Shown here: positions 1-42,337 of the stretch, in pieces
Layout of the letters: each line of letters begins with the position of its first letter
How positions within the stretch are numbered: the stretch's first letter is position 1
Source of the DNA: a virus
Direction: 5' to 3' (one strand)
Length of the DNA stretch: 42,337 nt
Virus record (IMG/VR): IMGVR_UViG_3300045988_126214
Made by a program: the position numbers and the translations under genes
Notes under the pieces: generated by a model
Databases searched by the model: none
The model's input: only the letters and a program-made list of their open reading frames with translations
What the model was told of the DNA's origin: nothing

Positions 1-55
1 AAAAGCCGGGGCTAATACTTCAATTATTTTAGGACATTTTCAAAAACGCTTGACA
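1..55. repeat. 55-bp exact terminal overlap (identical to 42283-42337); circular closure of the contig
   Basis: Base-by-base identity of 1-55 with the last 55 nt of the window. The length equals a typical assembler k-mer. Confidence 0.9.
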
Positions 56-83
56 CAAAAAAGTTCATTAAATAGACAAATAA
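55..83. repeat. Right copy of the 29-bp target-site duplication of the IS (ACAAAAAAGTTCATTAAATAGACAAATAA)
   Basis: Identical 29-mer at 40718-40746, directly abutting the other IS end. The boundary is ambiguous by 1 nt. Confidence 0.8.
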
Positions 84-86
84 ATA

Positions 87-115
87 TTGACAAAGCCTAT
101 TCAATGAACTATTAT
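87..115 (+). promoter_or_regulatory. Early (PR-like) promoter TTGACA-17 nt-TATTAT for the cro-like operon
   Basis: TTGACA at 87-92, 17-nt spacer, TATTAT at 110-115. Flanked by inverted 11-mers GTTCATTAAAT (63-73) and ATTCAATGAAC (99-109), 10/11 complementary, which are candidate operators. Confidence 0.6.
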
Positions 116-142
116 GTCTATGTAAGGAACAATGAAAGCGAG

Positions 143-385
143 GTGAGAAGTCAAACGTTAGCAAATATAGAAAAAGAAAGAATAAAGAGAAAAATTACCC
201 AAGGACAGTTGGCTATGAAAATTGGAGTATCTCATAAGACTTATTACAACTGGATTAATGAAGTGCGAGATATTCCAAGTAGAAAATTGCAGAGGTTAGC
301 CAAAATACTTGATGTAACAATGGAGTATCTGTTGGAAAGTAGTACAGAAATAGAAAGGAGTAGGGAAAATGAGAAATTTGGATGA
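143..385 (+). CDS. XRE-family HTH protein, cro-like early regulator (start uncertain: GTG 143, ATG 104, or TTG 50)
   Basis: HTH signature ITQGQLAMKIGVSHKTYYNWINEVRDIPSRKLQRLAKIL. It is divergent from the cI-like repressor once the IS is removed. TTG 50 lies inside the IS end and ATG 104 lies inside the predicted promoter. Confidence 0.75.
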   Translation: MRSQTLANIEKERIKRKITQGQLAMKIGVSHKTYYNWINEVRDIPSRKLQRLAKILDVTMEYLLESSTEIERSRENEKFG

Positions 386-536
386 ATTGGATATTGTGTT
401 TCAGAAACTTGAAACACTTGAAGATCAGAAAAGAGAAGCGGAGATTGCGAAATTACGTTCAAAAATTACAAAGAGCTATGTAATTAACACAGTGCTTGCC
501 GCATTGATGTACATAGCCCTTAAGAAAAGTAAATAA
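369..536 (+). CDS. 55-aa hypothetical protein (coiled coil plus C-terminal hydrophobic helix), below the ORF-track cutoff
   Basis: AAAGGAG RBS 9 nt upstream of ATG 369. Translation MRNLDELDIVFQKLETLEDQKREAEIAKLRSKITKSYVINTVLAALMYIALKKSK. It overlaps the end of the cro-like gene, suggesting translational coupling. Confidence 0.5.
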   Translation: MRNLDELDIVFQKLETLEDQKREAEIAKLRSKITKSYVINTVLAALMYIALKKSK

Positions 537-542
537 GTGGAG

Positions 543-731
543 CTATCTGCGACGACGGCGCTGATTCATGGACAGATCACTTTCGACCTGGTTAGTGAAA
601 TCCGAAGAACAGATAACTTTTTCAATGGATTGGGAAAGTAGCTTTATAAAGTCTTCTTTTGAGAGGTCAGAGACTTTTTCAAAAGAAAAAGTGTTGGCAA
701 CTTCCCGAACACAATCTTCTACATGTAACAT
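543..731 (-). CDS. 62-aa acidic hypothetical protein, antisense to the early operon
   Basis: GGAGG RBS upstream of ATG at 731. The longer 543-896 track ORF has no RBS. It shares the motif (D/E)LSK(D/E)(E/D)(L/F)(V/I) with the 52-aa minus-strand ORF at 1935-2093. Confidence 0.55.
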   Translation of the reverse strand: MLHVEDCVREVANTFSFEKVSDLSKEDFIKLLSQSIEKVICSSDFTNQVESDLSMNQRRRRR

Positions 732-806
732 AGGAAACCTCCTTTCTATAAAGATGTAGAAAGAGTTTACCACAATAGGAAATAAATTACCATAGAAAAG
801 AAAAAT

Positions 807-822
807 GTTGAGATATATCGAC
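807..822. promoter_or_regulatory. GTTGA-N6-TCGAC palindrome, a degenerate copy of the GTCGA-N6-TCGAC element
   Basis: Same GAGATATATCGACAGAA context as the copies at 1575-1590 and 2733-2748. Confidence 0.4.
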
Positions 823-840
823 AGAAAACGAGGTGAGAGA

Positions 841-1002
841 ATGAAAATTAAAACAATCCCAGAAATCAACATGACAGATAATCCTTTAGACAACATTATT
901 AAAATGGCTCCTTATTTGGATGAAGGAAGTCAGCGAACTGTATTCGGGATGATGCTGGAAGCGGTCATGAGCATAAAAGATGATGGAAAGAAAGCTGGAT
1001 AA
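841..1002 (+). CDS. 53-aa hypothetical protein
   Basis: Conserved leader CGACAGAAAACGAGGTGAGAGA followed by ATG at 841. Part of the 805-1002 track ORF. Confidence 0.55.
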   Translation: MKIKTIPEINMTDNPLDNIIKMAPYLDEGSQRTVFGMMLEAVMSIKDDGKKAG

Positions 1003-1060
1003 AGAAGCAACTATACTGTATTCAAACGAAACAGAAAGCGAGGTGAGAAGAATGAAAGAT

Positions 1061-1103
1061 AAAAAAATCGCACGAAAATCTCAAATAATGTATTTTCGTG
1101 CGA
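1061..1103 (-). terminator. Rho-independent terminator of the minus-strand 112-aa gene
   Basis: Perfect 12-bp stem TCGCACGAAAAT / ATTTTCGTGCGA (1068-1079 / 1092-1103), followed on the minus strand by U7 (1061-1067). Confidence 0.7.
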
Positions 1104-1139
1104 AAGATGTAATGATTTTGCTGACATATAAAAAAGATA

Positions 1140-1478
1140 CTAAGCGCCAAAATACTCATCAAAAACAGGAAGCAACTTGAGTATACCAAATACAGAATTT
1201 TGACAGATTTTTTTAGATTCTTCATCAGCAGGAATATCACCAGAAATAATTCCATCAGCAACTGTAAGTGCCATATAAAGCGTTTGCAGCATGTTTCTGG
1301 ATATATTGGTATTGTGGGATGAAAATGTTTCAACTATTTGTTCGCTGTAGAACAAAGCTAAGTCAATTGTTTCGGGAGGAAACAAGTCAGAATCTGGAAT
1401 AACGTTAACCGTAACGGCTAAAGCATCCATTAAAGTCTGGATATCATTATCCGACAATGGATATGTAAATTTCTTCAT
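1140..1478 (-). CDS. 112-aa acidic helical hypothetical protein, copy 1 of 2 identical genes
   Basis: AGGAGAAG RBS upstream of ATG at 1478 (MKKFTYPLSDNDIQ...). It has its own promoter and terminator. The protein is identical to that of 2298-2636. Confidence 0.75.
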   Translation of the reverse strand: MKKFTYPLSDNDIQTLMDALAVTVNVIPDSDLFPPETIDLALFYSEQIVETFSSHNTNISRNMLQTLYMALTVADGIISGDIPADEESKKICQNSVFGILKLLPVFDEYFGA

Positions 1479-1501
1479 ATACTTCTCCTTTTTACGTACT
1501 T

Positions 1502-1555
1502 GGGCATGGCAGTGCCCTGTAAGACTAGAATAGGAAAAGTTACAAGAAAAGTCAA
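1502..1555 (-). promoter_or_regulatory. Minus-strand promoter TTGACT-17-TATTCT plus the +1 palindrome GGGCA-N6-TGCCC
   Basis: -35 at 1555-1550, -10 at 1532-1527, and palindrome GGGCATGGCAGTGCCC at 1502-1517 at or near the transcription start. Confidence 0.65.
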
Positions 1556-1574
1556 TATAAAACAAAGGAAAGAA

Positions 1575-1590
1575 GTCGAGATATATCGAC
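1575..1590. promoter_or_regulatory. GTCGA-N6-TCGAC palindrome between divergent genes
   Basis: GTCGAGATATATCGAC, repeated at 2733-2748 and in degenerate form at 807-822. It lies ~20 nt upstream of the minus-strand -35. Confidence 0.45.
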
Positions 1591-1609
1591 AGAAGGGTAG
1601 GTGAAAAAT

Positions 1610-1756
1610 ATGACCAAAGAAAAGAAAGAGCGTATCACAGCAATCGTACAGAATCTGAAACAGATGGATATTGTAAGCCTTAAGTTGATGGAGAATAACT
1701 CAGAACTCTTGAGAGCCAGAGATGCAATGGAAGTAGAAACCCAGAAAGCAGGATAA
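1610..1756 (+). CDS. 48-aa hypothetical protein, below the ORF-track cutoff
   Basis: Leader CGACAGAAGGGTAGGTGAAAAAT followed by ATG at 1610. Hand translation MTKEKKERITAIVQNLKQMDIVSLKLMENNSELLRARDAMEVETQKAG. Confidence 0.5.
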   Translation: MTKEKKERITAIVQNLKQMDIVSLKLMENNSELLRARDAMEVETQKAG

Positions 1757-1774
1757 CAGAAGCGAGGTGAAAAG

Positions 1775-1975
1775 ATGGAAAGTGACCGAGACAGGAGATT
1801 TGCGCTTGAAGGATTTGTAAGATATCACGATGACAGAATCTGGAAGCAGACGCAAAAGCTTGTCAGAGAAGAAAAAGAAGCAATAACCAAAATGGCAGTT
1901 ACCCTTACTGCAATAAGAATAACTGCCATGCTGCTTATCTCTTGGTTTGCGCTTCATAAGTTTTCAGGACAGTAG
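1775..1975 (+). CDS. 66-aa hypothetical protein with a C-terminal transmembrane helix
   Basis: Leader CAGAAGCGAGGTGAAAAG followed by ATG. Hydrophobic tail VTLTAIRITAMLLISWFAL. Confidence 0.6.
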   Translation: MESDRDRRFALEGFVRYHDDRIWKQTQKLVREEKEAITKMAVTLTAIRITAMLLISWFALHKFSGQ

Positions 1976-2093
1976 AAGCAACTTCATGTACTGCATTGAC
2001 AAGTTCATCCTTGGAAAGTTCGTCAGCAGAGGAGTGATAGATTTCGTTGATCATTTCGTGACTGAACAGATCAATGACTTCGTGAATTGTCAT
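1935..2093 (-). CDS. 52-aa acidic hypothetical protein, below the ORF-track cutoff
   Basis: AAAGGAG RBS upstream of ATG at 2093. Hand translation MTIHEVIDLFSHEMINEIYHSSADELSKDELVNAVHEVASTVLKTYEAQTKR. It is driven by the third copy of the TTGACT-17-TATTCT/GGGCA-N6-TGCCC cassette. Confidence 0.55.
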   Translation of the reverse strand: MTIHEVIDLFSHEMINEIYHSSADELSKDELVNAVHEVASTVLKTYEAQTKR

Positions 2094-2118
2094 ATAAAGA
2101 ACTCCTTTCATAATACTC

Positions 2119-2172
2119 GGGCATGCCAGTGCCCTGTACCTAAAGAATAGGAGAAAAGAAATAAAAAGTCAA
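2119..2172 (-). promoter_or_regulatory. Minus-strand promoter TTGACT-17-TATTCT plus palindrome GGGCATGCCAGTGCCC
   Basis: -35 at 2172-2167, -10 at 2149-2144, palindrome at 2119-2134. Same architecture as 1502-1555 and 2660-2713. Confidence 0.65.
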
Positions 2173-2218
2173 TGTAATTGGAGAAGTAACAGAAAGCGAG
2201 GTGAGAAGAATGAAAGAT

Positions 2219-2261
2219 AAAAAAATCGCACGAAAATCTCAAATAATGTATTTTCGTGCGA
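2219..2261 (-). terminator. Rho-independent terminator (duplicate of 1061-1103)
   Basis: Identical 12-bp stem and U-run, offset by 1158 bp. Confidence 0.7.
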
Positions 2262-2297
2262 AAGATGTAATGATTTTGCTGACATATAAAAAAGATA

Positions 2298-2636
2298 CTA
2301 AGCGCCAAAATACTCATCAAAAACAGGAAGCAACTTGAGTATACCAAATACAGAATTTTGACAGATTTTTTTAGATTCTTCATCAGCAGGAATATCACCA
2401 GAAATAATTCCATCAGCAACTGTAAGTGCCATATAAAGCGTTTGCAGCATGTTTCTGGATATATTGGTATTGTGGGATGAAAATGTTTCAACTATTTGTT
2501 CGCTGTAGAACAAAGCTAAGTCAATTGTTTCGGGAGGAAACAAGTCAGAATCTGGAATAACGTTAACCGTAACGGCTAAAGCATCCATTAAAGTCTGGAT
2601 ATCATTATCCGACAATGGATATGTAAATTTCTTCAT
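2298..2636 (-). CDS. 112-aa acidic helical hypothetical protein, copy 2
   Basis: Same RBS and ATG (2636) as copy 1. The 205-aa track ORF is an upstream extension with no RBS. Confidence 0.75.
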   Translation of the reverse strand: MKKFTYPLSDNDIQTLMDALAVTVNVIPDSDLFPPETIDLALFYSEQIVETFSSHNTNISRNMLQTLYMALTVADGIISGDIPADEESKKICQNSVFGILKLLPVFDEYFGA

Positions 2637-2659
2637 ATACTTCTCCTTTCTATATACTT

Positions 2660-2713
2660 GGGCATGGCAGTGCCCTGTAAGACTAGGATAGGAAAAGTTA
2701 CAAGAAAAGTCAA
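2660..2713 (-). promoter_or_regulatory. Minus-strand promoter TTGACT-17-TATCCT plus palindrome GGGCATGGCAGTGCCC
   Basis: Duplicate of 1502-1555 with one change in the -10. Confidence 0.6.
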
Positions 2714-2732
2714 TATAAAACAAAGGAAAGAA

Positions 2733-2748
2733 GTCGAGGTATATCGAC
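2733..2748. promoter_or_regulatory. GTCGA-N6-TCGAC palindrome (GTCGAGGTATATCGAC)
   Basis: Copy of 1575-1590. Confidence 0.45.
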
Positions 2749-2769
2749 AGAAAGCGAGGTGAGAAAGAA

Positions 2770-3087
2770 ATGAAATTATTTGGATTTAGAATCAATGCAA
2801 GAGAAATCAAAGATGTCAGAGAAATAGAGAAAACATTAGAGAACATTGAAGAAAAGAAAAATAAAATAATAGATCTTGCAGGACAACTTAGTACTCTGAC
2901 AGAAATTAAATTCAAATATTCAGCAGATGGGAGTATTGAAAAGAAATTTGAGGTAGATGGATTTGAAATGGATAAGATCTTGGGAAATATGCGAGTAGCT
3001 CAGATGCAAATTGTAGCCAGCTATAAAAGTCTGGAAGCACTTGGCATGATAGAAATTACCCCTGCTCCAAAGAACAGGAAAATTTGA
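2770..3087 (+). CDS. 105-aa hypothetical protein
   Basis: Track ORF preceded by the leader CGACAGAAAGCGAGGTGAGAAAGAA. Confidence 0.7.
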   Translation: MKLFGFRINAREIKDVREIEKTLENIEEKKNKIIDLAGQLSTLTEIKFKYSADGSIEKKFEVDGFEMDKILGNMRVAQMQIVASYKSLEALGMIEITPAPKNRKI

Positions 3088-3136
3088 AAGGAAAGTCATT
3101 GATATTTGGGAAAGTAACAGGAAAGGTGATGATGAG

Positions 3137-3319
3137 ATGGGATTTATGCTTGCAGAAAAACAGAACTATGAAATATGTGAAGCAATAATTGAGATGTTCC
3201 ATAAAAAAGAAATATCTGTAGAGCAATCCTATGCGATTTTAGATTATGTAAAAAGAAAAATCGCACAGGACACAAAAGTTGGTGAATTAGTCAAAATTAG
3301 CTACGAAGATTTTTTATAG
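3137..3319 (+). CDS. 60-aa hypothetical protein
   Basis: Track ORF preceded by the leader AACAGGAAAGGTGATGATGAG. Confidence 0.6.
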   Translation: MGFMLAEKQNYEICEAIIEMFHKKEISVEQSYAILDYVKRKIAQDTKVGELVKISYEDFL

Positions 3320-3442
3320 CTTCAGAAACAGCCTGGAATGAAGCTACAAACAATTTCATTAGTAATTTCAATAATCGCATTAGTTTTGGCTATAGCGAAA
3401 GCTGCTGGTTAAAAGTGATGGGAAGAAAAGGATGGTGTAAAG

Positions 3443-3646
3443 ATGGAACATATAAAAATCGTATGCAAAATACCTCATGAGATAGCACTGCAGGATGGCT
3501 TCTTGAGCAAACTCATTAGAAAAATGGAGAGACAGGTGAAAAACACCAGAAAGAGCATTCATATGACAATCGAAATCACATGGGGGCAGCAGGATCAATC
3601 AGAGGTTATTTCAAATGTACCGATTACGGATTTATCAATGGAATAA
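3443..3646 (+). CDS. 67-aa hypothetical protein
   Basis: Track ORF with RBS AAGGATGGTG. Confidence 0.6.
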   Translation: MEHIKIVCKIPHEIALQDGFLSKLIRKMERQVKNTRKSIHMTIEITWGQQDQSEVISNVPITDLSME

Positions 3647-3658
3647 TAAGAAAGCAGG

Positions 3659-3889
3659 ATGCGAAAAATGAACACAGGAAAAATATTGACAACTGAAGCT
3701 GCTGCAATTCTCAATACATCCCCACAGTTTGTACGTGTTGCAATGCAGCAGGGCAAGCTGCCGATCGGCACAGCAATCAAGATGTCGTCTATATGGACTT
3801 ATAACATTTCTGGAAAACTTCTGGCGGAATATAGCGGAAAAGATGTTGAAAAAGAGCTGGAACAGATCAGAAAAAAGAAAGTTATGTAA
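3659..3889 (+). CDS. Small HTH DNA-binding protein (excisionase/MerR-like fold; candidate Xis or early regulator)
   Basis: ILTTEAAAILNTSPQFVRVAMQQGKLP is a typical Xis/AlpA-type winged-HTH signature. Last gene of the early operon. Confidence 0.6.
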   Translation: MRKMNTGKILTTEAAAILNTSPQFVRVAMQQGKLPIGTAIKMSSIWTYNISGKLLAEYSGKDVEKELEQIRKKKVM

Positions 3890-3904
3890 ACTAAAGAAAA
3901 GAGC

Positions 3905-3956
3905 CGATGCAAGGGGTGCATCGACTCAGGTCCATATGTAATCAACCAATTACATA
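3905..3956. promoter_or_regulatory. Two stem-loops upstream of rep; candidate double-strand origin / nick-site region
   Basis: CGATGCA-AGGGG-TGCATCG (3905-3923) and TATGTAAT-CAACCA-ATTACATA (3935-3956). Neither is followed by a U-run. Confidence 0.35.
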
Positions 3957-3998
3957 GTATCACTGGGCCGCTAAAAAGTCAAGAATGTAAGAAAAAAT

Positions 3999-4020
3999 CA
4001 GGGGTGAAATTCCCCTGTTT
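3999..4020 (+). terminator. Terminator-like hairpin closing the early operon
   Basis: CAGGGG-TGAAATT-CCCCTG followed by TTT. Confidence 0.5.
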
Positions 4021-4059
4021 AGTACTCGATTAAGATATTAAACTTAGGAGCCTTTTGGT

Positions 4060-4821
4060 ATGAAAACAAAGCGTAAAACCTGGTATCTGCAGAAGAAGGA
4101 TATCCTGTATGTGGAAGAGAATTATGATGGAAAGTATGGAGCTAAGGGGAAGGAGAGACTGCCTAAGAGAAAGCTCACTCCCGAAGATGTTCAGAGAGTA
4201 AACGCCTGGAATAAATCCAAGAGGGCAAGACTCAGGCTGATGGAATATTTTTCGCCAGGTGATCTTTGGGTGACATTTACATACAAGCCAGAGAACAGAC
4301 CTCCAGATATGGACACTGCCAAGAAGCAGTTTTTGAAAATGATGGACAAGCTAAGAAAGATTTACAGGAAAAAAGACAGGGAGCTCTTCTGGATCCGGAA
4401 CATTGAGCGGGGGACGAAGGGAGCCTGGCATATACATTGTATTATCAACGATATTGGAAATACGGCAAGTCTTGTTGAAAGGACCTGGCCCTATGGTGGA
4501 GTATATGTAACTCAGATCAGGAAGAGTAAGTGCCCGGAAGAGGATTTCCAGAAGCTGGCTGATTACATCACCAAGGATGAGAAAACTAGGGAAAAGAAAC
4601 AAGACGGAACCCTGGCAAAGCCCAGACTTAGTGAAGCAAACTACAGCCATTCCAGGAACATGCCGCTTCCAGAGCCAAAGCCAGAGGAACTGAAGCGTTG
4701 GCCTAAGAAAGTGAAGCCTAAGAAAGGTTACTACATAGCAGAGCTCTTTGAGGGAAAAAATCCGGTAACTGGGCACAATTACCGCCATTACACATTGATC
4801 AGATTGTACAGACGAATTTAA
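4060..4821 (+). CDS. HUH-superfamily rolling-circle replication initiator (Rep)
   Basis: The three RCR motifs occur in the canonical order: I WVTFTY, II (HUH) WHIHCII, III (YxxK) DYITKDEK. Confidence 0.8.
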   Translation: MKTKRKTWYLQKKDILYVEENYDGKYGAKGKERLPKRKLTPEDVQRVNAWNKSKRARLRLMEYFSPGDLWVTFTYKPENRPPDMDTAKKQFLKMMDKLRKIYRKKDRELFWIRNIERGTKGAWHIHCIINDIGNTASLVERTWPYGGVYVTQIRKSKCPEEDFQKLADYITKDEKTREKKQDGTLAKPRLSEANYSHSRNMPLPEPKPEELKRWPKKVKPKKGYYIAELFEGKNPVTGHNYRHYTLIRLYRRI

Positions 4822-4840
4822 AGAAAGGGGGAATCAAGCT

Positions 4841-5266
4841 GTGAAAGTCAATATTTATCTGGAAACAGATAAACAGTGCCAGGCGAGAGTTCAGCGCAGA
4901 TACGGATATGTAATAGAAGCCGTGTTCGCTGGCAGGACTGAGACCAGAGAAGGTTTCGGAAATAGTAGTAGTACATATCATCAGTGTAACTTACAGGCAC
5001 TCATAGAAGCCCTTTCGAGATTTCGTTCTACATGTGAGGTTTGCATATATACCAGAGATACCTTCGTGACCTCCAGAGTATTGAGAATCTCAGATCTGGC
5101 AGCAGATGCCTTTAAAGATACAAAGGGAAAAGATATCAAAAATGCAGATGAATGGAAAAAGGTCTACGAAGTAATTAACCGGTTGAAACTGAAAGTTTCT
5201 TCGCTGGCCGGAGTACATTCGTATTCGCAATGGCTCCAGGAGGAGATGATAAAACGTGGAAACTGA
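4841..5266 (+). CDS. RNase H-like domain protein
   Basis: By-eye colinearity with RNase HI: VNIYLETD / GYVIE / LQALIEAL / CEVCIYTRDTFV / IKNADEWKKV. GTG start after GGGGGAA. Confidence 0.55.
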   Translation: MKVNIYLETDKQCQARVQRRYGYVIEAVFAGRTETREGFGNSSSTYHQCNLQALIEALSRFRSTCEVCIYTRDTFVTSRVLRISDLAADAFKDTKGKDIKNADEWKKVYEVINRLKLKVSSLAGVHSYSQWLQEEMIKRGN

Positions 5267-5480
5267 AGAACTGTGGGGGAAAGGATGGAGTCTGCGCACA
5301 GAACAGGATCCAAGGACAATGACGTATCTTGGAACAGTAACAAAATCAGAAATACACTTTCACTATTACAGAGATGATGATGGAGAAATCTATTTCGATA
5401 ATGAACCGGAAGGTGGGAAGCCTGATTGGATGGAAAGAGCAGACAGAAAATTGAGAAATAGGGCACATAAGAAAAAATAA
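5256..5480 (+). CDS. 74-aa hypothetical protein
   Basis: Track ORF. Its GTG start overlaps the upstream stop. Confidence 0.55.
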   Translation: METEELWGKGWSLRTEQDPRTMTYLGTVTKSEIHFHYYRDDDGEIYFDNEPEGGKPDWMERADRKLRNRAHKKK

Positions 5481-5498
5481 AAAGAAAAGAGGAAGAGT

Positions 5499-6305
5499 AT
5501 GAGAACAATCGCAGTGATTAATTTAAAGGGTGGCGTGGCCAAGACCGTTACCACCAATAGTGTTGCCTATATTCTGGCAAGCCAGGGAAATAAAGTGCTT
5601 ATTGTGGATAACGATAAGCAGGGAGATGCATCAAGAGGATTGAACTGCAGAACACAGGATGGAGAGGGAATAGATCGGATCATGACTGCAAGGCACCCGG
5701 AAGACTGGATGAAAAAACTGATCAGACATACGGAATTCCATAACATGGATGTATTACCGGCAAATATGCGTCTTTTGATGGCTAACCAGGAAGTAATGTT
5801 CGATCAGACACGACCGCAGCAGTATAGGATAAAAAATGCATTGGCATGTGTGGCTGATCAGTATGATTTCTGCATAATTGACAATGCACCGGATATCAAC
5901 GTATCAACGATCAATGCTCTGACAGCCTGTGATGATGTTTTGATTCCGGTAGAAATTGATGATAACACAACGGAAGGACTTCCGGAACTGGTGAATCAGA
6001 TTGGTTATACAAAAGAGGAACTGAACCCAGAATTGAAAAATTACTGGGTCTTTATCACAAAATATGACAAAAACAACCTTGCACAGGCACAGGGAACAGA
6101 AATGATAGAGGCAGCAGGGTATCCGATGCTTAAGACGAAGATAAGATATTCAAGAAAAGTATCAGAGAGTACTTATGCAAGAAAACCTATCCCTTTGTAT
6201 TCCGCGCGTTCTTTAGCCGCAAAAGATTATGAATGCCTGGTGAAAGAGTATCTGGTGGCAGCAGGAGTCATGATGGATAAATGGACAGAAGGGAGGGAAG
6301 GCTGA
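5499..6305 (+). CDS. parA: ParA/Soj-family partition ATPase
   Basis: Deviant Walker A NLKGGVAKT, A' box IVDNDKQGDAS, Walker B FCIIDNAPD. Confidence 0.9.
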   Translation: MRTIAVINLKGGVAKTVTTNSVAYILASQGNKVLIVDNDKQGDASRGLNCRTQDGEGIDRIMTARHPEDWMKKLIRHTEFHNMDVLPANMRLLMANQEVMFDQTRPQQYRIKNALACVADQYDFCIIDNAPDINVSTINALTACDDVLIPVEIDDNTTEGLPELVNQIGYTKEELNPELKNYWVFITKYDKNNLAQAQGTEMIEAAGYPMLKTKIRYSRKVSESTYARKPIPLYSARSLAAKDYECLVKEYLVAAGVMMDKWTEGREG

Positions 6306-8380
6306 TGGCATTCAATCTGGCCGACATGGTAAATAATCGTAAAAAGCCCACGGAGACTGAGAATATCAGTGATACAGTGTATCGGGATGTGTTTGAACTG
6401 GAGCCGTCGAAAGATAATTTCTATTCCACAGATCCGGAGAAACTGCAAGGATTAAAGAACTCAATTCTTCTATTTGGGGTTATGCAGGACGTTCTGATTG
6501 AGGACGTGGATGGTAAAGACAGGATCATATCAGGGCACTGTAGGACAATGTGCTGCAGGATGCTTGTGGAAGAGGGACATGAAGAGTTTCGGAAGATTAA
6601 CTGTAAATATACAAAAGTGAATCTGAATACAGAAAAGTTCCCAGAAGATAAAGATGGAAAAGTGGAACAGCTGATCAATAAGCTGGGAATCATCCAGGCG
6701 AACCGGTTCCGTGAAAAAAGTGATTGGGAGAAAATGCAGGAGGCGCTTATCACAGAAGAGGTAATTAAGGAACTTCGTGATCTGGTTGACCTGCAGGGGA
6801 CAACCAGAAGCATGGTACAGGCAACTCTCGGAACATCAGGGACACAGTTAGAAAGATATCATGCAATCCAGAAAAAACTAAGTCAGGAGTTCATGCAAGA
6901 GTTTCAAAATGGAAACATCAATATATCTGTGGCAAGGGAACTGACAGATCTGGATGAGAAACACCAGGATGAGGCTCTGGGGTTGTACAAAAAGAATGAA
7001 ACAATTACGCTCCCAGAGGTTAAAGCTTTGAAAGAAAAACAGGAAGTAGGACGTCAGATTCCTGGACAGCTGACACTTGATGAAGTAATTGGACGAAGAA
7101 GACCGCCGGAAGATGGAACGGTAATTGATGTTGACATTCAGATCGAACGATTCTTTGAAAGCTTAAAGAAATCAACAACAGAACGAATCCAAAGGCGGGA
7201 TAAGAACATGTCCATTTATATGCTCAGCATTATATACAATGATGTGCGGATCAGAAATGGATATTTGAATTATCAGGGAAAATCAAATGGAATCCTGTTT
7301 AATCCTGGTAGTGGGGATGAAAAGCTGATTACATGGCAGCAGTTGGCTGAAACACTGATAGAGAAGTATGGAAAGAAACAAAAAGCGGTGAAGCTTGCAC
7401 CTATGCCAGAACCACAAAAAGAATGTCCATATTATGATGCAAACGAAGTATTTCTGCCGGACATAGCAAGGATGATAAATGTATTCCTGGAAAATGCATA
7501 TAAAGGCATGGGACCAGGTAATACAAGGCGTTTCAGAGTAATGGGAACGGAATTCGCAGCAGTGCAAAGACCAAAGGAAGATGATTTCGTATTTTACGAT
7601 GAACAGGGCGAAAAAGTCTGTTACATATCAAGAGAACGCATGGCAGCAGAATATCAAAAAAGGATAGTACCGGAAGATTTTGTTATTGAAGAATCAGATA
7701 TGTCCGATTCGGACAACTGTGAACGCTGCGAAAACGCAGCAGAAAACAAGAAAACAGTGGACGAAAAGCAGCAGATAATAGAACTGATACCAGAAGCTTG
7801 GCCACCGGAGCTTAAAGATATTCCGGTTCCATCAATGATTGCAATGGATGATATTCTGCAAGATGCCGAAGAAGAGTTGAAAAACTATCTTTCAGTGGCT
7901 GATGAGGGAATTCCGGGAAGAACGATATTGAAATATCAGCTCATTGCCGGTGGACTCAGAATAATCAAGAATCTGGTGAGAGATTGTCTGGATGATGAAA
8001 ATAAAGATGACGGAAAGAACGTCATGGAGCAGTTGCCACTTCCGGTGATGAGAAATAATGATCAGAGGAAAGAATGGCTGAGAAATTATAAAGCCTGGGG
8101 ACTTTGGTATACAGATGAACATATTGGCGTCAGGTACTACAAATATGATTTTGCAAATGGCGCAAGACTTATTGCAGAAGAATATGATCGGGATACTGTT
8201 CATAGCCAGTGGGTATCAGATAATACAGAATCATATTACATGCATTTGATCGGAGGACCTGAACCGGAAAGAAAATCAGGAATACCTAAATGGACACAGC
8301 ATGGAAGATACAATAAATTCCCAAATAGTGAAAGCGAATTGGTTGAATTCTTAAAGGAAGTACAGAGGGAAAGCAAATGA
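6305..8380 (+). CDS. ParB/Srx N-terminal domain protein with an HTH and a ~400-aa uncharacterised C-terminal extension
   Basis: LKNSILLFGVMQDVLIEDVDGKDRIISGHCRT matches the ParB box (GxRR is GHCR here). ATG 6305 overlaps the parA stop (TGATG) after GGGAGGGAAGG. Confidence 0.8.
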   Translation: MAFNLADMVNNRKKPTETENISDTVYRDVFELEPSKDNFYSTDPEKLQGLKNSILLFGVMQDVLIEDVDGKDRIISGHCRTMCCRMLVEEGHEEFRKINCKYTKVNLNTEKFPEDKDGKVEQLINKLGIIQANRFREKSDWEKMQEALITEEVIKELRDLVDLQGTTRSMVQATLGTSGTQLERYHAIQKKLSQEFMQEFQNGNINISVARELTDLDEKHQDEALGLYKKNETITLPEVKALKEKQEVGRQIPGQLTLDEVIGRRRPPEDGTVIDVDIQIERFFESLKKSTTERIQRRDKNMSIYMLSIIYNDVRIRNGYLNYQGKSNGILFNPGSGDEKLITWQQLAETLIEKYGKKQKAVKLAPMPEPQKECPYYDANEVFLPDIARMINVFLENAYKGMGPGNTRRFRVMGTEFAAVQRPKEDDFVFYDEQGEKVCYISRERMAAEYQKRIVPEDFVIEESDMSDSDNCERCENAAENKKTVDEKQQIIELIPEAWPPELKDIPVPSMIAMDDILQDAEEELKNYLSVADEGIPGRTILKYQLIAGGLRIIKNLVRDCLDDENKDDGKNVMEQLPLPVMRNNDQRKEWLRNYKAWGLWYTDEHIGVRYYKYDFANGARLIAEEYDRDTVHSQWVSDNTESYYMHLIGGPEPERKSGIPKWTQHGRYNKFPNSESELVEFLKEVQRESK

Positions 8381-8545
8381 ACAGGGCAGAAATGAGACGT
8401 AAGGCCAGATACAGGAAAATAGAACATGTAAGACTTGCAAGGATAATGATAATGGGCTGTGTGATCGGAAGAGCATACTGGTAGAAGATGATTACAGCTG
8501 CAGAAAATGGCAGCCTGACTGGAAAGAACGGTGAGTGTGAAGAAT

Positions 8546-8839
8546 ATGAGACTGATTGATGCTGAGCTGTTTAAAAAGCAGGTAGCAGCGATGACAATAA
8601 GGAATGGGTATATACCTGAGAAAGCTAATGCTTTGTGCGAATTAATTGACAGCCAGCCGACAGCTTTTGATGTGGGCAAGGTTGTGAAGCAGTTAGATAA
8701 AGCGAGTGATTATTATGAGTTTGATGAACAAGGGAAAGAACATGTTCAAATGATTAATCTTACAGAAGCACTTGAAATCGTGAAAGGTGTGGAATTGAAT
8801 GAGAGAAATATGAAAGGAAAGAAAAATGAAAGAGGGTAA
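8546..8839 (+). CDS. 97-aa hypothetical protein
   Basis: Track ORF trimmed to ATG 8546 (MRLIDAELF...). Confidence 0.6.
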   Translation: MRLIDAELFKKQVAAMTIRNGYIPEKANALCELIDSQPTAFDVGKVVKQLDKASDYYEFDEQGKEHVQMINLTEALEIVKGVELNERNMKGKKNERG

Positions 8840-9656
8840 TTTGGTATTTGATATTAATGGAGAATTTATTACAGAGATTACAAGGGAGTGGTTTTACACA
8901 GGCGAGAAAAGCTATGAGACTGTAATGAAAATTCTGATGGACAGCATGACCGGAACAGATACACCGGAGGCACAGATCAGAAGATATGCAGAGGACATTC
9001 TGCTCGGCCGCGCCGCTCTGAAGGGAAGTACGACAGCAGGTACATATCATCTCGGAATATACGAACCGGGAGAAGAAGAACAGATGCCACGGAGCATGAA
9101 CATCTGGAAAGAAATCGAAAGGCGGAAGAAAGCAGAGGAGAACCTGCGGCGCATGGTCGAACGATGGGACGTAGCAATGGGCCACATGTCGGAAAGCACA
9201 CAAAGAGCAATACGAAAGGAACTTGGAGAAGAGACTGCGGAGGATAGACAGCAGGATGCGCTCGACAGTTTCATGGCACGAATGATGGATAAAGAAGATC
9301 ACATCACAGAGGACTATGGATGGTTAGAACCGAACGGAACTTTTCATGGAGTGGAATGGGGAGCGCATCAGGATTGGGCGCAGAATTATATGAACGAAAA
9401 ATTCCCGGAGGAAGCAATGGACGGAGATATTGACTTGCAGACAAAATGTAATGTTGGTCTGATTGGAGCAGGAGACTGGCTCGTCGAAAGAGGGTGGGTT
9501 CTCTTACACAATCCGAGCCAGGGAATTGCTTATCCGACAAAGAATTCGGTCAGAGAGTACACAAAAGCGCAGAAAGAGTTCCTGTACGATTATTACATGG
9601 AAAGAGGATGCAAAGAGGAGGCGAACGCAATATGGAAGGAGAGAGCTAAGAGATGA
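8826..9656 (+). CDS. 276-aa hypothetical protein
   Basis: Long track ORF, translationally coupled to its neighbours. Confidence 0.75.
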   Translation: MKEGNLVFDINGEFITEITREWFYTGEKSYETVMKILMDSMTGTDTPEAQIRRYAEDILLGRAALKGSTTAGTYHLGIYEPGEEEQMPRSMNIWKEIERRKKAEENLRRMVERWDVAMGHMSESTQRAIRKELGEETAEDRQQDALDSFMARMMDKEDHITEDYGWLEPNGTFHGVEWGAHQDWAQNYMNEKFPEEAMDGDIDLQTKCNVGLIGAGDWLVERGWVLLHNPSQGIAYPTKNSVREYTKAQKEFLYDYYMERGCKEEANAIWKERAKR

Positions 9657-10084
9657 ACAAAGTAATTTTAATGGGACGTTTAACAAGAGATCCAGAGGTG
9701 AGATACACCTCAGGGGAAAATTCATTGGCAATTGCCAGATACACGCTGGCAGTAGATAGAAAAATCAGAAAAGATGGAGATGCAACAGCAGACTTCATTC
9801 CTTGTGTAGTATTTGGCAGATCTGCCGAGTTCGTGGAGAAATACTTCCGAAAAGGATTGAAGATTACAATCGCAGGTCGTATTCAGACCGGAAGTTATAC
9901 CAACCGTGATGGACAGAAAGTTTATACGACAGAGGTTGTTGTAGAAGAACAGGAATTTGCAGAAAGCAAAGGCTCTGGATCTGGCAGCAGTCAGCAGAAT
10001 GTTCCACAACAATCACCAGATGTGGGACCTGATGGTTTCATGAATATCCCGGATGGAATTGAAGAGGAACTGCCATTTAGTTAA
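9653..10084 (+). CDS. ssb: Single-stranded DNA-binding protein
   Basis: MNKVILMGRLTRDPEVRYT OB-fold start, Gly/Gln-rich linker, and acidic tip EEELPFS. Confidence 0.92.
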   Translation: MNKVILMGRLTRDPEVRYTSGENSLAIARYTLAVDRKIRKDGDATADFIPCVVFGRSAEFVEKYFRKGLKITIAGRIQTGSYTNRDGQKVYTTEVVVEEQEFAESKGSGSGSSQQNVPQQSPDVGPDGFMNIPDGIEEELPFS

Positions 10085-10118
10085 TGTCCGACTCGGACAA
10101 GATGAAAGAAGGAAAAAT

Positions 10119-10454
10119 ATGAGCGGACTTAAATTTCCAAAAGAAGAAACGAAAAAAAAAAGGATGTCCCATCCGGCCAGCATTCTCGGAAGCCGAAAAG
10201 GAAGATGTTACATGTGCAGCAGGTGTGGCCAGACTCAAGAACATCACATATTTGGTGGTCCGAATCGGACACTATCAGAGAAATATGGATTAAAAGTATA
10301 TTTGTGCCTGGAATGCCATGCGACAGGTAAACATGCTGTGCATAGGGATAAAGCGGTAATGGATGAACTTCACAGACAGGGACAGGAAGCTTTTGAGAGC
10401 CAGATTGGTAGCAGGGAACAGTTCCGGAAGATCTTCGGGAGAAACTGGCTATGA
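10119..10454 (+). CDS. Zinc-binding HNH/NinG-like protein
   Basis: CxxC...EHHIFGGPNR...LCLECH pattern. ATG 10119 follows GAAGGAAAAA. Confidence 0.6.
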   Translation: MSGLKFPKEETKKKRMSHPASILGSRKGRCYMCSRCGQTQEHHIFGGPNRTLSEKYGLKVYLCLECHATGKHAVHRDKAVMDELHRQGQEAFESQIGSREQFRKIFGRNWL

Positions 10455-10768
10455 GCGCAAGAAAAAAGCTGTATGAGATTACAACAATAGAGGGAGAAGT
10501 AGTTGAACCATCAATATCAATACAAGAAGCCTCAAAGTTTCTTGGAAGGACGGTTGACAGTCTATATCTTGCAGCCATGGAAGGCCGAAAAGTAGCGGGA
10601 AAATACCGGATCGGACCGGTGGATGTAGAGCTTAGTAAAGAGAAGGATCGAAAACTACTATTGGAGTATGATCTGACCAGGCTGCAGATTATAAAGAGAG
10701 CTAGAAGTGGTAAAGCAAAACAAGTGGAGGACGATTTGTACCCCGCTTCAGGAAAGGGACAGATATGA
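10451..10768 (+). CDS. 105-aa hypothetical protein (possible HTH)
   Basis: Track ORF with ATGA overlap to the upstream gene. Confidence 0.65.
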   Translation: MSARKKLYEITTIEGEVVEPSISIQEASKFLGRTVDSLYLAAMEGRKVAGKYRIGPVDVELSKEKDRKLLLEYDLTRLQIIKRARSGKAKQVEDDLYPASGKGQI

Positions 10769-11043
10769 ATAAAAGAATCCGAAAAAAGAAATATAAAGAG
10801 CTTTGGCATGAGAATCCGCCCAAATGGTTGAAATTATTGAAGTGCAGAATAACACGCTATAAGCCAAAGGGAAATCCATACAACCTTAATTTTTCCTTTG
10901 AAATTCCAAAAACAGAGGTGGAGAAACTCAATCAAATACTTCTGGGAATTGAGAGAAAACAAGCATATAAGGAAAACACAGATAATCTTGTAAATACAAC
11001 CAGGATATTGTCAGAATGGAGGAAACAGAACTGTGAAAATTAG
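10765..11043 (+). CDS. 92-aa hypothetical protein
   Basis: Track ORF, overlap-coupled. Confidence 0.6.
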   Translation: MNKRIRKKKYKELWHENPPKWLKLLKCRITRYKPKGNPYNLNFSFEIPKTEVEKLNQILLGIERKQAYKENTDNLVNTTRILSEWRKQNCEN

Positions 11044-11278
11044 AACTCAAAGTGGTCAATTGGTAGACATAACTGGGAAAGTAACTACGACAGTCCGCCT
11101 GCCAGATGGATCCTTTCAGATCCTGCTACATACTAAGGACAAAAAGGAAGGAGATATTCTTGGTGGATACAGTACAGAAGCCAAAGCAGTCCATGTACTC
11201 TGCGGAATCCAGGTGGCAGTCCGGCATCCGGAGAAGATCAGAATATTTGTAATGCCTGCTGATGAAGAGGTGAAATAG
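11033..11278 (+). CDS. 81-aa hypothetical protein
   Basis: Track ORF with a GTG start. Confidence 0.55.
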   Translation: MKIRTQSGQLVDITGKVTTTVRLPDGSFQILLHTKDKKEGDILGGYSTEAKAVHVLCGIQVAVRHPEKIRIFVMPADEEVK

Positions 11279-11279
11279 T

Positions 11280-11729
11280 ATGACCCGAGCAGAAAGAAGG
11301 CGCCAGGCAAAGATGCAGGAAAAATGTCAGGTTCCATTGAACCTTAATCTAACAGTGGCACAGGTAGCAGGGATGACCGGGCAGCAGGCTTCTATATTGC
11401 AAACATACTTGAAAAGGATGGAACAGCAGAAAACAGAAGCTGTAACAGACGCTGTGATCAGAGAAGCTCAGGAGAAACTGGAGAGGGCAGAGGACTATAT
11501 TACCATAACAAATATAATCATTTCCCTGTATGCGATTAAGTTTTCATGGGGATTTACAAAAGCAAACAAAAAATTCCTAAAGAACTGGAAAGCAGCAATG
11601 GATTATGTAGACCGGATTGGAGTTGCGAAAGCTTACGAGCTTGCACATAAGGAGATGGACATTGATGTAGAGTTTGAGGACCTGGCAAATTATAACATTT
11701 ATGAAGAAATGGGATTTAACAGGGAATAG
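11280..11729 (+). CDS. 149-aa hypothetical protein
   Basis: Track ORF. Confidence 0.65.
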   Translation: MTRAERRRQAKMQEKCQVPLNLNLTVAQVAGMTGQQASILQTYLKRMEQQKTEAVTDAVIREAQEKLERAEDYITITNIIISLYAIKFSWGFTKANKKFLKNWKAAMDYVDRIGVAKAYELAHKEMDIDVEFEDLANYNIYEEMGFNRE

Positions 11730-11748
11730 GTACGAGGGGTGATGGAAA

Positions 11749-12294
11749 ATGACAAGAGCAGAAACAACCAAATTCCTTGGACAACTACTTGTAGCTACCC
11801 GTATTGGTGGAGCTGGTTCGCACTGGGCCAGCGAGGTTAGCATTGATCCATGGACATCAAAGGCAAAGCGAGTGGATTATATGGAGTTTTCTCCTGCAAA
11901 TCAATACTCCGTATCCGGAATAGAAAAAGGCATATTCACCTGCTATGAGATCAAAAGTTGTAAGGAAGATGTTTATAGCGGTAATGGTTTGAATTTCTTT
12001 GGAGAAAAGAACTATATAGTAACTACGATGGAGTGTTACAAAGAAATTCAGCCAGATTTTAGAAGTGGTAAATTTGCTAATTACATGCGCGAAAAACACC
12101 CAGATTCATCAATTTATTACGGCGTCATGGTTCCTATTCCGTTCTGGGGAGAAGCAGCGGAAGAATTTAAAGATCCCACACCATTAAGCGAGGATAGGGA
12201 CTGGAAGCTGGAAGTTGTATTGCCATGCAGGCAGGGGATAAGAATAAAGTCCATGACAGAGCTACTGTTTTGCATGCTGCGGAGCGGACGTTGA
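11749..12294 (+). CDS. PD-(D/E)xK-type nuclease-fold protein (MmcB-like)
   Basis: RVDYMEF ... CYEIKSCKED fits a D...ExK motif. Confidence 0.55.
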   Translation: MTRAETTKFLGQLLVATRIGGAGSHWASEVSIDPWTSKAKRVDYMEFSPANQYSVSGIEKGIFTCYEIKSCKEDVYSGNGLNFFGEKNYIVTTMECYKEIQPDFRSGKFANYMREKHPDSSIYYGVMVPIPFWGEAAEEFKDPTPLSEDRDWKLEVVLPCRQGIRIKSMTELLFCMLRSGR

Positions 12295-12304
12295 GGAGAG
12301 AGCT

Positions 12305-12715
12305 ATGAGCAGAGTAAAAGAGAGACTTAAGCAGTACAAGCAGGAATTGGAGAAGCAGACTCAGTACAAGGCTGGTCTGCCGGGTTCAGTGCTGGATATT
12401 GTGAATACTCTTCTGGTTGATCTGGAAGAAGAGAAAATGGAAAATGGATGGATTCCAGTTAATGAGAGGATGCCAGAAGAGCATAATTCCATTTTTGCAA
12501 AATTTAAAGGAACGGACAACTGGAAAAAGGGAATGTTTGAAAAAACATCCAAATATGTAATTGCTACAGTTGTGTATGATGATGGAACAATACTTACAGA
12601 AAGAGCACATACTACAGATGGAGCGTGGAAGACGGAGAAACCAGTTCTTGGTGGAAAAGTAGTTGCATGGATGAATTTCCCAGAACCGTATAAGGAGGTG
12701 GCGCTGAATGACTGA
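12305..12715 (+). CDS. DUF551-like phage protein
   Basis: GWIPVNERMPEE...YVIATVVYDDG resembles the DUF551 signature (WI..+..LPE...VLV). Confidence 0.55.
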   Translation: MSRVKERLKQYKQELEKQTQYKAGLPGSVLDIVNTLLVDLEEEKMENGWIPVNERMPEEHNSIFAKFKGTDNWKKGMFEKTSKYVIATVVYDDGTILTERAHTTDGAWKTEKPVLGGKVVAWMNFPEPYKEVALND

Positions 12716-12989
12716 AGAACAGTATAAAAAGTACGGAAAACTCTTTTCAGAATTACAATCTGTAAAAACGTTTCTGAGCTGGTGCGGTGATAGATACAAA
12801 GATCAGACGGTAAGCAAATACAGGTTCAAAATAATTACAAAAGCGAAAAACTTCTTCCTGTATAGAAAATGGTATTCAGTCAATATGGAAGAAAACACCT
12901 TTGAAATCCCAGAAGATTTGCAGAAACGAATTGTTTTAGTGGTTGAGAAATGGGTGGACGAGAAAGAAAAAGAATTGAAAAACATATAA
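12708..12989 (+). CDS. 93-aa hypothetical protein
   Basis: Track ORF. Confidence 0.6.
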   Translation: MTEEQYKKYGKLFSELQSVKTFLSWCGDRYKDQTVSKYRFKIITKAKNFFLYRKWYSVNMEENTFEIPEDLQKRIVLVVEKWVDEKEKELKNI

Positions 12990-13002
12990 GGAGAAATGAA
13001 GA

Positions 13003-13278
13003 ATGAGGACAAGGATATTGGTCATGACAGCAATTACTCCAATATTGGCGTTGAGCTTAATGGGATGTCAAATTGCAACTAAAAGTCTTGGTGGTAATAC
13101 AACATTGGAACTGGAACCAAATGAAAAACTGGAAGAAATTACTTGGAAAGATGATTCCCTTTGGTATCTTACAAGACCAATGACGGAAGATGATATTGCA
13201 GAAACCCATGTATTTAAGCAATCTTCTAATTGGGGTGTGCTTGAAGGCACTGTAACTATTGTTGAAAGCAAAAAGTAA
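13003..13278 (+). CDS. Small lipoprotein
   Basis: Signal peptide with lipobox ALSLMGC. Confidence 0.7.
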   Translation: MRTRILVMTAITPILALSLMGCQIATKSLGGNTTLELEPNEKLEEITWKDDSLWYLTRPMTEDDIAETHVFKQSSNWGVLEGTVTIVESKK

Positions 13279-13290
13279 AGGAAAGTTGTT

Positions 13291-13776
13291 ATGAAAAGTT
13301 TTGAAGAAATCCTAAAGAACTCTAGATTATGGGGATATGAAGCTACTCCATTTGGCTATAGTGCCTGGATAAAACTTCCGGATTGCGGAACCTGTAGCGC
13401 CTTATGGAGTGATCGCGAAGATGGATGGGAACATGTATCTGTATCGCCCAAAAAGAAGTTTAACATTCCGACATGGAATGATATGTGCATTGTGAAAGAT
13501 GTCTTTTGGAACAGCGAAGAGGAAGCCTACCAAATTCATCCAAAGAAAAATGAGTATGTGAACAGTATGAACAATTGCTTACATATCTGGAAACCGATAG
13601 GACATGAAATAAGTGAATTGACAACGAATCAAGAGTTACTGTCTGCAATGAAGACAGTAAGTAGGTATTGCGCTGAACATCCGCATTGTGTACGCTGCGC
13701 CATAATCAGTCATTGCGGAGCTACACCACCGCAAGATTGGAATTTTTCAGAGCTGGAGGTATTACGGAATGGATAA
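13291..13776 (+). CDS. 161-aa hypothetical protein with a Cys-rich C-terminus
   Basis: Track ORF. Motifs WEHVSVS and PTWNDM, seen in other phage proteins. Confidence 0.7.
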   Translation: MKSFEEILKNSRLWGYEATPFGYSAWIKLPDCGTCSALWSDREDGWEHVSVSPKKKFNIPTWNDMCIVKDVFWNSEEEAYQIHPKKNEYVNSMNNCLHIWKPIGHEISELTTNQELLSAMKTVSRYCAEHPHCVRCAIISHCGATPPQDWNFSELEVLRNG

Positions 13777-13978
13777 GGACACATTACAGAAGGCAAAAGA
13801 GTTGGAACGGGATATTAAAAGTATTACGCAGATCCTGGAAGAACATAATAAACAGCATTGGGTACAAGTTGTTTCTCCAAAAACTGACGATGTACAGTCA
13901 AAAAGATTCCAGAATGATCTTGCAGAATGGCTAAGACAGCGAAAAGAAATATATGAAAAGGAACTGGCAGACTTGTAG
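13769..13978 (+). CDS. 69-aa hypothetical protein
   Basis: Track ORF. Confidence 0.55.
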   Translation: MDKDTLQKAKELERDIKSITQILEEHNKQHWVQVVSPKTDDVQSKRFQNDLAEWLRQRKEIYEKELADL

Positions 13979-13990
13979 GAGGCGGTGCCA

Positions 13991-14416
13991 ATGGACGGGA
14001 GATTGAAGGAAGAAAATGAAAAGAAAAAAGAATATTTAAAATCATATCAGAGAGCAGTCAAAAGAGAGCGGGACATCCTGGAAGAAATCAAAAGGTTAAG
14101 AGCTGATAAGATGTTTCCTTCCGTAGTGAATGATGGAATGCCAAAAGGCAGCAGTCAATCAGATCTGTCGGATTACATTGCAATATTGGATGAGCAGATT
14201 GAACTGTTGAAGAAAGAACGTTTGAACAAGGTACAGCAATATCGTAAGATTGAGAGTCAGATCCGAAAAATGTATTCAGAAGATGAACGGAAAGTTCTGC
14301 GCTTACGCTATATAAAAGGCTTAAAATGGGATGATGTAGCAACGGAGATGGGCTATGGATGGACACAGGTACATAGGCTGCATTCAGCAGCATTGAAGAA
14401 TTTTAAGATGGTATAG
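13991..14416 (+). CDS. Sigma-70 region-4-like late transcriptional activator (RinA/ArpU/DUF1492-like)
   Basis: ERKVLRLRYIKGLKWDDVATEMGYGWTQVHRLHSAALKNF is an r4-type HTH. It sits immediately upstream of the packaging genes. TAGGAGG RBS 8 nt before ATG 13991. Confidence 0.7.
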   Translation: MDGRLKEENEKKKEYLKSYQRAVKRERDILEEIKRLRADKMFPSVVNDGMPKGSSQSDLSDYIAILDEQIELLKKERLNKVQQYRKIESQIRKMYSEDERKVLRLRYIKGLKWDDVATEMGYGWTQVHRLHSAALKNFKMV

Positions 14417-14523
14417 AATGGTATACTTGATTCGTGTTATAACTATAATAGATTCAGATGGATGAATCAAATATCAATCGGTTGCACACTTACTTGTCAG
14501 GTACTATGGCTTGGCAAGTATAT

Positions 14524-14595
14524 CGGAACATAGCTCAGTGGTAGAGCAGCTGGCTTATATCCAGCGTGTCGGTGGTTCGGTTCCATCTGTTCCGA
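14524..14595 (+). tRNA. tRNA-Ile, anticodon UAU (reads AUA); no encoded CCA
   Basis: Hand-folded cloverleaf. Acceptor CGGAACA/TGTTCCG (7/7), D stem GCTC/GAGC, anticodon stem GCTGG/CCAGC, loop CTTATAT (U33, A37), 5-nt variable loop, T stem GGTGG/CCATC, T loop TTCGGTT, discriminator A. Confidence 0.85.
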
Positions 14596-14651
14596 CTCGG
14601 TTAGTACCGCCGATATAATGGTACAATACTGACTCATACATACTTCCACAA

Positions 14652-14681
14652 ACGTCTGGCGGGCACGGCCGGGCGTTTTTT
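14652..14681 (+). terminator. Rho-independent terminator after the tRNA
   Basis: 9-bp stem ACGTCTGGC / GCCGGGCGT (two G-U pairs), 7-nt loop, then T6. Confidence 0.6.
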
Positions 14682-14694
14682 ATTGGAGAAAAAG

Positions 14695-15120
14695 ATGATA
14701 TATAAGAGATGTGGCAGGTGCGGAAAAAGAATTCCGTCCGGCAGCAGGTGTCCCTGCATGAAACAAAGAGATAAAGAACGCTATCGGATATATGATCAGA
14801 ATGCCAGAGATCAGAAAAGCAAAACATTTTATGATTCAAGGGAATGGCAGCTGACAAGATCTGATATTCTCAGTGCTTGCGGGATTGATGTGTATGTCTA
14901 CATGACGGAAGGAGTAATCCTGGCAGCAGATACAGTGCATCATATTATTCCGTTAAAAGAAGCATGGGATAAACGCTGCGATAAGCAGAATCTTATTCCA
15001 TTACATCACGATACGCATTCAAAAATTGAGCAGATGTATAAAAAAGAGAAACCCGTGATGGAAAAAAAGCTTGCAAAAATGCTTGTGGATTTTTATGCAC
15101 AGACGGGAGGGGCGGTCTGA
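14695..15120 (+). CDS. HNH endonuclease (packaging-associated)
   Basis: CGRCGK...CPC zinc knuckle, then TVHHIIPL ... NLIPLHHDTH. Located directly upstream of terS/terL. Confidence 0.85.
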   Translation: MIYKRCGRCGKRIPSGSRCPCMKQRDKERYRIYDQNARDQKSKTFYDSREWQLTRSDILSACGIDVYVYMTEGVILAADTVHHIIPLKEAWDKRCDKQNLIPLHHDTHSKIEQMYKKEKPVMEKKLAKMLVDFYAQTGGAV

Positions 15121-15218
15121 AAAGTTTTTAAGAAACACTGTCGTCCCCGCCTGCCCTGTAGCTTGCGCAAAATTCTAAATACTCATAAAAAGTTGGCAAA
15201 GGAAGGAGGGAAGGATGA

Positions 15219-15701
15219 ATGGGAAGGCCGAGGAAGCCGCTGACAGAGCAGCGGGGAAATCTTACTGTGATCACAATGCAGACCAGGGAAGCAGAAGAAG
15301 ACAGTGTGACTACAGACAAAAATCAACTAAAACGTCCTCCCACCTGGCTGATTGACAATGTGGCCAAGAAAGAGTGGCGCAGGATCGTTAAGGAATTGGA
15401 AAAAATCAATCTGATCGGGAACCTGGACCGTAACAACTTAGGCGGCTACTGTAATGCTTTTGCAAATTATGTTAAGGCTACAGAGATATTGAAAGATCAG
15501 ACCTATTACATTGATCGCGAGACCAGGAATGGCGTTATTGTGGTGAAAAATCCAATGGTTGATATCCAGCGCACATATGCAGAGGAAATGAGAAAATTTG
15601 CTTCCCTGTGTGGACTCACTATTGACGCCAGACTGAAAGCCGCAGCAGTGAAGTCTGATAAGACAAGGGAAGCCATCACAAATAAATTTGGCAACATATG
15701 A
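15219..15701 (+). CDS. terS: Terminase small subunit, P27 family
   Basis: Synteny, plus the P27-type pattern W..I...L......D...L..YC.A...Y..A. Confidence 0.8.
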   Translation: MGRPRKPLTEQRGNLTVITMQTREAEEDSVTTDKNQLKRPPTWLIDNVAKKEWRRIVKELEKINLIGNLDRNNLGGYCNAFANYVKATEILKDQTYYIDRETRNGVIVVKNPMVDIQRTYAEEMRKFASLCGLTIDARLKAAAVKSDKTREAITNKFGNI

Positions 15702-17464
15702 CCATCAAAGAAGAACTGATAGATTACGCCAACCGTTGTCTGGCCGGGGAAGAAATATCAGGAAAGAAACATAAATGGGCCTGTATACGTTTCCTTCAGG
15801 ATTGCAAGAAAGAGGATGCAAAAAATGTACAGGCTAATGTATGGCCTTATCATTGGGATGAAGAGGAAGCGTCAAAAATTGTAGACTGGTTTGCTATGCT
15901 CCGTCACTCAAAAGGTGACCTTGCAGGGCAGCCAATCAGGTTGACGGACTGGCAAAAGTTTAACTTGTGCCAGCTCTACGGATGGCGCGAAGATCTTACC
16001 AGCTATAAAAGGTTCAAGCAGTCTTTTATTGAGGTGGGAAGAAAAAATGCCAAGTCCCAGATGGAAGCAGGTGTGGCCCTCTATGAAATATCGGTGATGG
16101 CCACCAGGAATGAAGAAAATTATGAATATTACACTGCTGGAACAAAGAGGGATCAGTCGAAAATTATTCTGAATGAGGCTAAGCTCATGCTGAATAAATC
16201 TCCGCTGAAACCTCTTTTTAAAATTACCAGGGATGCTGTAATACACAGAAAAACTGGAAGCTTCATAAAGGCATTGTCGAAAGAGGATGGCCAGAATGGA
16301 GATGGAACAAATCCAGCCGGACTGATTCTTGATGAATACCATCAGCACAAGACTACAGAATTTTATGACCTTGGGCTTGGTGCAAATACCAAAGAGCCAT
16401 TGCTGATGATTATTACCACTGCAGGGATGGATCTTACATATCCCTGTTACGTCCAGGAATATCAGTACTGCTCTAAGATCCTGGATCCAGATGTGGATGT
16501 GGAAAATGAGGAGTATCTGGTGGATATCTGCGAAGTGGATCCGGAGGATTACAAGGATGATATCCGAAACCTTGAAGATGAAAACATCTGGAAAAAAGCA
16601 AATCCAATTAGGATGAGCTATAAGAATGGTGCGGATAAGATCCGCACAGCCTGGAGAGTGGCCAAAGAAATACCGGAAAAGATGACGGCATTTCTCACCA
16701 AAATGTTAAATATCTGGGTTCAGGCAAAAGAAAACGGATATATGGACATGGCGAAGTGGAAGGCCTGCCAGGTTGATAAAATCCCTATTGATACTCATGG
16801 AATGAGTGTTTATGTAGGATTTGATATGTCGGCCAAAATAGACCTTACATCTGTTACATTCGTAATTCCCTTTCTATCAGGCGAGTTTGACCAGACTGGA
16901 AAAGAAATTGTGAAATACATATTGTATTCCCACTCTTTTATTCCGAACCGGGAAAAACTGGCCGAAAGAAAGGCAAAAGATAAAGTGGATTATGATGCAT
17001 GGGAAAGGATGGGCTTTATTACAGTGACAGATACTCCGATTGTGGATCAGAATGCAGTAATGCAATATGTTCTGGATACATGTGCAGAAAATGACTGGAA
17101 CATTGAATGCCTGTGCTTCGATCCGGCAAATGCCAGCAAGCTGATGATGGATCTTTCAAACGAAGGATACATAGTGGAGGAAGTTTTCCAGAGCCACAAG
17201 CACTTGAATGAAGCTACTCAGGGATTCCGTGAGCAGGTATATTGTGGAAATATACTGTATGAATACAATCCTGTATTGAACTTTGCAATGAGCAATGCAG
17301 TGATCAAAACCAATCAGGGACTGATTAAGATAGATAAAGATGCTACAACAAAAAGAATTGACCCTGTGGATTCTACCTTGTGTGGATTTAAGCTGGCAAT
17401 GTATCACGAATTCGGATCCAGCTACCAGGAGGGAATAGATCGATTTTTGGAAAGTGACTGGTAA
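15698..17464 (+). CDS. terL: Terminase large subunit
   Basis: 588 aa. Walker-like VGRKNAKS, LILDEYH (Walker B), nuclease half with VGFDMS...D. ATGA overlap with terS. Confidence 0.92.
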   Translation: MTIKEELIDYANRCLAGEEISGKKHKWACIRFLQDCKKEDAKNVQANVWPYHWDEEEASKIVDWFAMLRHSKGDLAGQPIRLTDWQKFNLCQLYGWREDLTSYKRFKQSFIEVGRKNAKSQMEAGVALYEISVMATRNEENYEYYTAGTKRDQSKIILNEAKLMLNKSPLKPLFKITRDAVIHRKTGSFIKALSKEDGQNGDGTNPAGLILDEYHQHKTTEFYDLGLGANTKEPLLMIITTAGMDLTYPCYVQEYQYCSKILDPDVDVENEEYLVDICEVDPEDYKDDIRNLEDENIWKKANPIRMSYKNGADKIRTAWRVAKEIPEKMTAFLTKMLNIWVQAKENGYMDMAKWKACQVDKIPIDTHGMSVYVGFDMSAKIDLTSVTFVIPFLSGEFDQTGKEIVKYILYSHSFIPNREKLAERKAKDKVDYDAWERMGFITVTDTPIVDQNAVMQYVLDTCAENDWNIECLCFDPANASKLMMDLSNEGYIVEEVFQSHKHLNEATQGFREQVYCGNILYEYNPVLNFAMSNAVIKTNQGLIKIDKDATTKRIDPVDSTLCGFKLAMYHEFGSSYQEGIDRFLESDW

Positions 17465-17466
17465 CA

Positions 17467-18720
17467 ATGAGGATATTAGATAGATTAAAAAATGCATGGA
17501 ATGTGCTGACGCGGCCAGCGGTATACATGGATGATGAGCTGAAAGAATGGTTGGGAATAACTGGAACCAATCCGGATGTTGAGAAAGAGGTAACTTATTA
17601 TACCTGTTTGAAAATGCTCAGTGAAACCATGGGAAAAGTTCCGTTAAAGTACTATCAGGAAACGCCTAAAGGCCGAATCAGAGCAGAGCCGACCAAGATA
17701 ACCAGACTTTTGTCTGTGCGGCCAAATACAATAATGACACCGACAACTCTGTGGACCACTATAGAGATGAATTGTCAGCATTATGGAAATGGTTATATCT
17801 GGATGCGTGGTACCTTTGAAAGAGAAAAATATGGAGGACATTATAAAGTTCTGGATCTCTGGCCGATGCAGGCAAATTGTGTGACCGTATACATGGATGA
17901 CGTTGGAGTTTTTGGGGGAAAAGGAAAGCTGTACTATCAGTACAATGATCCAAAGACTGGTGAACAGTATTTATTCAGATCCAGTGAGGTGATGCACTTT
18001 AAAACCTGGTATTCCTTAAATGGAATTATGGGAAAACCTGTGAGGGAAATTCTCCAGGATACCGTAGGAGGTGCATTGGAAAGCCAGAATTTTATGAATA
18101 ACCTTTATCGTCAGGGACTAAGCGCAAGCATGGCTTTGCAGTATGCCGGAGACTTGGAAGAAAGCAAGATAAAAGCGTTGCAGAAAAAATTTGCAGATAA
18201 GCTGTCTGGTCCCAAAAACGCCGGTAGGGTAATACCTGTCCCAATCGGACTACAACTTACTCCATTGAAAATGACACTTACGGATGCACAGTTCTTTGAA
18301 CTGAAGAAGTATTCTGCACTTCAGATCGCCGGAGCATTCGGTATTAAGCCAAATCAGATCAACAATTATGAAAAATCCAGCTATTCAAACAGTGAAACTC
18401 AGCAGCTGGCTTTTTTAGTTGATACTGCTTTGTACAGATTAAAAATGTATGAAGAAGAAATCAATGCCAAGGTACTGAGCTTGAAGGAGGAAGAAGCTGG
18501 ATATTTTTATAAGTTTAATGAAAAAGCGATTTTGAGGACTGATACAAAGACACAGATGGAAATGTTAAAAGATGCTGTGAACAATGGAATATACAGGCCA
18601 AATGAAGCGAGAAGATATCTGGATATGCCAGATGATCCAGACGGCGATAAGCTGATTGTGAATGGAAATTATATTCCGCTTGAAAAAGTTGGAACACAGT
18701 ACACCAAAGGAGGTGAGTAG
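17467..18720 (+). CDS. Portal protein (HK97-type)
   Basis: 417 aa, immediately after terL and before the ClpP protease. Confidence 0.9.
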   Translation: MRILDRLKNAWNVLTRPAVYMDDELKEWLGITGTNPDVEKEVTYYTCLKMLSETMGKVPLKYYQETPKGRIRAEPTKITRLLSVRPNTIMTPTTLWTTIEMNCQHYGNGYIWMRGTFEREKYGGHYKVLDLWPMQANCVTVYMDDVGVFGGKGKLYYQYNDPKTGEQYLFRSSEVMHFKTWYSLNGIMGKPVREILQDTVGGALESQNFMNNLYRQGLSASMALQYAGDLEESKIKALQKKFADKLSGPKNAGRVIPVPIGLQLTPLKMTLTDAQFFELKKYSALQIAGAFGIKPNQINNYEKSSYSNSETQQLAFLVDTALYRLKMYEEEINAKVLSLKEEEAGYFYKFNEKAILRTDTKTQMEMLKDAVNNGIYRPNEARRYLDMPDDPDGDKLIVNGNYIPLEKVGTQYTKGGE

Positions 18721-18721
18721 A

Positions 18722-19540
18722 ATGCCAGTATTACTGCTGAAAAATCAGAAAAAGAATGTGGGAAAGATGGAAATCTGTAATCAGACAGAAATCTCAGCGG
18801 ATTTGAATATTTTTGGAGATATCGTATCTGATGACTGGGGAAAATGGAGTGATGATGATACCTGTCCTTCTGATATTTCAGATTTCCTGAAAAATCTGGA
18901 AGACATACAGGAGATTAACCTTCACATAAACAGTGGAGGTGGATCTGTATTTGCCGGAATTACCATTTATAACATGTTGAAACGCAATAATGCCAGGATT
19001 ACCACCTATATTGATGGTATTGCGGCCAGTATTGCTTCTGTGATTGCATGTGCCGGTGATCGGATTGTGATTCCGGCAAATGGAACCTTTATGATTCATA
19101 AGCCTACAAATGGTTACTTTTTTACCAGTATGAACGCAGATCAGCTGAGAAAAGATGCAGATACTCTGGATATTTGCCAGAAAGCAATCCTGCAGACATA
19201 CATGTCGAAGACCAAAGAAGGGGTTACAGAAGAGGAAATCAATAATCTGATCAACGAAGAGACCTGGATGGTCGGAAGTGATACCACTGATTATTTTGAT
19301 TTTGAAGTGGAGGACAGTGTACAGGCAGCAGCTTGTACAAGTAATTACTTTGATGAGTATTCAAAGACCCCAAAAGCATTAAAGCAGCATGAAGAACCGG
19401 AAAATAAAACTCTGGATATTGACGCTATTGCAGATGCAGTTATGGAAAAAATCAAAGCAAAAGAGGCTAATCAGAGAAATCTGGAAAAAGAAAAGATAAA
19501 GGCTGAATTATTGGGAGATCTTGACCGGTATGGTGTTTGA
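18722..19540 (+). CDS. ClpP-family (S14) head maturation protease
   Basis: INSGGGSVFAGITIYN ... IASVIACAGD ... MIHKP. ATG 18722 follows GGAGGTGAG. Confidence 0.9.
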   Translation: MPVLLLKNQKKNVGKMEICNQTEISADLNIFGDIVSDDWGKWSDDDTCPSDISDFLKNLEDIQEINLHINSGGGSVFAGITIYNMLKRNNARITTYIDGIAASIASVIACAGDRIVIPANGTFMIHKPTNGYFFTSMNADQLRKDADTLDICQKAILQTYMSKTKEGVTEEEINNLINEETWMVGSDTTDYFDFEVEDSVQAAACTSNYFDEYSKTPKALKQHEEPENKTLDIDAIADAVMEKIKAKEANQRNLEKEKIKAELLGDLDRYGV

Positions 19541-19567
19541 TCTCCATTTTTGAAAGGAGAAAAAGAC

Positions 19568-20809
19568 GTGAACAAAGAATTATTAGACCTTCTGGAGAAG
19601 ATTAACGCGAAAAAAGATGAAGTTAAGAACCTTGCCAATGAAGGAAAACTGGAAGAAGCAAAAAAAGCTAAAGATGAACTGAAAGAGCTTCAGGATAAAT
19701 TTGATATTCTGAAAGACTTGGACGATGGAGCAGCCGTGCCGGAGAGTAAGATTCCTGCAGGAACACCAAAAGATTCTACGGCAGAGTTTGCACAGGCTGC
19801 CAGAGCAGGGTTCCACGTACAGAATTCCATGAGTGAAGGCTCAAAAGCAGATGGAGGCTATACTGTTCCAGAGGATATCCAGACCAGAATCAACAAATAC
19901 AAAGAGTCCAAGTTTTCATTAGGCCAGCTGGTCCGTAAAGAATCTGTCAAAACTGAAAAGGGTTCCAGAACATTTAAAAAGCGCTCTCAGCAGACTGGAT
20001 TCACCAAAGTTGGTGAAGGCGGTAAGATTGGTGCAAAAAATACTCCACAGTTTGAGCGTATTGATTATGAAATCGGTAAATATGCAGGGTATTTCCCAGT
20101 GACCAATGAGCTCCTGGCTGACAGTGATGCAAATATCGCTTCTACACTTATTGAGTGGATTGGAGATGAGGCAAGAGTAACTGAGAATAATCTAATCATG
20201 GGTCAGATTAAGACCAAAGAAGAAGTAGAATTAAACGGATTGGATGATATTAAAAAAGTTCTCAATGTTACCCTCGGATCCGCATTTAAGCAGTCTTCCA
20301 GAATCATTACCAATGATGATGGATTACAGTATTTAGATACATTAAAAGATTCTACTGGAAGATACCTTCTTGCACCGGATCCAAAAGATACCATGCAGTT
20401 GCGACTTGCGGTCGGTGGTACATTCGTACCGGTTGAGGTAATCCCAAAAGGGGATTTACCAAGCACAGTGACATATGAGCAAACGGCAGATACTGATGTA
20501 AATGCCAAAAAAACTTATTACACAAAAGTGGAAGAGGTATATACAGCAGTTGATGAGCCGAAAAAACAGGACATTGCAAATTATTATGAGGCCAGTGCGA
20601 CAAAGATTCCGGTTATAATCGGAGATCTGAAGGAAGGTATCTGGTACTTTGACCGTGCAAAGACTACAATCATGACTTCCAATATTGCTTCAATCGGTGA
20701 CCTTAATGCATTCGCGGAAGATCTGACTATTTATCGTGCTATCGAACGAGAAGACGTTAAGATAAGGGATAAAGAGGCATTTGTAAATGCTTATCTTCTG
20801 CAGAAATGA
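19568..20809 (+). CDS. Major capsid protein, HK97 family, with an N-terminal coiled-coil delta domain
   Basis: Position after the protease. N-terminal coiled coil, then GGYTVPEDI. GTG 19568 lies 8 nt after AAAGGAG. Confidence 0.9.
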   Translation: MNKELLDLLEKINAKKDEVKNLANEGKLEEAKKAKDELKELQDKFDILKDLDDGAAVPESKIPAGTPKDSTAEFAQAARAGFHVQNSMSEGSKADGGYTVPEDIQTRINKYKESKFSLGQLVRKESVKTEKGSRTFKKRSQQTGFTKVGEGGKIGAKNTPQFERIDYEIGKYAGYFPVTNELLADSDANIASTLIEWIGDEARVTENNLIMGQIKTKEEVELNGLDDIKKVLNVTLGSAFKQSSRIITNDDGLQYLDTLKDSTGRYLLAPDPKDTMQLRLAVGGTFVPVEVIPKGDLPSTVTYEQTADTDVNAKKTYYTKVEEVYTAVDEPKKQDIANYYEASATKIPVIIGDLKEGIWYFDRAKTTIMTSNIASIGDLNAFAEDLTIYRAIEREDVKIRDKEAFVNAYLLQK

Positions 20810-20819
20810 TGGTGAATAA

Positions 20820-21107
20820 ATGCTGGAAAAAATAAAAAAAAGATGTGGAATTGCAGAAGGAGTTAAAGTGTATAACGAGGATATCAGCGATTACATCGAA
20901 GATGCACTGGAGGACATGAAGACCTCCGGTGTGCCTCCTGATATTCTCAAGAAGGATACGGATGATCCGAGAGTCCTTACAGCTGTGACTTTATATGTAA
21001 AGGCATATCTTGGAAATGACCGCTCAGATACTCGAATGTATCTGGATCTGTACCGAAAAAAAGTTTTTCGCATGACACTGGAAGGAAGTGACCTGGATGT
21101 GGAATAA
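20820..21107 (+). CDS. Head-tail connector protein (gp6-like)
   Basis: Size and synteny. Motif DPRVLTAVTLYVKAYLGND. Confidence 0.7.
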   Translation: MLEKIKKRCGIAEGVKVYNEDISDYIEDALEDMKTSGVPPDILKKDTDDPRVLTAVTLYVKAYLGNDRSDTRMYLDLYRKKVFRMTLEGSDLDVE

Positions 21108-21444
21108 AAGTATTTCGCTGCCGGTAAAGAAAAATGATCCAACGATAAATGATAATGGAATCATGATGGAGGAAACATATGAATTTATCGGTGGTATTCC
21201 GGCAGATTTCCGCGACAGTACCAGGGATGATGAGGTTCTTGCGAAACAGAATGGTTATACCGCAGACCAGGTTGTTGAGATCATGGCGTGTAATTATTCT
21301 GGAGAATCATTCCTGGTGGATGAGTCTACAGGTGAAATTTATGATATAAAGCGCAGATATCAGAAAAATAAATCCATGAAGGTGCAGCTGACTTGTCAGA
21401 TGCGTGAACGTGGAAAAGCGCAGGTAGGACAATGGCAAGGATGA
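21088..21444 (+). CDS. Head closure / head-tail adaptor protein
   Basis: Synteny. Start could be GTG 21088 or ATG 21097. Confidence 0.6.
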   Translation: MTWMWNKSISLPVKKNDPTINDNGIMMEETYEFIGGIPADFRDSTRDDEVLAKQNGYTADQVVEIMACNYSGESFLVDESTGEIYDIKRRYQKNKSMKVQLTCQMRERGKAQVGQWQG

Positions 21445-21866
21445 CGATAACAGGTTTTGAAGATGTTGAAGAGATGTTGAATAAGCTGGCAAATCCTTAT
21501 GAAATGGCTGAAAAAGCAGTGAATAAGGCCGCCCCAATTGTCGAAAAAAACCTGAAAACACAGATCAGATCCGCAGCTAACAGAAGGGATAAATACGGAA
21601 AACCGTATTCAACAGGCGAACTGGAAGCTTCCATAGCTGCTACAAACGCAAGAGACAATAGTCTCGGAGTGTTTGCTGTGGTAAAACCCAATGGAACTGA
21701 TAAAAATGGTCTTAGAAATGCTGAAAAAATGGGTTATCTGGAATATGGTGTAAGATCACACGGCCAGGAGCCAAGACCTGTACGCGCGGCAGCAGTAGCA
21801 CAAAGCGAAAATGCAGTAATGCAGGTTATGGAAGAGGTAATTGGCGCGGAGGTGGACAAGCTATGA
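21432..21866 (+). CDS. HK97 gp10-family tail-component protein
   Basis: Synteny and size. Confidence 0.65.
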   Translation: MARMTITGFEDVEEMLNKLANPYEMAEKAVNKAAPIVEKNLKTQIRSAANRRDKYGKPYSTGELEASIAATNARDNSLGVFAVVKPNGTDKNGLRNAEKMGYLEYGVRSHGQEPRPVRAAAVAQSENAVMQVMEEVIGAEVDKL

Positions 21867-22210
21867 CAATAAATCAAAAGATAATAAAAGCGTTGAAGCC
21901 TCTTGGCATTCCGGTGACATCAGATTTCTTTGGCGGTGGAAATAGCGAGTATATTACCTTTAATTATGTGAAGGATGGTGCAGAACTATTCGCGGACGAT
22001 CAGCCTATAGAGGATATATCCTCAATGCAGATTCATTATTTCCTGCCATCAACTAAGGATTACCTGGAAGCAAAAAGAAAAATTCGCAGGGCGATCCTGG
22101 AAGAGGGTGGAACGTATCCTGATGTAACCGTATTGATGGAACCTGATAATAAAACAAGACACATTGTATTCGAATGTGAATTTGAAAATGATTATGATAT
22201 GGAGGAATAA
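21863..22210 (+). CDS. Tail completion / terminator-like protein
   Basis: Synteny, immediately upstream of the major tail protein. Confidence 0.55.
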   Translation: MTINQKIIKALKPLGIPVTSDFFGGGNSEYITFNYVKDGAELFADDQPIEDISSMQIHYFLPSTKDYLEAKRKIRRAILEEGGTYPDVTVLMEPDNKTRHIVFECEFENDYDMEE

Positions 22211-22213
22211 CAC

Positions 22214-22798
22214 ATGGCACATATTGGTATGAAATATCCAGTTGTAGCAACATGGACAGAGGGAAACAAATATGCAGATGGATTTGTTCTTGCAAAGGCA
22301 ATTAACTTTACAGGAACCCCAAATAAAAATGATGCTGATCTTTGGGCGGACGATGGAATAGCAGAGACTGATAAATCCGTGAAGGACATGGGCACTTCTC
22401 TTGGTGTTGATGATCTGTCTCTGGAAAACCAGGCAAAACTGCTTGGACATACATATGTTAAGGCAGCAGCTGGTAGTTCTGGTGGGGAGGGTACTCCGGA
22501 AAGCATTGAGATTGGAACCGAAGATGAGGCTCCATTCTTTGGAGTTGGATTCTATAAGCGTAGAAAGAAAAACGGAGTTACCAGCTTTACTGTAATTTGG
22601 CTCTACAAAGTTCAGCATAGCGAGCCTACAGAAAATGCTGAGACAAAAGGTGACACCACAAACTTCCAGACTGCTACCATCGAAGGAAAGGCATATCCGG
22701 TAGAAGTCAATGGAAAAATGTCTGTTGGCAAAAAACTTGTATTCAATACTGAAGCTGAGGCTAAGGCATGGCTGAACAAACAGGTAGGTATTGAGTAA
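22214..22798 (+). CDS. Major tail protein (phi13-family-like)
   Basis: Position, plus the N-terminus MAHIGMKYPVVATW. Confidence 0.8.
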   Translation: MAHIGMKYPVVATWTEGNKYADGFVLAKAINFTGTPNKNDADLWADDGIAETDKSVKDMGTSLGVDDLSLENQAKLLGHTYVKAAAGSSGGEGTPESIEIGTEDEAPFFGVGFYKRRKKNGVTSFTVIWLYKVQHSEPTENAETKGDTTNFQTATIEGKAYPVEVNGKMSVGKKLVFNTEAEAKAWLNKQVGIE

Positions 22799-22807
22799 GG
22801 AGATCGT

Positions 22808-23194
22808 ATGAGTGATTTGAGACCAACCGGAGCTCCAGTGACCATCGGTGGACAGGAATACAATATCCTGTTCACCATCGGAGCAATTGAAGCAATTCAG
22901 GAAACCTGTAATAAGGCATTAGTGAATATTATGCCGGCAATTGCGAGAGTGGCGGATTATAAAACCGATTCGGAAGATATAAAAACACTTTATAGTGTTG
23001 TAGCTGCGTTTCTCACTGTAGATACAGGTAAGGAAGTAAAAGTAGAAACCATTGACGGTCTTATAAAACCGGCTGAAATGCAGAAACTTGCTATTACTTT
23101 GCTTGAAGCATATGGCTTTTCAATGCCAAATCCGGATAGTGAGGATTCTGAAGAGGATGAGGAAGAAGACCCAAACCAGAAGACCGGGCTATAA
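22808..23194 (+). CDS. Tail assembly chaperone (gpG-like)
   Basis: Position between the major tail protein and the tape measure. Acidic C-terminus. Confidence 0.8.
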   Translation: MSDLRPTGAPVTIGGQEYNILFTIGAIEAIQETCNKALVNIMPAIARVADYKTDSEDIKTLYSVVAAFLTVDTGKEVKVETIDGLIKPAEMQKLAITLLEAYGFSMPNPDSEDSEEDEEEDPNQKTGL

Positions 23195-23358
23195 ACGTAG
23201 CCCGGTTGCTGTATGTTGGGTGTAAAGTGCTTAATTATAGTGAAAAAGAAGTGTTTGGCATGACATTACGAAAATTTTATTTAATCTATAATGAGTACCT
23301 GGATTATAACGGATTAAGAAAAAAGGACGAAGAGTTAAATTTGGACACCATTTTCTGA
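22808..23358 (+). CDS. Tail assembly chaperone, -1 frameshift product (gpGT-like)
   Basis: Slippery heptamer C_CCA_AAC at 23170-23176. The -1 frame is open for 63 codons, to TGA at 23356-23358. Confidence 0.7.
23170..23206 (+). promoter_or_regulatory. Programmed -1 frameshift signal: CCCAAAC plus a downstream stem-loop
   Basis: The heptamer is followed after 6 nt by the 8-bp stem ACCGGGCT / AGCCCGGT (23183-23190 / 23199-23206). The zero-frame stop lies in the loop. Confidence 0.65.
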
Positions 23359-23386
23359 TTTTCTTTCACAGCTCTGTTAAATGATA

Positions 23387-23415
23387 TTGAATTTTACAGA
23401 GCTGCGGATTATAAT
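23387..23415 (+). promoter_or_regulatory. Moron promoter TTGAAT-17-TATAAT, with the -35 bracketed by a 9-bp inverted repeat
   Basis: TTGAAT at 23387-23392 and TATAAT at 23410-23415. Inverted repeat CAGCTCTGT (23369-23377) / ACAGAGCTG (23396-23404). Confidence 0.6.
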
Positions 23416-23442
23416 TAAGAAAAGCAGAAAGGTGGGTGGCAT

Positions 23443-23580
23443 ATGTTGTTGGTAATATTGTTTGTATTGTTATTATTAGCAATACTGATAGGGGCTCTGA
23501 TAAAGAAATTTATCAAATGGGTTACATCACCGGTGGTGTATAAAACCCACATTGAAGAAGTCCCAATATCCAAGAAATAA
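23443..23580 (+). CDS. 45-aa single-pass membrane protein (moron gene), below the ORF-track cutoff
   Basis: RBS GAAAGGTGGGTGG. Translation MLLVILFVLLLLAILIGALIKKFIKWVTSPVVYKTHIEEVPISKK. Confidence 0.6.
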   Translation: MLLVILFVLLLLAILIGALIKKFIKWVTSPVVYKTHIEEVPISKK

Positions 23581-23600
23581 GTATAAATAAAAATCCATGT

Positions 23601-23633
23601 AAAAAGAGCATCTCAGTTTGAGGTGCTCTTTTT
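23601..23633 (+). terminator. Strong rho-independent terminator immediately upstream of the tape measure gene
   Basis: 11-bp stem AGAGCATCTCA / TGAGGTGCTCT, loop GTT, T-run. An A-tract upstream makes it potentially bidirectional. Confidence 0.75.
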
Positions 23634-23662
23634 ATGTGGATTTTTTGTTGGGAGGACTAACT

Positions 23663-26600
23663 ATGGCAGGAAAGAAAATTGGAATTGTACTTGCACTGGA
23701 CGGAGAAAGACAATTTTCACAGGGTGTATCAAATGCGAAAAAAGAAAGTGCAATGCTAAATTCTGAACTGAAAAAACTCAGCACAGAATATAAGGAAAAT
23801 GCCAATTCTCTTGAATTTCTGACTAAAAAGCAGGAAAACCTGTCAAAGCAGACTGAGAGTTATCAGAAAAGGGCGGAGTCTGCGAAAAAAGGATTGGAGA
23901 ATGCGCAGAAGGTATCGCAGAAAGCGGCGCAGAGATATGAAGAACTTTCCAAGGCATTGAAAGAGGCTGAAAAAGCCCAGGAAAACATGCAGAAATCTGG
24001 AAAGGATGGTACAAAAGAGTATCAGCAGCAGTCAAAGGAAGTGGAAAGCCTTCAGAAGGCTGTTGAAAAACAGGGATTGGAGTGCCAGAAGTGTGAAGGA
24101 AAAGTATCGGACTGGTCTAAAAAAGTTAGTGACGCCGAGAATGATATAGAAAAAAATAACCAGGCTTTAAAACAGAATGAGAAGTATCTGCAGGAAGCAC
24201 AAAATGCTACAGATAAATGTGCAAAGAGTATAAATGAGTACGGAAAAGAAACAACGACTGTGATTAGCACCACAAAAGAGTTTGGGGAAAGCTTGAAGGA
24301 AGGTTTTGGAGAAGCTTTAGCCGCAAAGGGCCTGGAACTTGCAGGAGAAGCTATTTCGGCAATTGGTGATAAGGCAAAGGAAGCAGCAGAGTATGTGGTG
24401 GAAGTCGGAAGTTCCTTTGAAGCTGGAATGAGTGAAGTGGAGGCTATCTCTGGAGCAACCGGATCAGAGCTGGAAGCACTGGAAAATAAGGCAAAGAGCC
24501 TTGGAAGTAGTACGAAATTCTCTGCAACGGAAGCAGCCAGCGCGATGACAAATATGTCCCTGGCCGGATGGTCTGTAAACCAGACTCTTTCTGGAATTGA
24601 TGGCGTTCTACAGTTGGCAGCCGCTTCCAATATGGATCTGGCAGATGCATCCCAGATTGTTACAGACAATATCAGTACTTTTAATCTGGAAGCTTCACAG
24701 TCAACCCATTTAGCAGATATGATGGCATATGCACAAGCAAACAGTTCTACTACAGCAGCAGAGCTGGGCGAGGCATACAAGAACTGTGGCGCCAACATGA
24801 ATGCCGCCGGTCAGGACATTGAGACTACAACCTCTTTCCTGGAGGCTTTGGCAAATAACGGACTCCGGAGCAGTGAAGCTGGTACCTCTCTTGCTGCTAT
24901 AATGAGAGATCTGACCAGCAAGATGAAAGATGGAAAGATCGCCATTGGTGATACTTCTGTTACCGTAATGGATTCTAACGGAAATTTCCGTGACATGACG
25001 GATGTATTGAAAGATGTAGAGTCTGCTACAGATGGAATGGGAGATGCCCAGAAGCAGGCGGCTCTTATGGCTACATTTACATCTGACTCCATTAAAGGCT
25101 TGAACATGCTTCTTAATACCGGAGCTGATCAGGTGGCTGGCTATGAGGAAAGCCTGAGAAATTGTTCAGGTGCGGCTTCTGATATGGCAGATACTATGCA
25201 GGATAACCTGCAGGGTAAACTGACAGAGCTTAGCTCTGCCACAGAGGGACTGGGAATTGCAGTGTATGATTACATTTCAGGTCCCTTACAGGACGGCGTG
25301 GAATTACTCACGGATGTTGTGTCTGGATTGACAGACGCGATTACGCCTCAGAAAGATGCAATGGAAGAGATGTATGATGACGTCATACAGTCTTCGCAGA
25401 AAGTAGCTGATAATGTACAGGCGATTGACGATCAGTTTACCGGAACCCTGAATTCCGTGGAAAATGTAGGCGCTCTGGCTGACAGACTGGAAGCACTGAA
25501 TAATGTCGAAGACCGTACAGCTGTTCAGAAACAGGAAATGGCGGCTATCGTAGATAAACTGTCAGAGTCCATTCCAGAACTGGCTGGTGCTTATGATGAT
25601 GAAAATGATAAACTGAGTGTAACTAATGATGAGCTGGAAAAACTGGTAGAAAACTATCAGCAAACAGCAATCCAACAGGCGGTAATTGCAGCCACACAGG
25701 ATTTAATCAATGAGTCTTTAGCGGCACAGGTACAGCTGGATAAAGCACAGGAACAGAAAAAAATCACTGAAGATAGAATGGAACTCTTGGAAAAAGAGAG
25801 AGAATTAATTGTAAAGCTCCAAGAGGAAAGACAGAAGGCCAGTGTAGATCCAAGCTATCAAGTTGATATTGATTTTCCAACAGAGAAAACAAAACTTTAT
25901 ACAGAGGCATTGGAAAAAGGTGCAATAACACAGGATGAATTTAATTATGCTATGGAACATCTAAGCGATAGTAGCAGCGAATTGGATTCACGTTTGGATG
26001 GTATTGATGGAAGAACAGTAGCATATGGTGATGCAACTGGAATAGCAGCTACGAGCATAGCTGATTGTGCAGAGAAAATGGAAGGATATTCTCAAGCAAT
26101 TGAGGAAAATCAAAAAACAATTGATAAATGCTCGGAAGAACAGGAAAGATATGCCAAAAGTGCAGAAAACATTACAAAAGTAAAAAAGGATAATACTGAA
26201 TCAACAGAAGACAATACAAAGGCACAAGAAGATAATGCTGATGCAATCCAAGCAACCGGCTTGGCGGCAGCAGGAGCTGGCACAGCCCTGGAAGGGTTCA
26301 ACAAAACTATGGAACGCTCCCAGGAAGCCGCGGATGCTGCTAAGACTGCCATGCGTCAGATCCTGGATGAATACAATTCCACCATGGATTCTATCAAGGC
26401 TGATTTGCAGGATAAAATCAGTTTTGCTGATAAATTTGACGGTGGAGATGATATTACCACAGAACAGATGAATGAGAACCTGCAGTCCTGGGTGGATGGA
26501 ATCCAGAACTATCAGCAGAATCTTCAGCGCCTCAAAGAAGCCACAGACGAGAGCGGGCAGGCAATCTTTTCAGCAGAATTTATCCAGGCAATCCAGGATC

Positions 26601-29600
26601 AGGGAACTGATGCAGCTAATATGCTCCAGCACATGGTATGGACTCTGGACAATCAGGGTGAGTACGGCGTAGAACAGTTGAAAGGCATATCCAAAAAGTG
26701 GACTGATGCCATGGATATATCAGAAGATACAGCAACTGTAATGGCAGCTAATAAGACCGCCTATGAGATGGCAATGGGAGATCTTGGTTCTTCAGATATT
26801 GATTTTTCTGATTTGCGCGAGTCCATTGATAACGCCGTTGCTTCAGCAGTGGAAGGCTGGGCTGAGCTTCCAGCAGCCACCCAGGAATCCCTCATGCAGA
26901 CCGTACAGATGGCGCAGGAATGTGGTGTACAGATCCCAGAGGGACTTGCAGATGGAATTGCAAGCGGTGAGATAACCCCTCAGCAGGCAATAGATCAGCT
27001 GAACGGGACTATTGAAGGAACAATCCAGGGCGTGGCAGAAATCGCCAATAAAGCGGGTATCCAGATTCCGGAAGAAATCCAGGCAGGAATTAATGCCGGT
27101 GGTACGCAGGCAGTATCCGCTATGCAGGAGCTTCTGGCACTGATCCAGCAGCAGGCAGCAGATGCACAGTCTGCAGGTGAAGATGTTGGTACTGCTGTAG
27201 GAGAAGGAACCCAGAATTCAATTAAAGATCAGCAGTCTGGCGTTGAACAGGCTGGTGGCGAGATGGCGTCCGCCGGAGCAAAGGCAGCCGAAGAGAAAAA
27301 AGGCGAATATGAAAAAGCCGGAAGCGTAGCTGCTCAGCAGTACCAGACAGGTATCAATTCTGGAAAAAGTGGTGCAATCAGTGCAGCTGGAACCATGGCA
27401 GGACAGGCGGCATCTGCTGTTAGGACCTATCAGAATAGCTTTTACACTGCGGGATATAACGCAGCTGCTGGTGTAGCACAAGGTATATCAGCAGGCCAGT
27501 CCCAGGTCATCAGCGCTTCAATAAGAATGATCAATGCAGGTATTGCCGCAGCCAAGGCAGCAGCAGAGATCCATTCTCCATCAAAGAAATTTGAGAAAGA
27601 AGTCGGCTATCAGTTACCTGCAGGTACTGCATCTGGTATAACTAAAAACACAAAGGTAGCAACTGCAGCCGCTGGAAAAATGTCAAAGGCTGTGTTGAAA
27701 AACGCCACAAGCTGGCTTAAGCAATACAATAAGAGCCATGAAGTGTCCTTGGACAATGAAAAATGGTACTGGCAGCAGATACGTGATACAGCTGTGAAAG
27801 GATCCACAGCCTATAAACAGGCAACCTCTCAACTTAATAAGCTTAACAGCAGTTCCACGATCAGCAAGGCACTGAGCAGCAGTATAAAGAACAATTTTGG
27901 CGTATCCAAAGAAAAAGTTACCGGATCCGGAGATAATCAAAAGAAAACTACTAAGGACGCAGAAACTTATAATTCTGAAGTCCTCAGTGCTGCTGAAAAA
28001 CGGCTGGAAAAGTACAAGACATTACATGCTGCCTCTTTAGCCCAGGAGAAAAATTACTGGACCACCGTTCGAAAGAATTTAAAGAGCGGAACTGATGCCT
28101 GGTATGAAGCAACACAGAAGATCCAGGAACTGGACACTCAGATCTACGAGGAAAAGCAGGAGAAACAGGAAGAGGCAGCCAAAGCCAGAGAGGAAGCTGC
28201 AAAGACCCAGGCTTCAGTACAGAAATCCCTTCTGGAGACCTACCAGACCTATTATTCTATGTCCGCCAGGGCAGAGATGGAATATTGGGATATTGCCAGA
28301 AAACAGTTCACAGCCGGCATGGATGAGCGCATAGAAGCAGATAAAAAGTACCTGGAAGCCAAAGAAGATTACGAAAAAGAAAAGCTGCAGCTTGATGAAG
28401 ATTACAATGATAAGCGGGAAAAGCTTGAAAAAGAACTAAATGAGACCATACAGGAACTGGAAGAAAAAAGGGACAGTGCCATAGCTGATCGGAAGAAAGA
28501 CATCCTTTCATCCATGAATAACTATGATGCCTGGGATGCTTCCGGATATACTGCAGATCGTCTGATTTACAATATGAATACCCAGGTTGAGGGACTGAAA
28601 CTGTGGGAAACCCAGTTGCAGGAACTGAGCGGAAAGGGACTTTCAGAGGGGCTGCTGCAGGAACTGAAAGACGCAGGACCAGAAGCAACCGCCAATATTT
28701 ACAGCCTGAATCAGATGACTGCAGAGCAGCTGGATGAATTTAACAAGCTTTGGGAAGAAAAGCAGGAGATAGCAGACCGGCAGGCAAAAAAAGATACACA
28801 GGCTACGCGGGATGCTATTGACCAGCAGATAAGTGACACCAAGAAAGACTATAAGAAGCAGCTGGATGATCTGGCAGCTGAAAATGCTTCGGCTGTTGCG
28901 AAACTAAATGAGGGACTATCTACCGGCTTGCAGTCCCTGGTGGAACAGGCTGGCCAGATTGGTGAGGATATTGTAGGTAACCTGATCGCTGGCATTCAGA
29001 AAGCTGGCACAGGTGGAACTTTGCTTGACGTAAATGTAACTCCGAATGGCAGCACTGCATCTGGCACGGCCTCTTCTGGATCCGGTGGAACAGATACATC
29101 CAGCACTGCTTCTTCAAGCTCAGCTTCCTCTGGGACAACATCTGAAATTGCGCCCGCGCAAAAAGCAGAGCTGGAGGCCGTGACCGCAGGTGTAGCGGAA
29201 GAACCGGCAGAAATTACAGAAGTACAAAAGCTGATCAATGCAAGTAAAGCCCATAAGAAATCAGTATCAGATGCTGAGAAAAAGAAGCATTCGGATCTGT
29301 GGCAGTACATTGTTAAGAACTACGGCCGGAGCGTCAACGATTCCACAGTTAAAAAGATTGCGGATGCTCTTAGCGTGGAAGCCGACAAAAATCCTACATC
29401 AGCGCAGAAAAAAGCAATTCTGGCCGCTATGAAAAAGAACGGCCTGAAGACCGGTACTCAAAACGTCATAGAGGATCAGCTGGCGTGGTTATTTGAAAAT
29501 AACGCCCAGGAATATGTTCTCCGTAAGTCCGATGGCGCGATCATGCAGAACATGCTCACCGGGGACAAGGTAATTAACCCACAGGGAGCAGAAAACCTTT

Positions 29601-29935
29601 ATAATTTTGCCATGAATCCGGATCAGTTCCTGGAATCCAGATCTTCCCTGGAGGTAGGAGCGGCTGGAGTCGAGAAACTTAACCGTTTGATCCAGCAGCA
29701 GTCAGAGCACCAGGCGAAGTTATCAGGAAGCTATCGAAGTGATAACTCCGAAATACTGAGCAAAATGGATTCCATGATGAGTACGATGGAGTCCATGATG
29801 GAGAACATGGCAAGCTCCATGAAGAACTTAAAAGTATTCATGGATAAAGATAAGCTGGTCGGAGAACTCAGGGAAGACATGAACATAAAAAATGAAATGG
29901 CAGCCACAAGATACACAAGGGGGCGTCTGAGATGA
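23663..29935 (+). CDS. Tail tape measure protein (2090 aa)
   Basis: Position and size. Long coiled coils and the typical central TMP region (AMTNMSLAGW...). ATG 23663 follows GGGAGGA. Confidence 0.92.
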   Translation: MAGKKIGIVLALDGERQFSQGVSNAKKESAMLNSELKKLSTEYKENANSLEFLTKKQENLSKQTESYQKRAESAKKGLENAQKVSQKAAQRYEELSKALKEAEKAQENMQKSGKDGTKEYQQQSKEVESLQKAVEKQGLECQKCEGKVSDWSKKVSDAENDIEKNNQALKQNEKYLQEAQNATDKCAKSINEYGKETTTVISTTKEFGESLKEGFGEALAAKGLELAGEAISAIGDKAKEAAEYVVEVGSSFEAGMSEVEAISGATGSELEALENKAKSLGSSTKFSATEAASAMTNMSLAGWSVNQTLSGIDGVLQLAAASNMDLADASQIVTDNISTFNLEASQSTHLADMMAYAQANSSTTAAELGEAYKNCGANMNAAGQDIETTTSFLEALANNGLRSSEAGTSLAAIMRDLTSKMKDGKIAIGDTSVTVMDSNGNFRDMTDVLKDVESATDGMGDAQKQAALMATFTSDSIKGLNMLLNTGADQVAGYEESLRNCSGAASDMADTMQDNLQGKLTELSSATEGLGIAVYDYISGPLQDGVELLTDVVSGLTDAITPQKDAMEEMYDDVIQSSQKVADNVQAIDDQFTGTLNSVENVGALADRLEALNNVEDRTAVQKQEMAAIVDKLSESIPELAGAYDDENDKLSVTNDELEKLVENYQQTAIQQAVIAATQDLINESLAAQVQLDKAQEQKKITEDRMELLEKERELIVKLQEERQKASVDPSYQVDIDFPTEKTKLYTEALEKGAITQDEFNYAMEHLSDSSSELDSRLDGIDGRTVAYGDATGIAATSIADCAEKMEGYSQAIEENQKTIDKCSEEQERYAKSAENITKVKKDNTESTEDNTKAQEDNADAIQATGLAAAGAGTALEGFNKTMERSQEAADAAKTAMRQILDEYNSTMDSIKADLQDKISFADKFDGGDDITTEQMNENLQSWVDGIQNYQQNLQRLKEATDESGQAIFSAEFIQAIQDQGTDAANMLQHMVWTLDNQGEYGVEQLKGISKKWTDAMDISEDTATVMAANKTAYEMAMGDLGSSDIDFSDLRESIDNAVASAVEGWAELPAATQESLMQTVQMAQECGVQIPEGLADGIASGEITPQQAIDQLNGTIEGTIQGVAEIANKAGIQIPEEIQAGINAGGTQAVSAMQELLALIQQQAADAQSAGEDVGTAVGEGTQNSIKDQQSGVEQAGGEMASAGAKAAEEKKGEYEKAGSVAAQQYQTGINSGKSGAISAAGTMAGQAASAVRTYQNSFYTAGYNAAAGVAQGISAGQSQVISASIRMINAGIAAAKAAAEIHSPSKKFEKEVGYQLPAGTASGITKNTKVATAAAGKMSKAVLKNATSWLKQYNKSHEVSLDNEKWYWQQIRDTAVKGSTAYKQATSQLNKLNSSSTISKALSSSIKNNFGVSKEKVTGSGDNQKKTTKDAETYNSEVLSAAEKRLEKYKTLHAASLAQEKNYWTTVRKNLKSGTDAWYEATQKIQELDTQIYEEKQEKQEEAAKAREEAAKTQASVQKSLLETYQTYYSMSARAEMEYWDIARKQFTAGMDERIEADKKYLEAKEDYEKEKLQLDEDYNDKREKLEKELNETIQELEEKRDSAIADRKKDILSSMNNYDAWDASGYTADRLIYNMNTQVEGLKLWETQLQELSGKGLSEGLLQELKDAGPEATANIYSLNQMTAEQLDEFNKLWEEKQEIADRQAKKDTQATRDAIDQQISDTKKDYKKQLDDLAAENASAVAKLNEGLSTGLQSLVEQAGQIGEDIVGNLIAGIQKAGTGGTLLDVNVTPNGSTASGTASSGSGGTDTSSTASSSSASSGTTSEIAPAQKAELEAVTAGVAEEPAEITEVQKLINASKAHKKSVSDAEKKKHSDLWQYIVKNYGRSVNDSTVKKIADALSVEADKNPTSAQKKAILAAMKKNGLKTGTQNVIEDQLAWLFENNAQEYVLRKSDGAIMQNMLTGDKVINPQGAENLYNFAMNPDQFLESRSSLEVGAAGVEKLNRLIQQQSEHQAKLSGSYRSDNSEILSKMDSMMSTMESMMENMASSMKNLKVFMDKDKLVGELREDMNIKNEMAATRYTRGRLR

Positions 29936-30690
29936 ATATAAATGGCTGGGACATATCCGGAGCACAGGCCAAACAGTGGAACGTGACTCCGGGATTTTCC
30001 GATATTGAAAATGAAAGCGAATGGCAGAGGGGAAGCCCACTGCCGTTTTTCATTAATGGATCAATCGGGTGGAAGACAATACGGATCACCTTCCTGGTAT
30101 ACGGCTCTGATCGAAATGAGATCTTGCAGAATTGCAGCACCCTGCTTTCCCATATGATGTCCGAGTCGGTCACCTTGGAACTGGATAAGTTCGATCACAA
30201 GTTTTGCGGGTTTATGAGCAAGCATGATTTTACAGAAAACCCGCTTGCCCGTCTGAAGGTGACATCCAACAGGCTGAGCAAGCTCACCGTTGATTTTTCC
30301 TGCTATGAGTTTGCTGAACAGCCAAACGGTTCACCGTTTTCGGAGTCCGCTTCCGGGATGCTGGAGACAGTAGTTACAAATCCTGGGAACATCCGGACGC
30401 CTTGTATGGTAGAGATTACGCCAAAGGTGGGAATGGAACAGCTGACAATAACTGGAATAAACCGAAATCTAGATACAGGAGAAAACCTTCGGGTGGTAAT
30501 AAGAAGCCTTACTGCTAACAGTACTGTGATTTTAGACGGAGAAAGTGGGAAGATTACAGAAAATGGGGCTAACAAAGCAGCAGATGTTGATATTTGGAGC
30601 CTGCCGATCCTTTTACCAGGGGAAACAAGGATTACCTTAGACAGCACATGGACAGACATGACTGTGAAATATAGACCAAGATTTATGTAG
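29932..30690 (+). CDS. Distal tail protein (Dit)
   Basis: Follows the tape measure with an ATGA overlap. 252 aa, typical for a siphovirus Dit. Confidence 0.75.
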   Translation: MNINGWDISGAQAKQWNVTPGFSDIENESEWQRGSPLPFFINGSIGWKTIRITFLVYGSDRNEILQNCSTLLSHMMSESVTLELDKFDHKFCGFMSKHDFTENPLARLKVTSNRLSKLTVDFSCYEFAEQPNGSPFSESASGMLETVVTNPGNIRTPCMVEITPKVGMEQLTITGINRNLDTGENLRVVIRSLTANSTVILDGESGKITENGANKAADVDIWSLPILLPGETRITLDSTWTDMTVKYRPRFM

Positions 30691-30701
30691 GAGGAAAAAA
30701 C

Positions 30702-31154
30702 ATGACAAACCAGGAAATGTTAAACGCTTATAACGGATTAAAACTTTTTCAGGAAAAAGAAGCACAGATTTATAAAGAAGATGGAAAGAAAATTTTATCT
30801 GGAAAGATAAAACTGAGCTATGCCATTAATAAAAACACGAACTTATTGCTTAACGCATTAAAACCTTATGAAGATACCCGTAAGGAGTTAATGGAAGAAT
30901 ACCGGGATCTTGAACAGGAGGAAAAGGCAATTGAAGAGGAAAAAAAGCGAGCTGAACAGGAAAAGAGAGCCCCCGGAAATGTGGATATCATTCTTAAAGA
31001 AGGAAAAAGTGTAAAAGAGCTCAACCAAAAGATTCAGGAACTTCTGGGACTGGAAATGGATTTTGAGGTGCATAAGGTATCCCTGGAAGAATTTGATGGG
31101 CTTGATATTGGAAGTTGGGAATTAGGCATTTTTATGTTTATGATTGAAGACTAA
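30702..31154 (+). CDS. 150-aa coiled-coil hypothetical protein between Dit and Tal
   Basis: Track ORF with RBS GGAGGAAAAAAC. Confidence 0.65.
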
Positions 31155-31168
31155 ACGGAGGCGGCCCT

Positions 31169-34100
31169 ATGCTTAAGATATATGATACGAACCACAATGC
31201 CATAGGGCATATTGTCAAATACAAGGATCTGAAGGTTGCGAGCGACGTTACAACTGGCGATCAGACTCTTTCTTTTACATACATGGCAAGACATCATGAA
31301 ATCTGTGAAGAGTATTATATTGAGACTCAGGATGCTGAGTATGTAGTAAAAGAAAAGAGTGTAAGCACAGATGGATTCCTCTCCTTTGTTGCGGTACTGA
31401 ACCTGGAAGAACTGGAGGCGAAGCCCTGGAGCTCCTTTGGCATTACGGATTCCACAATAGAAGATGCGGCCAAGCTTGCTCTGGCTGGATCCGGCTGGAC
31501 GGTTGGCGAATGTACCGTAACCAAGAAAAGAAATGCAGGGATATTGCAGACAAATACGCTTGGAGTAATTCAGAAGCTGTGTACTGCATTTATGTGTGAA
31601 GTCGTTTATGATACCAAGAAAAAGACAGTATCCTTTTACGATCAGGTTGGCCAGGATAAAGGGAACTTTTTCCTCACAGGGCTTAACCTGAAACGGTTAC
31701 AGAGGAAGGGCAGCACCTACGACTATTATACGAGAATTATCCCTATTGGCCAGGACGGGCTTACCATCGAGTCCGTGAACGATGGGAAGAATTACCTGGA
31801 AAATTACCAGTACACGAATAAGGTGAAGACCTACATCTGGAAAGACGAATCTTATACAGATGCTGCAGCCATGAAAGAGGATGCAGAAGCGAAGCTGAAA
31901 GATCTGTCAAAGCCGGAAGTATCATACAGTGCTGATATTATTGATCTGGCCAAACAAAGAGCTGGATACGATGATTTTTCTTTTTCCCTGGGAGATACAA
32001 TCACCCTGATCGATGCCGCCACCGGGATCCGGGAAAAGCAGCGGATCATCAAGCTTACACAATATCCACAGGACCATACCAAAGATGAGTGCGAACTGGC
32101 CAATAAGCTTCCCTCATTCGAAGAGGCCAGGGAGAAGCTCCAGGCCGCCCAGGAAATTATTAACACCGTAATCAGTGATGATGGACGGTACACGGGGACT
32201 ATCAATGTATCGGATATTTTGCATTTTGACGAGGGTGTATATGGCAGCAGTGCGGTGGGAAATCTGCAGGGGTTGTACAATACTCTGGACGGGAGCTTAT
32301 CAGAACTGAAACTGGCGGTAGGACAGATCGAGTCAAACTATATCAAGACAGAAGAGGCTGATATTAAGTTTGCCACCATTGAAAGTCTGAAAGCACTTGA
32401 GGCAGAAACTACCAGCATTAAGTCTAAATACGCGGAATTTGAGAGTACCGTTACGGATGAACTGGCGGCTAACAAAGCGTTAATCAATGAGCTGGATGTA
32501 AAAAAGATTAACGCCGCAGACGCTGATTTGAAATACGCAAGCATTGATTTCTCCAATATTGGCATAGCGGCTATGGAGAAATTCTATTCAGAATCTGGCT
32601 TGATTAAGAATGTAGTGGTCGGCGACCAGACTATTACTGGCGAATTGGTCGGTGTAACTATCAAAGGTGATCTGATCGAGGGTAACACCATCAAGGCAGA
32701 TAAGCTGGTCATTAAGGGGGAAGATGGCCTTTACTACAAGCTTAATACCAACGGATCAGGAGTAACTTCGGAGCAGACTGACTATAACAGTTTGAACGGT
32801 ACTGTTATCCAGGCCAAGAGTATCACAGCAGATAAAGTGGCGGTGACCGACTTGGTAGCTTTTGGTGCTGACATCGGTGGAAACCATATCGGACACGACT
32901 GCATATATTCCGGAGCTAAGACTTCTGCGCTCAATACCACCAGAGGATTCTATCTCGGCTCAGATGGCCAGGTAGGATTTGGCGATACGAATGAGTATAT
33001 TCAGTTCTATAAAGGCGATGACGGGAACTTTCACCTGAGAATTAGTGCTGGCGATATTTTGTTTGGTAAGAGTAAGAAGACTGTAGAGAGCGCAATTACT
33101 GAGATCGACACTAAGGTTAATAACGTTAAGTCCATTGTTGGAACCACATACACTTACCAGGTTGGTACTAGCATGACAGATGTTCCTACAGGGGAATGGC
33201 TAACTTCAATGCCTAACGTACCACAGGGACAGTATCTCTGGACAAAAGAGACCACCTTATATTCAGACGCAACCACCTCCGTAGGCTATATCGCTACCAG
33301 GATGGGTGTTGATGGTGCTGGTGGAGCTACCGGACCGGCTGGACCACAGGGACCCCAAGGTGAAAAAGGAGAGAAAGGTGATACTGGAGAGCAAGGACCC
33401 CAGGGTGATACCGGCGCAACAGGTCCACAGGGACCTCAAGGTAACCAAGGAATACAAGGTGTGAAAGGTGATACTGGTGCGACTGGACCACAAGGCCCCC
33501 AAGGTAACCAAGGAATACAAGGAGTAAAGGGTGATATGGGTGCCACTGGCCCAATCGGACCACAAGGACCCCAGGGTAACCAGGGGCCGACCGGACCTCA
33601 GGGACCAACTGGTGCCACGGGACCGACCGGTGCCACTGGTGCTATGGGGCCTCAAGGTCCTAAAGGCGATGGACTTGACGTCAAAGACACTAGAAGCACA
33701 AATCAAACGCCGCTTTGGTATATACAAAATTTCCCGATGACCACAGTAAATGAGTTGAAATTAGCAAATACGATTGGTCTAACTGGTGAAAACTTCTGTC
33801 TTTTAATAACATGCGTGCCATGGCGAGATGCTTCCGGCGGATATCCTAAGCAGACTGCAAAGATTGATGGTCGTGAATTATGGCGAATCGGTATTAGTGA
33901 TACGCAATGGAGTACATGGAATGACGCATACACCCTTGCAAATTCTGTTGATATGGGTATAGCCGCTTGGTGTTATAACAACGATCGTACTTATATTAAT
34001 GGCGGACGATTGTACGCTGGTTCGGTTACCGCTGTTCAAATGGCTGCTAATTCTATAACAACTGAAAAAATTGCGGCTGGTTCGGTTACCGCTGATAAAA

Positions 34101-35245
34101 TTGACGTTGTCAGTTTGTTTGCAAAAGACATCGAGGCATCCGGTTCTATATCTGGTGTTAAAATAGTTGCTAGAGAGATTACTGCAAATCAGTCATACTC
34201 TATATTTAACGGCACAAACAGTCAGAAAATCTTATATTTTGATGGATCGTCTATCAAATTAGGAAAAATGGGAACTGGAACATCTATACAAGGTGGCGCC
34301 GGATTCGAGTTTTTTGATAAGACGGTCACGATGTATGGTGATCTGAGTTTATACAGTGGCGATATTACCACTACTGGCAATGTGCAGGGAAAAACAATAA
34401 CTGCGACTGCAGACATGAATACTAATACCATATATGCATCTAATTGGTTTAGATCGCGCGGTACTACAGGATGGTATAGTGAGGATTATGGTGGTGGCTG
34501 GTATATGACGGATTCCGATTGGATTCGGGCATATAACGGAAAAGGTATAACCACCAATGGCAATATGTCCATTGGTGGATATATTCAGAGTAACAGCATA
34601 ATAAATACAACATATGAGTATCAGTCCAATAGAGGTTCGGTAGACTGGCGCTTTAGTGCGGCAACAGGTACAGGTGATGAAAATTTCTTTAGCTTTTATA
34701 AAGCTAACAATGGAATGATTCCACTGGCAATTGATGGAAATTTCGGAAACATTTACGTTGGGTTCAATGTGGGAGGTTCAGATTCGAAGACTGCTGTAGG
34801 AGTTTATCTTGGCGATCAAGTGGCTGGAGGTAGAGCTTTTATCTATCACGGAGATTCATACGCTGGGTCAATTTGGATTCAAACCAGACTTGATGGTTCA
34901 TGGAAATGGTTTAGTCTCGGAAGAGCATGTAGTGCAGCTCTTTCTGATATTCGACTAAAAGGCGATATAAGAGACGCCGAAGTACAAGACGCAACAAAAG
35001 TTATTGAAGCAATGCAAATTCATTCTTTTGAAAGAAAAGATTCTCATAAAAAATACAAGATTGGCTTTATAGCAGACGAACTCGAACAGCTTGACCCTAA
35101 CCTTGTCGATGGAGGCGGAGAAGTTGACGGACATCCATATTATAAATCTGTCAATAATTTGCAGTTGCTTGCGTATGTTGTAAAAGCAATGCAAGAGCTC
35201 AATCAAAGAGTGGATAAGCTAGAAAAAGAAAATGAAGAACTTTAA
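31169..35245 (+). CDS. Tail-associated lysin/fibre protein (Tal N-domain, collagen-like repeats, C-terminal S74 intramolecular chaperone)
   Basis: N-terminus [13 protein letters not shown]... of phage minor structural proteins. About 120 aa of G-X-Y triplets. C-terminal [10 protein letters not shown]...[12 protein letters not shown]...[12 protein letters not shown] is the S74 autoprocessing signature. Confidence 0.88.
33404..33529 (+). repeat. Two tandem 63-bp units that both encode [21 protein letters not shown]
   Basis: Codon-by-codon comparison gives 11 synonymous and 0 nonsynonymous differences. Confidence 0.85.
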
Positions 35246-35275
35246 AGAAAACTTTATTCATAGGAGGATAATATC

Positions 35276-35536
35276 ATGGCATTAACAACATCTAAATCTA
35301 TCAACTTATCAGGACAGTCCGTTATCAACGGAGTAACAGTGGAGACCTACACCGCATCTTGCAGTGAGGCTAACCCAAAAACTATGTATATTCAGCAGTC
35401 TACCACTAAACAGGAGTTACGGAAAGAGAACCGTACGCAGTGCCGTAAAGACCGTGACGAGTTCGAGGAGCTTGCATATGCTATGCAGGACGAGATGATA
35501 GCAAACAAAGGACAGGTTGACAGTACAGAAGAGTGA
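35276..35536 (+). CDS. 86-aa hypothetical protein
   Basis: Track ORF with RBS TAGGAGGA. Confidence 0.65.
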   Translation: MALTTSKSINLSGQSVINGVTVETYTASCSEANPKTMYIQQSTTKQELRKENRTQCRKDRDEFEELAYAMQDEMIANKGQVDSTEE

Positions 35537-35568
35537 TTGGAGAAGAAAATAAATATGAGAATTAGAGC

Positions 35569-35594
35569 GAGACCATACTAGGTCTTATTTTTTT
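35569..35594 (+). terminator. Weak terminator after the tail module
   Basis: AGACC-ATACTA-GGTCT followed by TATTTTTTT. Confidence 0.4.
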
Positions 35595-35600
35595 ACAAAA

Positions 35601-35614
35601 TTGCGCCGGCGCAA
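35601..35614. repeat. Perfect 14-bp palindrome TTGCGCCGGCGCAA, copy 1
   Basis: Identical 16-mer AATTGCGCCGGCGCAA at 36814-36829. Confidence 0.9.
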
Positions 35615-35633
35615 TGCTGGAGAAAGGACATAT

Positions 35634-35891
35634 ATGGAAGTAATTATTTCTTCTACAATATCGGCAGCAGTAACGCTGATAGTGTGTCTGATCAGCAATC
35701 ATAGCCAGAATGAAAAGACGAGGGCGCTCATGGAATACAAGCTGGAAGAGCTTACAAAAAGAGTGGATAAGCACAACAACACCATAGAGCGAACTTATAA
35801 TCTGGAACAGAGGATGGCTGTATCAGAAGAACAGATTCGGGTAGCAAATCATAGAATTGCAGATTTGGAACATGATCATAAGGAGGATTAA
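35634..35891 (+). CDS. 85-aa membrane/coiled-coil protein of the lysis cassette (XhlA-like)
   Basis: N-terminal TM helix VIISSTISAAVTLIVCLI followed by a coiled coil. Located upstream of the holin. Confidence 0.5.
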   Translation: MEVIISSTISAAVTLIVCLISNHSQNEKTRALMEYKLEELTKRVDKHNNTIERTYNLEQRMAVSEEQIRVANHRIADLEHDHKED

Positions 35892-35895
35892 CTGT

Positions 35896-36234
35896 ATGAA
35901 CATTAATGTAAATGAAATTATGAACTATGTAACCTATGCTCTGATCGCATTTGGCTTGATGGCCTTTGTGGTGTCTCTTATTGTGCAGGCAATAAAAGAC
36001 CTACCGTGGTTCAAAAAATTACCAACCAGTGCAGTTGCTCTTATCACATCCTTTATTGTATGCACTGCTACAATGGTTGCTTTTTGCGAATATTTTAAAA
36101 TTGTGATTGAATGGTACTATGTGTTTGCTGCAATTATTGCATCATTCGTGATTTATATGGTAGCAACTGGAGGCTGGGAAAGAGTAAAGACAATCTGGGA
36201 TAAGACAAAGTACAAAAAATATGAGGGCGAGTGA
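35896..36234 (+). CDS. Holin (three predicted TM helices)
   Basis: AAGGAGGA RBS. Three hydrophobic segments and a charged C-terminus KTKYKKYEGE. Adjacent to the endolysin. Confidence 0.75.
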   Translation: MNINVNEIMNYVTYALIAFGLMAFVVSLIVQAIKDLPWFKKLPTSAVALITSFIVCTATMVAFCEYFKIVIEWYYVFAAIIASFVIYMVATGGWERVKTIWDKTKYKKYEGE

Positions 36235-36265
36235 TCGCTCTCATTTTTGAAAGGAGAACTTTGAC

Positions 36266-37057
36266 ATGAAATATTTTATCTGTGTAGGTCACGCGAACTA
36301 TGGCGGTGGCGTCATCTCATCTGCAGATGGTACTAGCAAGGGTGGTGTGAATGAATATAAATACAACAAAGAACTGGCGCCCTATGTGTGCAAATGGCTT
36401 AAGGTAGCAGGACATGAGGCAACCTTGTGTATTGCTCCGGAAGGTCAGCTGCATTCCCTGAATGATGAAATCAAGTATTTCATTGAAGAAGAGAATAAAC
36501 AGAACTATGATCTGTCAGTCCAGCTTCATCTGAATGCCTTTAATGGAGAGGCATATGGCTGCGAAGCATACTGTTACAATGCAAATGGTCTTCCGGAAGC
36601 CCAGCGGATCAGTGCGAAGCTCGGCACTGTCTGGCATGACAGAGGAGCTGAAGAACGTCCCGGACTGTACTGGACCAGAAAGACCAAGGCAAAAGCTGTC
36701 CTGGTAGAATCTTTCTTCTGTGATAACAAGGACGATTATGCCAAAGCGAAAAAACTTGGTATGGATGCTCACGGAAAGCTGATCGCAGAGGGCATTCTGG
36801 GAAAAACGATCACAATTGCGCCGGCGCAACCGAAAGCAAAGTATTACATCCAGGCTGGAGCCTACGGAACAAAAGAAAATGCAGATGTGATGGTGAAAGT
36901 ACTTAAGAAAAAGGGGTTTTCAGCAAGTATCCGCAAAGTAGCCGGCTCCGTCCCATACCGTGTCCAGGTCGGCACATACAGAACAAAGAAGGCTGCCAAT
37001 AAGGTGGTAAAGAAACTGAAGGCAGTAGACTTCCAGGTATTGGTGAAGAGCCTGTAA
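36266..37057 (+). CDS. Endolysin: N-acetylmuramoyl-L-alanine amidase (Amidase_3-like) with a C-terminal SPOR domain
   Basis: VGHANYGGG ... NEY ... DLSVQLHLNAF ... AVLVESFFCDN, then the SPOR-type repeat YYIQAGAYGTKENA...YRVQVGTYRTKKAA. Confidence 0.88.
   Translation: MKYFICVGHANYGGGVISSADGTSKGGVNEYKYNKELAPYVCKWLKVAGHEATLCIAPEGQLHSLNDEIKYFIEEENKQNYDLSVQLHLNAFNGEAYGCEAYCYNANGLPEAQRISAKLGTVWHDRGAEERPGLYWTRKTKAKAVLVESFFCDNKDDYAKAKKLGMDAHGKLIAEGILGKTITIAPAQPKAKYYIQAGAYGTKENADVMVKVLKKKGFSASIRKVAGSVPYRVQVGTYRTKKAANKVVKKLKAVDFQVLVKSL
36816..36829. repeat. Perfect 14-bp palindrome TTGCGCCGGCGCAA, copy 2 (inside the endolysin linker, codons IAPAQ)
   Basis: See 35601-35614. Confidence 0.9.
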
Positions 37058-37258
37058 TGTCGAAATTCGTCGTACTATCTCGCACGATAGTGCGTGACAG
37101 ATGGGAAAGAATCTGGTACATTAAATATATCCCTCAAATAAGAAAAAGTCCTTACAATCATGCAGCTGCCCGCAGAAGAGTGAGGGCTTTTCTTCTTATA
37201 TAAAATGACATGGTTGAAGCTGTATAGAATAATACAAAAATGAATACGTAACATACTG

Positions 37259-37268
37259 GTAGCTAACA
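37259..37268 (+). repeat. Isolated GTAGCTAACA copy (candidate distal arm-type integrase site)
   Basis: Same 10-mer as the five-copy array at 37454-37509. Confidence 0.5.
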
Positions 37269-37365
37269 AAAATCGCGAAAACCCATTAAAATAAGGCACT
37301 ACAGTTTCCGTTGAGGAAGCTGCTAAGGCTGGTAAGTTCTAATTCCATAAAGTGTAAAAGCGTTG

Positions 37366-37402
37366 AAAATGCCGTAAACTCAAGAGTTTACGGCATTTTT
37401 TT
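37366..37402. terminator. Bidirectional terminator inside the attP region
   Basis: 14-bp perfect stem AAAATGCCGTAAAC / GTTTACGGCATTTT with loop TCAAGA. A and T runs on both sides. Confidence 0.75.
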
Positions 37403-37453
37403 AGTTTTCGGAAATTTGCTCAAAACAGTATGAAAACACATGAAAAAATGACG

Positions 37454-37509
37454 GTAGCTAACAAGTAGCTAACAAGTAGCTAACAGACGTAGCTAACACG
37501 TAGCTAACA
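37454..37509 (+). repeat. Five direct copies of GTAGCTAACA (spacing 11, 11, 13, 11 nt); candidate arm-type integrase binding sites of attP
   Basis: Copies start at 37454, 37465, 37476, 37489 and 37500, directly downstream of the int stop. Confidence 0.65.
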
Positions 37510-37550
37510 ATTTTACCGCGAAAAAACAGCAGGACAATGCCTGCTGCTAA

Positions 37551-38615
37551 TCATTTTGTTATCTTTTCCATTTCTCTTTTCAAATCTTCCACAGTACGGT
37601 GGGTATAAACTTTTTCTGTGATATCAGCGATTTCATGCCCAACGATCATTTTCAAAATGTATTCATTCATATCCACATCTTTGGCTTTTGTAATAAAAGT
37701 ATGTCGGGTGTCATGAGGTTTGTGATCCATTCCAAGCCTGGACATGACTTTTTTGAAGCGTCCGCGATATTTATCATATGTAAGGTGAGTGCCTTGTTGG
37801 CCGTCTGGATCATTGAAAAGATAATCGCTTCCCATATTAACTGCATTTTCGTAATTTTTACGAACTAGATCAGCAACCAGTGGATGAATTGGAACTAGAC
37901 GGTTACGGCCAGCATCGGTTTTCAGTCCGCCAGTATATGTCATGTTATCCAGATCCACATCTGCAATTTTCAGAACTGCCAGCTCCTGAGGACGCCAGCC
38001 GGAATAAATCCCGATCAGGATCATATCTGCAAATGGTATTTCAGGATGCTCTATAAGAGCTGTAATTTCCTGATCAGAGAAAGGAATGCGGACGATCTTC
38101 GGACGTTCTCGTTTCACACCATCGCATAAAGCAGCATAGTTTTTATCCACAAGATCATGTTTCATAGCCCATTTGTACATGAGATTAAAGAGGCTCTTCA
38201 TTCGTCCTTTGGTGCTGGATCCAACATCAGCATCCTTGATAGCTCCCTCCAGATGCTCGACTCGGATATCTTTCATTCGCATATCATAAAGGGAAGAACA
38301 GTACTTGTAGGACGCAGTGATTGTTCGGATACTGGAGGGATTACCCAGAGTTGGAAAATACTTGTCCGACCATTTTTCGTATACTTCAGAAAAAGTTATT
38401 TTATTAGAATCCAGATCGTAAGGATTTTCATTGTATTGTACCAGGGCGGTCATAGCTTCCTGCCGGGTAGCAAAATATCCGATTACTTGCCTCTTCTGTT
38501 TGATTCGTTGTCCCTCCTCATCAAATTGCCATCCGAAGGTTTTTGCAGCTACCCATGGCCGCCGTCGTTTGCCAGATAGTTTATATATAGATCCGAATCC
38601 ATTTGGAAGTTTCAT
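37551..38615 (-). CDS. int: Tyrosine recombinase / phage integrase
   Basis: SAM-like N-domain, then catalytic GWRPQEL (R), HDTRHTF (HxxR), and VGHEIADITEKVYTH (H...Y). Confidence 0.93.
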   Translation of the reverse strand: MKLPNGFGSIYKLSGKRRRPWVAAKTFGWQFDEEGQRIKQKRQVIGYFATRQEAMTALVQYNENPYDLDSNKITFSEVYEKWSDKYFPTLGNPSSIRTITASYKYCSSLYDMRMKDIRVEHLEGAIKDADVGSSTKGRMKSLFNLMYKWAMKHDLVDKNYAALCDGVKRERPKIVRIPFSDQEITALIEHPEIPFADMILIGIYSGWRPQELAVLKIADVDLDNMTYTGGLKTDAGRNRLVPIHPLVADLVRKNYENAVNMGSDYLFNDPDGQQGTHLTYDKYRGRFKKVMSRLGMDHKPHDTRHTFITKAKDVDMNEYILKMIVGHEIADITEKVYTHRTVEDLKREMEKITK

Positions 38616-38644
38616 AACATCACCTTTCTTCTAAAAAAGAGTAT

Positions 38645-38668
38645 AAAAAATACACCTTTGCAGGTGTA
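38645..38668 (-). terminator. Leader terminator (attenuator) between the int promoter region and the int RBS
   Basis: Minus strand: TACACCT-GCAA-AGGTGTA followed by U6. It lies ~30 nt upstream of the int ATG. Confidence 0.55.
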
Positions 38669-38685
38669 AAGAAAAGTGCTATAAT
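38658..38685 (+). promoter_or_regulatory. Plus-strand promoter TTGCAG-16-TATAAT facing the int leader (candidate countertranscript promoter)
   Basis: Hexamers at 38658-38663 and 38680-38685. The -10 lies inside the left arm of the 22-bp inverted repeat. Confidence 0.45.
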
Positions 38686-38724
38686 AATCTTGCTATGGAA
38701 TGATTATAGCAGTTTTCTTTACAC
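38664..38724. repeat. 22-bp inverted repeat (21/22 complementary) with a 17-nt spacer in the int leader
   Basis: GTGTAAAGAAAAGTGCTATAAT (38664-38685) and ATTATAGCAGTTTTCTTTACAC (38703-38724). Confidence 0.85.
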
Positions 38725-38745
38725 TGCAAATTATTCAACAGATCG

Positions 38746-38776
38746 CTCTGGTGCTGGTAACACTGGGGCGATTTTT
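38746..38776 (+). terminator. Element E1: plus-strand terminator-like hairpin (9-bp stem with three G-U pairs, then a U-run)
   Basis: GCTCTGGTG-CTGGTAA-CACTGGGGC followed by GATTTTTATTT. 26/31 identical to E2 at 39015-39045. Confidence 0.45.
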
Positions 38777-38778
38777 AT

Positions 38779-38976
38779 TTAGTTCATTTCAAGTTCTTTC
38801 ATCAGCTCTTCCTGAGAAACAAATTCGTGACACTCAGGATTCTTACGGATTTCATCTAATAACATTAGATCGACTTCATCAGGCTCTATTTCCTCGATTT
38901 TATTATGCCAGTACTCAGGAGCATAAACATGATTATTCAACAGAAGTTTGCTTTCACGTAATGAGGCCTGGAGCAT
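38779..38976 (-). CDS. 65-aa strongly acidic hypothetical protein
   Basis: Track ORF trimmed to ATG 38976 (MLQASLRESK...). Lies between the MazF-like gene and int. Confidence 0.6.
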   Translation of the reverse strand: MLQASLRESKLLLNNHVYAPEYWHNKIEEIEPDEVDLMLLDEIRKNPECHEFVSQEELMKELEMN

Positions 38977-39014
38977 GATAATCACATCCTTTCAAAAAAT
39001 GTGCCACTCTGGCG

Positions 39015-39045
39015 CAGGTAACACTGAGGCGGTTTTGTTTATAAC
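39015..39045. repeat. Element E2: degenerate copy (26/31) of E1
   Basis: CTCTGGCGCAGGTAACACTGAGGCGGTTTTG versus CTCTGGTGCTGGTAACACTGGGGCGATTTTT. Confidence 0.7.
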
Positions 39046-39055
39046 GTAAAAGACC

Positions 39056-39081
39056 CCGTATTTCTACGAGGTCTTCACAAT
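39056..39081 (-). terminator. Minus-strand terminator (GACCTCGTA-GAAA-TACGGGGTC followed by U4)
   Basis: 9-bp stem with one G-U pair and a GAAA tetraloop. The C-A mismatch on the plus strand shows it is oriented for the minus strand. Confidence 0.55.
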
Positions 39082-39123
39082 AATAACTTCAATCTTCTAT
39101 TAATGCCCTGTAGGCGCAATTAT

Positions 39124-39141
39124 ACAAAACAATTGTTTTGT
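39124..39141. promoter_or_regulatory. 18-bp perfect palindrome ACAAAACAATTGTTTTGT at the +1 of the 39148-39177 promoter
   Basis: Exact self-complementarity, placed directly downstream of the -10. Confidence 0.6.
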
Positions 39142-39147
39142 GAAGTT

Positions 39148-39177
39148 ATTATAATTCAGTATATGCCTCATAGTCAA
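39148..39177 (-). promoter_or_regulatory. Minus-strand promoter TTGACT-18-TATAAT immediately after the MazF-like stop codon
   Basis: -35 at 39177-39172 and -10 at 39153-39148. Confidence 0.55.
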
Positions 39178-39180
39178 GAC

Positions 39181-39954
39181 TTATTCATCAAAAATATAAA
39201 ATTCTTTTATTTTTTTATTAATGCGAGACATTGTGTTCGCTGAAAGACGGATACCGGATAAGAAATCAGCCGCCTTTTTGGGAGTATAAATACGCATTTT
39301 GCTAATTGCAGTGATTTGCTCAATTTTCGCAATACTTCCTGTTTTCATATTTTCAATTTCAAATTTATCTCTTTCTAGCAAAAAGATTGTCTTTTCAAGC
39401 TCTCCTATTTGCTCTGTGAGATTATTCAAAGCATTTGTTACTTCTGCCGTTTGTTGAGACTCTGGTATTTTTGCAAAAACCTCATAGAGTGAACGAAATT
39501 CGCTTAATTTGGTTTTTACATCGATCAGTTGTCGGCCAAATCTAGTAGATACAAGGCTATAAAATTCAGTACCAAGTGACAAATCACGCTCATGAACTTC
39601 CTTATTTGGCTTAATGGAAGATAAAGGGACAACCATGAGAGTATTAGCATTATGAGGATTTTTTTTATCCAATACAACAGCATAGTGCAAGCCCCCTAAT
39701 TCGGCACCCACGCGAAAACCAAAATTAACACGAATAATATCGCCACGTGTATACGCCAATAGTTTTGATGGATTAAATTTTTCCTCAAAACGGATGAACT
39801 CGGCATAGCTCTGCAGCCAATAAGAAATTAAATCAGCTTTCTTCAAATGTTTATTAGAGGAATCATTGATTAACGCTTCAAGTATGTTGTTCATGGATCT
39901 TATGGCCTTCTTTTTGTTTTGGATAACATCCTCTTTGGTTATAGGACGAGACAA
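39181..39954 (-). CDS. 257-aa MazF/PemK-fold protein with an N-terminal extension and a ~95-aa coiled-coil insertion; orphan, with no adjacent antitoxin
   Basis: GDIIRVNFGFRVGAELGGLHYAVVL, TLMVVPLSS and GSIAKIEQITAISKMRI align by eye with the MazF blocks GDLIWVDFDPTKGSEQAGHRPAVVLS, MCLCVPCTT and GVALADQVKSIAWRAR. TTG start 7 nt after AAGGAGG. Confidence 0.7.
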   Translation of the reverse strand: MSRPITKEDVIQNKKKAIRSMNNILEALINDSSNKHLKKADLISYWLQSYAEFIRFEEKFNPSKLLAYTRGDIIRVNFGFRVGAELGGLHYAVVLDKKNPHNANTLMVVPLSSIKPNKEVHERDLSLGTEFYSLVSTRFGRQLIDVKTKLSEFRSLYEVFAKIPESQQTAEVTNALNNLTEQIGELEKTIFLLERDKFEIENMKTGSIAKIEQITAISKMRIYTPKKAADFLSGIRLSANTMSRINKKIKEFYIFDE

Positions 39955-40026
39955 TCGACCACCTCCTTAGGGTTAGATTTTATTAAAACGCCGAAGCAAA
40001 TTAATCCCTCTGTTTATCGTATAATA

Positions 40027-40054
40027 AGTATAAAAGATAATGCTGAACGAACAA
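40027..40054 (-). promoter_or_regulatory. Candidate promoter of the MazF-like gene, TTGTTC-16-TATACT
   Basis: The -35 (40054-40049) lies inside Cheo-like box 1. Confidence 0.4.
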
Positions 40055-40061
40055 ATGTTTG
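40048..40061. promoter_or_regulatory. Cheo/LexA-like box 1, CGAACAAATGTTTG
   Basis: One mismatch from the Gram-positive SOS-box consensus CGAAC-N4-GTTCG. Confidence 0.5.
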
Positions 40062-40070
40062 TGAAATATA

Positions 40071-40099
40071 TTGCACTTCAAATATAAATGGTGTATATT
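40071..40099 (+). promoter_or_regulatory. Promoter TTGCAC-17-TATATT for the 41-aa ORF
   Basis: Hexamers at 40071-40076 and 40094-40099. The predicted +1 falls in box 2. Confidence 0.5.
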
Positions 40100-40104
40100 A
40101 AAAA

Positions 40105-40118
40105 CAAACAAACGTTCG
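40105..40118. promoter_or_regulatory. Cheo/LexA-like box 2, CAAACAAACGTTCG (reverse complement CGAACGTTTGTTTG)
   Basis: Same one-mismatch match as box 1, in inverted orientation, 43 nt away. Confidence 0.5.
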
Positions 40119-40144
40119 AATAAACGAGAACGGGGGGCATACAT

Positions 40145-40270
40145 ATGATGAAGAATGATAAAGAAGAGTACAAGGGCAAAATAATTGAGTTGGTAAACTT
40201 GATTAAAGAAGAATCCGTTCTGAGGCGGATCTACTTAATAATAATTACCATGATAGGGGCCGACCATTGA
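40145..40270 (+). CDS. 41-aa hypothetical protein (candidate SOS-controlled antirepressor), below the ORF-track cutoff
   Basis: GGGGGG RBS upstream of ATGATG. Translation MMKNDKEEYKGKIIELVNLIKEESVLRRIYLIIITMIGADH. Confidence 0.45.
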   Translation: MMKNDKEEYKGKIIELVNLIKEESVLRRIYLIIITMIGADH

Positions 40271-40285
40271 GGGTGGCTCTTTTCT
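40259..40285 (+). terminator. Hairpin plus T-rich tract between the convergent 41-aa ORF and the repressor gene
   Basis: GCC(G)ACC-ATTGAG-GGTGGC followed by TCTTTTCTT. Confidence 0.4.
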
Positions 40286-40662
40286 TATTCTATGCCCAGG
40301 CAAGCTTTCATAAATTCTTCAATATGTTTTAGCTTTTCCGGATCAGCTTCTGCGATAGCATTTAACATATTTCTCGCCATCTGGTTCTCGGTCCTACTAA
40401 GTTTTCCAAGATTAATAGAGAATCGATCTTCTTCATTCACTTTCGTGAACATGTTATCGTCTCCGCCTTCACCGGTTCGAAGCCAAATTTCATTTACTTC
40501 AAATTCACGACAAATAGATTTTATATTAGCCTCAGTTAAACTATTACGACCAGTTTCGATAGCACTCATAGTGTTCTTTTTCAAACCTATTTTTTCACCG
40601 AATTTTTCAAGCGTAAGTTGACGGGTTTTCCGAACTTTTTTTACGCGTTCGCCTTGCGTCAT
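40285..40662 (-). CDS. cI-like XRE-family HTH repressor (125 aa, no S24 peptidase domain)
   Basis: LTLEKFGEKIGLKKNTMSAIETGRNSLTEANIKSICREF HTH. AAGGAGGA RBS before ATG 40662. Divergent from the cro-like gene. Confidence 0.85.
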   Translation of the reverse strand: MTQGERVKKVRKTRQLTLEKFGEKIGLKKNTMSAIETGRNSLTEANIKSICREFEVNEIWLRTGEGGDDNMFTKVNEEDRFSINLGKLSRTENQMARNMLNAIAEADPEKLKHIEEFMKACLGIE

Positions 40663-40689
40663 TACTAAATCCTCCTTTCTTATGAATCC

Positions 40690-40718
40690 AATATAGCACC
40701 CTGGGATTGCAAAGTCAA
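40690..40718 (-). promoter_or_regulatory. Repressor promoter TTGACT-17-TATATT
   Basis: -35 at 40718-40713 and -10 at 40695-40690. Confidence 0.6.
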
Positions 40719-40746
40719 CAAAAAAGTTCATTAAATAGACAAATAA
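40718..40746. repeat. Left copy of the 29-bp target-site duplication
   Basis: Identical to 55-83. Confidence 0.8.
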
Positions 40747-40823
40747 TATGAACCATTTATGATAATGTCCTAATATACCACAAAGGAAAATGTCCCAATG
40801 TAGTATAATGCTTCCATCAACAG

Positions 40824-42248
40824 ATGGAGGTAACGATTATCAGAAAGGTAGAATTATCAATGGATGAACAAAAGAAGTATGAGGTGATCAAATCATTGGC
40901 AGATCATCCAGCCCCTAACAAGCAGAGAGCTGCCCTTACTCTCGGTTGTACTGTACGTCACATTAACCGTATGCTTAAAGGCTACAAAGAGCATGGCAAA
41001 GCCTATTTTATCCATGGCAACAGAGGACGTAAGCCAGCCAATACCATCCCCAATGAAACTCGTAATCTTGTTGTCGATTTATACCGCAACAAATACTATG
41101 ATGCCAATTTTGTGCATTTCACTGAGTTATTAGGAAAACATGAAGATATCCACATCTCCCCTTCAGCGGTTATGTCTATTCTCGAAGCTGAATACATTCT
41201 CTCTCCCAAGGCTACAAAAGCTAAGAAAAAGAGAATCAAAGAACAATTAAAAGCCGATAAAAAAGCAGCGAAATCTCAGAAAGAAGCGGATCAGATACAG
41301 ATTAATCTTGTTGCTCTTGAGGACGCCCATTCCCGCCGTCCCAGAGCCGCTTATTTCGGTGAACTGCAGCAAATGGACGCAACTCCCTACGAATGGATCC
41401 CCGGTCAGATATGGCATCTGCATCTGGCTATAGATGATGCTACAGGAAGGATTACCGGCGGTTGGTTTGATACCCAGGAAACTCTGAATGGCTATTACCA
41501 CGTTTTCCATCAGATCCTCACAACTTACGGTATCCCCTACAAGTTCTTTACAGACCGCCGTACTGTTTTCACCTATAAAAAGAAAAACTCCCCATCTATC
41601 GATGAGGATACCTATACACAGTTTGCCTATGCCTGTAAACAGCTGGGGGTTGAACTGGGATCAAGCAGTGTGCCTCAGGCAAAAGGACGTGTAGAACGCC
41701 TGAACCAGACGCTACAGTCGCGCCTGCCAGTCGAGTTAAGACTTGCAGGCATAACGACCATAGACGCTGCCAATGAATTCCTAAACTCCTACATAAAGGA
41801 ATTCAATGAGAAGTTTTCCCTTCCCATTCATGGTATCAAGTCTGTGTTCGAAGTGCAACCCCAAATTGAAAAAATTAACCTGATTCTTGCAGTTTTATGC
41901 GAAAGAACGGTAGATACCGGACACTGTTTAAGGCATTCCAATAAATACTACCGTATGATTGACAGCAGAGGCAATCAGGTCCACTACCGAAAAGGAACAA
42001 AGGTAATGTTTATTCAGGCTTTTGATGGCAGTCAATACTGCTGTGTAAATGACAAAGACATCTACGCACTGGAAGAAATACCCGAGCACGAAACAAAATC
42101 AAAAGACTTAGATATAGACTATACTCCGCCAAAACCAAAGAAGCCCCGCATTCCACCAATGAATCATCCCTGGCGTCGCCAACAGTTTGGAAAGTTTGTC
42201 AAACAGCAAGAACACCACCAGAATGATCAAGATACAAAAATTGCCTGA
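40824..42248 (+). CDS. DDE (rve/integrase-core) transposase with an N-terminal HTH, ISNCY-like
   Basis: N-terminal HTH (ALTLGCTVRHINRMLKGY). Catalytic QMDATP (D), FFTDRRTVF (D), AKGRVERLNQTLQ (E). Alternative start at ATG 40860. Confidence 0.88.
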   Translation: MEVTIIRKVELSMDEQKKYEVIKSLADHPAPNKQRAALTLGCTVRHINRMLKGYKEHGKAYFIHGNRGRKPANTIPNETRNLVVDLYRNKYYDANFVHFTELLGKHEDIHISPSAVMSILEAEYILSPKATKAKKKRIKEQLKADKKAAKSQKEADQIQINLVALEDAHSRRPRAAYFGELQQMDATPYEWIPGQIWHLHLAIDDATGRITGGWFDTQETLNGYYHVFHQILTTYGIPYKFFTDRRTVFTYKKKNSPSIDEDTYTQFAYACKQLGVELGSSSVPQAKGRVERLNQTLQSRLPVELRLAGITTIDAANEFLNSYIKEFNEKFSLPIHGIKSVFEVQPQIEKINLILAVLCERTVDTGHCLRHSNKYYRMIDSRGNQVHYRKGTKVMFIQAFDGSQYCCVNDKDIYALEEIPEHETKSKDLDIDYTPPKPKKPRIPPMNHPWRRQQFGKFVKQQEHHQNDQDTKIA

Positions 42249-42282
42249 GGAATGAAACGAATCAATTTAACAAGCCCCAGCA

Positions 42283-42337
42283 AAAAGCCGGGGCTAATAC
42301 TTCAATTATTTTAGGACATTTTCAAAAACGCTTGACA
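42283..42337. repeat. 55-bp terminal overlap (identical to 1-55)
   Basis: See 1-55. Confidence 0.9.

What the first reader, a model, noticed from the sequence alone, without database searches (positions are those of the whole stretch)
38616..38776. int leader carries mutually exclusive terminator and antiterminator structures, with a facing promoter that could make a countertranscript
Read on the int (minus) strand, the region contains a 22-nt arm (38724-38703), a 17-nt loop and the complementary arm (38685-38664), with 21/22 pairs. The last 5 nt of that arm (TACAC) are also the first 5 nt of a 7-bp GCAA-tetraloop hairpin (38668-38651). That hairpin is followed by U6 and then the int RBS and ATG. 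The long hairpin therefore precludes the terminator. On the plus strand, TTGCAG-16-TATAAT (38658-38685) points into this leader. Its transcript would end at the E1 hairpin/U-run (38746-38776), giving a ~85-nt RNA complementary to the upstream arm. Pairing of that RNA with read-through int mRNA would free the downstream arm and allow the terminator to form. This is the same logic as countertranscript-driven attenuation of rep in pT181/pIP501-type plasmids, applied here to a phage integrase. The right arm also contains TATAAT with a poorly spaced -35 (15 nt), so a face-to-face promoter pair is an alternative reading.
Basis: inference. Interest (0 to 1): 0.65.

Follow-up and report, generated by a model that had tools for sequence, protein, structure and literature searches.

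The report
Antisense-RNA switch upstream of phage integrase
The stretch before this gut-phage integrase gene carries a conserved small antisense RNA gene facing a foldable leader, probably an RNA switch that keeps integrase off; the same cassette precedes unrelated integrases in hundreds of phage contigs.

Summary

Comparison with about 250 related loci shows a conserved cassette. On the strand opposite int, every leader type has an extended -10 promoter and, 63-89 nt on, a G.U-rich terminator with compensatory changes. This is a real antisense sRNA gene of about 85 nt.

The sense-strand hairpin plus U-run (T) is also a covarying, strand-specific RNA hairpin. The two arms stay complementary in 11 sequence-diverged leader types (p about 5e-5).

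In the window and four other types, masking the sRNA target raises predicted terminator formation from 0-0.25 to above 0.9. Arm 2 also pairs with the int Shine-Dalgarno region.

In the largest related group the terminator does not overlap the arm, so only the translational lock is predicted there. The mirrored sense promoter is not conserved.

The cassette precedes both tyrosine and large serine integrases. No expression data exist. It is functionally analogous to pT181, pIP501 and pSK41 control but not homologous: a new variant of a known kind.

The parts
37551..38615 (-). int, a tyrosine integrase of 354 aa; the regulated gene
   Evidence: ORF list. Pfam Phage_integrase, E = 1.3e-14.
38621..38628 (-). 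Shine-Dalgarno region GAAAGGTG of int
   Evidence: Sequence. It pairs with arm 2 when arm 1 is absent.
38645..38650 (-). U6 tract after hairpin T. On the plus strand it is an A-tract just upstream of the antisense -35.
38651..38668 (-). T: 7-bp hairpin with a GCAA loop; sense-strand intrinsic terminator/attenuator
   Evidence: Terminator scan. dG -8.8 kcal/mol; P(T) goes from 0.00 to 0.95 on masking arm 1. Homologous hairpins covary and are specific to the sense strand.
38657..38685 (-). Arm 2 (extended). It is the 3' arm of the long hairpin, an anti-SD sequence, and holds the 5' half of T.
38657..38685 (+). P_anti: -35 TTTGCA (38657-38662), TG (38677-38678), -10 TATAAT (38680-38685); predicted TSS about 38692
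   Evidence: An equivalent promoter with a 17-nt spacer is present in 18 of 18 representatives of other leader types, 17 of them with the TG extension.
38686..38702 (.). Loop of the long hairpin; holds both predicted transcription start sites
38703..38731 (-). Arm 1 (extended): antiterminator / anti-anti-SD, and target of the sRNA. It also carries a mirrored promoter, TTTGCA-16-TGcTATAAT (38730-38703).
   Evidence: The sense promoter is not conserved in relatives.
38692..38780 (+). Predicted antisense sRNA of about 85-89 nt: a 5' stem-loop with a U/C-rich loop, then a terminator stem-loop
   Evidence: Fold -28.8 kcal/mol, z = -4.4. The same two-hairpin layout appears in most of the 14 leader representatives folded, though L094 was cut short and L099/L012 fold less cleanly.
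38740..38779 (+). E1: intrinsic terminator of the sRNA (stem 38740-38774 plus T-run); overlaps the stop codon of the upstream ORF
   Evidence: dG is -14.9 on the plus strand against -8.4 on the minus strand. Covariation: 6 of 8 pairs, with U.G at two pairs in 14-15 of 20 sequences.
38779..38985 (-). 68-aa ORF upstream on the int strand; read-through from here would carry arm 1 into the int leader
   Evidence: It has only a sub-threshold RelB-antitoxin resemblance. In relatives this position holds unrelated genes on the same strand.
39007..39040 (+). E2: second copy of the E hairpin with a T-run; possibly a back-up terminator for plus-strand transcripts, or a relic of recombination
   Evidence: 87% direct repeat of E1. 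It occupies the position that the single E hairpin has in phage phiRg519T2.
39048..39177 (-). Upstream sense promoter TTGACT-18-TATAAT (39177-39148) and hairpin plus UUUU (39078-39048); candidate origin of the sense transcripts
   Evidence: Homologous to the region upstream of int in Ruminococcus phage phiRg519T2, where the promoter matches 12 of 12.

Best explanation
The int upstream region is a two-strand riboregulatory cassette.

A strong, probably constitutive promoter on the strand opposite int (38657-38685) makes an sRNA of about 85 nt that ends at terminator E1.

Sense transcripts that enter from the upstream lysogeny-side genes carry arm 1. Arm 1 pairs with arm 2 as soon as arm 2 is made. 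That pairing blocks both hairpin T (so RNA polymerase reads on) and the pairing of arm 2 with the Shine-Dalgarno region (so int is translated).

When the sRNA has paired with arm 1, or when a transcript lacks arm 1, arm 2 is free. T then forms in front of U6 and terminates the transcript. Any read-through RNA has its SD and AUG sequestered by arm 2.

Int output therefore falls as the sRNA accumulates, for example once lysogeny is established.

Shown by sequence and comparison: the elements themselves, their conservation, their covariation and the predicted energetics. Inferred: that the RNAs are made, that they pair, and the effect on int.
For: - The elements are present and non-random.
- Antisense promoter and terminator: 18 of 18 representatives of 11 leader types have the promoter (17 with the TG extension), and 17 of 18 have a terminator called downstream, giving an sRNA of 63-89 nt (one call, L174 at 51 nt, is a spurious early hit). 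The terminator is more stable on the antisense strand. It has 91% paired cells against 70% in shuffles (0 of 500), 6 of 8 pairs with compensatory changes, and U.G pairs fixed.
- The sRNA folds into the same stem-loop plus terminator layout in most of the 14 leader representatives folded. In the large F-like group the stem-loop covaries (0 of 500 shuffles) and keeps a UNCG tetraloop on the antisense strand.
- T is a sense-strand RNA hairpin. The sense fold averages -11.7 against -8.4 kcal/mol for the antisense fold, with 87 against 21 G.U pairs across 61 distinct sequences, and it covaries. Sense transcription therefore crosses the leader.
- Arm 1 to arm 2 complementarity is kept although the sequences differ. 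Matched pairs average -22.2 and mismatched pairs -11.6 kcal/mol (permutation p about 5e-5).
- Arm 2 to SD: matched -12.6 against mismatched -10.0 (p = 3.5e-4). SD accessibility falls on masking in 84 of 95 F-like leaders.
- Predicted switch of T: 0.00-0.25 to 0.92-0.98 in types A-E.
- The type-A leader is 97-98% identical between phages whose int coding sequence is 84% identical (third codon positions 66%). Conservation starts exactly at E1, next to at least six different upstream contexts.
- The cassette sits in front of tyrosine integrases only 23-35% identical to this one, and in front of large serine integrases.
- The neighbouring upstream gene is on the int strand in all gene-called loci.
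Against: - No transcript, 5'/3' end or reporter data exist for any member.
- In types F, J and K, and in the roughly 100 F-like cassettes, T does not overlap arm 2 and is predicted to form anyway. How int is transcribed past T there is unexplained.
- Types G, H and I lack an obvious T.
- One E-type variant (L174) is predicted to form T even with arm 1 free.
- Mismatches in the inverted repeat show no sense-strand wobble bias (10 G.U against 11 A.C). RNA-level selection on the long hairpin is therefore not demonstrated separately from DNA-level symmetry.
- The SD-accessibility changes are modest, and absent in one tyrosine-integrase subgroup (0.52 to 0.48).
- The sequences compared are related to each other, so the p-values are optimistic.
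Confidence: 0.5

Rival explanations
1. The terminators are simple insulators, and the sRNA acts by interference or degradation rather than by refolding. T is the constitutive terminator of the upstream operon. E1 ends a convergent antisense transcript. P_anti lowers read-through into int by polymerase collision or occlusion, or the sRNA-mRNA duplex is cut by RNase III. The inverted repeat would then be incidental to how int is controlled.
For: - In the F-like majority, T forms independently of arm 1, as a plain terminator would.
- P_anti sits directly on T and arm 2, so a polymerase bound there faces incoming sense polymerases.
- Convergent-transcription effects are documented for pIP501 (PMC5703833).
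- In S. pyogenes, RNase III or RNase Y alters several of the newly found sRNAs, some of them next to prophage int genes: RNase III affects Spy_sRNA1222613, beside int2, and RNase Y affects it and the pair beside int4 (PMC4829319).
Against: - It does not explain why arm 1 tracks arm 2 through 11 sequence types.
- It does not explain why arm 2 matches the SD region.
- It does not explain why T's 5' half lies inside arm 2 in types A-E, giving a clean predicted switch.
Confidence: 0.22
2. The element is a face-to-face promoter switch at the DNA level. The repeat exists because two near-identical promoters (38730-38703 on the minus strand and 38657-38685 on the plus strand) face each other, with start sites about 5 bp apart. 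RNA polymerase can occupy only one at a time, and this competition sets int expression against antisense expression.
For: - Both promoters score 10 of 12 with a TG extension in this window.
- Their predicted start sites overlap (sequence).
- There is no wobble bias in the repeat.
Against: - The sense promoter is good in only about 5 of 18 representatives. In types C, E2, E3, F, J and K the mirrored -10 is degenerate although the arms still pair.
- Transcripts from the arm-1 promoter would lack arm 1 and are predicted to terminate at T, so this promoter cannot be the productive int promoter.
Confidence: 0.12
3. The inverted repeat is a protein-binding palindrome, an operator for a phage regulator or for Int itself, that controls P_anti or int.
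For: It is a symmetric DNA sequence overlapping a -10 element, and it shows no strand bias in mismatches.
Against: - The arms are 14-29 bp with spacers that vary from 11 to 23 nt, unlike operators.
- The arm sequence occurs nowhere else in the phage, including the repressor-proximal intergenic region.
- The putative Int arm-site repeat GTAGCTAACA is absent from the leader.
- The same architecture serves unrelated integrase families.
- The arm-1 hairpin keeps a UNCG loop, which is an RNA feature.
Confidence: 0.08
4. The repeat is the phage attachment site (attP) or another recombination site.
For: attP sites of serine integrases are imperfect inverted repeats close to int (general knowledge, not tested here).
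Against: - In an integrated copy inside a 143-kb bacterial contig (L100), the complete repeat remains between the upstream phage gene and int, while host-like genes lie beyond the 3' end of int.
- In the window, the likely attP is downstream of int, at the GTAGCTAACA repeats 37259-37509.
Confidence: 0.01

Closest known systems
pT181 RNAI / repC countertranscript-driven attenuator (Novick 1989, as reviewed in PMC5703833)
   Same: - An antisense RNA of about 87 nt is transcribed from within the leader.
- It is complementary to the 5' part of the leader.
- A pre-emptor helix competes with a terminator-like stem-loop just before the start codon, and that stem-loop also involves the ribosome site.
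- Antisense binding favours the terminator.
   Different: - The regulated gene is a phage integrase, not a replication initiator.
- There is no sequence homology.
- Here the antisense promoter lies inside the 3' arm of the antiterminator, so the arm, the promoter spacer and the anti-SD are the same nucleotides.
- Nothing has been tested experimentally.
pIP501 RNAIII / repR (and pAMbeta1) attenuation
   Same: The layout matches: a long leader, an antisense promoter midway along it, an inverted repeat plus poly-T just 5' of the translation start, and convergent sense and antisense promoters. In phiRg519T2 a consensus sense promoter lies about 290 nt upstream of int with no ORF in between.
   Different: No CopR-like repressor has been identified for the sense promoter. 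The regulated gene is different. Membership by descent is not supported.
pSK41 RNAI / rep (antisense-induced sequestration of the ribosome site)
   Same: The antisense target lies about 70-110 nt upstream of the start codon. Binding is proposed to refold the leader so that the ribosome site is paired. The two-stem-loop antisense RNA is about 83 nt. This is the best analogue for the F, J and K-like cassettes.
   Different: In the window a terminator is part of the refolded state as well. The gene and host range differ.
Small RNAs found next to prophage int genes in Streptococcus pyogenes SF370, e.g. Spy_sRNA779816 (89 nt, between int3 and SPy_0938; PMC4829319)
   Same: These are experimentally detected sRNAs of about 90 nt, with their own promoter and terminator, in the intergenic region flanking a Firmicutes prophage integrase. 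One prophage has a pair on opposite strands between int and the repressor gene.
   Different: Their function is unknown. I could not check their orientation relative to int, or any sequence or structure relationship. They are not described as a family or as int regulators.
Other phage RNA controls: lambda sib retroregulation and OOP, P22 sar, P1 c4, P4 CI RNA (from my own knowledge, not tested here)
   Same: All are phage-encoded RNA elements that control lysogeny-related genes. P4 CI RNA causes premature termination by pairing with nascent transcripts.
   Different: sib lies downstream of int and works through RNase III. The others target cII, ant or immunity transcripts, not the 5' leader of int.

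Membership tests
Countertranscript-driven transcriptional attenuators (pT181 / pIP501 type) | An antisense RNA gene inside the leader, with its own promoter and terminator, giving a product of about 80-140 nt | tested here: met
   Promoter 38657-38685 and terminator 38740-38779. Both are conserved, and the terminator covaries. This is sequence-level evidence only; expression has not been shown.
Countertranscript-driven transcriptional attenuators (pT181 / pIP501 type) | The antisense RNA is complementary to the upstream (pre-emptor side) leader segment but not to the terminator | tested here: met
   The predicted sRNA (38692-38780) covers arm 1 (38703-38731) and excludes arm 2 and T.
Countertranscript-driven transcriptional attenuators (pT181 / pIP501 type) | Mutually exclusive pre-emptor helix and terminator hairpin | tested here: met
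   In the window, T shares its 5' half with arm 2, and P(T) goes from 0.00 to 0.95 on masking. The same holds in types B-E. It does not hold in types F, J and K, where T is separate.
Countertranscript-driven transcriptional attenuators (pT181 / pIP501 type) | A hairpin plus U-tract immediately 5' of the ribosome site and start codon | tested here: met
   Hairpin 38668-38651, U6 at 38650-38645, SD at 38628-38621, ATG at 38615. The hairpin is specific to the sense strand and covaries in relatives.
Countertranscript-driven transcriptional attenuators (pT181 / pIP501 type) | A sense promoter upstream of the antisense target, so that the mRNA contains the target | tested here: inconclusive
   There are candidates only: promoter 39177-39148 (11 of 12 matches; homologous to a 12-of-12 promoter in phiRg519T2), and read-through from the upstream ORF. 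A hairpin plus UUUU (39078-39048) lies in between.
Countertranscript-driven transcriptional attenuators (pT181 / pIP501 type) | Antisense RNA binding causes premature termination, and the regulated gene is a plasmid replication initiator | not testable with these tools
   This needs in vitro or in vivo transcription assays. The gene here is an integrase, so the element is at most a functional analogue and not a member by descent.
Antisense-induced ribosome-site sequestration (pSK41 RNAI type) | With the upstream target blocked, the leader refolds so that the SD and AUG are paired | tested here: inconclusive
   - Window: the MFE without arm 1 pairs CACUUUUCUU with AAGAAAGGUG and also covers the AUG. 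SD unpaired probability goes from 0.28 to 0.11.
- Across types: matched against mismatched pairs, p = 3.5e-4.
- F-like leaders: 84 of 95 decrease, but the effect is small in one subgroup.
Face-to-face promoter switches (e.g. coliphage 186 pR/pL) | Two functional convergent promoters, both conserved | tested here: not met
   Both promoters are present in the window, but the sense one is degenerate in most related leader types.
Any curated RNA family (Rfam 15) | A covariance-model match at the leader | tested here: not met
   There is no meaningful match at 38616-38780 up to E = 1; the only overlap is a chance-level miRNA-precursor hit (mir-458, 38651-38736, 20.6 bits against a gathering score of 59, E = 0.91). 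There is no match at the leaders of 7 other loci at gathering score, only skipping-rope RNA elsewhere in two of them.

The most novel reading that the evidence does not exclude
The cassette is a mobile, self-contained riboregulatory module: an antisense sRNA gene plus a switchable leader with an anti-SD sequence and, in many versions, an attenuator. It has been exchanged among gut Firmicutes phages and placed in front of integrases of two unrelated enzyme families. There it acts as the general post-transcriptional off-switch for int in lysogens, with sRNA dosage as a read-out of lysogenic state or copy number, much as plasmids count copies.
Probability: 0.35. Interest if true: 0.8.

Novelty: new variant of a known kind. 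Interest (0 to 1): 0.68.

Why it matters
How temperate phages of Gram-positive bacteria keep integrase low in lysogens while its mRNA is present is an open question. A 2025 preprint on S. aureus phiNM1 and 80alpha invokes 'an unknown post-transcriptional mechanism' (10.1101/2025.10.23.684294).

This cassette offers a concrete, testable candidate. Three features make it worth testing:
- It is found in hundreds of gut-phage contigs.
- It precedes both tyrosine and serine integrases.
- It is present in a cultured phage, phiRg519T2 of Ruminococcus gnavus ATCC 29149.

If it works as proposed, it would extend countertranscript attenuation from plasmid copy control to lysogeny control. It would define a new abundant class of phage sRNA. 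It would also explain why the non-coding leader is far better conserved (97-98%) than the integrase gene behind it (84%).

Tried and rejected
- Known RNA families: nothing meaningful at the leader; the only Rfam overlap is a chance-level miRNA hit, mir-458, E 0.91.
- Close DNA relatives among deposited phages: none. Relatives came from viral, genome and metagenome contigs instead.
- attP reading: rejected, because the repeat is intact in an integrated prophage.
- Operator reading: the arm sequence and the putative Int arm-site motif were not found elsewhere or in the leader.
- Direct trans pairing of the sRNA with the SD: matched pairs are no better than mismatched pairs (p = 0.25).
- Wobble-bias test for the long hairpin: no bias (10 against 11), so it is uninformative or mildly negative.
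- An int promoter of its own in the conserved block TTTTTTATACTC (with TATACT as a -10): there is no usable -35, and the block reads GTACCC in some type-F leaders, losing the invariant T.
- A possible extended -10, TGTTATTTT, over the U-run of F-like terminators: considered, but the strong sense-strand G.U bias of the hairpin argues for an RNA hairpin.
- Literature searches for a described antisense or attenuator control of phage int: nothing found. One search failed on syntax.
- Function of the 68-aa upstream ORF: no Pfam or PHROG hit, only a sub-threshold RelB-like match.
Full report
**What is in the window**

The window is a temperate siphovirus-like phage genome. Late genes, a collagen-repeat tail fibre and an amidase lie on the plus strand. 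A lysogeny module follows on the minus strand: an XRE repressor (40285-40731), a MazF/PemK-like protein (39181-39954), a 68-aa ORF (38779-38985) and a tyrosine integrase (37551-38615).

The finding concerns the 160 nt between the 68-aa ORF and int.
- The 21/22 inverted repeat is present. As RNA it extends to about 29 bp (-36.1 kcal/mol, z = -5.0).
- The 7-bp GCAA hairpin plus U6 lies directly before the SD and ATG.
- The plus-strand promoter is TTTGCA-17-TGcTATAAT.
- The plus-strand terminator is at 38740-38774.
- The arm sequence is unique to these two positions in the phage.

**Relatives**

Nothing close exists among deposited phages. Integrase-anchored searches of viral, genome and metagenome contigs, plus look-ups of eight integrase clusters at 71-82% identity, gave many loci.

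Integrases 80-100% identical to this one carry a leader that is essentially invariant from the E1 hairpin to the ATG. The DNA upstream of E1 differs in at least six unrelated ways. Against phages whose int coding sequence is 84% identical (third codon positions 66%), the 165-nt leader is 97-98% identical.

More distant integrases (60-78%) carry leaders of quite different sequence. I grouped these as types B to I.

**The antisense gene is the most conserved feature**

I examined 18 representatives of 11 leader types.
- On the strand opposite int, all 18 have a promoter with a 17-nt spacer. In 17 of 18 it has a TG-extended -10.
- The -10 lies 53-90 nt upstream of the int ATG.
- In 17 of the 18, a hairpin plus T-run is called downstream, giving an sRNA of 63-89 nt (the L174 call, 51 nt, is a spurious early hit). 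It directly abuts the stop codon of the upstream gene.
- The hairpin is 3-9 kcal/mol more stable on the antisense strand in all types but one.

Twenty distinct terminator hairpins were aligned.
- Six of 8 pairs show compensatory changes.
- 91% of cells are paired, against 70% in shuffles (0 of 500 shuffles reach this).
- Slid controls fall to 37-62%.
- Two pairs are U.G in 14-15 of 20 sequences, which would be A.C on the int strand.

The predicted RNA has the same layout in most of the representatives folded: a 5' stem-loop and then the terminator. I take the sRNA gene as real, at roughly 0.8, although no expression data are available.

**The sense strand is also read as RNA**

The hairpin plus U-run (T) occurs in 8 of 11 types. 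Across 61 distinct sequences of the largest group:
- the fold averages -11.7 kcal/mol on the int strand against -8.4 on the other strand;
- there are 87 G.U pairs on the int strand against 21 on the other;
- 9 of 12 pairs show changes on both sides, and several pairs are mostly U.G or G.U.

T lies upstream of the antisense start site. This selection can therefore only act on transcripts running towards int. Sense transcription from upstream must cross the leader. In all loci with gene calls, the neighbouring upstream gene is on the int strand.

**The switch**

Arm 1 and arm 2 remain complementary in every type although their sequences differ. Matched duplexes average -22.2 kcal/mol and mismatched ones -11.6 (permutation p about 5e-5).

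I modelled the nascent transcript up to the U-run and compared it with and without the sRNA-complementary part masked.

| Leader types | P(T), arm 1 free | P(T), sRNA target masked |
|---|---|---|
| A-E (one exception, L174) | 0.00-0.25 | 0.92-0.98 |
| F, J, K | 0.45-0.88 | 0.92-0.94 |

- In types F, J and K, T does not overlap arm 2 and forms either way.
- Types G, H and I have no clear T.

Without arm 1, arm 2 pairs with the SD and the AUG (CACUUUUCUU with AAGAAAGGUG; z = -3.4).
- Arm 2 to SD complementarity is better within a type than between types (-12.6 against -10.0, p = 3.5e-4).
- In the F-like group the SD-to-start spacer often reads GGAGATGAT(A), the complement of arm 2 (TATCATCTTC).
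- Predicted SD accessibility falls on masking in 84 of 95 F-like leaders. For serine integrases it goes from 0.41 to 0.20. One tyrosine-integrase subgroup shows almost no change.
- Direct pairing of the sRNA with the SD is not supported (p = 0.25).

**Breadth**

A 26-nt degenerate pattern from the block between T and the SD found 93 viral contigs.
- In 87 the next ORF starts with the int N-terminus MKLPNGFG, though four of these ORFs are short or broken.
- In five it is a 567-aa large serine recombinase (Resolvase, Recombinase and Zn-ribbon domains) behind the same architecture.

Of the 118 I analysed:
- 49 precede tyrosine integrases only 23-35% identical to this one;
- 39 precede serine recombinases;
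- 17 precede other ORFs, many with integrase-like N-termini;
- 13 had no ORF that I could call.

In this group arm 1 is itself a covarying hairpin (0 of 500 shuffles). Its loop is CUUCGG or CUCCGG on the antisense strand, a UNCG tetraloop, which points to a structured sRNA.

The cultured R. gnavus phage phiRg519T2 carries a complete cassette. It also has a 12-of-12 consensus sense promoter about 290 nt upstream of int, with no ORF in between. That promoter and a following hairpin are homologous to window 39185-39040. The window's second E-type hairpin (E2, 39007-39036) sits where phiRg519T2 has its only one. This suggests the 68-aa ORF was inserted into an older leader.

**Evidence against the model, and alternatives**

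- Mismatches in the long repeat show no G.U excess over A.C (10 against 11). RNA-level selection on the long hairpin is supported by co-variation of whole arms, not by wobble asymmetry.
- The mirrored sense promoter in arm 1 scores well here but is degenerate in most types. Its transcripts would lack arm 1 and should terminate at T. A pure face-to-face promoter switch is therefore unlikely to be the conserved function, although promoter occlusion may add to control in this phage.
- The repeat is intact in an integrated prophage, so it is not attP. The likely attP lies downstream of int, at the GTAGCTAACA repeats.
- An operator reading fits poorly with the 14-29 bp arms, the variable 11-23 nt spacers and the use of the cassette by unrelated integrases.
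- The main live rival is that T and E are plain insulators, and the sRNA acts by transcriptional interference or RNase-mediated decay.

**Comparison with known systems**

The logic matches three plasmid systems as described in PMC5703833.
- pT181 RNAI/repC: an 87-nt countertranscript, with a pre-emptor competing against a terminator stem-loop that also holds the ribosome site.
- pIP501 RNAIII/repR: a long leader, an antisense promoter midway, and an inverted repeat plus poly-T before the start.
- pSK41 RNAI, for the F-like forms: antisense-induced sequestration of the ribosome site.

There is no homology with any of these and the target gene differs, so this is an analogue, not a member. Rfam has nothing meaningful at the leader; the only overlap is a chance-level miRNA-precursor hit.

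I found no paper describing antisense or attenuator control of a phage int leader. Two papers do bear on it.
- sRNAs of about 90 nt next to prophage int genes have been detected in S. pyogenes, without an assigned function (PMC4829319).
- A recent preprint notes an unexplained post-transcriptional repression of int in staphylococcal lysogens.

**Verdict**

The countertranscript and both terminators are well supported by comparative evidence. The attenuator logic is well predicted for this window and four other leader types.
- The broader family suggests a more general principle: an sRNA-controlled choice between arm 1:arm 2 pairing and arm 2:SD pairing, with termination added in some versions.
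- All functional steps remain inferred.

Noticed in passing
window 37259-37509 (also the terminator at 37365-37400): GTAGCTAACA occurs six times on the plus strand in the 500-nt gap between the amidase gene and the 3' end of int. Five copies are in near-tandem at 37454-37509. Seven matches were found where 1.7 are expected. These are probably Int arm-type sites of attP. A 16-bp perfect hairpin terminator ends the late operon here.
   Followed up: partly
window 39007-39040 (+), with a promoter-like site at 38953-38982 (+): There is a second copy (87%) of the E terminator hairpin just upstream of the 68-aa ORF's ribosome site. It could end an antisense RNA of about 50 nt covering that ribosome site, or act as a back-up terminator for read-through of the int-leader sRNA. 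A 13-nt exact repeat, ATTATTCAACAGA (38730 and 38932), accompanies the two copies.
   Followed up: partly
window 39048-39177 (-); L317 1150-1275: A strong promoter (TTGACT-18-TATAAT) lies right after the MazF-like gene. It is followed by an 18-bp perfect palindrome, ACAAAACAATTGTTTTGT (39139-39122). A 12-nt inverted repeat shows compensatory differences in phiRg519T2. A hairpin plus UUUU follows at 39078-39048. This could be a second small transcription unit or a first attenuator of a long int leader. It is conserved in R. gnavus phage phiRg519T2 and in L216, L222 and L306.
   Followed up: partly
L112, L118, L128, L167, L198 and 39 loci among L199-L316: The same leader and antisense cassette precedes large serine recombinases (567 aa; Resolvase, Recombinase and Zn-ribbon domains) as well as several distant tyrosine-integrase families. 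The regulatory module has therefore been exchanged independently of the enzyme.
   Followed up: yes
L083 (metagenome contig OFMO01013815.1): This is a natural recombinant. A type-E leader is joined to the window's own SD and int (100% identity over residues 1-201). The junction is inside the conserved block TTTTTTATACTCTTTTTTAG, which suggests this block serves as a crossover point for module exchange.
   Followed up: no
L013-L031, L054-L082: Integrases 60-65% identical carry an N-terminal zinc-ribbon extension (MALLKCPECxHDVSDKAxxCPHCGYP) in place of the leader. In many of these loci, upstream of it lies a short remnant that looks like a duplicated int 5' end (MKLPNGFGSVYRKEV, then a stop).
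   Followed up: no
window 40824-42248 (+): A 474-aa transposase-like ORF (PHROG transposase families; HTH_29) sits directly after the repressor's divergent promoter region, where early lytic genes are expected. It may be an insertion sequence interrupting the early operon.
   Followed up: no
window 39181-39954 (-): A 257-aa protein has an N-terminal PemK/MazF-like domain (Pfam, 1.2e-10). It also gives a full-length match to PHROG 1412, which is labelled 'antitoxin mazE-like'. The adjacent 68-aa ORF has only a sub-threshold RelB-antitoxin resemblance. Toxin-antitoxin-like genes also sit upstream of int in L093 (a ParE toxin).
   Followed up: partly
L009 1181-1258; L104 590-658: Rfam skipping-rope RNA (RF02924) matches above the gathering score, about 1.8-1.9 kb upstream of int in two related prophages.
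   Followed up: no
window 31169-35245 (+): A 1358-aa tail-fibre-like protein contains a long collagen-like Gly-X-Y repeat region.
   Followed up: no

Follow-up and report, generated by a model that had tools for sequence, protein, structure and literature searches.

Among the systems that come closest to the locus described here is the Sma protein of the staphylococcal satellite SaPIpT1028, the primary description of which is reportedly that of Fillol-Salom et al. from 2022 (Cell 185:3248). In the literature searched, secondary mentions alone were found for the trigger and the substrate of Sma. In the passages in which it is mentioned, Sma is presented as a single-protein anti-phage system acting in Staphylococcus (PMC12829572), and other passages place a further copy on the nuSa-alpha island (PMC12409344; PMC12829572) and report Sma to be carried by S. 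aureus prophages (PMC13123717). Tha of S. aureus phage 80alpha is another single-protein system, in this case a HEPN RNase-type abortive-infection effector, the gene of which lies between cI and int and is transcribed together with cI in lysogeny (PMC11087260). The operon contains a small antisense gene encoding Ith, a specific protein inhibitor of Tha, and the arrangement was described as the tha/ith “noncontiguous operon” (PMC11087260).

In the window, i.e., the whole stretch of 42,337 nucleotides that was analyzed, a gene on the minus strand (39181..39954) encodes a split MazF-like protein of 257 amino acids. By its homology to a published system and by its genomic surroundings it is probably a member of the Sma family, carried as single-protein phage defence cargo in the lysogeny module of a temperate Lachnospiraceae phage. 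The gene is delimited by the ORF list and characterized by Pfam PF02452, by PHROG 1412 and by an AlphaFold2 (AF2) model searched with Foldseek. It starts with TTG, its stop codon occupies 39181-39183, and a Shine-Dalgarno sequence read directly from the DNA (AAGGAGG, 39962..39968, minus strand) is found 7 nt 5′ of the TTG codon. The homologues are conserved from residue 1 onward (MSKE.TKEDVIQNKK), which supports the TTG start, and the reading frame, the start codon and the strong Shine-Dalgarno sequence are thus as the earlier note had given them. The coding region can be divided into four parts, all on the minus strand. Residues 1–66 (39757..39954) form, according to the alignment and the AF2 model, a two-helix N-terminal extension with helices at residues 7–29 and 37–59, in agreement with the helical extension of about 65 residues proposed before. 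Residues 67–128 (39571..39756) were assigned by profile and alignment to the N-terminal half of a MazF barrel. They are followed by a helical hairpin insertion comprising residues 129–205 (39340..39570; helices 130–161 and 170–201), which was assigned by the AF2 model and the alignment, and, based on profile and AF2 model, by the C-terminal half of the barrel (GSIAKIEQITAISKMRI) and a C-terminal helix in residues 206–257 (39184..39339). Approximately 100 nt past the stop codon, a terminator-like hairpin (39040..39080, minus strand) of the form GACCUCG-loop-CGGGGUC followed by UUUU was predicted by RNA folding (−20.5 kcal/mol, z = −4.2).

Several independent comparisons address the protein fold. 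PF02452 (PemK_toxin) matches the 257-aa protein in two stretches with 41.9 bits at a gathering cut-off of 23.1, and a family profile built from 37 members matches the MazF proteins of B. subtilis, B. anthracis and B. cereus in two colinear pieces, family positions 68–116 with MazF residues 3–52 and family positions ~209–246 with MazF residues 61–102. The MazF/EndoA/MoxT sequences recovered by this profile include those with solved structures. The AF2 model, which was built on the same 37-member alignment, has a mean pLDDT of 84.7 and contains in this order the helices 7–29 and 37–59, four strands, the helices 130–161 and 170–201, two short strands and the C-terminal helix. A Foldseek search on an AlphaFold model was the check proposed by the earlier note for a MazF barrel, and the barrel was recovered in this search: almost all of the best 40 matches in the PDB are MazF proteins with target-normalised TM-scores of 0.66–0.80, and the top matches reach 0.77–0.80 at an rmsd of ~3 Å. 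The best PDB matches are headed by the MazF proteins of S. aureus and B. subtilis and further comprise those of B. anthracis, M. tuberculosis and E. coli as well as Kid. At the level of profiles and of a predicted structure, the protein is shown to be a MazF-type barrel with a helical extension in front of it and a helical hairpin dividing it in two. The split MazF/PemK fold suggested before is thereby borne out by PF02452, by the two-piece profile match and by AF2 together with Foldseek, and the four MazF/Kid sequence blocks quoted at that time are all present in the protein. The description of the insertion had to be corrected, as it was given as a coiled coil of about 95 residues between blocks 3 and 4 and actually spans ~77 residues (~129–205) between blocks 2 and 3, at the position of the MazF β4-β5 loop.

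The protein had moreover been regarded as an orphan and as a candidate novel module. Neither of these descriptions holds. An exhaustive HMM search of 1.84 billion representative sequences yielded 367 clusters (50% identity) with E ≤ 1e-30 and, at the more relaxed limit of E ≤ 1e-10, 961, so that full-length homologues exist in the hundreds, and a word-indexed search returned 422 clusters at 90% identity, with all proteins among the matches listed having a length of 249–311 aa and carrying PF02452. Relatives are encoded by 245 GTDB species genomes, mostly of Lachnospiraceae and other Clostridia, the nearest named relative being that of Blautia aquisgranensis with 70% identity. The window protein is a full-length match to PHROG 1412 (phrog_1412; E = 1.5e-47), a family long annotated in pneumococcal phages as “PemK domain phage protein” and for which the PHROG label “antitoxin mazE-like” is a misnomer, the protein having the MazF fold. 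By tblastn, 64 Streptococcus and Staphylococcus phages and satellites were matched in phage records, and the relatives found in this way and through PHROG 1412 include the pneumococcal proteins, ORF017 of Staphylococcus phage 77 and ORF005 of SaPIpT1028. The PADLOC 2.0 models gave no match to the window protein, a scan against NCBIfam returned nothing informative for it, and the 3′ third of the window had no megablast match in the phage collection.

ORF005 of SaPIpT1028 provides the connection to Sma. It encodes 265 aa in the gene order stl, int, ORF005, matches PHROG 1412 over its full length (E = 4e-67) and aligns by BLASTP with residues 43–251 of the window protein (27% identity, E = 3e-17). 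Because ORF005 is the sole PF02452 ORF among the 13 PT1028 ORFs scanned, it may, by elimination, be the published Sma. By its sequence relationships the gene is placed as a distant new member of the already known Sma kind and constitutes no new category. Of the earlier proposal of a novel defence module, the defence part is retained owing to the homology to the published Sma and to the genomic context, and the novelty falls away with a family that is already known.

For the active site, R25 of B. subtilis MazF (R29 in E. coli) and T48 (T52 in E. coli) were used as reference positions, which we take to be the catalytic arginine and the catalytic threonine of MazF. The GGLHY motif in the N-terminal barrel half aligns with GGVRP of MazF, confirming the observation that the RP of the substrate loop reads HY in this protein, and places H90 (codon 39685-39687) at the R25 position. 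The MazF catalytic arginine was not found in the Sma family alignments; an invariant histidine stands in its place, which is present in all eight aligned Sma-family members (21–59% identity to the window protein) as well as throughout the 37-sequence alignment. At the T48 position the Sma family has serine or threonine, in the window protein S112 (codon 39619-39621) within the PLSS motif of the same barrel half. Moreover, the RNA-contact-like motif EQI..ISK.R is kept in Sma-family members as distant as 21% identity. The alignments show that the Sma family keeps an active-site-like constellation composed of the invariant histidine, Ser/Thr and ISK.R. RNase activity is not assured, since the catalytic arginine of MazF is absent.

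This replacement is also the starting point for an alternative in which the protein would be a catalytically inactive member of the MazF fold with a non-nuclease role in lysogeny, for example as a regulator, as a superinfection-exclusion factor or, like CcdB, as an inhibitor of an enzyme of the host or of a phage. CcdB, which has the same fold, poisons gyrase rather than cleaving RNA and so provides a precedent for a use of the fold other than as RNase. The location of the Sma-like gene inside a cI-int operon would fit such a role, and the conservation of the N-terminal helices points to an interface for protein-protein contacts. However, the residue that takes the place of the arginine is an invariant histidine and as such capable of general acid/base chemistry, position T48 retains Ser/Thr, the EQI..ISK.R motif is kept, and the homologue is, in the passages that mention it, an anti-phage system by name and by phenotype. 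We consider this alternative unlikely and favor a defence protein of the Sma family.

The two segments added to the barrel differ in their conservation. The insertion is hypervariable in sequence (2.2 bits vs. ~1 bit elsewhere) and has a length of 77–103 aa across the family, the window protein being with about 77 aa at the lower end. It is net acidic in 92% of the members of the close subfamily. Its charge is +1 in Sma and +2 in ORF017 of phage 77, and the idea of an acidic cis-inhibitor is weakened because the insertion is not acidic in these two proteins. The suggestion of the earlier note that the extra segments may act as a built-in inhibitor or sensor gains weak support from the variability and the acidity of the insertion. 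The N-terminal extension is as conserved as the barrel within the close subfamily (VIQNKK..I..N..E..IN...LKKA..YW) and is shorter in Sma, in the phage 77 protein and in the pneumococcal members.

The genomic context was surveyed in 82 non-redundant loci, 77 from GTDB and the remainder from phages, satellites and metagenomes, by calling all ORFs and clustering those within 700 bp of the Sma-like gene. A survey of homologues for their context had been suggested by the earlier note. Within 700 bp, the genes that recur are those of XRE repressors (30/82), which lie directly upstream on the same strand, and recombinases (37/82; 25 tyrosine integrases and 12 serine recombinases). No conserved partner or antitoxin gene recurs within 700 bp across the 82 loci. 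A recombinase follows downstream within 2 kb and on the same strand in 35 of the 77 GTDB loci; in about half of the loci the Sma-like gene is positioned between repressor and recombinase, and about half are without an adjoining recombinase. Loci without a downstream recombinase have unrelated housekeeping neighbours (dehydrogenase, tRNA synthetase, rubrerythrin), as would be anticipated if the gene lies at the border of an element. Javan166, the pneumococcal phage 040922 and phage 77 likewise have the order repressor, gene, integrase. In the window, the gene is flanked by a tyrosine integrase identified by domain annotation (37551..38615, minus strand) and by an XRE/cI-type repressor without S24 domain (40285..40731, minus strand; gene callers place the start at 40662, resulting in 125 aa), so that the gene indeed occupies the integrase-repressor slot that was pointed out before as a defence position. 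Here cI, the Sma-like gene and int are all encoded on the minus strand, and this lysogeny orientation recurs in other elements that were compared. The description as a single gene without antitoxin likewise stands, XRE genes and recombinases being the sole recurrent neighbours, and the survey shows, on the basis of gene neighbourhoods, a gene that would act without a partner gene.

The survey bears directly on the possibility that the protein is the toxin of a type II MazEF-like pair, the antitoxin of which was overlooked and could be encoded by an ORF of 68 aa, by the XRE gene or by an ORF of 41 aa. The direct upstream position of XRE genes on the same strand in 30/82 loci could be read in this way. 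However, divergent cro-like genes and sometimes ImmA adjoin the XRE genes, which are therefore phage repressors, and half of the loci lack them. For the 41-aa ORF, a parallel could be seen in phage 80alpha of S. aureus, where a small antisense gene acts as inhibitor of the defence protein Tha (PMC11087260); against this, the family of the ORF adjoins unrelated cargo genes. The 68-aa ORF (38779..38985, minus strand) lies 196 nt downstream of the Sma-like gene on the same strand, had been left out of account by the earlier note and has a weak match to DUF6290, a RelB/ParD-like antitoxin family (E = 0.026). Its family is narrow, with 30 clusters of 68% identity or more, and in the survey just two other Sma-like genes have it in their vicinity. 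In sibling prophages a ParE toxin gene is followed by a gene of 79 aa, to the product of which the C-terminal 56 aa of the ORF are 75% identical, and this assigns the ORF to a ParE module that was replaced. As a missed antitoxin the 68-aa ORF was rejected for these reasons; it is, by homology, a recombination scar or an orphan antitoxin-like gene, left over from the replaced module. Taken as a whole we regard an overlooked type II pair as very unlikely.

The origin of this remnant is apparent from the comparison with the sibling prophages (L107, L110), in which other cargo is flanked by a cI identical to that of the window, by the same 41-aa ORF and by an integrase that is similar. By blastn, they are 99% identical to the window on the cI side down to position 39994; the similarity is absent across the following DNA and is back at 38923 with 86% on the int side. 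Since the similarity breaks at 39994 and resumes at 38923, the Sma-like gene belongs to a swapped cargo cassette of 1,070 bp (38924..39993). At the corresponding place the siblings have either a gene for a 351-aa protein with the ParE toxin and the 79-aa gene, or a gene for a YbjQ-domain protein, and equivalent slots elsewhere also hold nuclease-type genes of the Mrr_cat and T5orf172 types. The 125-aa cI of the window phage is very widespread. As a signal of the cassette, G+C content is uninformative, the lower values (0.34–0.38 vs. ~0.40–0.47) extending over the whole lysogeny module and not being specific for the cassette. The cassette brings its own terminator-like hairpin and just 40 nt of upstream DNA including the Shine-Dalgarno sequence, so that the upstream regulatory DNA is that of the slot and not that of the gene. 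The view that the gene has dedicated regulatory DNA on both sides is thus retained for the terminator side and has to be given up for the upstream side, where the divergent control region 39994..40144 belongs to the cargo slot and is 98–99% identical in siblings with other cargo.

The divergent region between the Sma-like gene and the 41-aa ORF (40145..40270, plus strand) comprises 190 bp. It contains two matches to the Firmicutes LexA (Cheo) box CGAACRNRYGTTYG, a perfect one at 40048-40061 and one with a single mismatch at 40105-40118. The 42-kb window contains no others, the expectation being 0.26 matches. A weak leftward promoter-like site (40065..40037) overlaps the first box. A sigma-70 promoter scan of the region found sites no more frequently than in shuffled sequence, and for this reason no promoter is claimed; with 40 nt of upstream DNA of its own, the cassette must be served by a promoter in the shared region or further upstream. 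From these boxes a different role might be derived, namely that of an SOS-controlled toxin, LexA-repressed through the two Cheo boxes, turned on upon DNA damage and serving in prophage induction or host shut-off instead of defence. The rarity of the boxes in the window, the overlap of the first box with the only leftward promoter-like site upstream and the shortness of the cassette-specific DNA before the start codon are in line with this. However, the boxes lie in DNA that is shared with siblings carrying other cargo, they are present upstream of the Sma-like gene in 1/82 loci, and the promoter-like site is weak and no commoner than by chance. Moreover, in unrelated prophages boxes are again found ahead of a 32-aa homologue of the divergent 41-aa ORF, at distances of 32 and 60 nt, which makes it more probable that they control the rightward 41-aa ORF. 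An SOS-controlled toxin is in our judgement exceedingly unlikely here, and LexA control as a feature of the Sma family was rejected based on the single locus.

The 41-aa ORF diverges from the Sma-like gene, converges with cI and belongs to a family of small proteins at the cI/cargo junction of many prophages (101 clusters), and in the loci examined (L097–L114 and L094–L096), the cargos of which include Mrr_cat and T5orf172 nuclease-type genes, it is always placed between cargo slot and cI and convergent with cI. A role as a specific Ith-like inhibitor was rejected, the family accompanying many different cargos. For the same reason the ORF is read as a component of the switch and not as an anti-Sma factor; we infer that it may be part of an SOS-sensing switch of phages in which cI lacks a cleavage domain.

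For the favored reading as Sma-family defence cargo, the following mechanism can be envisaged. The protein would be made in the lysogen in an auto-inhibited state, in which the N-terminal hairpin and the variable, mostly acidic insertion might hold the nuclease off or act as a sensor. A component of an infecting phage would then release the nuclease, which would cleave RNA and thereby abort the infection, so that the lysogen and its prophage would be protected against competing phages. Tentatively, and with considerable doubt, the proposal can be extended to the Sma family as a branch of the MazF fold with a mechanism of its own, in which the invariant histidine replaces the arginine and a four-helix module, made up of the conserved N-terminal hairpin and the hypervariable inserted hairpin, combines a built-in antitoxin with a phage sensor in one polypeptide. 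In this phage lineage the control region with its LexA boxes could, in addition, couple the cassette or the 41-aa gene to the SOS response, avoiding autoimmunity upon induction. If true, toxin, antitoxin and sensor would be fused into one self-contained protein, in which the variable hairpin would set which phages are recognized.

The analysis extends the reported staphylococcal Sma to a large family that is found mainly in prophages of gut Lachnospiraceae and Clostridia, beyond the reach of PADLOC 2.0, and it suggests that the PHROG 1412 label should be corrected. As testable features it supplies two residues (H90 and S112) and two segments (the variable hairpin as well as the conserved helix at the N-terminus). 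Furthermore, one cI/int backbone with one slot that holds Sma-like, ParE-module or YbjQ-domain cargo represents a natural experiment, making the slot useful for the study of how prophage defence cargo is exchanged and regulated.

Compared with the known systems, the window protein shares with canonical MazF/PemK/EndoA proteins (PF02452; PDB 4MDX, 4MZM, 1NE8) the barrel fold (TM-score 0.77–0.80 on the target), the colinear blocks, the Ser/Thr at the T48 position and the EQI..I.K.R segment. It differs by more than twice the size, by the helical N-terminal extension and the helical insertion (77–103 aa in the family), by the invariant histidine that the Sma family has instead of the catalytic arginine, and by the lack of a MazE/PemI antitoxin gene. 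GajC and its partner, the GajB helicase, form a two-gene operon in E. coli, whereas the window protein is encoded alone. The order cI, 41-aa antisense ORF, cargo, int resembles the topology of tha/ith; however, Tha is a HEPN effector whereas the window protein has the MazF fold, and Ith is specific for Tha whereas the 41-aa ORF, with a family that occurs with many cargos, is unlikely to be a specific anti-Sma protein. The closest likeness is that to Sma (ORF005). Both proteins consist of a helical N-terminus, an N-terminal PemK half, a long helical insertion and a C-terminal PemK half, both belong to PHROG 1412 and have the G-x-H-aromatic and PL(S/T)S motifs, and both are encoded by a single gene that adjoins the integrase of a temperate element in the direction expressed in lysogeny. 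They differ in that their identity is just 27%, in the longer and highly conserved first helix of the window protein and in the insertion, which is acidic in the window protein and slightly basic in Sma. Moreover, Sma is carried by a staphylococcal satellite and the window gene by a gut Lachnospiraceae phage, and in SaPIpT1028 the gene follows int (stl, int, sma), whereas in the window it precedes int.

In the sibling prophages (L107-L114), the slot that corresponds to 38924..39993 of the window and carries there the gene of the 257-aa split MazF-like protein (Sma-like gene) is occupied by other cargos, and the cI repressor is identical. One version of the sibling cargo comprises genes for a 351-aa protein that lacks any clear domain and for a 78-aa ParE toxin, the latter followed by a 79-aa gene. 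The cargo of L110 encodes a 322-aa protein with a YbjQ_1 domain, and in this prophage an IS (HTH_38, 437 aa) has integrated where the 41-aa ORF begins. The 79-aa gene is related to the 68-aa ORF of the window (38779..38985, minus strand): the C-terminal 56 aa of the 68-aa product are 75% identical to the sibling protein, the N-termini differ, and the recombination breakpoint at 38923 falls within the ORF. The 68-aa ORF can probably be regarded as a ParE-antitoxin-like gene that was orphaned or truncated.

Directly 3′ of the Sma-like stop codon and 5′ of a terminator-like hairpin, a near-consensus promoter-like site is located on the minus strand (39148..39177; TTGACT-18-TATAAT, 11/12), from which the 68-aa ORF and int could be transcribed. 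The stretch following the stop codon is bounded by a perfect 12-nt inverted repeat, ATAATAACTTCA (39080-39091) and TGAAGTTATTAT (39141-39152).

On the other side of the cargo, the Sma-like gene and the 41-aa ORF are divergently oriented, and the DNA that separates them contains two Firmicutes LexA (Cheo) boxes at 40048-40061 and 40105-40118, spaced by 57 bp, which are the only two matches in the window against 0.26 expected. Since the cI of the window lacks an S24 domain and no ImmA gene is present in this phage, SOS sensing may proceed via host LexA acting at the two-box site. The 41-aa ORF itself (40145..40270, plus strand; motif YK..I.EL...I..E..L.RIY) is a member of a small-protein family (32-78 aa) that comprises at least 101 clusters, and homologues are present in the comparison loci L043, L052, L072, L077 and L097-L114. 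In the examined loci with called genes (L094-L114), family members have the variable cargo slot on one side and, on the other, the cI-type repressor gene, with which they are convergent; upstream of them a small HTH gene is sometimes found, otherwise LexA boxes. The 41-aa ORF may act as an SOS-controlled antirepressor or as an antisense element.

Beyond cI, the intergenic cI-cro switch region of the window is interrupted by a 474-aa transposase gene (40824..42248, plus strand; HTH plus rve-like; PHROG 'transposase'). It is missing from L095 and L107, contigs carrying the same lysogeny module, and is present in two tandem copies in L094. At the integrase side, only about 490 nt (37058..37550) separate the integrase gene from the lysis genes (36266..37057; amidase with SPOR domain) and the window contains no host flank, so that it resembles the phage in an excised or circular state, with attP within this gap; the integrated siblings L107-L114 directly adjoin a gene for a GGGtGRT protein.

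Finally, the proteins of phrog_1412, the PHROG that contains the Sma-like protein of the window together with phage 77 ORF017 and SaPIpT1028 ORF005, possess a MazF (toxin) fold, and its annotation as 'antitoxin mazE-like', which was carried into RefSeq records of phages such as 77, K13 and phiARI0468-1, is therefore misleading.

What the first reader, a model, noticed from the sequence alone, without database searches (positions are those of the whole stretch)
40027..40270. Two Cheo/LexA-like boxes over divergent promoters: possible SOS wiring of a 41-aa antirepressor candidate and of the MazF-like gene
CGAACAAATGTTTG (40048-40061) and its inverted partner CAAACAAACGTTCG (40105-40118) each differ by one base from the Gram-positive SOS box CGAAC-N4-GTTCG. 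Box 2 covers the predicted +1 of TTGCAC-17-TATATT, which drives a 41-aa ORF (40145-40270). Box 1 overlaps the -35 of the candidate promoter of the MazF-like gene. The phage repressor (125 aa) has an HTH but no S24 autocleavage domain, so RecA-stimulated self-cleavage is unlikely. Induction through a LexA-controlled small antirepressor, as with Tum of coliphage 186, would fit. The alternative is that the symmetric pair is an operator set for a phage regulator rather than for LexA.
Basis: partly seen in the sequence, partly recalled or inferred. Interest (0 to 1): 0.62.

Follow-up and report, generated by a model that had tools for sequence, protein, structure and literature searches.

The report
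SOS-controlled small antirepressor of a gut phage
Two binding sites for the host's DNA-damage repressor LexA bracket the promoter of a 41-residue phage gene, which most likely switches off the phage's non-cleavable repressor, a known way of waking a dormant phage that is seen here in gut Lachnospiraceae phages.

Summary
Both boxes are real and are not chance. They are the only two CGAAC-N4-GTTYG sites in the 42-kb circular phage. They score 19.4 and 15.9 bits on a matrix built from Blautia recA, uvrA and lexA operators, and the next best site in the window scores 9.3. Box 1 is identical to the uvrA operator of two Blautia genomes.

The boxes bracket TTGCAC-17-TATATT, which drives a real gene. 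The 41-aa ORF belongs to an unannotated family of helical-hairpin proteins of 31-51 aa. Family members always lie convergent with a short XRE repressor and abut its 3' end. In 17 of 29 distinct related loci, spanning at least 9 promoter layouts, a LexA site sits on the core promoter.

The small-protein type tracks the repressor's C-terminal domain (r = 0.74), not its HTH (r = 0.24). The repressor family matches phi106 AimC full length (PDB 9sf2, solved with its antirepressor AimX).

Best reading: a LexA-gated, AimX/Tum-like antirepressor. LexA binding, damage induction and protein contact are all inferred.

SOS wiring of the MazF-like gene is not supported. Thirteen homologues of that gene in other phages have no LexA site upstream, and the leftward promoter is weak.

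The phage-operator alternative is rejected.

The parts
40048..40061 (.). LexA (Cheo-type) box 1, CGAACAAATGTTTG, ending 9 nt upstream of the -35
   Evidence: Scores 19.4 bits on the Blautia SOS matrix. Identical to the uvrA operator in two Blautia genomes, L145 and L154.
40071..40076 (+). -35 element TTGCAC of the small-ORF promoter
   Evidence: Read from the sequence. A TTGnnn-17-TAnnnT promoter sits at the same place in all LexA-class relatives. It matches TTGACA at only 3 of 6 positions, so the consensus scan did not list it.
40094..40099 (+). -10 element TATATT, preceded by TG
40105..40118 (.). LexA box 2, CGAACGTTTGTTTG on the minus strand, covering the predicted +1
   Evidence: Scores 15.9 bits. 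A proximal box of this type (CAAAC-N4-GTTCG) lies 4-16 nt after the -10 in many diverged relatives.
40132..40137 (+). Shine-Dalgarno G-run, 7 nt before the ATG
   Evidence: Relatives have GGAGGGG at this place.
40145..40270 (+). 41-aa ORF: candidate antirepressor, predicted helical hairpin
   Evidence: Family alignment A1. 179 protein clusters at 90% identity, all unnamed or labelled hypothetical apart from two evidently spurious automatic labels, none with a Pfam domain. AlphaFold2 gives helices 3-19 and 23-38 at pLDDT 88.5. No Pfam or PHROG family.
40252..40284 (+). Terminator-like hairpin with a U-rich tail between the small ORF and the repressor stop codon
   Evidence: Fold of -14.9 kcal/mol, but z = -0.42 against shuffles, so weak on its own. 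By my own reading of the sequences printed (not folded or scanned), the type b and c relatives have clearer hairpins with T-runs at the same place.
40285..40662 (-). 125-aa XRE-type repressor: five-helix HTH, linker, three-helix C-terminal domain, no S24 domain
   Evidence: Pfam HTH_19 and HTH_3 only. AlphaFold2 pLDDT 88. The family profile hits phi106 AimC (PDB 9sf2_A) over residues 4-122 at E = 2e-12.
40690..40718 (-). Candidate repressor promoter TTGACT-17-TATATT, with TG before the -10
40747..42337 (+). IS element (474-aa transposase at 40824-42248) inserted between the repressor and cro promoters (context only)
   Evidence: The 29-bp duplication at 40718-46 and 55-83 and the 55-bp circular overlap were both verified.
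140..385 (+). Cro-like HTH gene, divergent from the repressor across the circular junction and the IS (context only)
   Evidence: Pfam HTH_3 at 5.9e-13. Sequence.
40037..40065 (-). Weak candidate leftward promoter TTCACA-17-CATTAT, whose -35 overlaps box 1
   Evidence: Matches 9 of 12 positions, and the region holds no more such matches than its shuffles do.
39181..39954 (-). 257-aa PemK/MazF-domain (Sma-like) gene: a neighbour, not shown to belong to the SOS unit
   Evidence: Pfam PemK_toxin at 1.2e-10. phrog_1412 at 1.5e-47. Homologues in other phages lack LexA sites.

Best explanation
The interval 40048-40270 is an SOS input module of a temperate Lachnospiraceae phage, probably of Blautia.

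Proposed sequence of events:
1. In a lysogen, host LexA dimers occupy two Cheo-type operators. These bracket the sigma-A promoter TTGCAC-17-TATATT. Box 1 ends 9 nt upstream of the -35 and box 2 covers the +1. LexA thereby keeps a 41-aa gene silent.
2. DNA damage activates RecA, LexA cleaves itself, and the promoter fires.
3. The 41-aa helical-hairpin protein is made.
4. It binds the three-helix C-terminal oligomerisation domain of the 125-aa XRE repressor, which cannot cleave itself. Repressor oligomers break up and leave the operators at the repressor-cro region. Lytic transcription starts.

What is shown:
- The sites exist, are statistically exceptional, and match host SOS operators.
- The small ORF is a conserved gene family fixed next to the 3' end of the repressor gene.
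- LexA sites recur on non-homologous promoters of family members.
- The small-protein type tracks the repressor's C-terminal domain.
- The repressor has no S24 domain and resembles phi106 AimC.

What is inferred: LexA binding, damage inducibility, the protein-protein contact, and its effect on DNA binding.
For: Site statistics:
- Only 2 CGAAC-N4-GTTYG sites in 42 kb, against 0.04 expected.
- Whole Blautia genomes of 3-4 Mb hold only 2-4 such sites. These lie at recA, uvrA and a Y-family polymerase gene.

Match to host operators:
- The recA operator is CGAACATAGGTT(C/T)G in most of 25 sampled Blautia genomes.
- The uvrA operator is CGAACAAATGTTTG, identical to box 1, in two genomes.
- Matrix scores are 19.4 and 15.9 bits, against 9.3 for the next best site.
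- The cassette occurs in a Blautia MAG that encodes LexA.

Family and context:
- 80 related repressor loci were fetched.
- The convergent small-ORF family has the consensus YKxxIxELxxxIxxExxLxxIY.
- 17 of 29 distinct loci have a LexA site of at least 15 bits 33-70 nt before the ATG. Only 0.6% of 963 control windows reach 11 bits.
- At least 9 promoter layouts carry the site in the spacer, just after the -10, or next to the -35.
- An independent example, L204, has a 19.9-bit site.
- The same gene order holds in three further contexts.

Partner specificity:
- Small-ORF types a, b and c follow the repressor's C-terminal-domain types across five HTH types.
- Mantel r = 0.74 for small ORF against C-terminal domain, and r = 0.24 against the HTH.

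Structure:
- The small protein is a helical hairpin.
- The repressor is an HTH plus a three-helix C-terminal domain.
- The repressor profile hits PDB 9sf2_A, 'Phage Phi106 repressor in complex with AimX', full length at E = 2e-12.

Precedent: AimX is a LexA-controlled 29-aa ORF convergent with aimC. [quoted passage not shown]
Against: - No experimental or expression data could be obtained.
- The window's own genome is not held. The host is therefore inferred from a Blautia MAG that carries a near-identical cassette.
- The co-variation of the small ORF with the C-terminal domain is confounded by adjacency: the two coding stretches abut.
- The small ORF has no sequence similarity to AimX, Tum, SinI or any Pfam or PHROG family.
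- The -35 TTGCAC matches the consensus at only 3 of 6 positions.
- Twelve of 29 family members have no LexA site, so LexA control is not a property of the whole family.
- No complex could be modelled, because the structure tool folds single chains only.
- An IS sits between the repressor and cro promoters, so this particular copy of the switch may be altered.
Confidence: 0.68

Rival explanations
1. LexA controls the promoter, but the effector is the transcript. Convergent transcription or antisense RNA across the repressor gene lowers repressor synthesis, and the 41-aa ORF is incidental or only auxiliary.
For: The promoter points into the 3' end of the repressor gene. Only 14 nt separate the two stop codons. 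The hairpin between them is not significant against shuffles, so read-through is possible.
Against: - The ORF is conserved as protein while its DNA diverges: 21 aligned members at 21-59% identity, with a strong RBS.
- Its type follows the repressor's C-terminal domain.
- By my own reading of the sequences (not folded or scanned), hairpins with T-runs follow the ORF in all three types.
- In the AimX-AimC system, a stop-codon mutant abolished the effect and recoded alleles kept it (bioRxiv 10.1101/2025.11.23.689978).
Confidence: 0.1
2. The small protein is LexA-controlled but acts on something other than the phage repressor. Candidate targets are LexA or RecA (as with GIL01 gp7), the 57-65-aa upstream XRE protein seen in relatives, or a host factor.
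For: The target was not shown. Small phage proteins that bind LexA exist (PMC4551915, listed). A second XRE gene accompanies the small ORF in 22 of 29 loci.
Against: - The small-ORF type tracks the C-terminal domain of the 125-aa repressor.
- The window has the small ORF but lacks the upstream XRE gene.
- A host target would not call for several divergent types of the small protein.
Confidence: 0.1
3. The two boxes are operators of a phage-encoded regulator, not of LexA.
For: They form an inverted pair around a promoter (repeat I3).
Against: - They match host SOS operators exactly, or within one base of the Cheo consensus CGAAC-N4-GTTCG.
- The identical cassette serves phages with at least five different repressor HTH domains.
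- LexA-type sites recur on non-homologous promoters of relatives.
- Nothing similar lies in the repressor-cro region.
Confidence: 0.04
4. Box 1 also puts the 257-aa MazF/Sma-like gene under SOS control through a divergent promoter. This is the second half of the first reader's title.
For: A minus-strand TTCACA-17-CATTAT places its -35 on box 1, about 75 nt upstream of the gene.
Against: - The promoter matches only 9 of 12 positions, and the region holds no more such matches than its shuffles do.
- The same cassette lies next to other left-hand genes in 8 of 11 near-identical loci.
- Thirteen distinct homologues (41-51% identical) in other phages have no site of 10 bits or more within 350 nt upstream. 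Several appear to follow directly on an upstream ORF on the same strand.
Confidence: 0.15

Closest known systems
AimX-AimC-AimL module of 'extended arbitrium' Bacillus phages (phi106, phiW23, BMBtp14); bioRxiv 10.1101/2025.11.23.689978; PDB 9sf2 and 9iaq
   Same: - Both have a short XRE repressor (80-140 aa) with no autocleavage domain and a helical C-terminal oligomerisation domain.
- Both have a cro-like gene divergent from the repressor.
- Both have a very small ORF (29-80 aa) convergent with the repressor gene and abutting its 3' end.
- In phi106 a LexA site lies just upstream of that ORF.
- In both, the small proteins are divergent and co-vary with their repressors.
- The window's repressor family matches phi106 AimC full length at E = 2e-12.
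   Different: - There is no AimR receptor or AimP peptide here. The upstream slot holds a Sma-like defence gene in the window, or a 57-65-aa XRE gene in relatives.
- LexA acts through two operators around a dedicated promoter.
- The host is a gut Clostridia lineage, not Bacillus.
- The small protein has no detectable sequence similarity to AimX.
Tum of coliphage 186, and the LexA-controlled antirepressors GfoA and GfhA of Salmonella Gifsy phages (PMC3121763)
   Same: - A non-cleavable repressor is inactivated by a small protein whose gene is under direct LexA control.
- In Gifsy phages one antirepressor acts on heteroimmune repressors. Here one small-ORF type pairs with repressors that carry different HTH domains.
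   Different: - These are Gram-negative systems with an E. coli-type SOS box.
[quoted passage not shown]
- Tum is about 146 aa (from my own knowledge).
- There is no sequence or Pfam similarity to the 41-aa protein.
Sar-SroF of SPbeta and phi3T (bioRxiv 10.1101/2025.11.27.690993)
   Same: A Gram-positive phage with a Cheo-type LexA box upstream of a small antirepressor gene, and a repressor that RecA does not cleave. The antirepressor is specific to its cognate repressor.
   Different: SroF is an integrase-fold monomeric repressor, and Sar mimics DNA. Here the repressor is an XRE HTH protein, and the likely target is its oligomerisation domain.
SinI-SinR of Bacillus subtilis (PDB 1b0n; PMC3163267)
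   Same: - An XRE-type HTH repressor with a helical C-terminal multimerisation domain is antagonised by a small helical protein that forms a heterodimer with that domain.
- SinR is among the best fold matches to the repressor model (rank 2).
- The small-ORF profile aligns best with the last two helices of the repressor's C-terminal domain.
   Different: - SinI is clearly homologous to the SinR C-terminus. Here the profile-profile signal is weak (P = 0.0025, probability 12%).
- SinI is under Spo0A, not LexA.
- It is a chromosomal system, not a phage one.
TF-smORF modules of linear plasmid-like vibriophages (PMC10432266)
   Same: A small protein encoded next to a regulator inactivates the master repressor.
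   Different: Those modules are SOS-independent and are switched on by a phage transcription factor. The window's module carries LexA boxes and no adjacent transcription factor. Relatives without LexA boxes may be closer to this logic.

Membership tests
LexA (Cheo/DinR-type) operator of Firmicutes | Sequence fits CGAAC-N4-GTTCG as it is used by the host clade | tested here: met
   Scores of 19.4 and 15.9 bits on a matrix of 33 Blautia recA, uvrA and lexA sites, whose own scores mostly run from 10 to 24 bits (one outlier at 2.6). The GTTTG variant occurs in real recA and uvrA operators.
LexA (Cheo/DinR-type) operator of Firmicutes | Placed on or next to a core promoter, so that binding blocks initiation | tested here: met
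   Box 2 starts 5 nt after the -10. Box 1 ends 9 nt before the -35. Relatives show the same logic. The promoter itself is predicted, not mapped.
LexA (Cheo/DinR-type) operator of Firmicutes | Bound by host LexA and derepressed by DNA damage | not testable with these tools
   Needs EMSA or a reporter.
AimX-AimC-type antirepressor module | Short XRE repressor without an S24 domain, with a helical C-terminal oligomerisation domain, related to AimC | tested here: met
   Pfam finds HTH families only. AlphaFold2 gives helices 77-89, 94-104 and 108-122. The profile hits 9sf2_A at E = 2e-12 over residues 4-122.
AimX-AimC-type antirepressor module | ORF of 29-80 aa convergent with the repressor gene and abutting or overlapping its 3' end, with a cro-like gene on the far side | tested here: met
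   The stop codons are 14 nt apart. The same order holds in relatives.
AimX-AimC-type antirepressor module | Small protein co-varies with its repressor | tested here: met
   Mantel r = 0.74 with the C-terminal domain and r = 0.24 with the HTH. Adjacency is a confounder.
AimX-AimC-type antirepressor module | Embedded downstream of aimR-aimP (arbitrium signalling) | tested here: not met
   In the window the upstream gene is the 257-aa PemK-domain gene on the opposite strand. In relatives it is a 57-65-aa XRE gene. No AimR-sized gene is present.
AimX-AimC-type antirepressor module | Direct binding of the small protein to the repressor's C-terminal domain, blocking oligomerisation and DNA binding | not testable with these tools
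   Only single chains can be folded here. Needs a multimer model, two-hybrid, SEC-MALS or EMSA.
Tum (coliphage 186) family | Sequence or domain homology to Tum | tested here: not met
   The 41-aa protein has no Pfam, PHROG or PDB match. It is about a quarter of Tum's length (Tum's length is from my own knowledge).
SinI-like decoy (antagonist homologous to the repressor's C-terminal helices) | Detectable homology between the small protein and the repressor's C-terminal domain | tested here: inconclusive
   The best hhalign alignment places the hairpin on the last two C-terminal helices, but at P = 0.0025 and probability 12%.

The most novel reading that the evidence does not exclude
The 41-aa protein would be one member of a large, unannotated family of repressor-tail decoys in gut Lachnospiraceae phages.

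- Output. The family is a helical hairpin that may mimic the repressor's own C-terminal helices, as SinI does. It would form a fixed output module.
- Inputs. Different sensory inputs are swapped onto this output. About 60% of the loci sampled carry LexA boxes. The rest carry palindromes of the TTTCC...GGAAA or GTCC...GGAC type, which may be read by the 57-65-aa XRE protein encoded just upstream.
- Cross-induction. One small-protein type serves repressors with different HTH domains. Heteroimmune prophages that share a C-terminal-domain type would therefore be induced together.
- SOS-independent fraction. A sizeable fraction of gut prophages would respond to cues other than DNA damage.
Probability: 0.3. 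Interest if true: 0.7.

Novelty: new member of a known kind. Interest (0 to 1): 0.5.

Why it matters
How prophages of the dominant gut Firmicutes are induced is largely unknown. Most of their repressors are short XRE proteins that RecA cannot cleave.

This locus gives a concrete and testable route: LexA, then a 41-aa antirepressor, then the repressor's C-terminal domain. It also defines a family of at least 179 unannotated small-protein clusters that marks this route in metagenomes.

It extends the AimX-AimC logic, shown in late 2025 for Bacillus arbitrium phages, to arbitrium-less phages of Clostridia.

One small-protein type pairs with several HTH types. This predicts cross-induction among heteroimmune prophages, as seen in the Salmonella Gifsy phages.

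About 40% of family members lack LexA sites, which points to SOS-independent triggers that are worth looking for.

Tried and rejected
- Own genome. The window's own genome is not held. No species-representative Lachnospiraceae genome among the 301 sampled carries this prophage. The host is therefore inferred from one Blautia MAG.
- Phage database. A GenBank phage search gave only an 80-nt hit to a Ruminococcus gnavus phage.
- Expression data.
- Family searches. The small ORF has no Pfam or PHROG family. One relative hit phrog_26551 weakly at 0.0015.
- PDB searches. The profile search with the small-ORF family gave only chance hits and no AimX or SinI. Foldseek with the 41-aa model gave nothing.
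- Decoy idea. hhalign of the small ORF against the repressor's C-terminal domain was suggestive only.
- Other induction routes. No ImmA/M78 protease and no Ant/Bro-type antirepressor appeared among the ORFs scanned, which were the lysogeny module and 14 ORFs of the early region. The remaining ORFs of the window were not scanned.
- Third genome hit. The Bacteroidales hit of the architecture pattern lies in GC-rich sequence with no resemblance to the cassette around it, and I read it as chance without mapping its ORFs.
- MazF-like wiring. This reading was rejected on the evidence.

Full report
**Observation**

- Box 1, CGAACAAATGTTTG, is at 40048-40061.
- TTGCAC is at 40071-76, then a 17-nt spacer, then TATATT at 40094-99.
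- Box 2 is at 40105-40118. It reads CGAACGTTTGTTTG on the minus strand.
- A G-run Shine-Dalgarno is at 40132-37.
- A 41-aa ORF is at 40145-40270.
- The 125-aa HTH gene at 40285-40662 is on the minus strand, so the two genes converge.

The two boxes are the only matches to CGAAC-N4-GTTYG in the 42,337-nt window. The chance expectation is 0.04.

The window is a closed circle with identical 55-nt ends. An IS bounded by a 29-bp duplication separates the repressor promoter from a cro-like HTH gene at about 140-385. This confirms earlier notes of the scan.

**Host and its SOS operator**

The window's genome is not held. An architecture pattern (box, N9, TTGCA, N18, TATATT) found a near-identical cassette in a MAG titled uncultured Blautia sp.. 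That genome encodes LexA.

- In that genome the only CGAAC-N4-GTTYG sites outside the phage lie upstream of recA and uvrA.
- Across 25 sampled genomes of the genus, recA carries CGAACATAGGTT(C/T)G or a close variant in nearly all.
- uvrA carries sites such as CGAACATATGTTTG. In two genomes its site is CGAACAAATGTTTG, identical to box 1.
- lexA carries weaker sites such as CGAATGTTTGTTTG.
- Three genomes of 3-4 Mb hold only 2-4 distinct sites each. These lie at recA, uvrA and a Y-family polymerase gene, with a few others.

The single 'deviation' of each box (GTTTG in place of GTTCG) is therefore a normal variant of the host operator.

A palindromic matrix built from 33 such sites gives 19.4 bits for box 1 and 15.9 for box 2. 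The next best site in the whole phage scores 9.3. This promoter is the phage's only plausible LexA target.

**The small ORF is a real gene with a fixed partner**

Ten IMG/VR contigs carry the same promoter cassette. In them the small ORF comes in three protein types that share a pattern.
- Type a: MMKNDKEEYKGKIIELVNLIKEESVLRRIYLIIITMIGADH
- Type b: MNTEEKRERIRELIGKIEDDELLSFIYKLIKRLMD
- Type c: a 48-aa protein

A search with the repressor returned 80 further loci. In most of them a 31-51-aa ORF with a strong RBS lies convergent with the repressor gene and abuts its 3' end.

Twenty-one members align with the consensus YKxxIxELxxxIxxExxLxxIY. A profile search found 179 protein clusters at 90% identity. 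Nearly all are unnamed or labelled hypothetical, two carry evidently spurious automatic labels, and none has a Pfam domain. Sources include Enterocloster bolteae and uncultured Clostridium.

Three unrelated members sit in the same gene order: recombinase, cargo, sometimes a 57-65-aa XRE gene, the small ORF, a convergent HTH_19 repressor of 123-127 aa, then early genes.

AlphaFold2 predicts a helical hairpin for the small protein, with helices 3-19 and 23-38 at pLDDT 88.5.

**LexA sites recur on non-homologous promoters**

Among 29 distinct loci of the family, 17 have a site of at least 15 bits lying 33-70 nt before the ATG. Only 0.6% of 963 control windows from the same loci reach 11 bits.

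These 17 loci, together with L204, show at least nine promoter layouts. Each has a TTGnnn-17-TAnnnT promoter. The site lies in the spacer, 4-16 nt after the -10, or next to the -35. Several have two sites, as the window does. L204 is a further independent case, with a 19.9-bit site.

This is the strongest evidence that the boxes are functional LexA operators attached to the small ORF.

**Partner specificity**

The repressors are mosaics. They have an N-terminal HTH, a conserved WLRTGEGG-like linker, and a helical tail of about 55 aa.
- Type a small ORFs go with the tail ...NAIAEADPEKLKHIEEFMKACLGIE, on two unrelated HTH domains.
- Type b goes with ...ALANLDESEWELLEKIAEKIAKEKD, on two other HTH domains.
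- Type c goes with a third tail, on an HTH close to the window's.

Over 27 loci, small-ORF identity correlates with tail identity at r = 0.74. With HTH identity the correlation is r = 0.24. The partial correlation given the HTH is 0.73.

Adjacency of the two coding stretches is a confounder. Even so, the mosaic boundary keeps the small ORF and the tail together. That is what a binding pair predicts.

**The repressor**

Pfam finds only HTH families. The model shows five HTH helices, a linker, and three C-terminal helices, with no beta-rich S24 domain.

A profile of the family hits PDB 9sf2 chain A over residues 4-122 at E = 2e-12. That entry is titled 'Phage Phi106 repressor in complex with AimX'. 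SinR in complex with SinI is also among the best fold matches.

**Comparison with known systems**

The preprint 10.1101/2025.11.23.689978 describes the following in Bacillus phages. A 29-aa ORF, AimX, lies just downstream of a LexA site. It is convergent with the short non-cleavable HTH repressor AimC and overlaps it. AimX binds AimC's C-terminal oligomerisation domain, turns dimers into heterodimers, and releases the DNA. AimX proteins are divergent and co-vary with AimC.

The window shows the same anatomy without AimR or AimP.

LexA-controlled antirepressors are also known from several other phages.
- Coliphage 186 has Tum.
- The Gifsy phages have such antirepressors (PMC3121763).
- SPbeta and phi3T have Sar (10.1101/2025.11.27.690993).

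The finding is therefore a new member of a known kind, in a new host clade and with a new small-protein family.

**What is not supported**

SOS wiring of the 257-aa PemK/MazF-domain gene is not supported.
- The cassette lies next to that gene only in the window and two other loci. In eight near-identical loci the left neighbour is the 3' end of a plus-strand XRE gene.
- Thirteen homologues of the 257-aa gene in other phages have no LexA-like site within 350 nt upstream.
- The leftward promoter that overlaps box 1 matches only 9 of 12 positions, in a region with no more such matches than its shuffles.

Incidental repression by LexA at box 1 cannot be excluded.

The phage-operator alternative is rejected.
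- The same boxes serve at least five HTH types.
- They equal host operators.
- They have no counterpart in the repressor-cro region.

**Limits**

LexA binding, damage induction, the transcription start and the protein contact are all inferred.

The idea that the hairpin mimics the repressor's own last two helices, as SinI does, has only weak profile support (P = 0.0025, probability 12%).

Noticed in passing
L001, L003, L005, L011 and 22 of 29 related loci; absent at window ~39996-40012: A 57-65-aa XRE HTH gene (C-terminus ...SPTLDNLE.IA.AL.V.ISDLYDSPYK) lies on the same strand just upstream of the small ORF in most relatives. This holds with or without LexA boxes. The window lacks it. The indel is bounded by AATTAATC repeats, and the Sma-like gene sits in its place. 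It may be a second regulator of the small ORF.
   Followed up: partly
L107, L120, L201 (ATTTCCATGATTATGGAAAT); L132-L137 (TTTCCCGAAATCGGGAAA); L072, L065, L124, L198 (GTCC-N8-10-GGAC): The 12 small-ORF loci without LexA sites carry other palindromes, some in two copies, between the upstream XRE gene and the small ORF. This suggests that the same antirepressor-like output can be driven by a non-SOS input.
   Followed up: partly
window 40132-40137; L005 and L002 at the same place: The G-run that serves as the small ORF's Shine-Dalgarno varies in length among otherwise near-identical cassettes: 6, 7 or 10 G. Other cassettes have GGAGGGG. This could be assembly noise or slippage that tunes translation.
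   Followed up: no
L012 ~3655-4143 (Lachnospiraceae MAG): A box-N9-TTGCAA-17-TATATT-box layout, using CGAACAAATGTTTG and GAACAGATGTTCG, drives a 79-aa zinc-ribbon-like ORF. A 368-aa ORF follows that looked sigma-factor-like to me by eye (no family search was run). This may be another LexA-gated mobile-element module.
   Followed up: no
window 40718-40746 and 55-83; 40747-42337: The IS (474-aa transposase) with a 29-bp target duplication sits exactly between the repressor promoter and the cro promoter. The molecule is nevertheless circular, with a 55-bp end overlap. Whether the switch still works in this copy is open.
   Followed up: partly
L211, L216, L218, L220, L222 upstream of the Sma-like homologue: In several other phages the 257-aa-type MazF/Sma-like gene directly follows an ORF ending ...ANKFAMELLLPDSFL...IELKIHN. 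To me this looks like an ImmA/IrrE-type metallopeptidase (no family search was run), which hints at an operon context different from the window's.
   Followed up: no
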